A stretch of DNA of 63,842 nucleotides, counting the filler, from Octopus bimaculoides (Eukaryota): NCBI RefSeq assembly GCF_001194135.2. It is 7 parts of 7 records of this genome, joined end to end, with 100 filler letters (N's around TTAATTAATTAA, not from the genome) between each part and the next. Parts side by side here need not be neighbours in the genome. Positions count along the whole stretch, not along the records: positions 34,838 to 42,937 come from NC_068986.1; 6 more parts are not named here. One strand, 5' to 3'. Made by a program: the position numbers and the translations under genes. The notes beneath the pieces were generated by a model. The model saw only the letters and a list, made by a program, of their open reading frames with translations, ran no database searches and had not been told where the DNA came from. The number at the start of each line of letters is the position of its first letter. Position 1 is the first letter of the stretch. Below, in pieces: positions 1 through 63,842 of this stretch.

Positions 1-270
1 CTGCATCCACACTTTGTTTAATACTTGTAAGACTTCAACTTCTAAACTAATCTACAATCTAACAAGCTTCTAGTTTTATGCTAGAAAGACAAAAGGTTTG
101 ATATCTTCAAGAATATCTAAGTCTCTATGTTTTTATCTATACCTGTTGTGATTCAGATATTGTGGAGAGAGTTCTGAATAACAACACCCTTATCCATTTT
201 GTATCTCTTCCTTACTAAGCTCAGATACAAAGGTTTAAACATGGTGGATTACATTTGTTTTATGCAATAT

Positions 271-410
271 CTTCTTCTTCTTCTTCTTTTTCTTCTTCTT
301 CTTCTTCTTCTTCTTCTTCTTTTTCTTCTTCTTCTTCTTCTTCTTCTTCTTCTTCTTCTTCTTCTTCTTCTTCTTCTTCTTCTTCTTCCTCTTCTCCTCC
401 CCCGCCTCCT
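271..410. repeat. (TCT)n microsatellite
   Basis: Near-pure TTC/TCT run; it explains the poly-L/R/S ORFs. Confidence 0.98.
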
Positions 411-535
411 CCTACTTATTTTTTTTTCTTTTCTACACACACTTTACACATTGTATGTTACAAACTTACCACTCACCCCCAACACACTGCATACATGACC
501 GCAGTCACATCAAAGCTCTGTATTCTGTCCTTCCT

Positions 536-745
<210 letters not shown>

Positions 746-950
746 AGCACCAGTTCAATCTACTCTGAGTAATCTTGTTGTGTTGCCCCATCAGATATTA
801 AACTTGATGCATTTCATCCCGCTCCTCTCCTTGTTTCTGTTGCATCAACACCTCTAAAACACCATACTAAGCATTTTTCAGAAGCCTTCATCTGTTGAAT
901 TATTCCATATGGAACTTCAGCACGCTACATGTGTCCCCAATAGACACATA

Positions 951-1118
951 GGTGTAGGCGTAACAGTGTGGTTAAGAAATTTGCTTCTTAAGAACCTAGG
1001 TTTCAGGTTTGATCTCGCTGTGTGACACCTTCAGTAAGTATCTTTGAGTACAGCCCCCAGGACAATCAAAACTCTGCGAGTAGATTTGGCTGGTGGAATC
1101 TGAAAGAAGCCCATTGTA
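951..1118 (+). mobile_element. SINE family A (tRNA head, CORE-like body), degenerate copy
   Basis: Matches better copies at 47826-47990 and 58205-58372 (gtgtggtaag...cttgggcaagtgtcttc...gaaactgaaagaagccc). Confidence 0.75.
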
Positions 1119-1549
1119 CACACACACACACATGACTTTGCTCGGTATGATGCTCTAATAGCAGGGATATTCAAGGAACAGTTGTCAGAGACTATCTTTA
1201 CTATTTTGTACCGTTTTTACCATTCATCACGTAGCAAAATTTTTTAGATTGAATTAAATGAAATTAAATGTCAATGTCCTGCATTGCCTAGTTGCTTGCC
1301 TTTCCTCACTACTTTAACCTATACCTACTGGCTCAAAGGGATGTCACCTCTAGCTGTTTTAAAACAAGATAATCACACAACCACAACTTCAACAGCTGCT
1401 CTCACTGGAATTTTGATGGCACACCTATTTGACCACTCAGAATGCATACCTATTCGTTCAAGTCATCCTGATGAAAATTCCCCATATCCTCTATATATGT
1501 ATGTGTGTGTATATATATGTGTGTGTGCATGTGTATGTGTATGTGTGTA

Positions 1550-1594
<45 letters not shown>

Positions 1595-1984
1595 NNNNNN
1601 NNNNNNNNNNNNNNNNNNNNNNNNNNNNNNNNNNNNNNNNNNNNNNNNNNNNNNNNNNNNNNNNNNNNNNNNNNNNNNNNNNNNNNNNNNNNNNNNNNNN
1701 NNNNNNNNNNNNNNNNNNNNNNNNNNNNNNNNNNNNNNNNNNNNNNNNNNNNNNNNNNNNNNNNNNNNNNNNNNNNNNNNNNNNNNNNNNNNNNNNNNNN
1801 NNNNNNNNNNNNNNNNNNNNNNNNNNNNNNNNNNNNNNNNNNNNNNNNNNNNNNNNNNNNNNNNNNNNNNNNNNNNNNNNNNNNNNNNNNNNNNNNNNNN
1901 NNNNNNNNNNNNNNNNNNNNNNNNNNNNNNNNNNNNNNNNNNNNNNNNNNNNNNNNNNNNNNNNNNNNNNNNNNNNNNNNNNNN

Positions 1985-2016
<32 letters not shown>

Positions 2017-2145
2017 AGCAAAAAAGAACTGAAGTAATAAGAGGGAATGCATCATTAACTTCAGATGATTAGTGCTACTATAGCCATGGAACACTTTTTC
2101 CAATCTGTAAGCCTAAATTTATATGCATATATACACCATGTATAT

Positions 2146-2179
<34 letters not shown>

Positions 2180-2183
2180 CTCT

Positions 2184-2221
<38 letters not shown>

Positions 2222-2559
2222 TAAATATATCTATCTATCTATCTAGTAACAGAAAGAGAGAGAGAGAGAGAGAGAGAGAATGGGGTGAGGAGAGAGATAT
2301 GCTGATATATATATGTGTGTATATAGAAATAGAAATCATGTGGTGAATTAAACATGCCTACAGTCTTCAGAAAATATGATGAAAAAGGGACATTAAAGAT
2401 CTTTACTCCCTTGTTAATCAACTTTATGGTCCTTGCTGAATTTCCTGTGCAACCTTTATGGTTATGGATGGTAAAATACTTATTAAAGATTCAAATACGA
2501 TCCTTCAATACTGGTCAGAATATTTTGGTGATTAGCTAATTTTTTTTATCAAGTATTGA

Positions 2560-2838
2560 TTGATCCTTTTTAGAAGTCATTCAGCAAATCCCAATAAAAC
2601 CCCTTTTTTATGGTCCACCTACTTTCAATGAAGTAAGAGATGTTTTGCAGAGACTTAAACATGGAAAACCCACTGGCATTGACTGTATTGCTGGAAGTGT
2701 TGAAATTTGGAGGAGAAATAAGATGTTGGATCTTCTTCATAATCTTTTATATAATATGGGAAAATTGATGCAGTTTCTCAAGATAGAAGAGATGTATCGT
2801 TGTGAATGTAGAAAGGAAAATGTGTGGTGAAAACACAC

Positions 2839-2874
<36 letters not shown>

Positions 2875-4200
2875 TAATTTCTCTCCTTAGTGTAATAGAG
2901 ATAACATTGAGAAGAATTATTTTTGATAGGCTCATTAAACATGGTTTGATATGTCATCATTCCAAGTCACAAACAGGTTTTCATGTTAGACAAGGAACAA
3001 ATGATGTATTTCCATCTTGTCAACTACACAGGAAATGCATTGAGTAGAAACTTAACCTTTATCATTGCTTCACTGACCTCATTAAGGCCTTTGATTCAGT
3101 GAACTATGACGTGTTATGGACAATTTTCAGACAAGCTGCTTGTTTTGATGAATTAACAAATATTACCAAGTCCTTTCATAATGATATGGGAGCCTGTTTT
3201 GTAATTAGCAAAGGATGCTCAGACCCTTTTTAAGTCAGTAGCAATGGAAAACAAGGTGATATAATGCCCTTGCTTTATTTGCCATATACTATATAACAAT
3301 AGCTTTGTTTTTCTTTTTTCTTCTTCTAATTTTGTATTTGGTTTGCAAGATTCTTGATATGAACTTGTGTGTTGAAACTGATTCCAAACTTTCAAAAATT
3401 ACACTGAAGGTATTTAAATATGTCCATACTTATATATGCGCAACTAGTAAGTTACTCAACCTCAAATAGTTAAATCCGCAATCACAGTTTTCTATTACTG
3501 AAGACTAATATAGCACACAAAATGATGTTCAAACTTTTAAGGATAAAATTTCATTGACATGTAACAATAAATCTTGATAAAGCCATTATTCTTTATCAGC
3601 CCCACTCCGGGAAACCTCCTGGTGAAAAATACACCTTCCTTTAAATTTCTTAGCAACATGATGAACAGAGATGGTAACCTTGGTGACAAGATTACAAATA
3701 GAATTCAGAAGTCATGGATATCTTTTAGAAAATTAAAATCTTCTCTAAGGTCTCAATTATATATAAAAATGACATTAAAATATCTAATTTTAAAACATAC
3801 AGTTTGTGTATTTTGTTGTATGGCTAAGAAACATAGACATTATATTAAAAATATATTAAACAGTTAAAATATTTTCAGTGAAAGTATCTTCTGCAAATTT
3901 TACATATATCTTGGGGAGACTAGATGAGTGATGATGTAATTTTGGAGCTTGTGGTGTAAGAATACAAGCTCTCTTGCAATGTAGTGGAAGAGGTGGGTAA
4001 GTCATATAGCCTGTAGGGAAGAAGAAATATTCTCAAAGCATCTATTATAATGTTGCTTATAAACACAGTACATCCCATAAGAGATATTACACTGAAATTT
4101 AACTTCTGCTGCTTGTCTACAGATTCTCAGGCAGTGCTTATGTTTTTAAAACTGTTGACACCACTGAATTGAATGGTATTGTTCAGGTGTCAAAATCATA
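2560..4200 (+). mobile_element. Decayed RTE-clade LINE reverse transcriptase region
   Basis: Interrupted translations: PTFNEVRDVLQRLKHGKPTGIDCI; SQTGFHVRQGTNDVF..QLHRKCIE; FTDLIKAFDSVNYDVLW; FKFLSNMMNRDGNL..ITNRIQKS; ILLYG.ET.TLY. These follow RTE RT motif order with stops and frameshifts. Confidence 0.8.
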
Positions 4201-4876
4201 GTGATATTCGTTAGGCCACTGATGATGGGAATGTATGTTTGATATGCTTGTTTTTGAAGTTTCTAAATTCATATGATGTAGATAATAAACAATTCATACT
4301 GGTAAGAATATAGCTTCTAAAATGGATAGAGAAATTCAAAGAATTGCTTCAAAGAATGGTAGAACATCTATTATGTTTACAGAAGATATTGGGTTTGAGT
4401 CCCATGGGCAATATTTAACCTTTTTTCCATCCAAGGAATTTTTGAAAAAGAAATATCTACAGTTATTTATAGTTTTGAAATTTGAGTTCTGTTAAAAACT
4501 ATGTGTGTGTGAGTGTGAGTGTGTGAGTGTGAGTGTGTGTGTGTGTGTGTGTGTGCATGTGCACATGTGCATATGCATGTGTGTGTGTTATACAGTAGAT
4601 GTAATTATATTACTGATCTATGACTAAGTTTCATGTCTATAGCTTATACTTCAGATAGAGAAATCATCAGATGGATTTGAAAACAAAGAGCTCATATAGG
4701 TTATGGGAAAGGGCTATATGTGTATTTAAGGAAGTATAAAATTTTTAGCTTCCATGAGGACAATTAGCAATAATTTAATTTTTTAAATTTGTCAATGTTG
4801 AATGTAGTATAAATTGCTATCACTTATTTTCACACATATGTGTATGCATGTATATATGTGTGTGTGTGAGTGCATA

Positions 4877-4920
<44 letters not shown>

Positions 4921-4944
4921 TTTGTGTTCATGTTACATGACATC

Positions 4945-5560
4945 ATGACAAATTTCCTTTAATTGGATGGTCTTGTGTTTTTTCCAGTTCTCTAAAAGGA
5001 ATGCTCTGAAATGTCTGTCTTGGTCGAAAATCTTGGATCTGACATTTAAACAGTCTTTTTGTCATTTGAGTTTTTTTCGGCTGATTTTTTTTTTTTATCT
5101 GAATTACATAAGTTGCAAGTTCTTGTTCCATTTATGTAAGGGTTGTATTGGTCAAGACTTTTCCAGTGGATGTCCAATTTAATTTTGCAGTCTTTCAATT
5201 TCCAAATATAGTTGTATAATCTGGTAATATGCAGTCCTGTATATTTCCAAGTGAAAAAGTGTGAGTGCAATAATAATTTTTGAATTTACCTTCCACCATT
5301 CTGACATAATGCTTACTCATAATATCTAGGTTTTGTTTTGTGGTAATGACCTTTCTCTCATAAATAATTGAAAGGGCAGGAATCTTTTTGTTTCTGCAAG
5401 TGAAATTTACAATGTTGGTTTGGCTAGATTTCTTGTCATATTGTTTTCCTGTTCGATGTACAGCTTTAATGTAATTTCAAATTGTTTTTATTAAATGAAT
5501 TTCTATAATTGTAGCCGATTAATGATGCCTAAGAAATGTTTAGCTATGTAAATGTTTGAA
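4945..5560 (-). mobile_element. Penelope-like element, GIY-YIG endonuclease / C-terminal fragment
   Basis: Minus-strand peptides LYNYIWKLKDCKIKLDIHWKSLDQYNPYINGTRTCNLCNS and SFNKNNLKLH.SCTSNRKT resemble the PLE C-terminus (YIWxLK...W...CNLC); frameshifted. Confidence 0.75.
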
Positions 5561-5580
5561 GGTGTTGAATTTATCTAGTT

Positions 5581-5660
5581 TGTGACTGTTGACATGTGTG
5601 ACTGTTGACATTTGTGACTGTTGACATGTGTGACTGTTGACATGTGTGACTGTTGACATG
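5581..5660. repeat. Minisatellite, 5 x 16 bp (TGTGACTGTTGACATG)
   Basis: Five tandem units with one substitution. Confidence 0.97.
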
Positions 5661-5689
5661 TGTCATCTTTATACGTGCCTTTATACATG

Positions 5690-5915
5690 TCTGGCGGCAC
5701 TGACAACAACCACGCTTGAATGTTGTTTTTCATGTGCCACCAGCACATGTGCTGGTAAGGCGACACTGGCAACAATCGCACTCGAATGGTGCCTTTTACA
5801 TGCCACCAGCATGGGAGCCAATCCACGGCCCTGGCAACGATCACACACAGATGCGCTTTTAACGTTCCCCTGGCATGAGTGCCAATCAGGCCGTACTGTC
5901 ATCGGCCATGTCAGC
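5690..5915 (-). mobile_element. RTE 3'UTR sub-repeat fragment
   Basis: Reverse complement of the internal repeats of the RTE tail at 16400-16620. Confidence 0.75.
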
Positions 5916-6023
5916 GATTTTGATTTTGATTTTATATATATATATATACATATATATATATGTATTATATTACATCGTATATAAACAAACATGAGTTTGT
6001 TTTTGAAGCATTGAAATGTATTG

Positions 6024-6200
6024 TAGAACAAGTAGAAAGATATATTTTTCAACGTGTAAATACTGAGCAGCATATATATAGGATAAAATCCTTTAAGAGC
6101 AGAAAAATTGCTGACAAATTTTTCTGCTCTTAAAGGATTTTATCCTATATATGCTGTTCAGTATTTACGCATTGAAAAATATATCTTTCTACTTGTTCTA
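6024..6200. repeat. Long foldback, ~85-bp arms with a 7-nt loop
   Basis: Arm 6024-6109 vs reverse complement of 6117-6200: 3 substitutions and one 2-nt indel. Confidence 0.95.
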
Positions 6201-7043
6201 TTATATATAGTCAGTAAATATATTAGCTAGGCGAATTTACCTATTTCTTCTTAGACTGAAAAACAAAACATTTTCAAGCCTTATTAGGTTCCTGTCTGAA
6301 GTGTCTACATTAATTTGACCAATCCCAGAGACATAAGCAGCCAATCTGTTTATATACTCAGCAAATCCAGTAGCTACAGAGAACTGGAGTTACTAATTTG
6401 CATACTCTAAGTGTTTAACACTTTATTTAATCTGATGAGAAGGGGTAAAGCTGAAAGGTTAGATTAAGTAATCTTAGAAAGTAAAAACTAATAAAAATAA
6501 TGTAAATAATGATCAGTTTAAATTCAAGGAGAATGAGTAACTGCAACATAATCACAAGAAGGCCATGGCTATAAGTGCTCCCTCTGCAAACAAAGCTAAT
6601 CAGGTTTAACACTCCCTTCTCTTGCAACAACAACAACAATCATAGCAGCTGAAGCAAGTACTGATTACGTTCCCAAAATTACAACATTATTTGTGCAGCT
6701 GTACCTGTGGTAAATAGTGGACAAATAGCCAATTATATTGAACTTTAATTATAACAGTCAAATTTCTAGATGAAGATTGGAATAATGCCAAGTGATGATG
6801 GTAAACAAAATTTACTGTCATGGAATATTGATGTGACATCATATGAATATTTTAATGGCTAGAAATCTATTTCCTGTTGCAGTTTAGCAGAAGAATTTTA
6901 AACATAACATCTTAGTCTTGTTGGAGATGTGGCAACTTTCTCTGGTGCCAAAGAATGAACAGAGACAATGTAGTGTAGAGAAGGGTCTTTAATTTTGTCA
7001 TGAAGATTACCTTTGTAGCACTGGTGCCATGATAAAATGCCAC

Positions 7044-7463
7044 CAGCACTGGATTAACCATTAAGCAAAATAAGCACGTGCTTAAGGCATCAAGGGAAAG
7101 AGGGGGCACCACAGAAATAGTAAATAGTTTACGGCACAAAAGAAATCACTTTAAACTTGCTAGAATAATATTCGGGATGCCTTTATCTCTATTAGGTATA
7201 GATGCAGATGTGTTACGTAAGATTAATTTTGAGGATCTGATCAAAGACTTTGCAATTCAAAAAAGTTGGAGAAAACTTTTCAAATATAAATAAAGTGGAA
7301 GTATACAAAAATAAAGATTATTTTCCCTCTTTTGTTTCGTTTTGAAAAATAAAAATTTATTTTATGGTTTGTTATTGTTTATATTTTGAATTATGTAATC
7401 TTTTATGGGAGCACCAAAATCTTTTAAGTGCTTAGGGCTTCGATGGGTCTTAATACGGCCCTG
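7044..7463 (+). mobile_element. Non-autonomous hAT element (internal deletion derivative) inserted in an RTE tail
   Basis: Imperfect TIRs CAGCACTGGATTAA / TTAATACGGCCCTG. The internal peptide LSLLGIDADVLRKINFEDLIKDFA resembles the hAT dimerisation domain. RTE tail sequence resumes on both sides. Confidence 0.75.
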
Positions 7464-7646
7464 CTCCAGCACACTCTGTAAAGTGGTTGGTGATAGAAAA
7501 GGCATCCAGCTGTAGCAACTATACTAAAAAGTGAGTGTACAAGCACAAGTGAGATGTGATCTCTGATCTATCAAAGACAGCAGTTACTCCAAACGAGAAC
7601 TGTGACAAACTTCCCAACCTATGTCAGCATATCAATGTAGCATAAA

Positions 7647-7680
<34 letters not shown>

Positions 7681-7683
7681 CGA

Positions 7684-7724
<41 letters not shown>
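7464..7724 (+). mobile_element. RTE 3' tail ending in (ATG)n(ACG)n
   Basis: cactctgtaaagtggttgg...ggcatccagctgtag motif followed by a triplet tail. Confidence 0.75.
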
Positions 7725-7726
<2 letters not shown>

Positions 7727-8387
7727 GAAAGCAGAGTATTTAATTCCACATGGTAAATTTTGTTTGAAGTTGGTCATTAGAATTGTTGCTTTCCATTGGC
7801 AAGGCACAATATTTCTTGCTAACAGAGTCTAAGATATATTAAAGAGGAAGGAAATTGGGAAGCGGCTGCATTAATGTCTAATCAGTGTGTTTACATTTAA
7901 CATGAACATTGAGTGGTTAAGAAGTTTGCTTCATAAATATGAGGCTCCATTTGGATTTAATGCCACAAAGCAAAACCTTGGGAAAGCATCTTCTTGTGTC
8001 AATTGAAGCTTTGTAATTGAATTTTGTTAGACATAAACTGTATGGGAGACTGTCAAATGGACTGGATTTGTAATTCAAAGACCCTAATCATGTCACAAAT
8101 GTTGAGTTTATCAGAAGGTTATATTGAATGTACAAGTGTTTGAGGAGCATATGGTCACTTAACACTAAAAATCAATGAATGTGTAGTTCCAGTGTTTGAA
8201 CAAGTGGAACCTTCATTTGTTGAGAATAATATAAGATTTATTTACATAGTGTGAATTGGCCCCAATTGCAAATTATGACTTTATAACAGATTCAAAACTG
8301 AATTCAGGTTAAACTCACTTCTTTAAAGCTACAGCCCCAACAAATCACATAACCACACCAGCTAAAAAGTAGCTTTCTAATAATAAT

Positions 8388-8925
8388 CATCATCATCATC
8401 GTTAAACATCCGCTTTCCATGCTAGCATGGGTTGGACGATTTGACTGAGGACTGGCGAACCAGATGGCTGCACCAGGCTCCAATCTGATCTGGCAGAGTT
8501 TCTACAGCTGAATGTCCTTCCTAATGCCAACCACTCTGAGAGTGTAGTGGGTGCTTTTACATGCTACTGGAACTAGGACCAGTCAGGTGGTACTGGCAAT
8601 GGTCACACTTGAATGGTGTTTTTTACATGCCGCCTGCAGAGGAGTCAGTCCAGTGGAAGTGGCAACGACCTCGCTCGAATGTTTTGTTCACATGCCACTG
8701 GTACAAGTGGCAGTAAGGCAATGCTGGTAACGATCACGCTCAAATGGTGTTTTTTACATGCCATCGGCATGGAAGCCAGACAGCTGCTCTGGCAATGATC
8801 CCGCTCAGATGGTGCTGTTAGCACTCCACTGGCATGGGTGCCAGTCACCAACTTTGGTTCAATTTCGATTTCACTTACCCCAACAAGTCTTCGCAAGCAG
8901 AGATTAGTGTCCAAAGAAGGAAATA
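8388..8925 (-). mobile_element. RTE LINE 3' end (UTR plus (GAT)n tail)
   Basis: Reverse complement of 16250-16806. Confidence 0.9.
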
Positions 8926-9155
8926 ATAATAATAATAAGCCTTTCTACTATAGGCATAAGGTTTGAAATTTGTGAGAGGGAACTAGTTGATTACATCAAC
9001 TCCAGTGTTTCACTGGTACTTAATTTATTGACCCTGAATGGATGACAGGCAAAGCTGACCTTGGCAGAATGTGAACTTAGAACATCTTTAAGACAGATGA
9101 AATGCTGTTAAGCATTTTGTCTGGTGTGCTAACAATTCTGCCAGCTTGCAACCTT
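8926..9155 (-). mobile_element. SINE family B
   Basis: Reverse complement of ggcggcgagctggcagaa...gagttcaaattccgccgaggtcgac...taagtaccag; TAA/AAC repeats on both flanks. Confidence 0.85.
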
Positions 9156-9162
9156 AGATAAT

Positions 9163-9194
<32 letters not shown>

Positions 9195-9249
9195 CGACAA
9201 TGGCAAGAAGAAGAAGAAGAAGAAGAAGAAGAAGAAGAAAAAGAAGAAA

Positions 9250-9470
9250 AATCCTTTTTACTATAGGCACAAGACCTGAAGTTTTGGGGGAGTGGACTAG
9301 TTGATTACATTGACCCCAGAAATTCACTGGTACTTAATTTATCTGCCCCAAAAGGATGAAAGGCAAAGTCGACCTTGGTGGAATTTGAACTCAGAATATA
9401 GTGACAGATGAAACACCACTAAGCATTTTGTCCAGCGTGCTAGTGACTCTTCCAGCTCGCTGCTTTACTA
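9250..9470 (-). mobile_element. SINE family B
   Basis: Same consensus as 8926-9155 and 53330-53560. Confidence 0.88.
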
Positions 9471-11249
9471 ATAATAATAGACAATTAAATTGGCAGTTAC
9501 ATACAAATATTGTTTTTCTGTTAGCGAGATAACATGTTTGTTTCCTTCTTTTTGTCATCTTACACAAAATATCTCATCTCTGGTTCTCTTCGCTACCATT
9601 AAGAGAGTTCCTACAAGCTATATACAAAACCTTACCTCCTTTGTTAAGTAATTATTAAAAGGAAAAGAAAAAGGGTCCAGTCTATATTTTCCCACATAGT
9701 CAGATAAAATACATCCTTTAATTCTACCTCCACCTACACTGGTTGTTCCAGCATTTTAGTATACGACTGTCTCGGTAACATCTGTGATTTTGTTGCTGCA
9801 ACATCCCATCTTTAATTAGTTTGCTTATTAACTCTTTCATAACCTCTATAATTTGACCTTCTGCTGGCTGTGAGTAGACATTTCTTGGTTCTTCTATTCA
9901 TATAATTTTTTGTAACTATAATTCTTTACCTCTTTCTGAGTGCAAGTGATGTCTTGTAGATGCCAAATGGGGATTACACTTCACTTCTCCTTGATAATAT
10001 CCTCGACATTACATTTGCAATCTTGAATGTTTTTGATGAATGAATTATTGGGACAAATAATCGTAGGTCTTTTAAAATACAACTTGAATGATGATCAAGG
10101 GGACTCAAAAATCCTTAATTCACTGACATTTTATCGTAATAACACTGTCAAAACCAGGATACATTCTGGAGAGCGACTGAATGTCTAAGGAAATGGTGAA
10201 GAGTAAATCTGCAAACGTGACAGTAACTGTAAAAGTAGTTGCTTCTAAACAGTTTTCTGTATTGGATAAAGAGGGAGCTACGAATTTTAGTTAGGAATGG
10301 TGAAAGGAAAGTCTACAGGAAGTAAGTGTTATAAATAAGAAATAATTTAGCAGATGTATTCATTAAGAACTAAAATCTAATTCTAATGTCACAACCATCG
10401 TTATCATTGATAGTTTTGTGATGTGATTTCTACACTGGCCTAGGTTGAATGAGATTCCAGCTGTCCCTATCTATAGTTAATTCTTCTCTAAGGCCTAACA
10501 ATCTTAGCTCTGAGAGGACATTAAAGTAAATGAAATTATAAGGTAACAGAAGGTTAGAGGTTTTGGAAACTTGTGTGCCATGAATAGGAACTAGTCTGAT
10601 AATGTTGATGAATCAGTTTGGATCGGTGAGTAGGCAACAAGATTAGTGATGCAATAATGATGGTTTTAAGTCATCTTAATTTGACCAACAGCTAAGTAAA
10701 TAAAGATCATTAACTACTAACAAAGATAAAACCTGGTGGCTATAGCAAATTGGTAATCTAAACAGTTTTTATGTGGCTCCATGCAAGCAAATATGGCTAA
10801 AATAAGAAGACAATTCTGTTGGTAGAACATAAAGATTACACTAATCAATTGGATGTCTGAAGAGAAAACCTCCCAATACATTTTAGGCCACAGAACAAGT
10901 CAACTGCAAAGCATTGTGTGAATTTATGAATAAGAATGCTATTAATGAAATTAATCAAATAGTGTTGGAATCAATAATAGCTGACAGGCAGTGGTGGCAG
11001 AACAGTGGAAGCTGAGTGTGTAATCTGACCCATAGCAGCAGCTGCCACTCCAGCCAGTCAATATTATTACACACAACAACAGCATAGTCAAATCATCACT
11101 TAAATTAAGGAACCTCACTTTGGAATGTCTATTTATTGGGGAAGAAGCTTTCTTCCATTTTACTTTCTGCTTGCTATAACACAAGAGAATTTCTACACCT
11201 AATATTTACAACAAAAAAAAAAGTTGTTCATGTTTTTTTTGCATTGATG

Positions 11250-11287
11250 ATAACAACAACAACAACAACAACAACAACAATAACAAC

Positions 11288-11321
<34 letters not shown>

Positions 11322-11506
11322 TTGTGATGATGAGAAGAAGAAGAAGAAGAAGAAGAAGAAGAAGAAGAAGAAGAGTAAGAGTAAGAGTAAAAAGAAGAAG
11401 AAGAAGAAGAAGAAGAAGAAGAAAAAGAAGAAGAAGAAGAAGAAGAAGAAGAAGATGAAGAAGAAGAAGAAGAAGAAGAAGAAGAAGAAGAAGAAGAAGA
11501 AGAAGA

Positions 11507-11541
<35 letters not shown>

Positions 11542-11589
11542 AAGAAGAAGAAGAAGAAGAAAAAGAAGAAGAAGAAGAAGAAGAGTAAG

Positions 11590-11622
<33 letters not shown>

Positions 11623-11637
11623 AAGAAGAAGAAGAAT
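11250..11637. repeat. Compound (AAC)(AAT)(AAG)n microsatellite
   Basis: Direct reading; it explains the poly-K ORF. Confidence 0.97.
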
Positions 11638-11860
11638 AGTTTATCTATGTGATGGTAATGATTTTAAGTTCCAGCATTAGGGAAGAAGTTTTTCAGCTGT
11701 GAAGGAAGAAGAATGCTAAGTTGTGGTATTTATCTCTTTCTCAAGAGCATCAATGATGATGTAGTTCCGAAAGGGTTGCCAGCTTCAATTTGCCTTAAGT
11801 TTAATCCTGCATTATATTGTCTGCCATAAACACACAACATTCTTAATAATAATAATAATG

Positions 11861-11918
<58 letters not shown>

Positions 11919-12084
11919 CAATAACTGTGTTTTTTTTTTTGCATAGGCTTACATCTTGAGCTTCATATCAGAGAGAAAATGTTAATTGTAGTGTTTATGG
12001 TGATAACATTGTTATTACAATGAATGGTACACTTCCTATATCTGCCCAGAAGTAAATTTGAGTTACTGGCTTCAATTTGTTGAT

Positions 12085-12300
12085 AGCTTACAGCTGCTCT
12101 ACATTATATGATATAAACAAAATAGCAGCCAAATCTCCCTCAGATCACACACTCTACTGCCTGAAATAATGGAAGTATGTGTAAGATATTGTAGTCTAAT
12201 ATATCCCTTTATAAAGAAGTGGGATGTTAACAGCTGGAATGACTCTGATTGTTCAATCATAGTTGATCAGAGGCTAAACAACATCACTAACAACAAGAAC
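12085..12300 (+). mobile_element. Unclassified SINE-like family F (aatagcagccaaatctccctc...ggctaaacaacaac)
   Basis: Related copies at ~18265-18480 (+), 21210-21368 (+), 21495-21660 (-) and ~31000-31200. Confidence 0.6.
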
Positions 12301-12322
12301 AAGGACAACGACAACAACAACA

Positions 12323-12384
<62 letters not shown>

Positions 12385-12613
12385 AGTAGCTGCAGCAACA
12401 ACAGAAGTCTGTTTAGTGAACGCAAATTCAAAATAAACAGCGGGGAAAAAAATGTTACAATATATTTGGCAATGAAAATGTGTGATAAATATATATGTTC
12501 TCCTACAAGATTTGATTGACAGCATAGCACGTATTCCGTTAATTTTACCATTTTGTTGAATTGTGCAGAATATGCCCAGACTAGTTCCAATTAAAGGCAT
12601 CATTAGCACATAC

Positions 12614-12692
12614 CTCAGAGCATTAGTCATTTCTGTATGTATATAAAAATTGTAATATATGTACAGTATGTTAGACATAACATGCACTGCAT
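12614..12692 (-). CDS. Candidate internal exon of an unidentified host gene (79 nt; ..DAVHVMSNILYIYYNFYIHTEMTNAL..)
   Basis: Branch-like CTAAC, polypyrimidine tract TTTTTTTCCCTGCCTCAG acceptor, GAG|GTATGT donor, one open frame, unique sequence. No protein family recognised. Confidence 0.3.
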
Positions 12693-12895
12693 CTGAGGCA
12701 GGGAAAAAAACTGTTAGAACTTCTACTTGAACCATATGTGTGTAGCTTGTTAAGACTTCTGTGTTACTAGTTACATTATAGAATATCTACTACTGCCTCT
12801 ACTTAAGTCAGATACTTTTATTTGTTACCTTTTATCTTTTGCTCATTTCGGTCATTGGACTGCAGCCATGCTGAGACATTGCTATGAAGGTTTTA

Positions 12896-13158
12896 AAAAA
12901 ATAAAAATAAATGCGCCCTTTTAAAGCCTAGCCAGGCTCATGTGCCCGGTTTCCCGGTTTCAATGGCATATGTGTTCCCCAGCTGGATGGGACGCCAGTC
13001 CATCACAGCATTGCTCATTTTTGCCAGCTGAGTGGACTGGAGCAACGTGAAATAAAGTGTTTTGCTCAAGAACACAATGCATTGCCCGGTCCAGGAATCG
13101 AAACCACAATCTTACGATCATGGTGCTGACACCCTAACCACTAAGCCACACACCTCCA
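12896..13158 (-). mobile_element. tRNA-headed SINE with V/Meta-like central domain
   Basis: A/B-box head, gatggactggcgtcccatccag core, and 14-bp TSD CTATGAAGGTTTTA at 12882-12895 and 13159-13172. Confidence 0.88.
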
Positions 13159-13699
13159 CTATGAAGGTTTTAGTGAAACAAATTGACCCCATACATATTC
13201 TCTTAAAGTCTATTTTGTATTCAGTTTCTTGTGCAAAACTGCTAGGTTATGGGGATGTAAACGAACCAACACTGGTTATCAAGTGATGGCAGGGGATACT
13301 CTGCCAACACAAAGAAACACATGTCTTGAAATATCTACCATACCCCAGCCCCCAGCCCCTCCAATTTTTCTCACTATCACTTGCTACAGTCACTTTTTCC
13401 CCATCTCTAACATCCCCCATTGCTTCCTCTATACCACATATACCCCCCCCCCCCCTTTTCCCTTGGGGTATGTCGCTAATGCATCTCCAACACCATCTAT
13501 TACTCTCTCTTACTCTGACTGTTTCTCTATATTTCTCTCTAACACCATATCTCCTTTCTTTTCCTGCTGGGGTAACCAAGCATTTCCGATATAGTAAGAC
13601 ACCTGCCTCTCTCTCTCTATTATACTCTAACCTCTCACCTAGCACAAAGCTACTCCTCTTGCTACCACTCCCTCTCCCAGCCCAGAGGTTTTTGTCTTG

Positions 13700-13866
13700 C
13701 AAGTTACTTGGCAATCCTGCTGGTGTTGGTGCCATGTTAAAAGCACCCAGTACACTCTGTAAAGTAGTTGATGTTAGGAAGGACATCCAGCTGTAGAAAC
13801 CATGCCAAAGCAGACATGCCAGCATCCAACCCATGCCAGCATGGACAATGAACGTTAAATGATGAC
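13700..13866 (+). mobile_element. RTE 3' tail (second subfamily)
   Basis: aaagcacccagtacactctgtaaag...catccagctgtagaaac...cccatgccagcatgg...gatga. Confidence 0.8.
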
Positions 13867-13891
13867 ACACACACACACACACACACATACA

Positions 13892-14054
13892 ACTAGCTTC
13901 ATCACAGTTTCCATTGACCAAATTTACTCAAAAGGCATTGGTCAGCCTGTGGCTATAGTGGAAGACACTTTGCTCAAGGTGCCTTTCAATGGGACTGAAC
14001 CTGAAACCATTTGGCTACAAAGTGATCTTAACCACACAGCCATGCTTGCACCTA
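13892..14054 (-). mobile_element. SINE family A
   Basis: Reverse complement of the family A head and body. Confidence 0.8.
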
Positions 14055-14661
14055 TAAATTTTGTCTCTTCTATTTTAACTGTTCTACTTTACCTCCACAA
14101 GAATCTCATTGGTTTCATAGATAATTTCCCAGCCACTGAGTTTTGTTCATTGGTTCATTCATTTTATGTCAGTTTTTTCCATGCTGTCATGGGTAAGATG
14201 CATATACATATTACTGAGGTATTGTTCTATAGCTGGATGCTATTCCTGTTACTAACACCTTATCTGTTTTACAAGTAAAATTGTTTTCTATGGCTGCATG
14301 GTTAAGATGTTTGCTTCCCAACTATCTGGCTGAGAAGCAAACATCTTAAAGTGGATACACTATGACACTGCAGTTGTTTACTCTTCTGCAATCCATTGTG
14401 CTACAGATATTCTGTGATTAATTAATTAAACAGCAGTCTAAGTCGCTGAATTGATTTAAAAAAATATTGGTTGTATTTTTAATTGAGGACAAAAGCATAG
14501 CAGATTGATGATACAGAGAAAGAGAGAGTAAGATAAATAATGTGTCTATATTTGCACATGAACATATACTGGGTGGTACCTTGGGCAAGTGTTTCCTACT
14601 ATAGCTTTGGGTCAACCAAAGTCTTGTGAATGGAATTGGTACATGGAAACTAAAAGAAGCC

Positions 14662-14702
<41 letters not shown>

Positions 14703-14871
14703 TTTGTGTTGACATCACATGATGGTTGTAAACAAATGTGTTCATTTCTAGTTTTCTGTAAAAATTGCTGGACATGGAAAATACAACTTTGCTTGGAAAC
14801 AGGTGAGGGTTGGCAGCAGGCAGTGCATCCAGTTGTAGAAAATATACCTCAACAAATTCTGTCTAACTCAT

Positions 14872-15965
14872 GATCGTTTAATGTCTGTTTTCCAAACTGG
14901 TATAGGTTGGATGCTTTGACTGGGGTCTGGCAAGCCAGGAGGCTACACCAGACTCCAATCTGATCTGGCAAGATTTCTACAGCTGCATACCCTTCCTAAC
15001 ATCAACCACTCCAAGAGTGTAGTGGGTGCTTTTTACATGCAACTGGCATGGGAGCCAGTAGGGGTGGGGGAATGGCATCGACCATGTTCAGATGGTGCTT
15101 TTTACATGTCACTGGCAGTCAGGTGGCACTGGCATCGACCCACACATGAATGGTGTTTACTGCATGTCACCAGCACAGAAGCCAGTCAGGCAGCACTGGC
15201 ATCGGCCACAACTACAAATTCTATTTTGATTTCAATTTGATTGAGATTCTGATTGTGATTTTGATTTTATATTTTACTTGACTCAATAAGTTTCCACGAG
15301 CACGGCGTGTCACCTGACGATTCAAAGGTACTTTTTAAATGGGCTGGTTATGTGACACCGGTATAGGCTATGACTGTGATCTCACTTTACTTGCCAAGTC
15401 TTCTCAATCACAGCATATCCCCAGAGGTCTCAGTCTCTTGTCATTGTCTCTGTGAGGCCCAATGTTCGAAGATTGTGCTTCACCGCCTCATTCCATATCT
15501 TCCTCGGTCTCCCTCTTCAACGGGTTCCTTCTACTATTAGGGAGTGACACTTCTTCACACAGCTGTCCTCATCCATATGCAGCACATGACCATACCAGCA
15601 CAGTTGTCTCTCTTGCACACCACATCTGATGCTTCTTATGTCCAACGTTTCTTTCAGGGTGCTTACACTCTGTCGTGTATGCACACTGACATTACACATC
15701 CAGTGGATCATACTAGCTTCATTTCTTTCAAGCCTACGTATGTCCTCAACACTCATGGCCCATGTTTCACTGCTGGTAGCAAGACAGTTCACACGCATGC
15801 ATCATATAGTCTATCTTTCACTCTGAGTGAGAGGCCCTATGTCACCAGCAGAGGTAGGAGCTTTCTGAACTTTGCCTGAGCTATTCTTATTCTAGTGGCA
15901 ACACTCTCAGCATTCACTCCAACTACAGACTTGGTCACCTAGCTAGTGGAAGCTATAGAGGTTTA
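14872..15965 (-). mobile_element. 5'-truncated RTE LINE (ORF C-terminus plus 3'UTR)
   Basis: SETWAMSVEDIRRLERNEASMIHWMCNV...LCWYGHVLHMDEDSCVKKCHSLIVEGTR.RGRPRKIW is a typical RTE C-terminus. Confidence 0.92.
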
Positions 15966-16021
15966 TCTTTGGCTAGGTATTCCTCCTGCAGTTGCCTTGC
16001 CAGAAATATAGCATCAGTGGT

Positions 16022-16806
16022 GCTTCTACCTGGCACAAAACCCTAGTGGTTGAGGGAACCTGTGGAAGAGGTAGACTCAGGAAGACCTGGGATGAGGTGG
16101 TGAAGCACGGCCTTCGAACATTAGGCCTCACTGAGGCAATGACTAGTGACTGAGACCTTTGGAAATATGAAGTGCTTGAGAAGACCCGGCAAGCCAAGTG
16201 AGACCATAATCCGTGGCCTATGCCAGTGGTGTAACCAGCCCACTTATGCGTACCTTTCCTTCATTGGACACTAAACTCTGCTTGCAAAGACCTATTGGGG
16301 CAAGTGAAATCGAAATTAAATTTGATGACAGCACCGCATGACTGGCATCCATACTACTGGAGTGCTAACAGCACCAACCAAGTGTGATCATTGCCAGGGC
16401 CCCTGACTGGCTCCCGTGTCGGTGGCACATAAAAAGTACCATTCGAGTGTGATCATTACCAGTGTTGCCTTACTGGCACTTATACTGGTGGCACGTGAAA
16501 AACAACATTTGAGCGAGGTCGTTGTCAGTGCCACTAGACTGGCTCCTAAGCAGGTGACACATAAAAAATACCATTTGAGTGTGGCTGTTGCCAGTACTGC
16601 CTAACTGGCCCTCATGCTGGTGGCACATAAAAGCACCCACTACACTCTCGGAGTGGTTGGCATTAGGAAGGGCATCCAGCTGTAGAAACTCTGCCAGATC
16701 AGATTGGAGCCTGGTGCAGCCATCTGGTTCGCCAGCTCTCAGTCAAATCGTCCAACCCATGCCACCATGGAAAGCGGACATTAAACGATGATGATGATGA
16801 TGACAA
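16022..16806 (+). mobile_element. 5'-truncated RTE LINE (last codons plus 3'UTR plus (GAT)n)
   Basis: VEGTCGRGRLRKTWDEVVKHGLRTLGLTEAMTS followed by the full UTR. Confidence 0.92.
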
Positions 16807-16904
16807 CAGGTTCTTTTCAGTTTCTGTCTACCAAATCCACTCACTGGGCCTATAGTAGAAGACACTTGCCCTAGGTGCCACGCAGTGGGACTGAACCCAG
16901 AATA

Positions 16905-17176
16905 GTCGTCGTCGTTGTCGTTTAAACGTCCGCTTTCCATGCTAGCATGGGTTGGACGATTTGACTGAGGACTGGTGAAACCAGATGGCTACACCAGGCT
17001 CCAATCTGATTTGGCAGAGTTTCTACAGCTGGATGCCCTTCCTAACGCCAACCACTCAGAGAGTGTAGTGGGTGCTTTTGCGTGCCACCGGCACAAAGGC
17101 CAGTCAGGCGGTACTGGCAACAGCCACGCTCAAAATGGTGTATTTTATGTGCCACCCGCACAAGAGCCAGTCCAGG
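16905..17176 (-). mobile_element. RTE 3' tail, young copy
   Basis: About 90% identical by eye to the reverse complement of 16620-16800. Confidence 0.92.
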
Positions 17177-19031
17177 TAAATCAAATTAATACATTTGTTA
17201 ATGTTATCTAGTGGTTGTCTTTAGAGATGCGACATTGATCGTTGTTTGTTACAGAAAAAACGCTGGTTCACATACTTCCCTTGTACATGCACATACATAC
17301 ACACATATACTCACACAGAGTTGAAACTCTGTTTGATTTTCCTTTTCAGCATTGAATGTTCACCATCCCACTTCCATTGCACACACACAAACTTTCACAT
17401 ACCTCCCTTTTACATACACACACATATACTCACACAGAGTTGAAATGCAGTTTTGATTTCTTTTTCACTGTAGAACTTCCATCATTCGACTACCAAATTT
17501 GCCATCACTCCTTCCTTCCTTATTCATCTATCACCCCTTCCTTTCTCATTCATATGTTGTGGCAAAGAAAAACACAAGAGTATTATTATAGTAGATTATT
17601 TATCTTTCCCTCCTTTTTTTTCCTCTGTATCATCTACCTGCTATGCTGTTGTCCTCAGTTGAAAAGACACCCAGTTGTTTTCTTCACTCAAATCTGCAAT
17701 TAAGACTGCTGTTTGCTTAATTCGGCACAAAATATCTGTAGCACAGCAGGTGACAATTTGCAGTGTGACATTATATTCACTCTAAGAAACATAAATAAGT
17801 TTTGAGACATATTTTTCAAATATTAAACATATAGGATGTTTTGTCATTGGTGGTCAGTTAATAATGGAGTGGATTGTGGAGGGAATCATATGGATGAATA
17901 TTATAGCTTGGATATTGTGGTGTAATGGGGGTGATCTGATAGCAGTGAAGGGAGACATTTGGGATAAGGCACTGGGAGTGAAGGAAGAAGTGATGTCATG
18001 TAATGAAGTTGACTTTCTTGGATGAGAAACCAGGGTCAACAGATGTGTATAGGAAGTCCTGGTGTAAACTGTAGATTCTGGCCAGGAGGTGTGGGTTAGT
18101 AAAAGTGTATGGGGTTGTACAGCCAAGTTCCAGTCAGAGTGTTAAGCAGTTTTCCCCTTTTTGAAGTTTGTTTTGCTAGCTCAAGGAAAAAGCCATTATT
18201 TTTCTATACTTCATACTACAGATATGCAAACTTCTGTCTTTTCTGAGGCCATGCTATATGAGAAAAGCCAAAGGGTGGATCTGCTAAATAGTCATTTGAC
18301 TTGCAAGAAATAGCAGTTATGTCTCTCTCAAATCCAACTCAATTGTTTTGAAAAGGGAAGGCCATATTGAAATAATATGATCCTAGTAATCAATTAAAAA
18401 AAGATGGAAGTAGTAATGGCTAAAACACCCTTGAACTTAGGTCTGCATATTTAATGCTAAATTGAGGCTAAACAAAAACTGCAATAGCAGTAACTGTTTA
18501 GAACAAGTGATGTTTATGTGGTCAATTTGGATTGTTTTGTATGGTTGAATATTTACACTCTGGTTGCATTAGAGTAGTGAAGGGGACCCAATTAATGCAT
18601 AACTGTCCTACCAACTTCTTTGGGTTCCAGTGGAGCCAGTTTGCTATTAAGTACAGAGAATTCAGATTTAATGTGACTAGCTATTAAATGTTATGGTTCT
18701 TTTACTGTACATGCAAGTATTTGGTTTCATTTGTCAAATTAGGACGGAAATGATAAAATAATGCGAAAATGTTGTTCTCGTGTGATGTTAACATGTTCAG
18801 ATTTTTGTAGCTAGTCACACATATATATAGTGGCTGGGCGTGTGTGTTGAGTTATATGGGCTGAAAATAACACTAGATCCTTTTTCATGATGTTTCACAT
18901 ACTTAATGTATTAAGTAAAATCTTTGCAAACCACATATTGATCACTGTACATATTTCAGTTTGGTCCTTATTTTATTAATCTCTGTTTATTGCATAGCTA
19001 TTTACCTTTCTCTTTATAGAATAGCTTATTT

Positions 19032-19352
19032 CAGGGGTTCTCAACCATCTTTTTTTACTTATTTGATTACTATTTTATTCTGGTGGACCCCATAACTTCT
19101 TAATGGTTAAAAACTAGTTTTATAGATACTTCTTTCAAAATTTCTATTTCATTTTTCACACTTTAACTTGCGTAGAGAAAGAAACGTAGCTGTTTCTTGC
19201 AATACACACCAATACATCCATCTAAAGCAGAAATTTTTCAGGGGCCCTTAAAATACTAATGTGGATCCCTAATTTACTACTTTGTTTCATGGACCCCCAA
19301 AGATCTTATATGGATTCTCAGAGACCATATGGACCCTGGTTGAAAACCACTG
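19032..19352. mobile_element. hAT-type MITE
   Basis: TIRs CAGGGGTTCTCAACC / GGTTGAAAACCACTG; direct repeat CTTATTT at 19025-19031 and 19353-19359. Confidence 0.85.
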
Positions 19353-20477
19353 CTTATTTGAAACACTGCTTTACAATGGCAACACACACACACACACACA
19401 CATATATGTGACGAGCTTCTGTGCAGTTTCCATCAATCAAATTTCACTCAGAAGGCATTTAATTATACATGGAAAGTTGGTTAAAATTCCCTTTCAATTT
19501 GAATGAATAAAAAAATAGAAACAAAACAATAAGACAGGTAATATTTCAAATTATGCAGGTTTATTATTGAAGCATACATGGATTATGTTTATTGATGCTG
19601 ATGTTTAAGGTATCTTGCTGGATCAGTCTGGAGTCAGGATTTCAAGTGACATCTTCTGGAATGTTTTGCTGAAACACATTGGTAGCTTGGGCTGTTGACG
19701 AAAAGAACTCAAAGAGGAAATTGAGCAAGAATATAGTGCATAGATTCATTAAAAATATTCAAGAGACCTTGAACAAGTGATAGTTAAATTAGTGTTAACG
19801 CATTTAATGAAAGAAGAATTAACAAACAATTTTGGAAATTATGCAGTGAGGAAAAACTATTAATTGATACTTAACATCATTTTCATTTTTTTGCAGCAGG
19901 AACAGAAAACAACTTTGGTTTTGGTATTATTCTACATATAACTTAACTACTGTGTTTCATGAAGATGGCATCTCTTAGTTCTACACTGTCTTGAACAAGT
20001 AAGTTAAAGAAACTAATATTTCTCTCAATTACTAAATAATATTTCAGAGGTATACTTGCAAGACAATTGATTTCATCTGAGAGTGAGTGATGAAAATAAA
20101 ATGATTGCAGCATGAAAGGTACATATTAGCCATTCAAAAAAACACGCAAAGACTGTTAACTTGATTTAAACATTTATTATTTGGTGTCAATATTTTCATC
20201 ACACCAACTGATACCTGGTCACTGACACCAAATAATAAACGTTCAAGTGAAGTGAAGTGTTGGTGTATTTTTGAATAGTTAATATATATCTTCTGCAATG
20301 TACTAAATAGTATTTCTATAAAAGAATTATAATTCAAAACCAGAGTTAGTTAAGCTATACAAATATTTCTCTATTTTATAACAGGGGTGAAACAGCTTGT
20401 TTATATGAAACATGTTTAGAATTTGGTTATTAGTTGTAAAATTTGCTGGAGCATTATGAACCTGTATATGAACCTAA

Positions 20478-20708
20478 CAAATCCGATCCTGAATTAAGAA
20501 ACTTGTATATTGCTAGCACATATTAAATTATCTCAGATTACTATAAAACTAATGTCACTGAGTTTATATCAATGATCAAAAGTTCAGTGTATAAAATTGT
20601 CCTTAATGTAGGACATAGATACTTCTGAAGTTGATGGCAAGAATTGGGTTGATAATGGCTGTGCCTGTAGTATATATATAGTGATATGTAGTACTCAGAA
20701 TATAGACA
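20478..20708. repeat. ~220-bp direct repeat, copy 1 (copy 2 at 21657-21880)
   Basis: Shared blocks gaattaagaaacttgtatattgct, cagattact.taaaactaatg and atagtgatatgtagtactcag. Confidence 0.9.
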
Positions 20709-20789
20709 GTTAGAAATAGGTCTAAAAGAGTCTGTTATTTTGATGCTGTTGACGTTAACAGTTAAAAAAGGTTACCTTATTAAAGCTGC

Positions 20790-21015
20790 TGGTAAGGTGG
20801 TGAACTGGCAGAATTGTTAGCAAATTGGACAGATTTCTTTGTAGCACTTCTTAGTTCTTTACATTCTAGTTTCAAATGCTGCTAGATTGACTTTGTCTTT
20901 TAGCCTTTCAGAGTTGATAAAATAAGTAACAGTCAAGTACTGGGGATGAGGTGGGGGTGATGCGATCAACTTGCCTCCTCCCCTCAAATTTGCTGGCCTT
21001 GTGCTAAAAACTAGA
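20790..21015 (+). mobile_element. SINE family B, degenerate
   Basis: ggtggtgaactggcagaattgttagc...gataaaataagta...gtgcta. Confidence 0.75.
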
Positions 21016-21968
21016 GTTATTAAAATTGTCAGTCAAAGCTAAGACTATTCCTCCCAGTTGTCTTGTGGGTCTAGAACATCTACAGAGCTGTCTAACACGT
21101 GGAAGGAATACAATGGATAGACTATTTTTCTTCTATTGTCTTCTCTACATAAACATAAAACATCTGATAATTATGTTGAACAGCAATGGTAATCAATAAG
21201 AAAGTCTCTATATGGCCACTCAGCTTGCTAGAAAAAACAGTCAAATCTTCCTCAAATTGCAATACATTACTATCTTAAAAACTAGAGGACATTGGATAAT
21301 GGCCACAGGTATAACTTCAATTCTAGATATACTGGATCAGGTCTAACCTGGAGTTAAACAACAAGAAGTAGAAGAACTGAGATTTGTAATTATATATTCT
21401 TTTGAGAAACAAATGAAATACCTGTAGCAAATTTGAACACATGGCACAACCTGGTATTCCTTAACTTCTTCCATCAGCATTTTGTCAATTCTAAAGACTG
21501 CTGTTGTTTAGCACTGATCAAACAGGCTTATTGAGCTAAGGCGTTCTGGCCATAACTAACCTGCTTTTTCCCTCTTTTCATAACATACTCTGAACTACAT
21601 CAGCTAATGTGTATTATTTTTAAGGTGGTAGCATGTGATTTGAAAGAGATTTAGCCATAATCCAATATTGAATTAAGAAACTTGTATATTGCTGGCACAT
21701 TTTAAATTGTATCAGATTACTGTAAAACTAATGTTACTGAATATTGAACAAAAGTTGAGTGCATAAAATTGTCTTTAATGAGGGGCTATAGATACATGTG
21801 AAGTAGATGGTCAGAACAGGACAGATAACAGCAGTGCGAGCAGTACAGGTATAGTGATATGTAGTACTCAGGCTATAGAAGGTTCATCATTAGCCCATGG
21901 TTCTATACAAGTGCCGCGATATAATGCATTAAACTATTGTGTGGATGTGTGTGTGTGCTTCACCTTAA

Positions 21969-22214
21969 CCCTTTTGATACCAATCTACCTGAGACCACAC
22001 ATGGCCCTATAATACAGACATTTTGCTTTAAAATGAATTAAATTAAAACCTTCCATCAAAATTTCATGTAAGCTTACATTCCAAATACCAACTTAATAAC
22101 CCTTTCTACTATAGGCACAAGGCCTGAAACTTGGCAGGGGAGAGGACTAGTTAATTACATCAACTCCAGTGTTTCACTGGTACTTAATTTATTGAACCCA
22201 AAAGGATGAAAGGC

Positions 22215-22256
<42 letters not shown>

Positions 22257-22455
22257 NNNNNNNNNNCATATATACTTGACGGAATTTGAACTCAGAACGT
22301 AACAGCAGATGAAACACCACTAAGCATTTCACCTGGCATGCTAACAATTCTGTCAGCTCACCACTTTAAAATACCAACTTAATAACGATAGTAATTTTAA
22401 AAAATTAAGTGGAGCAACTGCAGTGCATTTCAACAGAATTACGTTCACAAAAGGG
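21969..22455. mobile_element. piggyBac-type MITE with nested SINE B
   Basis: TTAA at 21965-68 and 22456-59; TIR CCCTTTTG/CAAAAGGG; nested SINE B 22101-22368 with 18-bp TSD AAATACCAACTTAATAAC (22083-22100, 22369-22386). Confidence 0.8.
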
Positions 22456-24747
22456 TTAAATGTAAAACAGAGTTTGTGATAACTTAAACACTGACCATTT
22501 TATTGCATAGCTATTTCTGTTTCATCTGTAGAATAGATCACAATGTGTTAGTAATATTTTTCCAGAATTACATAATGGGGCTGTTCTTATTGTGAAGGTG
22601 GTAATGGTTTCAATTAGTCACAAGTTTGAGATAGACAATCAACTACTAGAAAACTTCTCTTGATTAGCGATGTTCTCAGGTAAAAATAAAAATTCATTGC
22701 AAGAAGTTAAGGTTAATGTAGATTATTGCTACATGAAATTAAGTCTTAAAATTTTCATTGCATGAAGTGAAGTAAGAGAGAAAATGGCATTAATTAGCTC
22801 CAAGCTGTCCGCATTTCCTTGACTGTTGCACTTCAATAACTAGCCTTTTACACGAGACACTGAGCTCTGTAACTGTTTCTTGTGTAATTCAATGAGCACC
22901 AGCTGATTGCAGTAACTAGAGGGCAAGAAATCAATCAAGAAATAGGCAGACCTGAAAAGACCTGAAATTAGTAGACCCAAAGCATGGCAACAGAACAAAC
23001 AGCAACAATAAAAACTAAAAATACAAAACTGTGCCAATAAAAACAGTACATTTTGTTTGTTGATTGATATGGGTGAGGTCATGTGTAAATTTGTTTTAGA
23101 TAAATTTTCATTATTAGTATGTATGAAAAAGTTTTTCAGAAAAGACTTGTTAACTTATTTCTGTGTGTATGTGTGATCTTTTTTAATTTAAATTTTTTTT
23201 TTTTGCAAAAAAAAGTGTAAGCAAATAAACATTAAAAAAAAAATGAATTTCAATTGGAGGCAGGCTTTAGTCTTCATTCATTGTTAGGTGTCATATATGT
23301 AATTTCTGACAAGGATTGAACTCACAAACATTTATTGCACATGTATTTGTTACATAATTCTGATGCTCTTATCCACTAGCTCTTAGCTACTGTGAAGTAA
23401 CAGATGAGAAAACTATATATAGAATAAATTAATAAATAAACAAATAAAGATCTGCTTGAAATAATAGTTTAGGAGTTCAGTCCTGGCTTCAACAACTGTA
23501 TACATACATATATATCTACCACTTCATCATCCACAGAAACTAAAAGATTAAATACTCTGAAATATGGTGTTTTAAAGAGAAAGAAAGAAAAGAGGCAAAA
23601 AAAGAAGGTAGGCTGACAAATAAAGAAAAAATTTTTTCAAATCTGTTCTAAATCAATTTACAGTAGCAGGCCTTGATATTTTGGTTGTTGGTGAACACTT
23701 ATTGGTAGCTGAAAAGAAATATTAGAAATTTTTTTTGAAATTAATAATGATGGGCGAGACACCAGACTAAATGGTTTACAAGTTTTATTGCATCCAAATT
23801 TCCCTATGAAATGATAAAGCAAGTACCTTTAATATACTGTTTGTCAGTTCAGTCTCTTTAACCTGTTCTCAAGAAAAGGAAGCCTTTTGTTTAACGCTCA
23901 GTATGAAGAACATTTAGAATTTCAAACTCTAAATGAAAGAAATCAATAGATGAACATTTGAAAAATGAAACCAATATTCAAAAGTTTTGATTTAAAATTT
24001 TAAATTAAAAACAAAATCAATATTACCAACATTTAGAATTTAAATTCTAAATGTTCATAAATTTAATGTGAGCATTAAAATTCCAAATATTCAATATTAG
24101 GGCTATTTAAAATTTTAATTATAATTTAATAATAAAAAATATATTTAATTTAAACATTAAAATTCCAAATATTCACTATTAAAGATATTTAAAATCTTAA
24201 TTATAAATCTTATTAATATGGATTTTATTTCATGAAGGCACAAGACCACACTTCATCAATATATAATTTTAAAACTAAAAACAAAAAGCAGAAAAAAAAA
24301 ACAGGAAAAAAATCAAAATTAAAACAAAAACAAAAAAATTATACTGAATTCTAACTGAATCTTTGATAAATTCCCTGAAATCAGAAATTTAAGAATAAAC
24401 TAATTAAAAAAAAAATTATTCCATTACATTATTTTAATGACTCCTTAGTGATGTAAATAAGTGGGCATCACAAAGAAGAAGGATTCGCAGTTGGTTACCA
24501 GCAGTGGCAGTACTGTAAAATCCAAGAGTGTTTTGTCATTAACTTGCAATGTTTAGCTTATCTTTCTTCAAATGTGAATAGAAGGTGGGGAAGGGCTGCT
24601 TCCAGTGGCCTACACAGTTGGCTAATTGAGTTGATGATCAATTAGCAAGTTCTTCCAGTTGTGGATAGTTAACGTGATTGTGTGACTACACAGAAATGGC
24701 TGTGTCATTAGGTTTATTTAACCGTTTAGCATTTAAACTGACCATAT

Positions 24748-24920
24748 ATAGGTGCAGGTGTGGTTGTGTGGTGCTAAGAAGCTTACTTCTCAACTACATG
24801 GTTCTGGGTTCAGTCCTACTGCATAGCACTTTGGTCAAGTGTCTTCTACTATAACCTCAGGTAGATCAAAACCTTAGTAGTGAATTTGGTAGATGGAAAC
24901 TGAAAGAAGCCCATCATATA
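24748..24920 (+). mobile_element. SINE family A
   Basis: Family consensus followed by a TA microsatellite. Confidence 0.85.
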
Positions 24921-24971
24921 TATATATGTATATATATATATATATGTATGTATGTATATATATATATATAT

Positions 24972-25071
24972 NNNNNNNNNNNNNNNNNNNNNNNNNNNNN
25001 NNNNNNNNNNNNNNNTTAATTAATTAANNNNNNNNNNNNNNNNNNNNNNNNNNNNNNNNNNNNNNNNNNNN
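24972..25071. other. Assembly join linker (44 N + TTAATTAATTAA + 44 N). Identical linkers at 34738-34837, 42938-43037, 48055-48154, 51318-51417 and 62712-62811
   Basis: Exactly 100 bp each; the 12-mer has stop codons in all six frames. Confidence 0.97.
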
Positions 25072-25109
25072 GTGATTAGTAGCCCGCGCGCTTAATCATT
25101 ACGCCATAT

Positions 25110-25175
25110 GCTATTAACCCTAGGATTCTGAGTTCGATTCCAGGCAGTGACCTGAACAAAAGTAACAACAACAAC

Positions 25176-25240
<65 letters not shown>

Positions 25241-25400
25241 GATCGAAAATACCTTAGAAGTGAGAGCCCAGGTTCGAAATTTCCCCAAGACACCTGAAGA
25301 AGGCTGGAGGGTATATAAGCCGAAACGGTGTTAACAACAAACAAGATAAGGACACATATCCGTCAAATGTAAATGACGTAAATAATGTAAATAATGTAAT
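25110..25400 (+). mobile_element. SINE family D (tRNA head, (AAT)n linker, hammerhead-bearing tail), copy 1
   Basis: Collinear with 59258-59527. Confidence 0.88.
25289..25332 (+). ncRNA. Hammerhead ribozyme motif, predicted inactive
   Basis: CTGAAGA-A-GGCTG...AAGCC-GAAAC-G-GTGTT: stem II mismatch and loss of the UU of the GUU cleavage triplet relative to 59403-59448. Confidence 0.7.
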
Positions 25401-26296
25401 ATCCCTTGAAGTTTTACAGGATGCATAACGAAAGTTCGCGGCTGAAAATTTTGGCTAGTTTTCGAGATGCGACTGTGGCTATGTAATACATAAGTGATGA
25501 CAAGGAAGGGTTATGAGACATCGCAGGCTGATAACCTTATTGTGTAAGTATTAGTATGAGTAGACAAATATGTAAATCGATAGATAAAATGTTATCTCTC
25601 ATGAAATAGATCTTCTGAACTATTTCCCTGTTAGTACTGTCCAGAAAATTCTATCTGATCAAAATATTCTGACGTAAAGCGAGGGAAGTTAACTAATAAT
25701 ATATATTCGGCAATGCTACTAATTTTCTGGAGAAATGTGTTTTTAAATTTGAATGGTCATGTTGTCAATATAATCAAATGCATTGCATATCTTTATTATA
25801 AGCAGGTTCATTCGTGGTAGCGTGTTAAGTTTGTTTCCCACCCTTATAGTTACGGGTTCAATCCCACTAAGTGGAACCTTCGGTAAGTAGCTTTCATTAT
25901 AAGTTTAGACCAGCCAAATCTCTGTGAGTGGATTTGGTGAAACAAATTGAAAAGAAGCATGTCATGTGTATGCGTGTGCATCTGTTTGAATATATATATA
26001 GAGAGAGAGGGGTGAGAGAAAAAAGACAGAGAGGGGAGAGAAAGAAAGAAAGAGATAGATAGATAGATAGAGAGAGATAATGGCTAAGTTCAGTTGGGTG
26101 CGAAGTTGAGGTATATCCAGAGAAGCACTCAACCCGAATACTGGGCTATCAACTCTGCCGGGATCCAAGCCAATGCCGGAATATATCTGGAGAAGAGAAT
26201 CCAAGTTTCACGACATTTAACCCTTAGTCTGTATACATACATACATACACACATACACACACATACACACACACACACATACACACACACACACAC

Positions 26297-26344
<48 letters not shown>

Positions 26345-27239
26345 GCGTGTGTGTTTGGGTGTGTTTTTAACCTCCTCTACCGCTTCCTTATGTCCCTGGA
26401 ACCTAGCAGTTTGGCAAAACAGAAAGGTAGTTGCCATAAATGCAGCCTCGATAAATTATACCACGTAAGTTTTCCAATTTACAGTCTTAAACATTTGATA
26501 CGTTCATCGACATCATTATTGTTGCGTAATAGTACAAACAATACGTTACGCTATTGGGTGTACGTATGCAGTATACAAACCTGTAAACACCACAAAGTGA
26601 GTTCATAAAAAAAGTAAAGCAGGTTTTAATTTATTATACAAACACAAAAAAAAAAAAAATTATTAATTATACGCAAGCATATTTGAAGAAAGAAAAATAT
26701 ATTGGCAGACTAGCAGAAACGAAATCATGAGGTGGAGTAAACAAACCTCAGAAGTTATTACCAATAGATCTGTGTATTATATTTATATGATGAAATCTAA
26801 TAAAGCTGAAATGAAGAAGTATTATCCTTTTAACAAGAAAAAAAAATACGAAAATATTGCACAAGTAGTAAACAATAAATAATGATGTTAACATGAAAGA
26901 ATAAAAGAACATCATATTCATTCGATTTTCTAAATAAACAAGCCATTAAATCATCAAAAAATAATATTTGACAGTATTCAAGAACAGTGAATGAAATATT
27001 ATTTTAACTTCACCTTTAGTAAGAGAAATTACTATCTAATTAACAGGTCGCTTCATGCTAAACATAATTTACTATGTATTGTGCAGATTATTCAAAGCCC
27101 TTCCTTTAACTATATATATTACGATTAAATGACATAATGCTCAAATATTTTATCAACAAATTCTTTCAGATATTTCTGCAATGTTTCAACGTTCTGTAGA
27201 ATAATTTATTGGTGTTATTATTGTCATTATTCAGAAAGT

Positions 27240-27705
27240 GACAGGATGGCAGAATCGTTATCACGCCGGGCGAAATGCTTAGAGTTCAAATTCCACCGGG
27301 TTCGACCAAAATTCCATGCCTTGTGACTATAGTAGAAAGGATCATTATCATTACTCATGCGGTGAGCTGACAGAATAGTTAACACGTTGCACGAATATAC
27401 TTAATTGTATTTCGCCTGTCGCAACATTCAGTGTTCAAATTCCGCCGGGATCGATTTTGCCTTTTATCCTTCCGGGTTCGATAAAATAAGCACCAGTTGA
27501 GCACTAAGCTTAGCGGTAATTCGCCCGTCGCTACGTTCTGAGTTCAAATTCTATGAGGATCGAAATTGCCTTTTATCCTTTCGGGGTTGACAAAATAAGC
27601 AAAGTCGACCTCGGTGGAACTTCAACACAGATCGCAGAGGCAGACAAAATATCGCTATGCTTTTCATCCATCGTGCAAACGATTCTGCCAGCTCACCACC
27701 TTTAA
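27240..27705. mobile_element. Cluster of SINE B fragments (three +, one -)
   Basis: Repeated gagttcaaattcc / gccttttatccttt.ggg..gataaaataagc motifs. Confidence 0.8.
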
Positions 27706-27748
27706 TAGTAATAATAATAATAATAATTATGATGATAATAATAATAAT

Positions 27749-27815
<67 letters not shown>

Positions 27816-27817
27816 GC

Positions 27818-27851
<34 letters not shown>

Positions 27852-27862
27852 ACAACAACAAC

Positions 27863-27905
<43 letters not shown>
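27705..27905. repeat. (AAT)/(AAC) compound microsatellite
   Basis: Direct reading. Confidence 0.97.
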
Positions 27906-27906
<1 letters not shown>

Positions 27907-30116
27907 GTCAAATGTCGCTCTTTCAGGAGGTTCTTCTTAAGTCGGAAATATTTACGTGAACAGTAATGTTAGAAGGTGTGTTTTTTTTTTCTCCATTAAT
28001 AACTGCATCAATACTCACTCATAGAAGTTGTACTTCTCCATTTGTCATTAACAGAATTAGCTGCATTATTCCACTTGCATAGAGACATGTAAACGCTCTT
28101 AGTCAGGTCTTCAACGGATTTTTTATATTTGGTTTCTTGAACGTAAAAATCATTGTTTCTCAAGATGTTCAGTGTAATTTTCTGAAAGCTTCATCTAATA
28201 TGCAATATACACTTTGCTGTTTTGTGTCAGAAATTTCTCCCCGAAAATATTTGCTTTCTGTAGTATTACTTCTAACTTATAATTTTCTTTTATTTCATTC
28301 TATAACGTAACATAATCGAATCTGGTTTGTTTTTGAATAGTAATTTTGTAGAAAATAACAGAGGATCGCATTATTAATGCGATGATAAATGTTTTCATCA
28401 ATTGTTTGAATCAACAGATTTCCCTATGGTTAGTACCTGAACGAAAACTAAATCTCTTTCTTAGTGGAGACTGCCATGTTTAAATATCTCATAGTTATGT
28501 CCTATCTGAACATGTTATCTGCAGCTTTAACATAAAGCTACAAATCATCAATGCAGTTTGTTATGTGACTGTTTCGTCTAACAGCAATCATTTTGAACGA
28601 GCTCGCTTGCTAACGTCTTTAGCACGCCCACATGCAAGGATTACTCCCAGACAAGCAAGCCTAGAGGAAATTTCTTCATCTGAACACTTGTTGAATGTCT
28701 AAAATCCCTTGCTTCAAAATTCCCAGGAAATATTGTGAAATATTCGCTGACGCACAAAATCGTTCGCAGATTTCTATTACTACCAGTCAATGTAAGCATT
28801 TTATGTATAGTTATAGAAATAATGGTCTTTCGACTGGCTGCGTTTTCTAACTTACTGCAATAAACTTCAAGCGAAATTCCAGTCTCTAAACAGCCACTCT
28901 GGTCTGCATCACACCAGCTGTGTAAACTAAATACAATAAATACACAAATAAAAACAGAAGAAATACCCTGTGCTGTATAAGTGCCGCCTCTTTGAACAAT
29001 AGGTAATGATACAAATATCAATTACTGAAATAAAAACGGAAGATTTCAACGAAACATTAGAAAATTTATATTTACAAAAGAACTGACATTTAGGTTTCAT
29101 CTCCTAATGCATCAATGTAAGCGGAGTTACGAGACATCGCATTTAGTACAAACAATGCATACCATACATGACAATGGGCAACAGCAATCAGGAAAGCAAT
29201 ATTGATTTCTAACGCAGTTTCAGGGCTTCAGATGAAAACAATATTAACACCTATTCCTGAACTGCAAATACTAAGTACATACAACAGTTACCGTAATGGG
29301 AATTGGTTCGCATTGTAATATATATCAAGCCAGGTTAACATATATGGACGGCTTAATATGACGACACGGATGAAAGATATGTATATACATAAATAGATAC
29401 ATACATACATACATACATACATACACACATACATACATGTGTGTGTATGCATGTATGTATGTGTATATACACGCGCACACATAAATATTCATGCTTCTAT
29501 TTACATACATGTGTATATGCATTTATGTTTATATATATATATATANNNNNNNNNNTCTTGCTGTTTTGTTTATTGTACATCGGTTTGCGCTTTACCGATT
29601 TCTCTAGCATATCGATTTTACTATTAGAAAGGTCCTGTTTTACGTTTCTAGGGGGGGGGGGAGTCGAAGATGGTGACAAGTACTAACGTCCCATGTGCAG
29701 GTTTGAAAATTACGGAAAAATCGTCTCTGGCGGGAAATCAATGGAGATATGTCAGCGCGCAAATAAAATAAGATTTATATATAACATGAGATAATCTTGA
29801 TCACTAAATTCATGTAGAAGTAGTGTATAACACAGAATATTCCGTTATTTGCCTTCAGAGTGAATACAAGATGTAGTAATTATATCGTTGACGATCAAAA
29901 ATTGCTTGCTACAGTCGCCGGAACTGCCAGGCACGTGAATGTCTTTGTTATGTGGTCTTCACTGGAAGATGTCTAGCAGATAGAATCTCAATGTTTATCC
30001 ACACGCTGGCGTAGCAGATAGCCAGTGGCCTTTTTAAAAAGATAAATAGTCGCGACAGAATCAGTATTAATACCAAAGGTAATCTTGATCTCCAGCTTAA
30101 CGTAGAAGTTGTGTCC

Positions 30117-30176
<60 letters not shown>

Positions 30177-30429
30177 TATGTATATATCATAGATTTACAA
30201 ATACAGACATTGATAATAAAAATATCTCATGCTTTTCACTTCACTTCTACTTTTCTCAATTTTTATATTTGAAGACGGTCACTTCTTACTTGCCAAATAA
30301 ACAAACGCACAATATATTCTTTCTTCACTTGTTTTTCGCAATGAATAACAGAAAAGGAGGAATTTTATTCGAAAGTTCTCTGGTGACACTACTCCATACA
30401 GTTCTATATTTAAGAGATGATGAATTATG

Positions 30430-30525
30430 TACATTATTTATATTTGACGGCTATTTGTCCTCATCTTGTTTGTTGTTAACAACAAACAAAATGAGGACAA
30501 ATATCCATTAAATGTAAATAATGGA
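30430..30525. repeat. Loopless palindrome made of two inverted SINE D tail segments
   Basis: 48-nt arms with ~6 mismatches, centred on GTT|AAC (30477/30478). Confidence 0.9.
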
Positions 30526-33159
30526 AATAAGGTACACTACACCAGATTAGTTCGTTTTGTTTTTGTACATAACACTAAATGATGAATAACGTTACGACGA
30601 TTAATCCCATTGTTCTTTATACAATCTTGATTATGATGTCTCGTTATGTTTAGGCCCAGATTTGAAACAATGAGAGTTTTTACGCAACATCATCCAATTC
30701 ACTTTAAGACTAAATTTCTACTGTTAAAGGATTCAGTATACTGGCAAGCTTTTTGTACATAAACACACTGTTATTAAATTCACGTTTATATCTTACTGAT
30801 TATTAATTATTTTTTAAACTATTAATTCCCACTTGCTGAGGACACTTGTAACAATATTAAGTGGAGAATTCACAAAAAAAAAAAAACAAGTCAGGTGGTT
30901 TAGAAAACAAACAGATGTATTAGTATAACGCTCGGGAATTGAAAAAAGTGTTTAACATTTCGAGCCTACGCTCTTCCACAGAAAGGAACACAGAAAGAAA
31001 CAAGGAGAGAGAAAAATGTGTGTACTGGCTAGCGATCTATCAAAACAATATTAAGGCGTATTACAATATCCCGCTTTCTAGGGAAAGGAGACATTGGATC
31101 ATATGGCTCTAGATTACAAAACTTCACGAGTGGCATAACTGGAAGGAGCTAACTTATACATATTCGATCATACCTCAGTATCGACTTTCTAGATATCACA
31201 AGCACTGAGTGTGACCAATATCTTAACAATTATTACCATGAAGACAGCCTGGATTCACTTTTAAATCAGATACATCCTCACCATCGTTAATTATCATTAC
31301 AGACATCATAACTGTATTTGACTTATTTATTACTCTGTCTGGACGCGTCGATTATACTAAATTTCACATCAGCTTCTATAAAAATAAAAATAAAAATGAA
31401 AACTTTCCTGATTTATTATTTTTACTTTTCTTTATGGTAAAGAAATAAAGAAGACATTTATAAGGACACAGCTGTTGCATCTTCCTTTCCAGATCAATAG
31501 TATTAGTGTATAGTGTATGCATTTTATTCTCGTTATTGTCTTTCTTGTGGTGTTCTAGTAATATCATTACTCTGAATTCCTATTCAGCTGGTGAGCATAT
31601 AAGATCCATCTGGTTAGTCATGTGAAGTCTGTTAAGTATTTGCAAGCGCCATATCATCCATTATTATTTTCTTCACAAGTAAACCATATGCTAAAAAATA
31701 AAAAAATCTGTGCATGGTATATATACATATAAAAGTATACATGCACACACCCACACACAAACACGCACGCGTGTATGCACACACATGATTATAGACATGA
31801 TAATATATAGACGTAGAGCTACATCCATAGCTACATACACACACGCCTAAATACCTACATACACATACACGTATATGTGTATGTGTGTGTGCGTGTGTAT
31901 GCGTGTATGAGTGTGTATATATATTTATATACATATACAGGAGTGATGTATGTAAATGCCTGCAAATACACACATAGACCTACAGACTTGCTATATAAGT
32001 TTTTTAAACTCTTTCAAACGTTTCAGCTTGATTTGTGTCTCCCTATTATTTTGGGGAGAAAAATGATTTATAAGACAATTATTACATATATATAAGTCAC
32101 AGACAGAATAAATAAGCACAAAGTAATACTTGAAATAAAGATGTATATATAACAAAACCTTATTCATGTGACATTGCTGTATGCATAACATTTGGATACA
32201 TAACCATTATACAAACACGTGTGAGTGCGTGTATATCTATGTGTGTGTATTCGTGCATCAATGTGTGTTCGTGTGCAGTTATATCTTCATCGTATTGGCT
32301 ATATGCTAACATTTTTACGCTAACAATTTAGATATATGCCTCGTACGCTAATACAAAAATAGACCGTTGGATCTGACAAGAAACCTGCACATATTTATAC
32401 ACATCCATCCATACATGCATTCATACATATACATATGTTTATATATGTTTGTAACTATGCAGATATATTTATGACTATATTATGAATATATACATGTGGG
32501 CGAATATGTGTGTATGCGCACGCGAGTGCGTATTTGTGTGTTTGTGCATGTGCATAATTATATACATATTCTAAAGATATTTAACAATAGAATAAACTAT
32601 CACCGTGAACATCAGTCATTGCATTTTAGGACGAATGAATAGTAGCATCTTTATACTTAACAACAAAAGCTCACTAGTGATAAGACCATATATCTAACTG
32701 AATATCTAAGTCACTGAAGTGCTATGGATCGCAGGCTCATTGACGAAAAGCACTAAGTTATAAATTAATGATACAAAAAACGTAAACGTATTATATAGTA
32801 TTTCGTGAAGCTCATGAAGTTCAGCACACGGGGAGAATAGAAGAACCGGGGCAACTGACGAAATATTTGAAGCGTTGAGTTAGTATGAAATAAATCAACG
32901 TGGCAGTGGGGAACAGTTTGGGTTAAATGCATTCGATACTTCAGCTGGAATTGTAAATTATCATTATATCTAGTTAGATTTAACTTGAGTTTTGTCGGGG
33001 ACTTTATGTCTCTTCAATAGACCTACGCCAAACTGAAAGCTGCAAATCAATACATATAGTTCACCGGAATATATCGGCTTGTCGATCTCGTTATTGATAT
33101 TATATTAGGCAACTGGGGAAAATAAATATATTTGAACATAGAACACACACACACATACA

Positions 33160-33193
<34 letters not shown>

Positions 33194-34094
33194 NNNNNNN
33201 NNNNNNNNNNNNNNNNNNNNNNNNNNNNNNNNNNNNNNNNNNNNNNNNNNNNNNNNNNNNNNNNNNNNNNNNNNNNNNNNNNNNNNNNNNNNNNNNNNNN
33301 NNNNNNNNNNNNNNNNNNNNNNNNNNNNNNNNNNNNNNNNNNNNNNNNNNNNNNNNNNNNNNNNNNNNNNNNNNNNNNNNNNNNNNNNNNNNNNNNNNNN
33401 NNNNNNNNNNNNNNNNNNNNNNNNNNNNNNNNNNNNNNNNNNNNNNNNNNNNNNNNNNNNNNNNNNNNNNNNNNNNNNNNNNNNNNNNNNNNNNNNNNNN
33501 NNNNNNNNNNNNNNNNNNNNNNNNNNNNNNNNNNNNNNNNNNNNNNNNNNNNNNNNNNNNNNNNNNNNNNNNNNNNNNNNNNNNNNNNNNNNNNNNNNNN
33601 NNNNNNNNNNNNNNNNNNNNNNNNNNNNNNNNNNNNNNNNNNNNNNNNNNNNNNNNNNNNNNNNNNNNNNNNNNNNNNNNNNNNNNNNNNNNNNNNNNNN
33701 NNNNNNNNNNNNNNNNNNNNNNNNNNNNNNNNNNNNNNNNNNNNNNNNNNNNNNNNNNNNNNNNNNNNNNNNNNNNNNNNNNNNNNNNNNNNNNNNNNNN
33801 NNNNNNNNNNNNNNNNNNNNNNNNNNNNNNNNNNNNNNNNNNNNNNNNNNNNNNNNNNNNNNNNNNNNNNNNNNNNNNNNNNNNNNNNNNNNNNNNNNNN
33901 NNNNNNNNNNNNNNNNNNNNNNNNNNNNNNNNNNNNNNNNNNNNNNNNNNNNNNNNNNNNNNNNNNNNNNNNNNNNNNNNNNNNNNNNNNNNNNNNNNNN
34001 NNNNNNNNNNNNNNNNNNNNNNNNNNNNNNNNNNNNNNNNNNNNNNNNNNNNNNNNNNNNNNNNNNNNNNNNNNNNNNNNNNNNNNNNNNNNNN

Positions 34095-34125
<31 letters not shown>

Positions 34126-34379
34126 CCTACACACAAATACACACATATATGTATCTATGTTTGTATGTATGTATGTATGTATGTATGTATGTACGCATGT
34201 ATGTGTGTAAGCCTTGTGACTAGATATGGTGGACGGAAACTGAAACATACTTGTCGTATATATGTGTGTGTGAGTGTGTGTGTGTGAGTGTGTGTGTGTG
34301 TGCGCGTGCGTGTGTGCACGCGCGCGTGTATGTGTGAATGTATGTGCGTGTGTATGTGTAGGTGTGTGTATCAGTGTCT

Positions 34380-34737
34380 GTATTTGTCGCCCCACTTTCG
34401 CTTGACAACTGGTGTTGGTATGTATACGGCCCCGTAACCTTGTACTTCGGCAAAAGATCGATACAATATGTATATAAACATATTCAAATTCCGCCGAGGT
34501 CGACTTTGCGTTTCATCCTTTCGGGGTCGATAAATTAAGTACCAGTTACGCACTGGGGTCGATGTAATCGACTTAATCCTTTTGTCTGTCCTTGTTTTCC
34601 CCCTCTAGGTTTAGCCCCTTGTGGGCAATAAAGAAGTAGGAAGCGAGCTTCCAAATCACATGGTTCCTTTTCAGCCTCTGACCGACCAAACTCTTGACAG
34701 TGGATTCGGTAGGCGGAAATAGAAAGAAGCCCATTAT
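34380..34737 (+). mobile_element. SINE A tail with nested SINE B fragment and a further SINE A fragment
   Basis: cgcttgacaactggtgttgg...; ttcaaattccgccgaggtcgactttgc (34484-34640). Confidence 0.75.
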
Positions 34738-34837
34738 NNNNNNNNNNNNNNNNNNNNNNNNNNNNNNNNNNNNNNNNNNNNTTAATTAATTAANNNNNNN
34801 NNNNNNNNNNNNNNNNNNNNNNNNNNNNNNNNNNNNN

Positions 34838-35305
34838 GTTCCAATCTGATTTGGCATGGTTTCTACCACCAGATACCCATCCTAGTGCCAATCACTCCTG
34901 GCATGTAGTGGGTGCTTTTTACTTGCCAGTTACAAAACACTAGCATTGGCCATGGCTATCATCTCACTGGGCTTGACAGGTCTTCTCAAGCATGGGGTAT
35001 TGCCAAAGGTCTTGGTCACTTGTCACTGCCTCTGTGAGGCCCAAAGTTTGGAGGGTACTTTTCATGTGTTATTGGCACAGGTGCCAGTTTTGTAACATTG
35101 GCATCAGCCACAACAATGATTTCATGTGGCTTGATGTAGAAGGGCTTCCACACAGCTTCCATTAACTATATTCATTCACAAAGCATTGGTCAGCCTGTAG
35201 CTGTAGTAGAAGACACTTGCCTAAGGTGTTGCATAGTGAGACTGAACCGAAAACCACATTGCAAAGCAAGCTTCTTAACCACACAGCTATGCCTGCACCT
35301 ATAGC
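34838..35305 (-). mobile_element. RTE 3'UTR fragment followed by SINE A
   Basis: Similar to 14930-15470 and to the reverse complement of family A. Confidence 0.75.
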
Positions 35306-35861
35306 AACACTGACCTCATATTACATACTCATGTCTTAAAGAAAAAAAATGTACACATTGAATATAAATTTATGTGTGAATAAAAGACAGAATGGTCATA
35401 GCTAGAACAGGAGTCTGTTTGATCAGGAGTGATATGGGAGTTAAACAACAGCAACAGAAGCAGCAATAGTAGTAGCAGCAGCAATGACATCATCATCATC
35501 AGCAGCAATCGACTTATTGACATTTNNNNNNNNNNNNNNNNNNNNNNNNNNNNNNNNNNNNNNNNNNNNNNNNNNNNNNNNNNNNNNNNNNNNNNNNNNN
35601 NNNNNNNNNNNNNNNNNNNNNNNNNNNNNNNNNNNNNNNNNNNNNNNNNNNNNNNNNNNNNNNNNNNNNNNNNNNNNNNNNNNNNNNNNNNNNNNNNNNN
35701 NNNNNNNNNNNNNNNNNNNNNNNNNNTACCAATACTATAACTCAGGTCCTTTTGCTTACCACTTTTTCATCATCTGTTCTTTCCAGAATATCAACCTTCT
35801 AGAATTTCTAGCCACCTACATTTTTCCCTATCAGATACAAAGTTCCATCCTTGTTGTGATG

Positions 35862-38800
35862 TGCTACCTTGTGTGCCACAATGCCCCTGAGAGTTATGTG
35901 GAGCCCTATAGCACACTTACGAGGGTGGCACATCCTGGGCGGCACATTAACCCTAACCCTAACCCTAGCCCTAACCCTAATATTAACCCTAACGCTAGCC
36001 CTAACATTAACCCTAACCCTAACACTAGCCCTCATCCTAACCCTGACCCTTGGCCCCTGACACTTGACCTCTGACCCTTGGCCCCTGACCCTTGGCGCTT
36101 GACCCTTGGTCCAACCCTTAACATTTGATAATTGACCTTTGACACTTGGCCCTTGACCTTTGACCCATGGCACCTGACCTTTGATCATTGGCACCTGACC
36201 TTTGACCCTTGGCCACTGACCTTTGACCCTGACCTTTGACCCCGGACATTTGACCCCTGAACTTTGACCCTCGGCGGCACATATGGTGAGCCCTATGGCA
36301 CAATTACGAGGGTGGCACATGTGGGGAGCCATATGGCACACTTATGAGGGTGGCACATCCTTGGTGGCACATATAGGGAGCCCTATGGCATACTTACGAG
36401 GGTGGCACACTTACAAGGGTGGCACATCCTGGGCGGCACATTAGCCCTAACCCTAACCCTAGCTCTAACATTAACCCTAATCCTAACCCTTGACCCTTGG
36501 CCCTTGACCTTTGATCATTGACCTTTGACACTTGGCTCTTGACCTTTGGCTCTTGGACCCTGACCTTTGACCCTTGGCCCTGACTTTTGACCTTTGACCC
36601 TTGGCCCTGACTTTTGACCTTTGACCCTTGGCGGCACATATGGGGAGACCTATGGCACTATTACGGAGGGAGGCACATACTTGGTGGTACATACTTGGCG
36701 GCACATTAACCCTAACCCTAACATTAATCCTAACCCTAATATTAACCCTAACCCTAGCCCTAATATTAACACAAACTCTAACCGTAACCCTAACCCTAAC
36801 ACCTGACACTTGCCCCTGACCCTTGGCCCTGACCTTTGATGCTTGACCCCTGACCTTTGACCTTTGATCATTGACCTTTGACACTGACCTTTGACCTTTG
36901 TTCCTCGGCGGCACATATGGGGAGCCCTATGACACACTTACGAGGGTGGCACATCCTTGGCGGCACATATAGGGAGCCCTATGGCACACTTACGAGGGTG
37001 GTACATCCTGGGCGGCACATTAACCCTAACCCTAACACTAACCCTATCCCTATCCCTAAACCAAACCCTAACCCTAACCCTAACACCTGACCCATAACCC
37101 TTGACCCTTGGCACCTGACCCTAGGCCCTTGACCTTTGGCTCCTGACCTTTGACCATTTACTCCTGACGATTGACCCTTGACCTCTTACCTTTGACCCCT
37201 GACCCTTGACCTTTGACTCCATGACCTTTGACCCCATGACCTTTGACCCCTGATCTTTGACCCTCGGCGACACATCCTTGGTGGCACATATAGGGAGCCG
37301 TATGGCACACTTACGAGGGTGGCACATCCTGGGCGGCATATTAGCCTAGCCCTAACTCTAACCTTGACCCTTGGCACCTGACCCTTGGCACCTGACCCTT
37401 GGCCCTTGACCTTTGACCCATGGCCCTGACCTTTGACCCATGGCACCTGGCCGTTGACACCTGACCTTTGACCCTTGGTGGCGCATCCTTGGCGGCACAT
37501 ATGGGGAGCCCTATGGCACTATTATGAGGGTGGCACATCTTTGGCGGCACATGTGGGGAGCGCTATGGCACACTTAGGAGGGTGGCACATCCTGGGCGGC
37601 ACATATGGGGAGCCCTATGGCACACTTTCGAGGGTGGCACATACTTGGTGGCACATACTTGGCGTAACATCTTTGGCGGCACACTTACGAGGGTGGAACA
37701 TCCTGGGCGGCACATTAACCCTAACCCTAACTCTAACCCTAGCCCTAACATTAACACAAACTCTAACACTAACCCTAACACCTGACACTTGCCCCTGACC
37801 CTTGGCCCCTGACCCTTGGCGCTTGGCCCTGACCTTTGACGCTTGACCCCTGACCTTTGACCTTTGTTCATTGACCTTTGACCCTGACCTTTGACCTTTG
37901 ATACTCGGCGGCACATCCTAGGCTGCACATATGGGGAGCCGTATGGCACACTTACGAGGGTGGAACATGCTTGGCGTCACATGTGGGGAGCTCTATGGCA
38001 CACTTAGGAGGGTGGCACATCCTGGGCGGCACATATAGGGAGCCCTATGGCACACTTATGAGGGTGGTACATCCTTGGCGGCACATATAGGGAGCGCTAT
38101 GGCACACTTACGAGGGTGGCACATCCTGGGCGGTACATTAGCCCTAACCCTAACATTAACCTTAACCCTAGCTCTAACATTAACCCTAACCCTAACCCTA
38201 ACCCTTGACCCATGGCACCTGACCCTTGACCCTTGGCACCTGACCCTTGACCCTTGGCCCTTGACCTTTGATCATTGACCTTTGATCATTGACCTTTGAC
38301 ACTAGGCCCTAGACCTTTGACCCTTGGCCCCTGACCTTTGACCTTTGACCCTTGGCGGCACATATAGGGAGCCCTATTCCACACTTAGGAGGGTGGCACA
38401 TCCTTGGCGGCACATATGGGGAGTCCTATGGCACACTTACGAGGGCTAACCCTAACATTAACCCTAACCCTAATATTAACCCTAACCCTAACATTAACCC
38501 TAACACTAGCCCTAACCCTAATATTAACCCTAATCCTAGGCCTAACATTAACCCTAACCCTAACACTAACCCTAGCCCTAATCCTAAACCTAGCCCTAAC
38601 CCAGCCCTGAACCCTGACCCTTGACCCTTGGCCCCTGACCCTTGACCCTTGACACTTGACCACTGACCTTTGACACTTGGCCACTGACATTTGACCCTTG
38701 ACCTTTTACCCGTGACGGCACATATGGGGAGCCCTATGGCACACGTAGGAGGGTGGCACATCCTGGGCGGCACATATGGAGAGCCCTATGGCACACTTAC

Positions 38801-39027
38801 GAGTGTGGCACATCCTGGGCTGCACATCATTGGTGGCACATATAGGGAGCCTTATGGCACACTTACGAGGGTGGCACATCCCGGTCGGCACATATGGGGA
38901 GCCCTATGGCACATCCTTGGCGGCAATCCTTGGCGGCACATGCTTGGCGACACAACCTTGGCGGCACATATGGGGAGCCCTATGGCACACTTACGAGGGT
39001 TGCACATCCTTGGCGGCACCTATGGGT
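35862..39027. repeat. Tripartite higher-order satellite: GGCACA block, (CCCTAA)-like block, (TGACCTT/TGACCC) block; ~8 cycles
   Basis: Invariant block order; cycles of ~270-450 bp; ~53-bp subunit ggcggcacatatggggagccctatggcacacttacgagggtggcacatccttg. Confidence 0.95.
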
Positions 39028-39029
39028 AG

Positions 39030-39555
39030 TCCTCAGCCGTCTGGACTACTGCTCTCAGCTGTGGTCACCTTAAAGTACCAAATTAATAGCGGAACTTGAG
39101 GCGGTTCAGTGATGCAAACACAAGGAAGATTGCATGAATGGAACTGAAATACTGGGAGAGACTGAAAGAGCTGCGACTCTACTCTCTGGAGCGAAGATGG
39201 GAGAGGTATGCAGTGATATACGTGTGGAAGATATTAGAGGGGCTGGCACCAAGCTTTGGAATTGAGAGTTATACCAGATCTCGTATTGGACCATCTAAGG
39301 TGTGAACCATTACTGCAACAGCTTGGGATTCAAGGGTTCACAGCTATTTAACGCCTAGCCAAAACATCTGAGGGATCTCTATGGAATAGGAGTAGATATT
39401 ATCAAGAAACAACTTGATCTCTTGCTGTCCAAGATACTAGACAAACCAAGATCCTAGACAAACCAATATCAAGGCAGCAAACTCAAAAGAGGGCAGCAGT
39501 GTCAAATTCCTTCCTTCACCAAAAGCCAGTCACATAGAATCGGCCAATTAAAAAG
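39030..39555 (+). mobile_element. CR1-clade LINE 3' fragment
   Basis: LSRLDYCSQLWSP...YWERLKELRLYSLERRWERYAVIYVWKILEG...YCNSLGFKGSQLFN. Confidence 0.9.
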
Positions 39556-39611
39556 CGATAACACTGGTGGTTCCCCAGCATGGCACAGCCTCAGGACTGA
39601 AACATATAAAA

Positions 39612-39644
<33 letters not shown>

Positions 39645-40608
39645 AACAATATATGAGTACCTTCATCCACATGTGCATATAGATACATAACTGGGTACAT
39701 GACGTGACAAAAGAACATGGACAAAATGATAAACAAGATACAACAAACAAGCAAGCCACATAGAAACATCTCCTTCATCAGCTGCCACCCTTAAAACACC
39801 GACGTTTCGAAGAATAAAGGTAGTACGCATCGTTGAAATGGTTCTTCCCACGAACACAAATTAAATTATTTTCGTGGAGGGAAACCGAAACGGTGAATAA
39901 ACAAACAAGCAAAAAGGCTGTACATTCAGACGTGAAGTGTGTATGTATTGAACGCTGTGAAGCACGAACAGGAGGGGCAAAGAGGTACGTGCAAGCTTGG
40001 GGAGTTCAAGAACGAAAAGAAATAGCAGCCGGACACATGTGACGAAGGCTGTGTGAAGAGAAAGAGTAGCAGAGGGAAAAGAAGGGGAGGAAGTAGAATA
40101 AAAGTGAGCAACGAGAGGTAGAGAGAGAGAGAGATAGTAGTAGTAACGGTGAGAGACGAAGGACGAGTAACAAGAGATAGAGAGAGAAAGAGATAGTAGT
40201 GACAGGTACAGGCGAAGAACAGTAGAGGGAAGAATGAGAGGGGGAGATAGATATAGAGATAAAGAGAGTCGCGTTAGAAAAATAGTTAAANNNNNNNNNN
40301 NNNNNNNNNNNNNNNNNNNNNNNNNNNNNNNNNNNNNNNNNNNNNNNNNNNNNNNNNNNNNNNNNNNNNNNNNNNNNNNNNNNNNNNNNNNNNNNNNNNN
40401 NNNNNNNNNNNNNNNNNNNNNNNNNNNNNNNNNNNNNNNNNNNNNNNNNNNNNNNNNNNNNNNNNNNNNNNNNNNNNNNNNNNNNNNNNNNNNNNNNNNN
40501 NNNNNNNNNNNNNNNNNNNNNNNNNNNNNNNNNNNNNNNNNNNNNNNNNNNNNNNNNNNNNNNNNNNNNNNNNNNNNNNNNNNNNNNNNNNNNNNNNNNN
40601 NNNNNNNN

Positions 40609-40642
<34 letters not shown>

Positions 40643-40656
40643 GTTTTATACATATA

Positions 40657-40687
<31 letters not shown>

Positions 40688-40764
40688 TATTTTATCAGTT
40701 TCAGCTCAAAGTTGTGGCCATGCTGGAGCACTGCTGTTTTGCTACACTCTCATTATTGAGAGCC

Positions 40765-41268
40765 TCCTCTGATATGTCGCCTTTGGTGAATAAGGGAGTT
40801 TGATGTCACTATCCTCATTTGCACCTCCTGCCGCCAGGTAGGTTCATTTGGGTCTCTCGACAGGAAGAGATCCAGTTTTGATTTGAAAACACCTACATCC
40901 ATTGTGTGTAGATGCCCCTAGGCTCTTTGGGAAAATATTAAAAAGCTGTGAGCCCCTGAAACCCAGGCTGTTGCAGTAACTGGTCCTGAAGCGCAACGGC
41001 ATTGCTGGGATCTTTGGCACTGTGCAATGGTGAGCCGTTCTGACATTTGTGTGGCTTTCAAAGCCAACATTTGGCACAATCACTTCCAGGATCTTCCAGA
41101 TGTATATTATTGCATATCTCTCCCGCCTTCGCTCCAGGGAGTAGAGTCTTAGCTGCTTCAGCCTTTCCCAGTAGCTGAGCTGTTGCAATGAGACGATCTT
41201 CTTTGTGAAGTTTTGCTGAATTGCTTCAACAAGGTCCGCTAGAGATGGCAGCCACTCGACCTTGACCT
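40765..41268 (-). mobile_element. CR1-clade LINE 3' fragment
   Basis: QNFTKKI..LSYWERLKQLRLYSLERRRERYAIIYIWKILE...SYCNSLGFRGSQLFNIFPKSL. Confidence 0.92.
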
Positions 41269-42232
41269 TAGCATATACTTTTAAAGCGACACACACACAC
41301 ACATATGTATGTGTTATATATNNNNNNNNNNNNNNNNNNNNNNNNNNNNNNNNNNNNNNNNNNNNNNNNNNNNNNNNNNNNNNNNNNNNNNNNNNNNNNN
41401 NNNNNNNNNNNNNNNNNNNNNNNNNNNNNNNNNNNNNNNNNNNNNNNNNNNNNNNNNNNNNNNNNNNNNNNNNNNNNNNNNNNNNNNNNNNNNNNNNNNN
41501 NNNNNNNNNNNNNNNNNNNNNNNNNNNNNNNNNNNNNNNNNNNNNNNNNNNNNNNNNNNNNNNNNNNNNNNNNNNNNNNNNNNNNNNNNNNNNNNNNNNN
41601 NNNNNNNNNNNNNNNNNNNNNNNNNNNNNNNNNNNNNNNNNNNNNNNNNNNNNNNNNNNNNNNNNNNNNNNNNNNNNNNNNNNNNNNNNNNNNNNNNNNN
41701 NNNNNNNNNNNNNNNNNNNNNNNNNNNNNNNNNNNNNNNNNNNNNNNNNNNNNNNNNNNNNNNNNNNNNNNNNNNNNNNNNNNNNNNNNNNNNNNNNNNN
41801 NNNNNNNNNNNNNNNNNNNNNNNNNNNNNNNNNNNNNNNNNNNNNNNNNNNNNNNNNNNNNNNNNNNNNNNNNNNNNNNNNNNNNNNNNNNNNNNNNNNN
41901 NNNNNNNNNNNNNNNNNNNNNNNNNNNNNNNNNNNNNNNNNNNNNNNNNNNNNNNNNNNNNNNNNNNNNNNNNNNNNNNNNNNNNNNNNNNNNNNNNNNN
42001 NNNNNNNNNNNNNNNNNNNNNNNNNNNNNNNNNNNNNNNNNNNNNNNNNNNNNNNNNNNNNNNNNNNNNNNNNNNNNNNNNNNNNNNNNNNNNNNNNNNN
42101 NNNNNNNNNNNNNNNNNNNNNNNNNNNNNNNNNNNNNNNNNNNNNNNNNNNNNNNNNNNNNNNNNNNNNNNNNNNNNNNNNNNNNNNNNNNNNNNNNNNN
42201 NNNNNNATATATATATATATATATATATATAT

Positions 42233-42894
42233 ACTAGCTGTTTTTTCCGGTTTCACCCGGGTAGTTTGGTTGATGTTGTAAAACCTGCAATTTTCTAAAT
42301 ATTTACCTCCTCTTTGTATTCAAAAATAAAGATTAAATATATATATTTTAAGAAAACAAAAATTAACGAAAAAACAAAAAAGCCCAAATTAATAGAAATG
42401 TTAAGTTGCCGATAGCTGTAGTAACTGGAAGGTTTCAGTACTCTGATATAGCTAAAATTATATTAATTTGTGTAATTAAAGTCTAATGTTGTCATTGTTC
42501 CTAATCTGAACCTCAACCATGAATGAAAAATCAAGTACATAACAGTGAAGTTGTTGTATGTACACAAAGAATCATATAAATTGTACTTTGTTAAACAACT
42601 CGAAGTAAATACAATGTAAAACAGTAGCAGAAACTTTAAACAAATAGAATTAATGTTTAAGTTCACCGATCGAACATGATCGCAGCTGAAGCCTGCCTTG
42701 AAAAACGGGTCAATGGGGAAACAGCAGAACTTTAGGCGACGTAATAATTCTAAAAAAAAGGGAAAGAATAAACGATTGTGCACACATGCAATGAACGGAA
42801 TAAACTGAACTTACGTGGCGTGATTGGTTGCAAAAAATAGCAGCGGAATGTACGTGAAGGAAACATGGAGACGAGAGAGATCATTGCGCGTGCG

Positions 42895-42900
<6 letters not shown>
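42233..42900 (-). mobile_element. Helitron-like non-autonomous element, 3' end at 42233
   Basis: Minus strand ends CCCGGGTGAAACCGG hairpin ... CTAGT. Confidence 0.55.
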
Positions 42901-42937
<37 letters not shown>

Positions 42938-43037
42938 NNNNNNNNNNNNNNNNNNNNNNNNNNNNNNNNNNNNNNNNNNNNTTAATTAATTAANNNNNNN
43001 NNNNNNNNNNNNNNNNNNNNNNNNNNNNNNNNNNNNN

Positions 43038-44704
43038 TATATACTCTCTTTTACTCTTTTCCTCACAAAACACAAAAGTAGGGAAAAAATAAAATCGAAT
43101 GAAAAGAATGGTAATGATAAATGAAAAGGTGGAATGACGTCTACTCGAACCCCCAAACTCCAGTTAACGTCATTGAACGTTTTCAGAAAAAAAATTTAAC
43201 ACGTGTTATTCTAATTTTGTCTCTTTCTCAACGGACATGCGTGAAGTGCTATCTGGCCAATGTCAATACGAAATTTTATTTTCATTTCCATTAAAACAAT
43301 ACACATTTACTGTTCTATGACGGGTTAATAATTATCGCAGCAGTTGCAAGGTAAGACATAAAATTCTTTGTCTCTCTGTAATAATTATTGTGGTATTTAC
43401 CGTTAAATTAGCAGTTCCATACATGTGTTATTTCGTTCATTTGCTTATATTTCGTTAATTTACACTGCATACAAAAATACGGACATACTATATACAAACA
43501 ACTGCTTACAAAAATAGAGATTAATGTATTGGGTTGTCCGTGCCAATTTATTGTAGCTTACTTTTCGACTTACTTGCCATGAAACCACCTCACTTCTGGG
43601 AAGAGGGTATTTTCAAGTTAAAGGAAAGATGGAGACGCATTGTGCAACAAAATGGTTCATATTTGGTTGATTAAAAATGTAATGGCAAGTATTTATTAAC
43701 CCTTTTCTTTCCTTTAAAAATTGGCATGAACTTTCCGGACAACCCAAAATATGTTTTCAATGTTCATAATTTTTTGTTTACAATATTGAAAAAATATGCC
43801 ACCAAAGAAAAGACGTGTTTCTCTCTAGAAACCCGTATAAAGCGAGGACGATTGCTGAAAACCGAAGGCGTGTGTCTCAACAGGGAAAGGAGATGAGACT
43901 TTCTCAGGGTCAGCAGATGCATGCTGCAGCACGTCAAATGGAGTCTCAAGAGAGAAAGGAGATGAGATTTTCCCAAGATCAGCTAAGGCATGCTGCAATA
44001 CTTAATGCTGAGTTATTAGAACAACGTTTAACACGCTATATTAAGCAGATGTCCAATACAATATAGCTCTCAGAAATAGACCATAGGCAAATTCCTTCTT
44101 CACAATACCAGGAGCTGCTTTCATATATGATCCATCCCAGCCTTATAAAAACAATAATTCTGTACGAATTGGTGTGCTACACTCAAACTGTCGTTTCTGC
44201 AAAGCTTTCAAATTTCCAAATGAAACTAGTGGCATGTGCTGCTCAGGCGGTAAGGTAAGATTGTCAGCACTACCAGCTCCTCCTCAACCTTTTTCGACAG
44301 TTCACTTCCTCGTCACCGTCTCCCATTACAGCCCATTTCCAGAATGTACCCATTTACGTACAATATTTCCATTACACCTCCATTCATTTGACTGTTAACC
44401 ATACGATGGGTCCTGTTACACGTAGCGCTGACCACTTCAAAGTCGAGTATATCCACTGACAGCTTTTCGGTGGGTTCAAAAATTACACCCCCCCACCCCA
44501 GTTGTCCACGCTAGGTTAGAGCATGGAATCCTCAAAACGGATGTATTACATGTCGATTAGTCGAATTAGACCATCATTTACTCTACAAATGTTTTGTCGT
44601 CAATGCTGCACTTTCCCGTATCACCTGTATCAACGTAACTGTAATATATATATAAACAAACTTTTCCATTTTAATCCCGAGCAACGCCGGGTATCTCTGC
44701 GAGT
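43038..44704 (+). mobile_element. Helitron deletion derivative with RepHel N-terminal remnants
   Basis: Charged repeats (EMRLSQGQQMHAAARQMESQERKEMRFSQDQLRHAA); Zn motif NCRFCKAFKFPNETSGMCCSGGKVRLSALPAPPQP; 3' hairpin CCCGAGCAACGCCGGG (44676-44691) before a degenerate CTAG. Confidence 0.8.
43529..43749 (+). mobile_element. Internally deleted mariner element nested in the Helitron
   Basis: TA-TTGGGTTGTCCG ... CGGACAACCCAA-(AA)TA; peptide KPPHFWEEGIFKLKERWRRIVQQNGSYLVD* matches the mariner transposase C-terminus. Confidence 0.88.
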
Positions 44705-44714
44705 TCTAACTAAG

Positions 44715-44900
44715 TACGAGCTGGCAGAATCGTTAGTATGCCGTGAGAAATGCTTAGTAGTATCTCGTCTGTCGCTACGTTCTGAGTTCAAATTCCGCCG
44801 AGGTCGACTTTGCCTTTCATCATTTCGAGGTCGATAAATTAAGTACCAGTGTAATCAACTATTCCTTTGCCCAATAATTCAGGCCTTGTTCCTATAACTG
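44715..44900 (+). mobile_element. SINE family B
   Basis: Family consensus with CpGs intact. Confidence 0.88.
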
Positions 44901-44952
44901 AACATAAAAATACTTATTTAGGCGTGGCTGTGTGGTAAGAAGTTTGCTTCCC

Positions 44953-46944
44953 TGACAGGAGAGCTAGTTGTCTTTCAGCAGTTGAACGAGATGAATATGA
45001 GTCTTTTGGTTCTGTTCAAGTAAGGATTACAAGGAACATTGAAGAACTCGCCGAGGTAGGTCGGTTTTGTCGCTCAACTGAGCAATAATTTGTATTTTAA
45101 AATTCTTTTTCAGCACGTTGTTGTTCAGCTTGGCGACATTTTCGCTTGCCTTGGCGGGTTTCTTGTGGTTGTTCGATAAGAACAAACTGTGTGTTAGCTG
45201 TTTCTAGTGGGCGTATCCGCTCCACAGCAGTAAAAATTTATTGCTTCGCCTTTTTTTTGGCCGAAAAGTCTTTGCATTCGCATTGCGAACGAATTTGTGT
45301 GCTTACTGTTTGTGGTAGGCGTATCCGCCCCTCCTCAACAGTAAAAATTATTGTTTGGCATTTTTTGCCGAAGAACTTTGTGCTCACATTTGTGAGCGAA
45401 TTGTGTGCTTGCTGTCTGCGGTTTCGTTTCACCACAGCAGTGAAGAAATTTTCCGAGGAAGCTTTGGAGTACCTTGTTTTGTAGTACCTCTGGAAGAACC
45501 CGGATTATCTGTGTTCCCGTGTTTGAACTGCTTTTTTTTTTTTTCTTCTTTTTACGTTTTCATTCTTCTTATTGAACTTTTATTCAACTCTCATTTGTAA
45601 ACTGTTATAAACAAACATGGAGAAAAAAAGTAACAATAATGAAGTCACCGTCTTGGAGTGGGAGGTTGCCCCACCCAGGCGGTGGTCGGAAGAAATGGAA
45701 AAGAGGACAGTGGTCTTGCGGACATATTGTAGGTCACGCAATGCCATTGCCCTCTTCAATAGAGAAGAAATAGAGCAGGAACTTGCAGGCTGTTTGCAAA
45801 GTAGAAGGTACTTCATAACTAGGGGGGTCAAATATGCAACTGTGTGGTTGCTGTTTGACTCCCTTGAAGAGGCTGCTATTGTGGCCAGCCAGCCCCTGCG
45901 GGTGGAGGAAATTTTGTTCTTCCCCTCTTACTGCGGGAAAAAAGTTGTTAGAGCCTGGGTATATGGACTGCCCCCAGGTACCAAGGCCAGATGGATTGCT
46001 GATGCCATCGGGCAGGGTTTGGGGGATAATGGGCCCAGGCTCTTAAGTGTAAACTTGACTGCTGCGGTGAACTGGGAGGGGGTTAAAGCCAATTTAACCC
46101 CGTGGACCCCAGTACCCGCAGCAGAAATGATTTTCCCTGATTTCCTGAAANNNNNNNNNNNNNNNNNNNNNNNNNNNNNNNNNNNNNNNNNNNNNNNNNN
46201 NNNNNNNNNNNNNNNNNNNNNNNNNNNNNNNNNNNNNNNNNNNNNNNNNNNNNNNNNNNNNNNNNNNNNNNNNNNNNNNNNNNNNNNNNNNNNNNNNNNN
46301 NNNNNNNNNNNNNNNNNNNNNNNNNNNNNNNNNNNNNNNNNNNNNNNNNNNNNNNNNNNNNGGTCGGTGGAAAGTACTGTGCCGCCGACCGAACCCGCGA
46401 CCCCTCCGGTGGGAATTGTGCTACCGGAGAAAGAGAAGCTGCCAGCGGGAACGGTGCCGCTGTCAGAAGACTCTTCCTCTGAGGAAGAGGAACTTATCCT
46501 CCTGTACATCAAGGGGAGGAAAGTTGAAAGGCTCCTGGATCGTGCATGCGGACAAGAGAGATCCTTTTCTGCATGCACATCAGCAGCAAGATGGCCCCCG
46601 CAGGTGGCCGCTGAGGTAGTTACCCGTACCACCATTAACATGGTCAAGGCCACCTGCAATCAATTGAGTTATTTTCACTTTACTAACGAAATGGATTACA
46701 ACATGGATTCTTGCATGAGGTATGATGATGAAGAACTATTGATTGTAAATTGATTATTGATTGTAAATTAATTGTAACCATAGTGAACAAAGGTTTTCGA
46801 GGGGTTACCGATCGGTGGGCGTCGGTGCCCCTCTCATTTTTCATATATGTCATCCTCATTTTGTCATTAATGTTTCTGTCCAGCCCTAGCTTCTGCTAAT
46901 CTGTATAATGCCTAAATGGCAAATTTCCTGAAGTAAAGAAACTA
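44953..46944 (+). mobile_element. L1/Tx1-like element apparently lacking ORF2 (HAL1-like)
   Basis: 660-bp 5'UTR with ~106-bp monomers, a single ORF, a ~190-bp 3'UTR with a stem-loop, and clean boundaries inside a SINE. Confidence 0.65.
45617..46753 (+). CDS. LINE ORF1-like protein (RRM-like N-terminus, low-complexity P/E-rich linker); spans a 211-N gap
   Basis: Complex non-repetitive ORF, open on both sides of the gap. RTVVLRTY..FITRGVKYATVWLLF..EEAA..VRAWVYGLPP resembles L1/Tx1 ORF1 RRM segments. Frame continuity across the gap is unverified. Confidence 0.6.
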   Translation: MEKKSNNNEVTVLEWEVAPPRRWSEEMEKRTVVLRTYCRSRNAIALFNREEIEQELAGCLQSRRYFITRGVKYATVWLLFDSLEEAAIVASQPLRVEEILFFPSYCGKKVVRAWVYGLPPGTKARWIADAIGQGLGDNGPRLLSVNLTAAVNWEGVKANLTPWTPVPAAEMIFPDFLKXXXXXXXXXXXXXXXXXXXXXXXXXXXXXXXXXXXXXXXXXXXXXXXXXXXXXXXXXXXXXXXXXXXXXXXSVESTVPPTEPATPPVGIVLPEKEKLPAGTVPLSEDSSSEEEELILLYIKGRKVERLLDRACGQERSFSACTSAARWPPQVAAEVVTRTTINMVKATCNQLSYFHFTNEMDYNMDSCMRYDDEELLIVN

Positions 46945-47330
46945 TCTTTCCATCCATATGGTCTCGGGTTCAGTCCCACTGCGTGGCACCTTTGCCAAAT
47001 GTTTTCTACTATAGCCTCGACTAAAGCCCTGTGAGCGGATTTGGTAGCTGGAAACTGAAAGAAGCTCGTCTTGAATGTATATCTTATATGTATGCGTGTA
47101 TTTGTGATTGTGTGTCAGTGTTTGTCCCTCTGCCATCGCTTGACAACCAATGCTGGTGTGTTTATGTGCACGTTACCGGCATAACAGACCGATAGAATAA
47201 GTACCAGGCTTACAAAGAAGAAGTCCTGAGGTCGATGTTTGTACTATAACCATATGAAGCGGTGTTCCAGCATGACTGCAGTCAAATGACTGAGACACGT
47301 AAAAGATATATATATATATACATATATATA

Positions 47331-47560
47331 CACAGACTGTCCTCATTTAACGACCTACCTACTTAACGACCACTCGGAGTTACGACGCATTTTACGAGCC
47401 GTCATATAGACATTTTAAAACTTTGACTGTCGTATTGTGCACTGTACGAGAACTGCCGTCGTGACGGCAGCGCATCCCGAGCACCCAGCCTCACCTTCCG
47501 ACACACTCGCTCTCTCACACTCCCGCCTGTATACACGTCTCTCTCGTAAAAACAGCGTTC
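47331..47560 (+). mobile_element. Possible Tigger/pogo-like element left end
   Basis: CAGACTGTCCTCATTTAACGACC resembles Tigger TIRs; no matching right end seen. Confidence 0.4.
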
Positions 47561-47825
47561 ACTTGACACGCACCCAATTGAAGCAGGTCATTAACCCTGA
47601 TATTTAAAGTTTTGATAGTTATTTATATTTTTTGTACTTTTCCGTGAAGAATGACCTTATTTTACTTAGAAATTTCAAGTGTTATCTCCCTTGTTTTTTA
47701 ATATCACAATGGCGAAATTATCTCCCTTTATCCTTTATCATTTACTTATTTCAGTCATTGAAATAATTTTAGTTGAACAAATTGACACCAGTGTTTACTT
47801 TTTTTCTTTTTAAAGTCTGGTACTA

Positions 47826-47990
47826 TAGGCGCAGGAGTGGCTGTGTGGTAAGTAGCTTGCTTACGAACCACATGGATCCGGATTCAGCCCTACTGCGTGG
47901 CACCTTAGGCAAGTGTCTTCTACTATAGCCTCGGGCCGACCAAAGCCTTGTGAGTGAATTTGGTAGGCGGAAACTGAAAGAAGCCCGTCG
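47826..47990 (+). mobile_element. SINE family A, well-preserved head and body
   Basis: tRNA-like A/B boxes (tggctgtgtgg; ggattcagccc) and cttaggcaagtgtcttc core. Confidence 0.92.
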
Positions 47991-47998
47991 TATATATG

Positions 47999-48051
<53 letters not shown>

Positions 48052-48154
48052 TCGNNNNNNNNNNNNNNNNNNNNNNNNNNNNNNNNNNNNNNNNNNNNTT
48101 AATTAATTAANNNNNNNNNNNNNNNNNNNNNNNNNNNNNNNNNNNNNNNNNNNN

Positions 48155-48185
<31 letters not shown>

Positions 48186-48265
48186 AACACAGGTGAGCAT
48201 ATAAGTGCAAAACAAGATGGAAAAGATAGTGCTCGAATACCAAAGGTAGAGTAATATGCTTTTTA

Positions 48266-48374
48266 TTAAAGTTGCAAAATTATGACAAAAACTGTTACTC
48301 AGAGTTTCTCGTTCCCGGCGAACAGGGACGTGAGACTCTGAATAACAGTTTTAGTGATAATTTTGCAGCTTTAA
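48266..48374. repeat. Foldback with ~50-bp arms within a dispersed element (tail also at 48190-48265 and 51840-51900)
   Basis: ttaaagttgcaaaattat..aaaactgttactcagagt vs actctgaataacagtttt..ataattttgcagctttaa. Confidence 0.88.
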
Positions 48375-48388
48375 TTAAAAGTATGCAT

Positions 48389-48424
<36 letters not shown>

Positions 48425-49671
48425 TATGGTGGCTATTTGCCACCATAATGTGACTGTCCCGAAAGGAACGATGTTACTGTTGTTTTAGCCCCAAGACACA
48501 TAGTTTCTAGCTGGTTATTCGACACACTATCTGTGCCCTTGTATTTTCGAACAGGGATCTCAGCACCCATTCTAGCGCAAAACAACATCTGTTTGACTAG
48601 TTTCTGGGTCATTGCCCTTTATCAACACAGAGTAGCTGCTTTGGCCAGATAGCGTTACTGAATTCACCGTTCAAACATATAGTTTTCAAAGTGACACACA
48701 GCCACTGATAATATTTCTAATATTTTTACCTAGGCGAAACTTGAACGAAAACGTAAAGGCGGACGAAATACCGGTAAGTATTTTGTCTGGCATAGTAACG
48801 ATTCTGCCAGCTCGTCGCCTTTTTAGCAAACACATATATATATATATTCGCATATACTGTAAACCTCAACTATTAATCGTAGGCTATAAAATAACTTTTT
48901 TCTGCTTATTGAATTTCGATATGGGAAAAGCTTATAACCTTCTTCGCCAATAAACCAATAATGTTCCTGAAAGTTGTTTTTCATACCTTCTACGGACCGC
49001 CTGAATCTTACTAATCCTCTACACTTTGATCTTTCGATCTTACCATTACATATTACTATATACTTATGTGTGTGATACACATATCCATTTATTTCTTCAC
49101 CACCAGAGTAACTTGGGATTTATGGAAAGGAAAGCTTTATATTATTCACAGTGTATGAAACAAGAGGTCACTAAAAGTTTGAAAACAAGCATGGACGTTT
49201 AGGACAAACTTATGAAAATGCTTTGGATACACAAAGGGTTAAAAAAAAAACGGAAGTGGAGAAAAAAGATACATTGGAATGATGTAGCCGTAGATATAGT
49301 TTTACGGTTAATAACTACGGTTCGCTTCGCTACCATATAGATACTGGCATGGATGTGTGCTCAAGAATTTCGCAGCGCAATCACGTGGTTTCAGATTCAA
49401 TTCTACTGAGCAGTTCTTTGGATAAGTATCTTCTGCTGTAGCTCTGGGATGACTCAAGTGTTTTGAGCGAATTTTGGCTGGTGGAAACAGCGTACACACA
49501 CACACACACACAAATATACTCGCATAATATGCACATTCGCACGCATAAACACCACATCTTCCACACAAGCACACCCGCAAATATTCGCACTCATATTTAC
49601 ACACAGATGTTAGAATGTATATACATGCACCCATACTCATGCCCTAAATGTATGTGTGTATGTGTGTGTGT

Positions 49672-49714
<43 letters not shown>

Positions 49715-49740
49715 TGTGTGTCTGTGTGTGTGTCTGTGCG

Positions 49741-50125
49741 TGTAGGCGGGATTGCGCAGTAAAGAAGTTTGTTTCCCAGCCACATGGGTCTGGGTTCAGT
49801 CCCATTGCGCGACACCTTCAGCAAGTGTATTCTACTATAGCCTCGGACCGACCAAAGTCTTGTGAGTGGATTTGGTACGGAAACTGAAAGAAGCCCGTTG
49901 TGCGCGCGTACACACATATAAATAAGTATGTGTATGTCTGTGTTTCTATTTCACTACCGCTTGACAGCCGGTGTTGATGTGTTTATGTCCTCGTAGTCTA
50001 GCGGTTCGGCAAAGAGTCCGATACAATAAATACCAGGATTTAAGAAAATAAGTACTGGATGCGATTTATTCGACTAAAATTCTTCAAGGCGGTGCCTCAA
50101 AATGGCCGCGGTCTAATGACTGAAA
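49741..50125 (+). mobile_element. SINE family A, full length with 3' tail
   Basis: Head, core, microsatellite remnant and cgcttgacagccggtgttg...aatgactgaaa tail; further copies near 49330-49490 (+) and 50545-50830 (-). Confidence 0.85.
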
Positions 50126-51251
50126 AAAAAAAGAAAAAAGAATGTTATGTGTATGTATTTGTGTGTGTGTGTATAAGAATGCATGTATGTATGTATCCTT
50201 GTGTTCGTTAACCTCGTTTGACAACTGCTGTTGGTTTGTTTACGTCCCCATAACGTAGCTTTTGGCAAAAGAACCAAACTTGAAACGATTAAATGTTGGG
50301 GGTTGATTTACTGGACTAAATCCGCCAAGGCGTTCCCCCACACCCAGCACGCCTGCAGTTCAGTGACTGAAACAAGCAAAAGTTTATCAATAAAGCGCAT
50401 ACCGTTCTTCGTTCGCTTCCATTTGAAAGGTACTTTACCAGATCCGAGTTTGTTTCGAACCAACCTACACTGGCTTGAAACAATGAGAAATGCATTAGAT
50501 GATAGTAGTATCAAGACGATTCACTATATATTATCTCATAATTTACTTGTTTCAGTCGGTGGACTGCAGCCATGCTGGAGCGCCACTTGGAAAGGGTTTT
50601 ATTCGAATAAATCGATTCCAGTATGTATTTATTTTTTTTAAGCCTGTTACTTATTTAATCGGTCTCTTTTACTGAAGCCGTTATATTATGGGTACGTAAA
50701 CACACCAACACAGGCTGTCAAGCGGCGGAGAGTCAATCATACACACACACACACACACATACATACTATGGGCTTTCACACGGTTTCCGCCTACTAAATT
50801 CACTCACAAGGCATTGATTGCCTCAAGAATATAGAAGAAAAAAATTCATTTACTAAAGATGCCGCATAATGGGATTGAACCAAAACCATCTGGTCACAAA
50901 GTGAACTTCTTCAGAAAGTAGAGATAATAAAGATATATTAATAAATTAAATGAATGGATTACACACACACACACACACATACACACACACATTATGACCC
51001 GATGCTATAAAACATTTAAGTTGCCGTGCACTAAAGGATCAAATCCACATTTAAAAGATTTCTTTCATGATTTTTATGAGATTTAGATATAATTAGAAAA
51101 CTAGTAATTAATAAAACAATGCTGAGAATAAGAATAAGAAAAAAGAGAAAAAGGAATTCATAAGTATAGAAGATATACTTGTTTGATTTATAGAGATTGG
51201 ATCCGAGACCACGTGAGTGGAGTTTTGTAGACAGAAACTGAAAGGAGCCCA

Positions 51252-51306
<55 letters not shown>

Positions 51307-51417
51307 CATGTATATATNNNNNNNNNNNNNNNNNNNNNNNNNNNNNNNNNNNNNNNNNNNNTTAATTAATTAANNNNNNNNNNNNNNNNNNNNNNNNNNN
51401 NNNNNNNNNNNNNNNNN

Positions 51418-51473
<56 letters not shown>

Positions 51474-52864
51474 GATTCAGTTTCTTGCAATAAACAATCT
51501 TTATCTTTCTTACAGTTATTTTTTCTTCTTTTTTCTGGTTTCACTCACTGGAGAGCGAACTTTCTGGATTTTAGTCGATTACAGGACCCTAGGTCTTAGT
51601 CTGAAACTACAACTCTTTTGTAGATCTCTTAAGATAGAAATACAAAGTAGACATTAACATAAGGCGAGATTAAATCACCAGAGCGCTATTACAGCGGGGT
51701 ATTTGTATTTCTGTTCGAATGCACAGTTCCTCACTCATTAGTAAGATATATGTGTATGTCTGTGTTCGTGCAAGTGTATATATGCATACAAGCATTCATG
51801 CATGCATGCATACATATATACATACATATATATATATATATTACTCTACCTCCGGTATTCGAGTACTATTTTTTCCACCTTGTTTCACATTTATGTTCTT
51901 TCTCTGGTATATATTGCGTGTTCGTTTCTCTTTTTGTCATCTGTGATTTTATTTTTGATCTTCTATATAAATGAAGATATTTCCTCCGTCTGGCTGCTTT
52001 TCTCTCTACAAAACGGAAAGTTACATTGCGGAACAGTCATTTTAACGAGTTGTAATATATATATATATATATATANNNNNNNNNNNNNNNNNNNNNNNNN
52101 NNNNNNNNNNNNNNNNNNNNNNNNNNNNNNNNNNNNNNNNNNNNNNNNNNNNNNNNNNNNNNNNNNNNNNNNNNNNNNNNNNNNNNNNNNNNNNNNNNNN
52201 NNNNNNNNNNNNNNNNNNNNNNNNNNNNNNNNNNNNNNNNNNNNNNNNNNNNNNNNNNNNNNNNNNNNNNNNNNNNNNNNNNNNNNNNNNNNNNNNNNNN
52301 NNNNNNNNNNNNNNNNNNNNNNNNNNNNNNNNNNNNNNNNNNNNNNNNNNNNNNNNNNNNNTATACATATATATATATATATATATACGTGGAGTCCCCT
52401 GATGAACAGTTTATACAAGGAAGATAATAATTCCTTCGTAATATCTTACAGAATTAGAAGTTTGAATTTGAAATTAAGGATTAAGGATGCACAGAATGTA
52501 CACATTTAACCTCTTTTTGTTCAATTATTGCGAAGTTCTTAAGTTTTTTTAGTTAGCGGTAATGATATACCGCACTATTTCGTTCCTTTTAGAAATTATC
52601 AGCTTGACATAACCCAAGGTATATTAATTAAATGTTTTATGAAGCGATTCATTTCTTTTCGACGGAAAATATTTACAGCCTGGAAGAAATTCGTGGAATG
52701 TGTTTTTCTTTTCTTTTCTTTTTTATCATAGAGTGTTAGCAATTTAGGATGGAATAGAGTGAAGAAAGAATAATTTCTTACTGTTTACATATAGAGTAAC
52801 TGCTTTCAGGGTGTTCAATCTTGTAAAACTATTCTTCTTGTAGCTAATATTGAAGCTTTAACTC

Positions 52865-53577
52865 GATGGCGGCAAGCTGGCAAAATCATTAAGCACGCCG
52901 GACAAGATGCTTAACGGCATTTCGTCCACCGTTACGTTCTGAGTTTAAATTCTGTTGAGGCCGACTTTACTTTTGATAAGATAAGTAACAGTTGAAAACT
53001 AGGATCAATGTAATCGACTTACCTCTTCCCCGTCCCCCAACTTCTCTCCTTGTGATAAAAAATTTGAAATCAATATTTTAGTTTAGCTGCAGACGAAATG
53101 CTGCTAAGCTTTTCACCCAGCGTGCTAACAATTCTGTCAACTCGCCGCCGTAATGATAATGATAATTATTACAAATTTTTGCTACAAGGACGGCTTGGGG
53201 GAGAAGGGGATGATTCGATTACATCGACTCCGGTGTTCAACTGCTATTTATTTTATCGACTCCAAAAAGATGAAAGGCAAAGTCGACCTCAGCGAAATTT
53301 GAACTCAGAACGTAACGACGGGCGAAATACCTATTTCTTTATTGCCTACATGGGGCTAAACATAGAGGAGACAAACAAGGACAGACAAAGGGATTAAATC
53401 GATTACATCGACCCCAGTGCGTAACTGGTACTTAATTTATCGACCCCGAAAGGATGAAAGGCAAAGTCGACCTCGGCGGAATTTGAACTCAGAACGTAGC
53501 GGCAGACGAAATACCGCTAAGCATTTCGTCCAGCGTGCTAACGATTCCGCCAGCTCGCCACTCTAATAATAATATTG

Positions 53578-53624
<47 letters not shown>

Positions 53625-53835
53625 CCTTTCTGTTTTAGGTAGAAGGCCTGAAATTTTGGGAGAGGTGAATAGTCGATTTCATCGACCCCAGTGCGTAACT
53701 GGTACTTATTTCGTTGACCCCGGAAGGATGAAAGGCAAAGTCGACCTCAGCGAAATTTGAACTCAGAACGTCTAGACGGGTGAAGTACTGTTAAGCATTT
53801 CTCCCGACAATCTGACGCTTCTATTAGCTCACCAC
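52865..53835. mobile_element. SINE B cluster: one + copy (52865-53060), then about four - copies separated by TAA repeats
   Basis: Repeated gatgaaaggcaaagtcgacctc.gcg.aatttgaactcagaacgt. Confidence 0.88.
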
Positions 53836-54981
53836 TTTAAAGAAAGACAAACAGCAACAAGAAGAACACTGGCAGCAACAGCAACAGCAGCAGTAGTAAC
53901 AGCGAGAACAATACCAAGAGGAGCAGCAGCAACAACGGTAACAACAACAACAACAACAGCAGCAGTGACAACGGCAACAACAGCAATAAAGTAAGGCGGA
54001 GGCGTTGAATCATAATGAGCCAGTTAGAAGTTTTCTCATAGCTTGTCAGAGACATTAATAAAAATGTCGGCTTTCCGAACGAAAGATGTTAAAAAATAAA
54101 TGGTTACATCTATTGGTGAATCTTTAGTTTCAAGTGTGCTTATCATACACTTAAAGCAAGCTATCAGCTCAAGTAAATACTATCTTTTCAGACGATGTTC
54201 AGTAAGCTAATACAAACTCAAGAAACGTTTTGCAAAAAATACAACAGGGTGGGAATATCGCTTCAATTTTCATAATGGTGTTTTGGTTTGTTTTTCCGTT
54301 CTTTTTTTTTTTGTTTTGTTTTGGCTGTTGTTGGTGTTGGTGTTTGGTTTTCTGTTGTCTTCCTTTTTGCTTTTATTTTCTTTCTTTCTTTTCCAAAGTA
54401 CTTTAAAACTATTAAGAATACTAAGCATGACTAACACAAGAATTATATGTAAATAATAACCGATGCCGATATTTGAACCATTGAAAATACACATACACAC
54501 TGACACATACACGTATGAACACATATATACAAAGCGTTCGAAGAGCGTTTGGAAATATTCTAAGTCTCTGAGTAATTCATGCATACACAAGCATGTGTGT
54601 GTGTGAGTGTGGAAAAATGTATGATAAACACAAGGTGCAATTTCTATCCTTTACTCCTACGTACATTTCACCATTGTGGTTATTTGCATCCAGTGCGGTG
54701 TGTGTTCACAAAGCAATTGGATGCCAGTCCACATCAATTTTTCAGGGGAAGCGTAGCTGTGTGGTGAGTACTTTTCTTCCAAGCCACATGGTTCAGATTT
54801 CGGTCCCACTTCGTTACACCTTGTGCAAGTGTTTTCTATTAGTACCTACCGAGTCCCTGTGAGTAAATTCTATTACGTTTCTTTTCGTTTTATAATCTTA
54901 CAAAGCTTTCTCTTTCTCTCTCACTTATCTCTCTCCCACCCCTCTTTCTTTCTTTCTTTCTTTCTTTATCTATCAAACTGT

Positions 54982-55367
54982 GTGGCGGCGCAATGGCCCA
55001 GTGGTTAGGGCAGCGGACTCGCGGTCATAGGATCGCAGTTTCGATTCCCAGACCGGGCGTTGTGAGTGTTTATTGAGCGAAAACACCTAAAGCTCCACGA
55101 GGCTCCGGCTTGGGATGGTGGTGAACCCTGCTGTACTCTTTCACCACAACTTTCTCTCACTCTTACTTCCTGTTTCTGTTGTGCCTGTAATTCAAAGGGT
55201 CAGCCTTGTCACACTGTGTCACGCTGAATATCCCCGAGAACAACGTTAAGGGTACACGTGTCTGTGGAGTGCTCAGCCACTTGCACGTTAATTTCACGAG
55301 CAGGCTGTTCCGTTGATCGGATCAACTGGAACCCTCGACGTCGTAAGCGACGGAGTGCCAACAACAA
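54982..55367 (+). mobile_element. SINE family C (tRNA-Arg(TCG)-like head), full length
   Basis: tggcccagtggtt / ggtttcgattccc boxes; 12-bp TSD CTATCAAACTGT (54970-54981, 55368-55379). Confidence 0.93.
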
Positions 55368-57242
55368 CTATCAAACTGTTTATATCTCGTCGCACATATT
55401 TGGTTTTGAGAGAGGTGTAGTGTTGTTCGGACTTCCTTGATATGATGCTTTATCTGTTCCCTGATATTTTATGACATGCGCAGTTATTGATTATTTACAT
55501 AACAGGGGAAAATGTGCAAATATTTGAAGTTTTAGCATGAATTGTTATATTTATTGTGGAGCACTGATGAGGCAAGGTGTATAATTGCACAGTACTTCAA
55601 CAACTGTTACGTAATTATTTCGGCGTTTTAATGAAACGCGTGTATGTCCTATGAAGTAAAAAAAATACCATATATGTTTTGTGCTTTTTTGGCACAAAAA
55701 CAAGATTGTAGTGTTGGCCTAATCACATTAACATTTAATATATGAAAATCTAAAACAGTAAAAGAGGTAAGATTACGTTAAGCCATGTTCATAACCCTTT
55801 CTCGATTTTCGGTTCAAGCTTATCCCCTTGAGAAAGAGACATAATCTCCTACCATAGTCAATAAATAAATGAGACAATGTCTAAACAAAAGCCTTCGTCG
55901 CATAGATTTTTTTTATAGACTTCGGAAGATAAGGAAGGAAACATCAATCTCACCTAAAGGGAGACAACTACCATGGATTGAAATGATTTATTTTATGGTT
56001 TTCTTTTATTTTTATTCCATTTTTCAGTCTTTTATTATTTATTTTTATTTTTATTTATTTCTACAAAGTACTTTCGGGCGAAGCAACGTTTTTTTTTTAT
56101 TGTTATTCTACGCCGATACATACATATGTGAATTTATGCGTGTGTGTGTGTGTTTGTGTGAGTGTGCGCGCACACGTGCCTGTGTATGTGTGTATTTTGT
56201 GTGTGTGTATGCCTACGTCTATGTGTGACTGTGTGTGTGTACGTCTGTATGAACATGAGAGAGGAATACGGTTGCTCGTCTAGAAAGACTTAATGTCTGA
56301 GTCACGAATTTAATCCAACGCTGGTGACATGACATAAATTGCCGACATCTTGACTGGTTGTTGTTCAATGATCTATCGATTCAGTGACGAGCACAAAACA
56401 AAAACAAAAAAAAATAGAAAACTTGATAAACTAAAACAAAAGAAAGTAAACCACCCCGTTTATCTAGTTGGTGTGGGGGGGAGGCATATCTGCTGCTAAA
56501 GGTTATTCATTGTGTCCTTTGGTAGGGAATTTAATCCTTCATGATACAATTCATGGAGCTGTCGGAAATAGAAACGATCCTTCTGAAATGTCAACGATAA
56601 AGATACGCCCTAACTCGTAGAAAAATTATCGCTAATTTGCTTATATGAATTTGATTAGGGAATCTATCCGCATTAGATTATTTGTATTGAAAAAGTGATA
56701 GACATTCAACAAAAACACGCGTACACAATTTAACCTTTCTTCCTCCCTCTCTCTCCTTTTCTCTCTCTTTCTCGCTCTCTCGTTCTCTGACGGTCACTCG
56801 CTCTCTTTCTGTCTCTCTCTCTCTTTCGCTCTTTGTTTCTCAGTCAGTTTCTGTCTTTTTCACACGCAGACAAACACGCATGCGCGCACACACACATTCT
56901 CTTTCACTCTCATAATTTAACTAATGATACGCAGAAGCTATAACCCCTAACTCGTAGATGTAACGAAATATAGATGAACCTAATACGAATCTCTCACTAT
57001 GTCTTACGTTTAATCATTAATTAATTTCCCCTACCTTCAAATAATAATATTTTCGACTAAAGTTCGTCACCTTAATAACAATAATGATGATTTCTTTTAT
57101 TGGCCAAAAGGACCCAAGACATGAGGGACAAAATCGAAGGACGAGTTACAGCACACACGCACACAAGAAAAAATTACAAAAAAAAAACATGTGAGGTTAA
57201 CATCAGTCAAATGGAGATACTAGCACATTAAAGGATATATAT

Positions 57243-57620
57243 TCGTGGCCCTCCGTCGGTTACGACGTCGAGGGTTCCAGTTGATCCGATCAACGGAACA
57301 GCCTGCTCGTGAAATTAACGTGCAAGTGGCTGAGCACTCCACAGACACGTGTACCCTTAACGTTGTTCTCGGGGATATTCAGCGTGACACAGTGTGACAA
57401 GGCTGACCCTTTGAATTACAGGCACAACAGAAACAGGAAGTAAGAGTGAGAGAAAGTTGTGGTGAAAGAGTACAACAGGGTTCACCACCGACCCCTGCCG
57501 GCGCCTCGTGGAACTTTAAGCGTTTTCGCTCAATAAACACTCACAACGCCCGGTCTGGAAATCGAAACCGCAATCCTGCGATCGCGAGTCCGCTGCTCTA
57601 TCCACTGAGCCATTGCGCCC
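57243..57620 (-). mobile_element. SINE family C, full length
   Basis: Reverse complement of 54982-55367; flanking direct repeat AAAGGATATA (57230-39, 57626-35). Confidence 0.93.
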
Positions 57621-57659
57621 TTAAAAAAGGATATAACATAGAATATATAATAGAAAGTA

Positions 57660-58120
57660 GAGAAATAAATAAATGAATAAATAAAATCCTCAATAGCGGG
57701 TGGTCCACTTAGGATAATGCAGGGTAAACTCCAAACAAAATCCCGGATTCCTTTGTCATCTCCAAGGCATGGGAAAGTGTCCTCTTCCAGTTGCGTTCCT
57801 CCTGCTCAGAAAAACGTATTCAGAGTAGATTCATTCAGCCTCACCAGTCTTGCCACTGTCGACCACCTTTTGATAAACACACTAGAGGGCGGCACCTCCT
57901 TCTCCACTTTCACCTTCCTTTTCAAATGATATTTGAGGAAACTGAGGAGGGCTTGGCCAGATAGGAAAGTGCCTGTCTTTAAACCTTTCGGACGGGTCCA
58001 CTACATATCCCCTTTTGCCACAGCCATTAAGCAGAGAAGGATCTGCCTTCCTTTTCTGCTAAGGGAAGGTGGTGCATCGATCTTACCTATACACTCGGCA
58101 GACAGCTGAATTCGTCTTAC
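57660..58120 (-). mobile_element. L1/Tx1-like LINE ORF2 C-terminus and 3'UTR
   Basis: Minus strand ..LMAVAK..WTRPKGLKTGTFLSGQALLSFLKYHLKRKVKVEKE..FIKRWSTVARLVRL*, then a short UTR and (ATTT)n tail. Confidence 0.6.
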
Positions 58121-58158
58121 TCGCAACAACAGCTGTTCCACACAATCTCACAACTCTC

Positions 58159-58204
<46 letters not shown>

Positions 58205-58372
58205 TGGCGAAGGAGTGACTGTGTGGTAAGTAGCTTGCTTACCAACCACATGGTTCCGGGTTCAGTCCCACTGCGTGGGACCTTGGGCAAGTGTCTTCTG
58301 CTATAGCCTCGGGCCGACCAAAGCCTTACGAGTGGATTTGGTAGACGGAAAGTGAAAGAAGCCATGTCGTAT
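58205..58372 (+). mobile_element. SINE family A, young copy
   Basis: Near-consensus; preceded by (TAA)n. Confidence 0.92.
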
Positions 58373-59257
58373 ATATGTATATATATATATATATATATNN
58401 NNNNNNNNNNNNNNNNNNNNNNNNNNNNNNNNNNNNNNNNNNNNNNNNNNNNNNNNNNNNNNNNNNNNNNNNNNNNNNNNNNNNNNNNNNNNNNNNNNNN
58501 NNNNNNNNNNNNNNNNNNNNNNNNNNNNNNNNNNNNNNNNNNNNNNNNNNNNNNNNNNNNNNNNNNNNNNNNNNNNNNNNNNNNNNNNNNNNNNNNNNNN
58601 NNNNNNNNNNNNNNNNNNNNNNNNNNNNNNNNNNNNNNNNNNNNNNNNNNNNNNNNNNNNNNNNNNNNNNNNNNNNNNNNNNNNNNNNNNNNNNNNNNNN
58701 NNNNNNNNNNNNNNNNNNNNNNNNNNNNNNNNNNNNNNNNNNNNNNNNNNNNNNNNNNNNNNNNNNNNNNNNNNNNNNNNNNNNNNNNNNNNNNNNNNNN
58801 NNNNNNNNNNNNNNNNNNNNNNNNNNNNNNNNNNNNNNNNNNNNNNNNNNNNNNNNNNNNNNNNNNNNNNNNNNNNNNNNNNNNNNNNNNNNNNNNNNNN
58901 NNNNNNNNNNNNNNNNNNNNNNNNNNNNNNNNNNNNNNNNNNNNNNNNNNNNNNNNNNNNNNNNNNNNNNNNNNNNNNNNNNNNNNNNNNNNNNNNNNNN
59001 NNNNNNNNNNNNNNNNNNNNNNNNNNNNNNNNNNNNNNNNNNNNNNNNNNNNNNNNNNNNNNNNNNNNNNNNNNNNNNNNNNNNNNNNNNNNNNNNNNNN
59101 NNNNNNNNNNNNNNNNNNNNNNNNNNNNNNNNNNNNNNNNNNNNNNNNNNNNNNNNNNNNNNNNNNNNNNNNNNNNNNNNNNNNNNNNNNNNNNNNNNNN
59201 NNNNNNNNNNNNNNNNNNNNNNNNNNNNNNNNNNNNNNNNNNNNNNNNNNNNNNNNG

Positions 59258-59527
59258 CGTAGTGGTTAAGAGCGCGGGCTACTAACCCCAAGGTTCCGAG
59301 TTCGATTCACGGCAGCGACCTGATTAATAATAGTAATAACAATAATATAATAATAATAGTAACATCGTTAGGAATGAGAACCCAGGTTCGAAATTTCCCC
59401 AAGACACCTGACGAAGGCTGGAGGGTATATCAGCCGAAACGTTGTGTTAACAACAAACAAGATGAGGAGAAATATCCGTCAAATGTAAATAATGTAAATA
59501 ATTCCTCATCTCTTAAATATAGAACTG
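59258..59527 (+). mobile_element. SINE family D, copy 2 (tRNA-Ile(AAT)-like head, AAT linker, hammerhead tail)
   Basis: Head gcgtagtggttaagagcgcgggctactaaccccaaggttccgagttcgattc parallels eukaryotic tRNA-Ile AGAGCGTGGTGCTAATAACGCCAAGGTCGCGGGTTCGATCC. Confidence 0.88.
59403..59448 (+). ncRNA. Minimal type-I hammerhead ribozyme (PLE-type), predicted cleavage after GUU at 59443
   Basis: Stem I GACAC/GUGUU; core CUGACGA; extra A; stem II GGCUG/CAGCC; GAAA; loopless palindromic stem III (AACGUU). Confidence 0.8.
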
Positions 59528-60188
59528 TATAAAATAATAATCATAACAATAGGACTTGTACAGAACGCTTGCCTGTTATGGCCAGGAAATTTTATCAGTG
59601 GGGTCTTAAACCGCTTGATATACTATTCAAAGATTGGGGATACGTAAGGTACGATAGGAACTTGCTACCCACAAAAATTCCACCAAGAACGAACCTAAGT
59701 CAACTCACTAATAATAAAGAACAACTTTATGTTACCCTCATAGAGAAAAAAGGGTTAAAGTGAAGTAATGTGACGCATGAATGCTAGATACGACATCCTT
59801 TTATTCACGATACGAAAGAAACGAAGAATATTTTGAACCAGAAACTAAACGTAAGTTGTTCGTACGTCATTATTAACTTTAATCAACCTTTGACTGTTGG
59901 TCACATGTGGTATGTATGGCACATCATTGAAGATTTCTACTGCTCATCAAATGTTTCCGGTAAAGAATCACATTTAATTTTTGCTGAACGTGTGCAAATT
60001 CAAGGGGAAAACGAAATAAGTAACACTTTTCGGCCATCATTTCCGTTCCATTTTATTTTCTATGTTTATATTTTATACCAACAACTTTGAAGAATTTAAT
60101 AAGGACTGTAATTCGCTGATAACGTAAATTAGTTGGCCATTTGTACATGAAGAGGTACAAATGAGAGGTACGCTTCGAAATACGACTT

Positions 60189-60219
<31 letters not shown>

Positions 60220-62210
60220 GCAGATATGCACTCACGCCCACACATGTATGACTGACATATATATGTGTGTGTGTGTGTGTGAATAGAGTAAAAAAGTAGA
60301 TATATGAACATATATACATTCATATACTTATGTATGCATACAAACACACACACACATGTAACACATAACTATTTACTGCTTTCGTTCATACTGAGGCAAC
60401 CTCATTCATGGTATATCTACGTACATACGTACACGCACATATATAGGTATGTATATACCTATATATGTATATATATGTGCGTGTGTGAGTCTGTGTGTGT
60501 GTGTGCGTGTGTGTGTGTATATGTATGCGTGTGTATGTTTATGTTTATGTATACATACATATATGTATATGTGTGCGCACGTGCGTGTGTGTGTGTAAGT
60601 ATGTTTATATTTATGTATACATACATACATATATATGTATGTGTGTTTGTGTGTGTGTGTGTGTGTATTATATACATACATACATACGTACATACATACA
60701 TACATACATACATACATACATACATACATACATACATACGGTGGTGAGGGACAGCTTAATTTAAATCATGCAAAACACGCACATATAATATTCTACGCGA
60801 GCCAAATTCACCCTAAGTGTATCTTGGATGAGTTCGTCATAAAAACACGAAAATAAAACTCATAAAGCCGAACACAACATTATATGACACCTAAGACACA
60901 AATTCGGAGCAAGAATAAAAACCAAAACTTTATTACCACGAAACCATAAACGCGCAAGCAACAGAAGTGATGTACGAATATGTGGGTATGCGCGTTTATC
61001 TTGCCCCCTAGCCCCCTAGCCCCTCTCCCTCTTTCTCATATATATATATATAAGTGTAAGAGATATAAAGAAGTCCAACTCAGGCAGACTACGATTGGTG
61101 TATACATATACGGATTTGATATGATGGAATTGTCTAAAACATATATTAAAACATTCAGAATATAAAGATATAGAAATATAAAAATATATATGAATGTTAA
61201 AAATATGCAAGAACACATAAATATATAGATATATAAATATAATAGAGTATGTATGTAAATATAGATAAGAATATTGAAATATAGAATGACATTTCTTTTA
61301 AAAAATCAAAATAAATTATGGAATGGAGGGAGTAATATATGTTTAAAAAAGAGTATTTGGTACCATTTTTAAAGGAAATGAAATATTCCAACGATCATTT
61401 CTAGAATTCATTTAAAGAGTACGTGTGAATCGTAAGATTCACATGTACTCTTTGAATACTTATGCACACACTGGAAGTTAAAGTAAACATGAAAACTAGA
61501 AGTTGCTGATTTAAACTGTTAAATCGAGTGCACAACTACGACACGTTCTCACTGAGTAGCCATGTATTTTCAACACAGAGGCATTACACAACAACATAAT
61601 CAAGACTACAAACGCAGCGACATAGAAAGTCTAACAGCTCATAAAATCCTGTTTAGAGCTCAGCAAAATGCTAAAATATTAGCAATAGAAGTTTTATTAA
61701 GATCAAAATTCACACTTAAATATAACAGACACATAGAACACCCTGCTATTAAATCGAGAATATTTACTGATGGCTGAAATTAACAAGGAATTAACTGTTA
61801 AGATCTCAATGTCGGGTGATGACGATGTTATCAGGAAAACCTAATTTCAATGATACTTGTTGCTCACCAAAAAGAAAAAAAAACCTAGTAATAAAAAGAT
61901 TGTAAGATAAAGATACGCATCAGCGAGCACTTCACATCGAGATGTGATGGAGAAGTTCTAAAACCGTTGATGCACTTATTGTTCTGAATAAAACATTAAG
62001 GATTGATAAGGAAAAAGCGAAGTAAAAGAAACATAATAGAGAAAAATTAAACAATAGTAATAGTGCCTCCAATATAACGCGCATACGAAAACAATATGCT
62101 CTTGCATACATACATATATATGTATTTATATATATATACATACATATATATACACACACATATATGTGTGTGTACGTANNNNNNNNNNATATATGTATAT
62201 ATATACATAT

Positions 62211-62251
<41 letters not shown>

Positions 62252-62450
62252 AATACATATACATATATACATATGTATTTATATATATATACATACATAT
62301 ATATACACACACATATATGTGTGTGTACGTATCACTATAAGCACAGATACACCTATGTATATGTATACATATATATATATTAGTGTGTCTGTCCGTATGT
62401 GCATACATACACACAAACACACGCACGGTATGTATATAGTGTGTGTATCC

Positions 62451-62485
<35 letters not shown>

Positions 62486-63094
62486 TATATGTACATATTT
62501 GTTTATGTATTGTATAATTTCAGTTGTGTATAAACATGTGTCCTTATATAAATATAGATTATTATACATCCATACATAATGAATATAAAAACAAGTTCTA
62601 TTGATTATTCTGCGACTCGTTTCAACCATTCGAGTGTGACCATTCTTTTGCTAAACAATGACAAGAAAAACAATATATCATTGAAAGAGTTCATATATAT
62701 ATATATATATANNNNNNNNNNNNNNNNNNNNNNNNNNNNNNNNNNNNNNNNNNNNTTAATTAATTAANNNNNNNNNNNNNNNNNNNNNNNNNNNNNNNNN
62801 NNNNNNNNNNNTTTTTTTTATAATCTGTTTCTGTAGCTTTAATCATTTTGCAGAATTATTCTCTGCTGCAACTATTGTGGCTAGCACCATTTCTCACCAC
62901 ATCAGAGATATTAAACACCTAATAAAGAAAAAGTAATGGATGTTTTCAAAAATATGTATATTTAATGTCTTAGGGCAAACCTTCTTTATGCCAGATTAAA
63001 GGGGTTAATTAAGACCCCAAAAAGAATCAAATATTCTTTCATTAAGTAGTTCTGGAAGAACATTTTGTCTAAATAGCACTCTGCGAATTCTGGA

Positions 63095-63121
63095 CATTTA
63101 CAAATAATAATAATAATAATG

Positions 63122-63176
<55 letters not shown>

Positions 63177-63397
63177 CAACAATAATAATAATAATAATAA
63201 TAACAACAACAACAGTAATAACGAAACAACAATAACAATAAAAACAACAGCCACAATAACAATAATATTAATAATAATAACAATAACAGCAGTAATAATA
63301 TCATCAACATCAATAACAACTTTGACTTGACAAACAATACAAACCCATATTGGCGCATCTGCAATCAACAACCTCACAATACTGTATATTGTGCGAC

Positions 63398-63487
<90 letters not shown>
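63095..63487. repeat. (AAT)/(AAC) microsatellites flanking a short unique spacer
   Basis: Direct reading. Confidence 0.95.
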
Positions 63488-63734
63488 TGGGAAGTTAAGC
63501 ATTTGTGGTCGATGAAAAAGGTGGTAGTAGTACCAATAATTGTCGGAGCCCTGGGAACAGTGAGTAAAAATCTTCAGAAGTACATGGAACAAATAGGGGC
63601 TGCAATAAGGGTGGATCACTTGTAAAAAACAGCACTGCTTGGAACCGCTCGAATACTCCGGAAGGTGCTCGAAAAATAAGGGGTATTACCTTAGTTCACT
63701 GGTAGTGAACAGCGTTAGAAGCTGTGCAAAGGCG
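63488..63734 (+). mobile_element. 5'-truncated R4/Dong-clade (RLE) non-LTR element in (TAA)n
   Basis: WEVKHLWSMKKVVVVPIIVGALGTVSKNLQKYMEQIG..HL*KTALLGTARILRKVLEK* (stop 63677-79) is the typical RLE C-terminus; TAA repeats on both sides. Confidence 0.85.
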
Positions 63735-63755
63735 ATAATAAATAATAATAATAAT

Positions 63756-63842
63756 CCTTTCTACTGGAGGCACAAGGCCTGGAATTTGTTGAGAGGGGAC
63801 TAGTCGATTACATCGACCCTAGTGTTTCACTGGTACTTAATT
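63756..63842 (-). mobile_element. SINE family B 3' part (runs off the window)
   Basis: cctttctact..aggcacaaggcct..aattt...cgaccc..gtg..tcactggtacttaa. Confidence 0.85.

What the first reader, a model, noticed from the sequence alone, without database searches (positions are those of the whole stretch)
35862..39027. Tripartite higher-order satellite containing telomere-like CCCTAA blocks
Seen: about 8 cycles with fixed order (GGCACA block, CCCTAA/CCCTAG/CATTAA block, TGACC block) but variable block lengths, and strong strand asymmetry with the G-rich minus strand offering G4 potential. Short inverted GGCACA motifs mark the left edge (~35855-35887), and a CR1 fragment abuts the right edge. Known: TTAGGG is the molluscan telomere repeat. 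Inference: a subtelomeric or interstitial telomere-derived satellite, or the expanded interior of an unrecognised element.
Basis: partly seen in the sequence, partly recalled or inferred. Interest (0 to 1): 0.7.

Follow-up and report, generated by a model that had tools for sequence, protein, structure and literature searches.

The report
Three-block tandem repeat with telomere-like tracts
A 3.1-kb non-coding stretch of an animal genome repeats a ~350-base unit eight times; each unit has a 52-base minisatellite, a worn telomere-like CCCTAA tract and a 7-base microsatellite, a known kind of repeat whose chromosomal position cannot be settled here.

Summary
Window 35889-39033 contains eight complete cycles of three blocks in fixed order, followed by a ninth A block.
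- A is a 52-bp unit built from 21-, 17- and 14-nt GGCACA-led subunits.
- B is a tract of degenerate TAACCC hexamers, 41 of about 94 canonical, with a longest perfect run of 22 nt.
- C is a strict heptamer, TGACCYT.

Block lengths vary from 18 to 323 bp. Junction phases are conserved. Three linked junction variants split cycles 1-7 into two interleaved subfamilies, so whole cycles were duplicated and the blocks then changed length locally.

A decayed, 5'-truncated LINE reverse-transcriptase fragment abuts the right edge. A weak 21-nt inverted A-like motif sits at the left edge.

Strand asymmetry is block-specific. G4 potential is modest, with 5 canonical motifs.

I found no coding signal, Rfam match, transposon termini or target-site duplication, and no second copy in any accessible collection. 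The source organism was not identified.

Best reading: a composite higher-order tandem repeat carrying interstitial or subtelomeric-type telomere-like tracts, amplified by unequal exchange and slippage. Whether it is subtelomeric, interstitial or inside a transposon remains open. It is a known kind of repeat and an apparently undescribed sequence family. Interest is low to moderate.

The parts
35858..35878 (-). Short inverted partial A unit (TGGCACAC..AAGGTAGCACATC when read on the minus strand), about 10 nt left of the array start
   Evidence: Local alignment score is 19, and 17 of 1000 shuffles of the flank do as well. It contains one exact TGTGCC.
35889..39033 (+). The whole composite array: 8 A-B-C cycles plus a terminal A block. 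The C-rich telomere strand is on the plus strand.
35889..36269 (+). Cycle 1 (subfamily alpha): A 35889-35946, B 35947-36041, C 36042-36269
   Evidence: Markers: TTAACC / CC-TGAC / CTCGG.
36270..36626 (+). Cycle 2 (beta): A 36270-36445, B 36446-36487, C 36488-36626
   Evidence: Markers: TTAGCC / CCT-TGAC / CTTGG. A perfect 27-bp x 2.7 tandem lies at 36561-36632.
36627..36902 (+). Cycle 3 (alpha): A 36627-36705, B 36706-36800, C 36801-36902
   Evidence: It shares TAACACAAACTC and ACC-TGACACTTGCCCC with cycle 6.
36903..37262 (+). Cycle 4 (alpha): A 36903-37019, B 37020-37084, C 37085-37262
37263..37473 (+). Cycle 5 (beta): A 37263-37344, B 37345-37362 (only 3 hexamers), C 37363-37473
37474..37902 (+). 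Cycle 6 (alpha): A 37474-37714, B 37715-37779, C 37780-37902
37903..38350 (+). Cycle 7 (beta): A 37903-38142, B 38143-38202, C 38203-38350
   Evidence: It holds the longest perfect CCCTAA run, 38184-38205 (22 nt).
38351..38710 (+). Cycle 8 (odd one out): A 38351-38445, B 38446-38600 (the longest B), C 38601-38710. The A-to-B junction lacks about 27 nt.
38711..39033 (+). Terminal A block: (b-c-a) units plus a run of 14-mers. Its last unit overlaps the LINE junction by up to about 10 nt.
39025..39642 (+). 5'-truncated, frameshifted LINE (CR1-like) reverse-transcriptase C-terminal fragment and 3' region, ending in (AT)n. It bounds the array and is not part of the repeat.

Best explanation
This is a non-coding composite (higher-order) tandem repeat. 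One ancestral unit of about 350 bp joined three simple repeats. Read on the G-rich minus strand from 5' to 3', these are a 52-bp minisatellite (A), a heptamer microsatellite ARGGTCA (C), and a tract of TTAGGG-like hexamers (B). That unit was amplified head to tail as a whole, by unequal sister-chromatid or homologue exchange or by break-induced copying. This gave two unit subfamilies that now interleave. Afterwards each block expanded and contracted on its own by replication slippage and small internal duplications. The telomere-like tracts are old and degenerate, so they are not a working telomere. In class the locus is an interstitial or subtelomeric-type telomere-like sequence embedded in a minisatellite array. 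A LINE element later inserted, or was joined, at its right edge. Any activity is secondary to the sequence itself: possible binding of telomere-repeat proteins at B, nuclear-receptor-type half-sites at C, and a few G4 sites. No such activity is shown here.

Shown: the anatomy, the whole-unit duplication, the local slippage and the absence of coding signal. Inferred: the amplification mechanism, the telomeric origin of B and C, and neutrality.
For: - **Fixed order and block-exclusive motifs**.
- **Clean unit parsing.** B has 81 hexamer units, 41 of them TAACCC. C has 121 of 149 units exactly 7 nt long, led by TGACCTT (36) and TGACCCT (27). A parses as (b21-c17-a14)n in constant phase.
- **Conserved junction phase.** The A-to-B junction is GGCGGCACA|TTAACCC in 7 of 8 cycles. 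The C-to-A junction is TTTGACC|CTYGGCGGCACAT.
- **Whole-cycle copying.** Three junction markers 100-300 nt apart co-vary perfectly in cycles 1-7. Alpha cycles {1,3,4,6} carry TTAACC / CC-TGAC / CTCGG. Beta cycles {2,5,7} carry TTAGCC / CT-TGAC / CTTGG. Only copying of whole cycles explains this. Cycles 3 and 6 also share private variants.
- **Recent local slippage.** There is a perfect 27-bp x 2.7 tandem and a perfect 14-bp x 2.1 tandem.
- **Degenerate telomere tracts.** The longest perfect run is 22 nt.
- **No coding or RNA signal.** ORF peptides from both strands find nothing among 5.8 billion proteins. No Rfam match reaches its threshold and there is no tRNA.
- **No transposon termini, TIR or TSD**.
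- **Assembly is probably sound.** No 50-mer occurs twice in the array, so ordinary reads can resolve the assembled order.
- **The kind is documented.** Degenerate TTAGGG-like blocks in subtelomeres, ITS flanked by satellites and transposons, and their growth by unequal crossing-over, conversion and slippage are all described (PMC6410037, read).
Against: - Only one copy is available, so a dispersed transposon-borne origin cannot be excluded.
- The organism and its telomere motif were not identified.
- The A unit has no detectable relation to telomeric sequence.
- The scaffold is a gapped short-read assembly (three N runs), so cycle number and block lengths could be somewhat wrong.
- The array ends exactly at a LINE 5' junction and does not resume after the LINE. 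A simple insertion into the middle of an array does not explain that.
Confidence: 0.6

Rival explanations
1. The array is the expanded internal tandem-repeat region of an unrecognised mobile element, for example a Helitron-like or MITE-like non-autonomous element of the sort that carries central satellite arrays in bivalves. Under this reading it is dispersed in many copies with shared termini.
For: - The neighbourhood is rich in transposons: two LINE fragments lie within 2.3 kb.
- A short inverted A-like motif sits at the left edge.
- ITS are often flanked by, or moved by, mobile elements (PMC6410037).
Against: - The left and right flanks share no similarity, TIR or TSD. The best shared word is a 7-mer, which is at chance level.
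- The right neighbour is a mid-ORF truncated LINE, so the array does not sit at a normal LINE position.
- The A unit is unrelated to the LINE relatives.
- No second copy turned up in any collection. Those collections evidently lack the source species, so this last point is weak.
Confidence: 0.15
2. The cycles are fossil chromosome ends. Each [A-C-B] unit on the G strand is a former subtelomere, then variant repeats, then a telomere tract. Units were stacked by recombination-based telomere copying (BIR or ALT-like), as with yeast Y' elements separated by internal telomere tracts. The locus is truly subtelomeric, with the chromosome end to the left.
For: - All B tracts share one orientation.
- On the G strand the order is minisatellite, then heptamer, then TTAGGG-like tract. 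The only abrupt junction lies distal to the telomere-like tract.
- The B-to-C transition is in phase and differs by one substitution plus one insertion.
- Human telomeres carry variant repeats in their proximal part (PMC3518223).
Against: - Only two cyclic orders are possible, so the polarity argument is worth a factor of about two.
- The A-to-B junction is the same in 7 of 8 cycles, so it formed once and was copied. Ordinary unequal exchange explains that just as well.
- Non-telomeric sequence lies to the left for at least 1 kb.
- The tracts are strongly degenerate.
Confidence: 0.12
3. The array is an assembly artefact: a chimeric or mis-ordered join of reads from several simple-repeat loci in a gapped short-read scaffold.
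For: - The piece has three N gaps bordered by microsatellites.
- Internal telomere-motif blocks in contigs are either ITS or misassemblies (PMC9498494).
Against: - The same three junction types recur 7-8 times each, with linked variants.
- No 50-mer is repeated and the longest exact repeat is 45 nt.
- There are no Ns inside the array.
- Random mis-joins would not produce a strict cyclic order.
Confidence: 0.06
4. The array plus LINE is a chimeric retrocopy. The LINE reverse transcriptase switched template from LINE RNA to a transcript of an array like this one, as in U6-L1 chimeras. Alternatively, the cycles are stacked copies of a short non-autonomous retroelement that targets telomeres and ends in CCCTAA.
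For: - The junction between the last A unit and the LINE overlaps by up to about 10 nt of possible microhomology.
- The array stops exactly at the LINE 5' truncation point and does not resume after the LINE tail.
Against: - No target-site duplication brackets the array plus LINE.
- Variable block lengths and alpha/beta interleaving fit satellite dynamics better than repeated insertions.
- No other copy supports a mobile family.
Confidence: 0.04

Closest known systems
Subtelomeric-type and satellite-associated interstitial telomeric sequences (ITS), as classified in Aksenova & Mirkin 2019 (PMC6410037)
   Same: [quoted passage not shown] It is length-variable, and its growth fits unequal crossing-over, conversion and slippage.
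   Different: Here the telomere-like tract is one of three fixed modules of a unit that is itself tandemly repeated. Chromosomal position is unknown, and at 3.1 kb it is far smaller than heterochromatic ITS blocks.
Tandem yeast Y' elements separated by internal TG1-3 tracts (from my own knowledge)
   Same: Subtelomeric units are repeated head to tail. Short telomere tracts of the same orientation sit between them. Amplification is by recombination or BIR.
   Different: Y' is 5-7 kb and encodes a helicase. This unit is about 350 bp, non-coding and made only of simple repeats. A terminal location is not shown.
Variant-repeat zone of human proximal telomeres, and TCAGGG repeats that recruit NR2C/F orphan nuclear receptors in ALT cells (PMC3518223)
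   Same: Telomere-like repeats grade into a variant repeat whose G strand carries GGTCA nuclear-receptor half-sites. The C blocks give 88 RGGTCA half-sites and 30 DR1 arrangements, all on the G strand.
   Different: The variant here is a heptamer (ARGGTCA, giving DR1 spacing), not the hexamer TCAGGG. No binding data exist, and the organism differs and is unidentified.
Higher-order repeat (HOR) satellites such as primate alpha satellite (PMC4131833, seen only as a title and abstract in the search listing)
   Same: Units fall into subfamilies defined by linked diagnostic variants and are arranged in a quasi-alternating pattern. This implies amplification of multi-unit blocks.
   Different: The monomers here are composites of three unrelated simple repeats with elastic lengths, not a fixed monomer of about 170 bp. 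Array size and genome abundance are unknown.
Human subtelomeric 61-29-37 bp repeat block upstream of TTAGGG, and Plasmodium TARE1-6 (both from my own knowledge)
   Same: Several different tandem-repeat blocks lie in a fixed order next to telomere repeats.
   Different: Those occur once per chromosome end and are not cycled. The human block is a CpG island, whereas A has a CpG observed/expected ratio of only 0.50.

Membership tests
Interstitial / subtelomeric-type telomeric sequence (ITS) | Tracts of telomere-motif repeats (TTAGGG/CCCTAA and close variants) | tested here: met
   81 hexamer units in 8 tracts. 41 are TAACCC; the rest differ by one or two substitutions (TAACAT 9, TAGCCC 8, TAATAT 5, TAACAC 5, TAATCC 4).
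Interstitial / subtelomeric-type telomeric sequence (ITS) | Not at the physical end: non-telomeric DNA on both sides | tested here: met
   There are 851 called bases plus a gap on the left and 3.9 kb on the right, with no array 12-mer in either. This is valid only for the scaffold as assembled.
Interstitial / subtelomeric-type telomeric sequence (ITS) | The motif equals the host's own telomere repeat | not tested
   The organism was not identified. TTAGGG is the ancestral metazoan motif and is reported for Mollusca (PMC6410037).
Interstitial / subtelomeric-type telomeric sequence (ITS) | Subtelomeric position (for the subtelomeric subclass) | not testable with these tools
   No chromosome-scale context is available. 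The source genome is absent from every collection searched.
Higher-order-repeat satellite DNA | Head-to-tail tandem repetition of a composite unit | tested here: met
   8 cycles plus a partial one, in constant order and junction phase.
Higher-order-repeat satellite DNA | Unit subfamilies with linked diagnostic variants, showing amplification above the single-unit level | tested here: met
   Three junction markers co-vary perfectly. Alpha is {1,3,4,6} and beta is {2,5,7}, in the order a b a a b a b.
Higher-order-repeat satellite DNA | High genomic abundance or long arrays (satellite in the strict sense) | not testable with these tools
   Only this 3.1-kb array is visible, and no other copy was found.
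Transposon-internal tandem array | Bounded by element termini (TIR, hairpin or conserved ends) and a target-site duplication | tested here: not met
   no flank-to-flank similarity, and the best shared word is a chance-level 7-mer. The only hint is a weak 21-nt inverted A-like motif on the left.
Transposon-internal tandem array | Multiple dispersed copies with the same flanks | tested here: inconclusive
   No copy was found anywhere. The collections appear not to hold the source species, since the best LINE relative is only 63-68% identical.
Part of the adjacent CR1-like LINE | The array lies in a UTR of a full element, or shares sequence with the element | tested here: not met
   LINE homology begins in the middle of the RT C-terminal region, at ..VLSRLDYCSQLWSP. 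The A unit matches the LINE relatives L001 and L002 no better than shuffles do.
G-quadruplex-forming repeat | Four or more G3+ runs with loops of 1-7 nt | tested here: met
   5 motifs on the minus strand, 0 on the plus strand, shuffle mean 0.31. They are sparse for 3.1 kb, and actual folding was not tested.
Nuclear-receptor DR1 response-element array | RGGTCA n1 RGGTCA direct repeats | tested here: met
   88 half-sites and 30 DR1 sites on the minus strand, 0 on the plus strand, shuffle mean 0.00. This follows from the heptamer period. Protein binding cannot be tested here.

The most novel reading that the evidence does not exclude
The cycles are stacked fossil chromosome ends, produced by recombination-based (ALT/BIR-like) telomere copying in an animal with TTAGGG telomeres. 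The heptamer block would be a lineage-specific telomere variant repeat whose G strand is a continuous array of DR1 nuclear-receptor sites. It would recruit NR2C/F-type orphan receptors, much as TCAGGG repeats do at human ALT telomeres.
Probability: 0.08. Interest if true: 0.6.

Novelty: new member of a known kind. Interest (0 to 1): 0.27.

Why it matters
As it stands, this is a tidy example of how composite satellites are built. Three unrelated simple repeats became locked into one unit. That unit was amplified as a whole, and each block then breathed independently. The linked junction variants record the history.

It would matter more if genome-wide mapping placed such arrays at chromosome ends. 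That would describe the subtelomere architecture of a poorly studied animal lineage and point to recombination-based end maintenance. The same would hold if the heptamer block bound nuclear receptors. Neither can be judged from one 3-kb copy in a gapped scaffold.

Tried and rejected
1. **Looking for other copies.**
 - An exact 22-mer of the A unit is absent from the metagenome, viral and prokaryote-genome collections.
 - A 17-mer gave 23 metagenome hits. All are single chance matches, with flank identity at random level.
 - A combined B..C..C pattern found nothing in viral contigs.
 - A-block ORF peptides from both strands found no protein.
 - Ten window ORFs are not in the 15-billion-protein collection, so the source contig could not be fetched.
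2. **Organism identification through the LINE fragment.** It returned only anonymous short contigs at 63-68% identity.
3. **Literature.** No paper contains the A-unit sequence. I found no description of this array in mollusc or cephalopod repeat papers.
4. **A unit derived from the LINE or from the B/C motifs.** Alignments score no better than shuffles.
5. **A-unit hairpin.** Despite the ATAGGG..CCCTAT palindrome, folding is no better than shuffles, z = +0.7.
6. **TERRA-like CpG-island promoter.** The CpG observed/expected ratio in A is 0.50, so it is not an island.
7. **C as the hexamer TCAGGG variant.** I rejected this. The 22 CCCTGA strings straddle heptamer boundaries, and 121 of 149 units are 7 nt long.
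8. **TSD or TIR around the array, or around array plus LINE.** None found.
9. **Rfam.** Only sub-threshold microRNA-model hits on microsatellites, plus one at E = 0.7 inside an A block. There are no tRNAs.
10. **Automatic HMM segmentation.** It fragmented the blocks, so I set boundaries from the conserved junctions.
Full report
**What is in the piece**

The piece 34838-42937 is part of a gapped short-read scaffold. It has three N runs: 35526-35726, 40291-40608 and 41322-42206. The gaps are bordered by microsatellites. The finding lies in an uninterrupted stretch between the first two gaps.

**Checking the observation**

Reading the sequence, labelling simple motifs and fixing boundaries from the conserved junctions gives eight complete A-B-C cycles, followed by a ninth A block at 38711-39033.

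| Cycle | Start | Length (bp) |
|---|---|---|
| 1 | 35889 | 381 |
| 2 | 36270 | 357 |
| 3 | 36627 | 276 |
| 4 | 36903 | 360 |
| 5 | 37263 | 211 |
| 6 | 37474 | 429 |
| 7 | 37903 | 448 |
| 8 | 38351 | 360 |

- All 24 block transitions follow the same cyclic order. My own arithmetic puts a random order at about 2^-23.
- The motifs are block-exclusive. CCCTAA occurs 47 times in B and never in A or C. CCTTTGA, CCCTTGA and CCCTTGG occur 36, 16 and 19 times, only in C.
- No 12-mer of the array occurs elsewhere in the piece on either strand.
- Tandem Repeats Finder sees periods of 6, 7, 14, 21, 27 and 52 inside the blocks. It does not see the ~350-bp cycle, because block lengths vary.

**Anatomy of the blocks**

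- **B** splits cleanly before TAA/TAG into 81 hexamers. Of these, 41 are canonical TAACCC. The rest are recurrent one- or two-substitution variants: TAACAT 9, TAGCCC 8, TAATAT 5, TAACAC 5, TAATCC 4. The longest perfect CCCTAA run is 22 nt. The variants recur in 18-30-nt sub-periods. The tracts are therefore old and have grown by internal duplication, not by fresh telomerase synthesis.
- **C** splits before TGA/TGG into 149 units, of which 121 are exactly 7 nt. The commonest are TGACCTT (36), TGACCCT (27) and TGGCACC (8). C is a heptamer repeat, not a hexamer telomere variant. The 22 CCCTGA strings I first counted straddle heptamer boundaries. C blocks also have internal polarity: TGACCCT/TGGCCCC types lie next to B, and TGACCTT types lie next to A.
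- **A** parses as (b-c-a)n, with b = CACATATRGGGAGCCCTATGG (21 nt), c = CACACTTACGAGGGTGG (17 nt) and a = CACATCCTKGGCGG (14 nt). This is the 52-bp unit that TRF reports. There are occasional runs of extra 14-mers.

| Block | GC | GC skew | CpG observed/expected |
|---|---|---|---|
| A | 0.58 | +0.13 | 0.50 |
| B | 0.42 | -0.88 | 0.34 |
| C | 0.54 | -0.35 | 0.08 |

**Evidence that whole cycles were copied**

The junctions keep their phase:
- A to B is GGCGGCACA|TTAACCCTAACCC in seven cycles. Cycle 8 lacks about 27 nt there.
- B to C is ..CCCTAAC|(A)CC(T)TGACCC.
- C to A is TTTGACC|CTYGGCGGCACAT.

Three junction markers, 100-300 nt apart, co-vary perfectly in cycles 1-7:
- Cycles 1, 3, 4 and 6 carry TTAACC, ..CC-TGAC and CTCGG.
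- Cycles 2, 5 and 7 carry TTAGCC, ..CT-TGAC and CTTGG.

The order is alpha-beta-alpha-alpha-beta-alpha-beta, followed by the atypical cycle 8. Cycles 3 and 6 also share private variants (TAACACAAACTC and ACC-TGACACTTGCCCC). Cycles 2 and 7 are the closest pair in B, at 0.98 identity.

This linkage cannot arise if the blocks formed independently. The unit of amplification was the complete cycle, or a dimer of cycles. That is the signature of a higher-order repeat. Perfect local tandems (27 bp x 2.7 at 36561-36632, and 14 bp x 2.1 at 37633-37662), together with the 18-323-bp spread of block lengths, show continuing slippage inside blocks.

**The edges**

- **Left.** Read on the minus strand, 35858-35878 aligns to the A unit (TGGCACAC-----AAGGTAGCACATC). 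The score is 19, and 17 of 1000 shuffles of the 162-nt flank reach it. The inverted motif is real but weak.
- **Right.** tblastn with the relatives found shows a reverse-transcriptase C-terminal fragment on the plus strand from about 39025 (..VVLSRLDYCSQLWSP.. ELEAVQ.. YWERLKELRLYSLERRWERYAVIYVWKILEGL..). It needs at least two frame changes and contains stops. It runs to an (AT)n tail at 39614-39642.
- **Second LINE copy.** Another copy lies on the minus strand at 40647-41320 and runs into a gap.
- **LINE identity.** One relative (P0025) sits directly downstream of two RVT_1 ORFs on a 1.4-Mb contig. The fragment is therefore the 3' part of a LINE ORF2. Assigning it to the CR1 clade rests on my memory of the motifs.
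- **The junction itself.** The last A unit (GGCGGCACCTATGGGTAGTCCT against the consensus GGCGGCACATATGGGGAGCCCT) overlaps the first LINE codons by up to about 10 nt. This is compatible with a microhomology join at a 5'-truncated LINE insertion.
- **Beyond the LINE.** The array does not resume after the LINE tail. No target-site duplication brackets the array or the array plus LINE; the best shared word is a chance-level 7-mer. The left and right flanks share nothing else.

**What it is not**

- ORFs are open on both strands only because the repeats lack stop codons. A 264-aa query made from A-block ORFs of both strands found no protein among 5.8 billion clusters.
- Rfam gave only sub-threshold microRNA-model hits on microsatellites, plus one at E = 0.7 in an A block. 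There are no tRNAs.
- The A unit folds no better than shuffles.
- The A unit is not detectably related to the LINE relatives or to the B or C consensus.
- A is not a CpG island.

**Secondary sequence properties**

- Canonical G4 motifs number 5 on the minus strand and 0 on the plus strand, against a shuffle mean of 0.31. The G4 potential is real but modest.
- Because the C period is 7 and the unit is TGACCY+T, the minus strand carries 88 RGGTCA half-sites and 30 DR1 arrangements. The plus strand has none, and shuffles give none.
- In human ALT telomeres the TCAGGG variant repeat creates high-affinity sites for COUP-TF2 and TR4. Variant repeats normally occupy the proximal telomere (PMC3518223).
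- I treat this resemblance as a lead only. The repeat here is a heptamer and no binding data exist.

**Context outside the window**

- An exact 22-mer of the A unit is absent from the metagenome, viral and prokaryote-genome collections.
- The 23 metagenome hits to a 17-mer are chance singletons.
- Ten window ORFs are not in the 15-billion-protein collection.
- The best LINE relatives are only 63-68% identical and anonymous.
- The source species is evidently not in the accessible data. Copy number, dispersal and distance to a chromosome end therefore cannot be tested.
- No paper in the library contains the A-unit sequence, and the repeat literature I retrieved does not describe this array.

**Reliability of the assembly**

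- No 50-mer occurs twice in the array, and the longest exact repeat is a 45-nt local tandem.
- Reads of ordinary length can therefore order the cycles. The recurrent junctions with linked variants also argue against a chimeric join.
- Block lengths and cycle number still need long-read confirmation.
- The review PMC9498494 notes that internal telomere-motif blocks in contigs are either ITS or misassemblies.

**Interpretation**

The best-supported reading is a non-coding composite higher-order tandem repeat that contains degenerate, uniformly oriented telomere-like tracts. In class it is an interstitial or subtelomeric-type ITS embedded in a minisatellite array. It was amplified as whole units by unequal exchange or break-induced copying, and was then remodelled by slippage. 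This matches what is documented for ITS: degenerate subtelomeric blocks, flanking satellites and transposons, and growth by unequal crossing-over, conversion and slippage (PMC6410037).

On the G strand the order is A, then heptamer, then TTAGGG-like tract, and the only abrupt junction lies distal to the telomere-like tract. The first C unit is in phase with the last B unit and differs from it by one substitution and one inserted T. This fits units that began as a chromosome end and were stacked like yeast Y' elements. But only two cyclic orders are possible, and the A-to-B junction was clearly formed once and then copied, so the support is weak. If the locus is subtelomeric, the chromosome end lies to the left.

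**Verdict**

The telomere-like tracts and the higher-order structure are real.
- The telomeric origin of the A block is not shown.
- The G4 emphasis was overstated.
- The position (subtelomeric, interstitial or transposon-internal) is undecidable here.
- This is a new member of a known kind, of low to moderate interest.

Noticed in passing
window 39025-39642 (+) and 40647-41320 (-): Two decayed LINE reverse-transcriptase C-terminal fragments lie in opposite orientation. Each ends in an (AT)n tail, which suggests a LINE family with an AT-dinucleotide 3' tail. The plus copy has frameshifts and stops. The minus copy runs into an N gap.
   Followed up: partly
window 40609-40687, 41289-41303, 42207-42233, 42895-42937: (AC)n and (AT)n microsatellites directly border two of the three N gaps and the end of the piece. 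This is the usual signature of short-read assembly breaks. Weak Rfam mir-297, mir-1277 and mir-3149 hits there are microsatellite artefacts far below their gathering scores.
   Followed up: yes
window 36042-38710, C blocks, minus strand: The heptamer TGACCYT makes the G strand a continuous array of nuclear-receptor half-sites: 88 RGGTCA and 30 DR1, with none on the other strand. This is reminiscent of TCAGGG variant repeats that recruit COUP-TF2 and TR4 at human ALT telomeres.
   Followed up: partly
window 39940-40290: A purine-rich (AG-rich) stretch with GC skew of +0.58 to +0.79 and AT skew up to +0.55 runs into the second gap. It contains short (AG)n and AGAGAAAGAG repeats.
   Followed up: no
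window 35440-35510: A CAG/CAA/CAT trinucleotide-rich stretch lies just before the first gap. TRF reports period 12 with 2.8 copies. It produces low-complexity ORFs on both strands.
   Followed up: no
protein P0004: A 94-aa protein labelled 'hypothetical protein, partial [Escherichia coli]' on a 563-nt contig is 66% identical to the animal LINE fragment. It is probably animal DNA contaminating a bacterial assembly.
   Followed up: no
window 38351-38600 (cycle 8): Cycle 8 departs from both subfamilies. Its A-to-B junction lacks about 27 nt (..ACGAGGG|CTAACCC). It has the longest B tract (155 bp, with a 24-30-nt sub-period) and unique B-to-C and C-to-A junctions. It may be a third unit type or the product of a local rearrangement.
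   Followed up: partly
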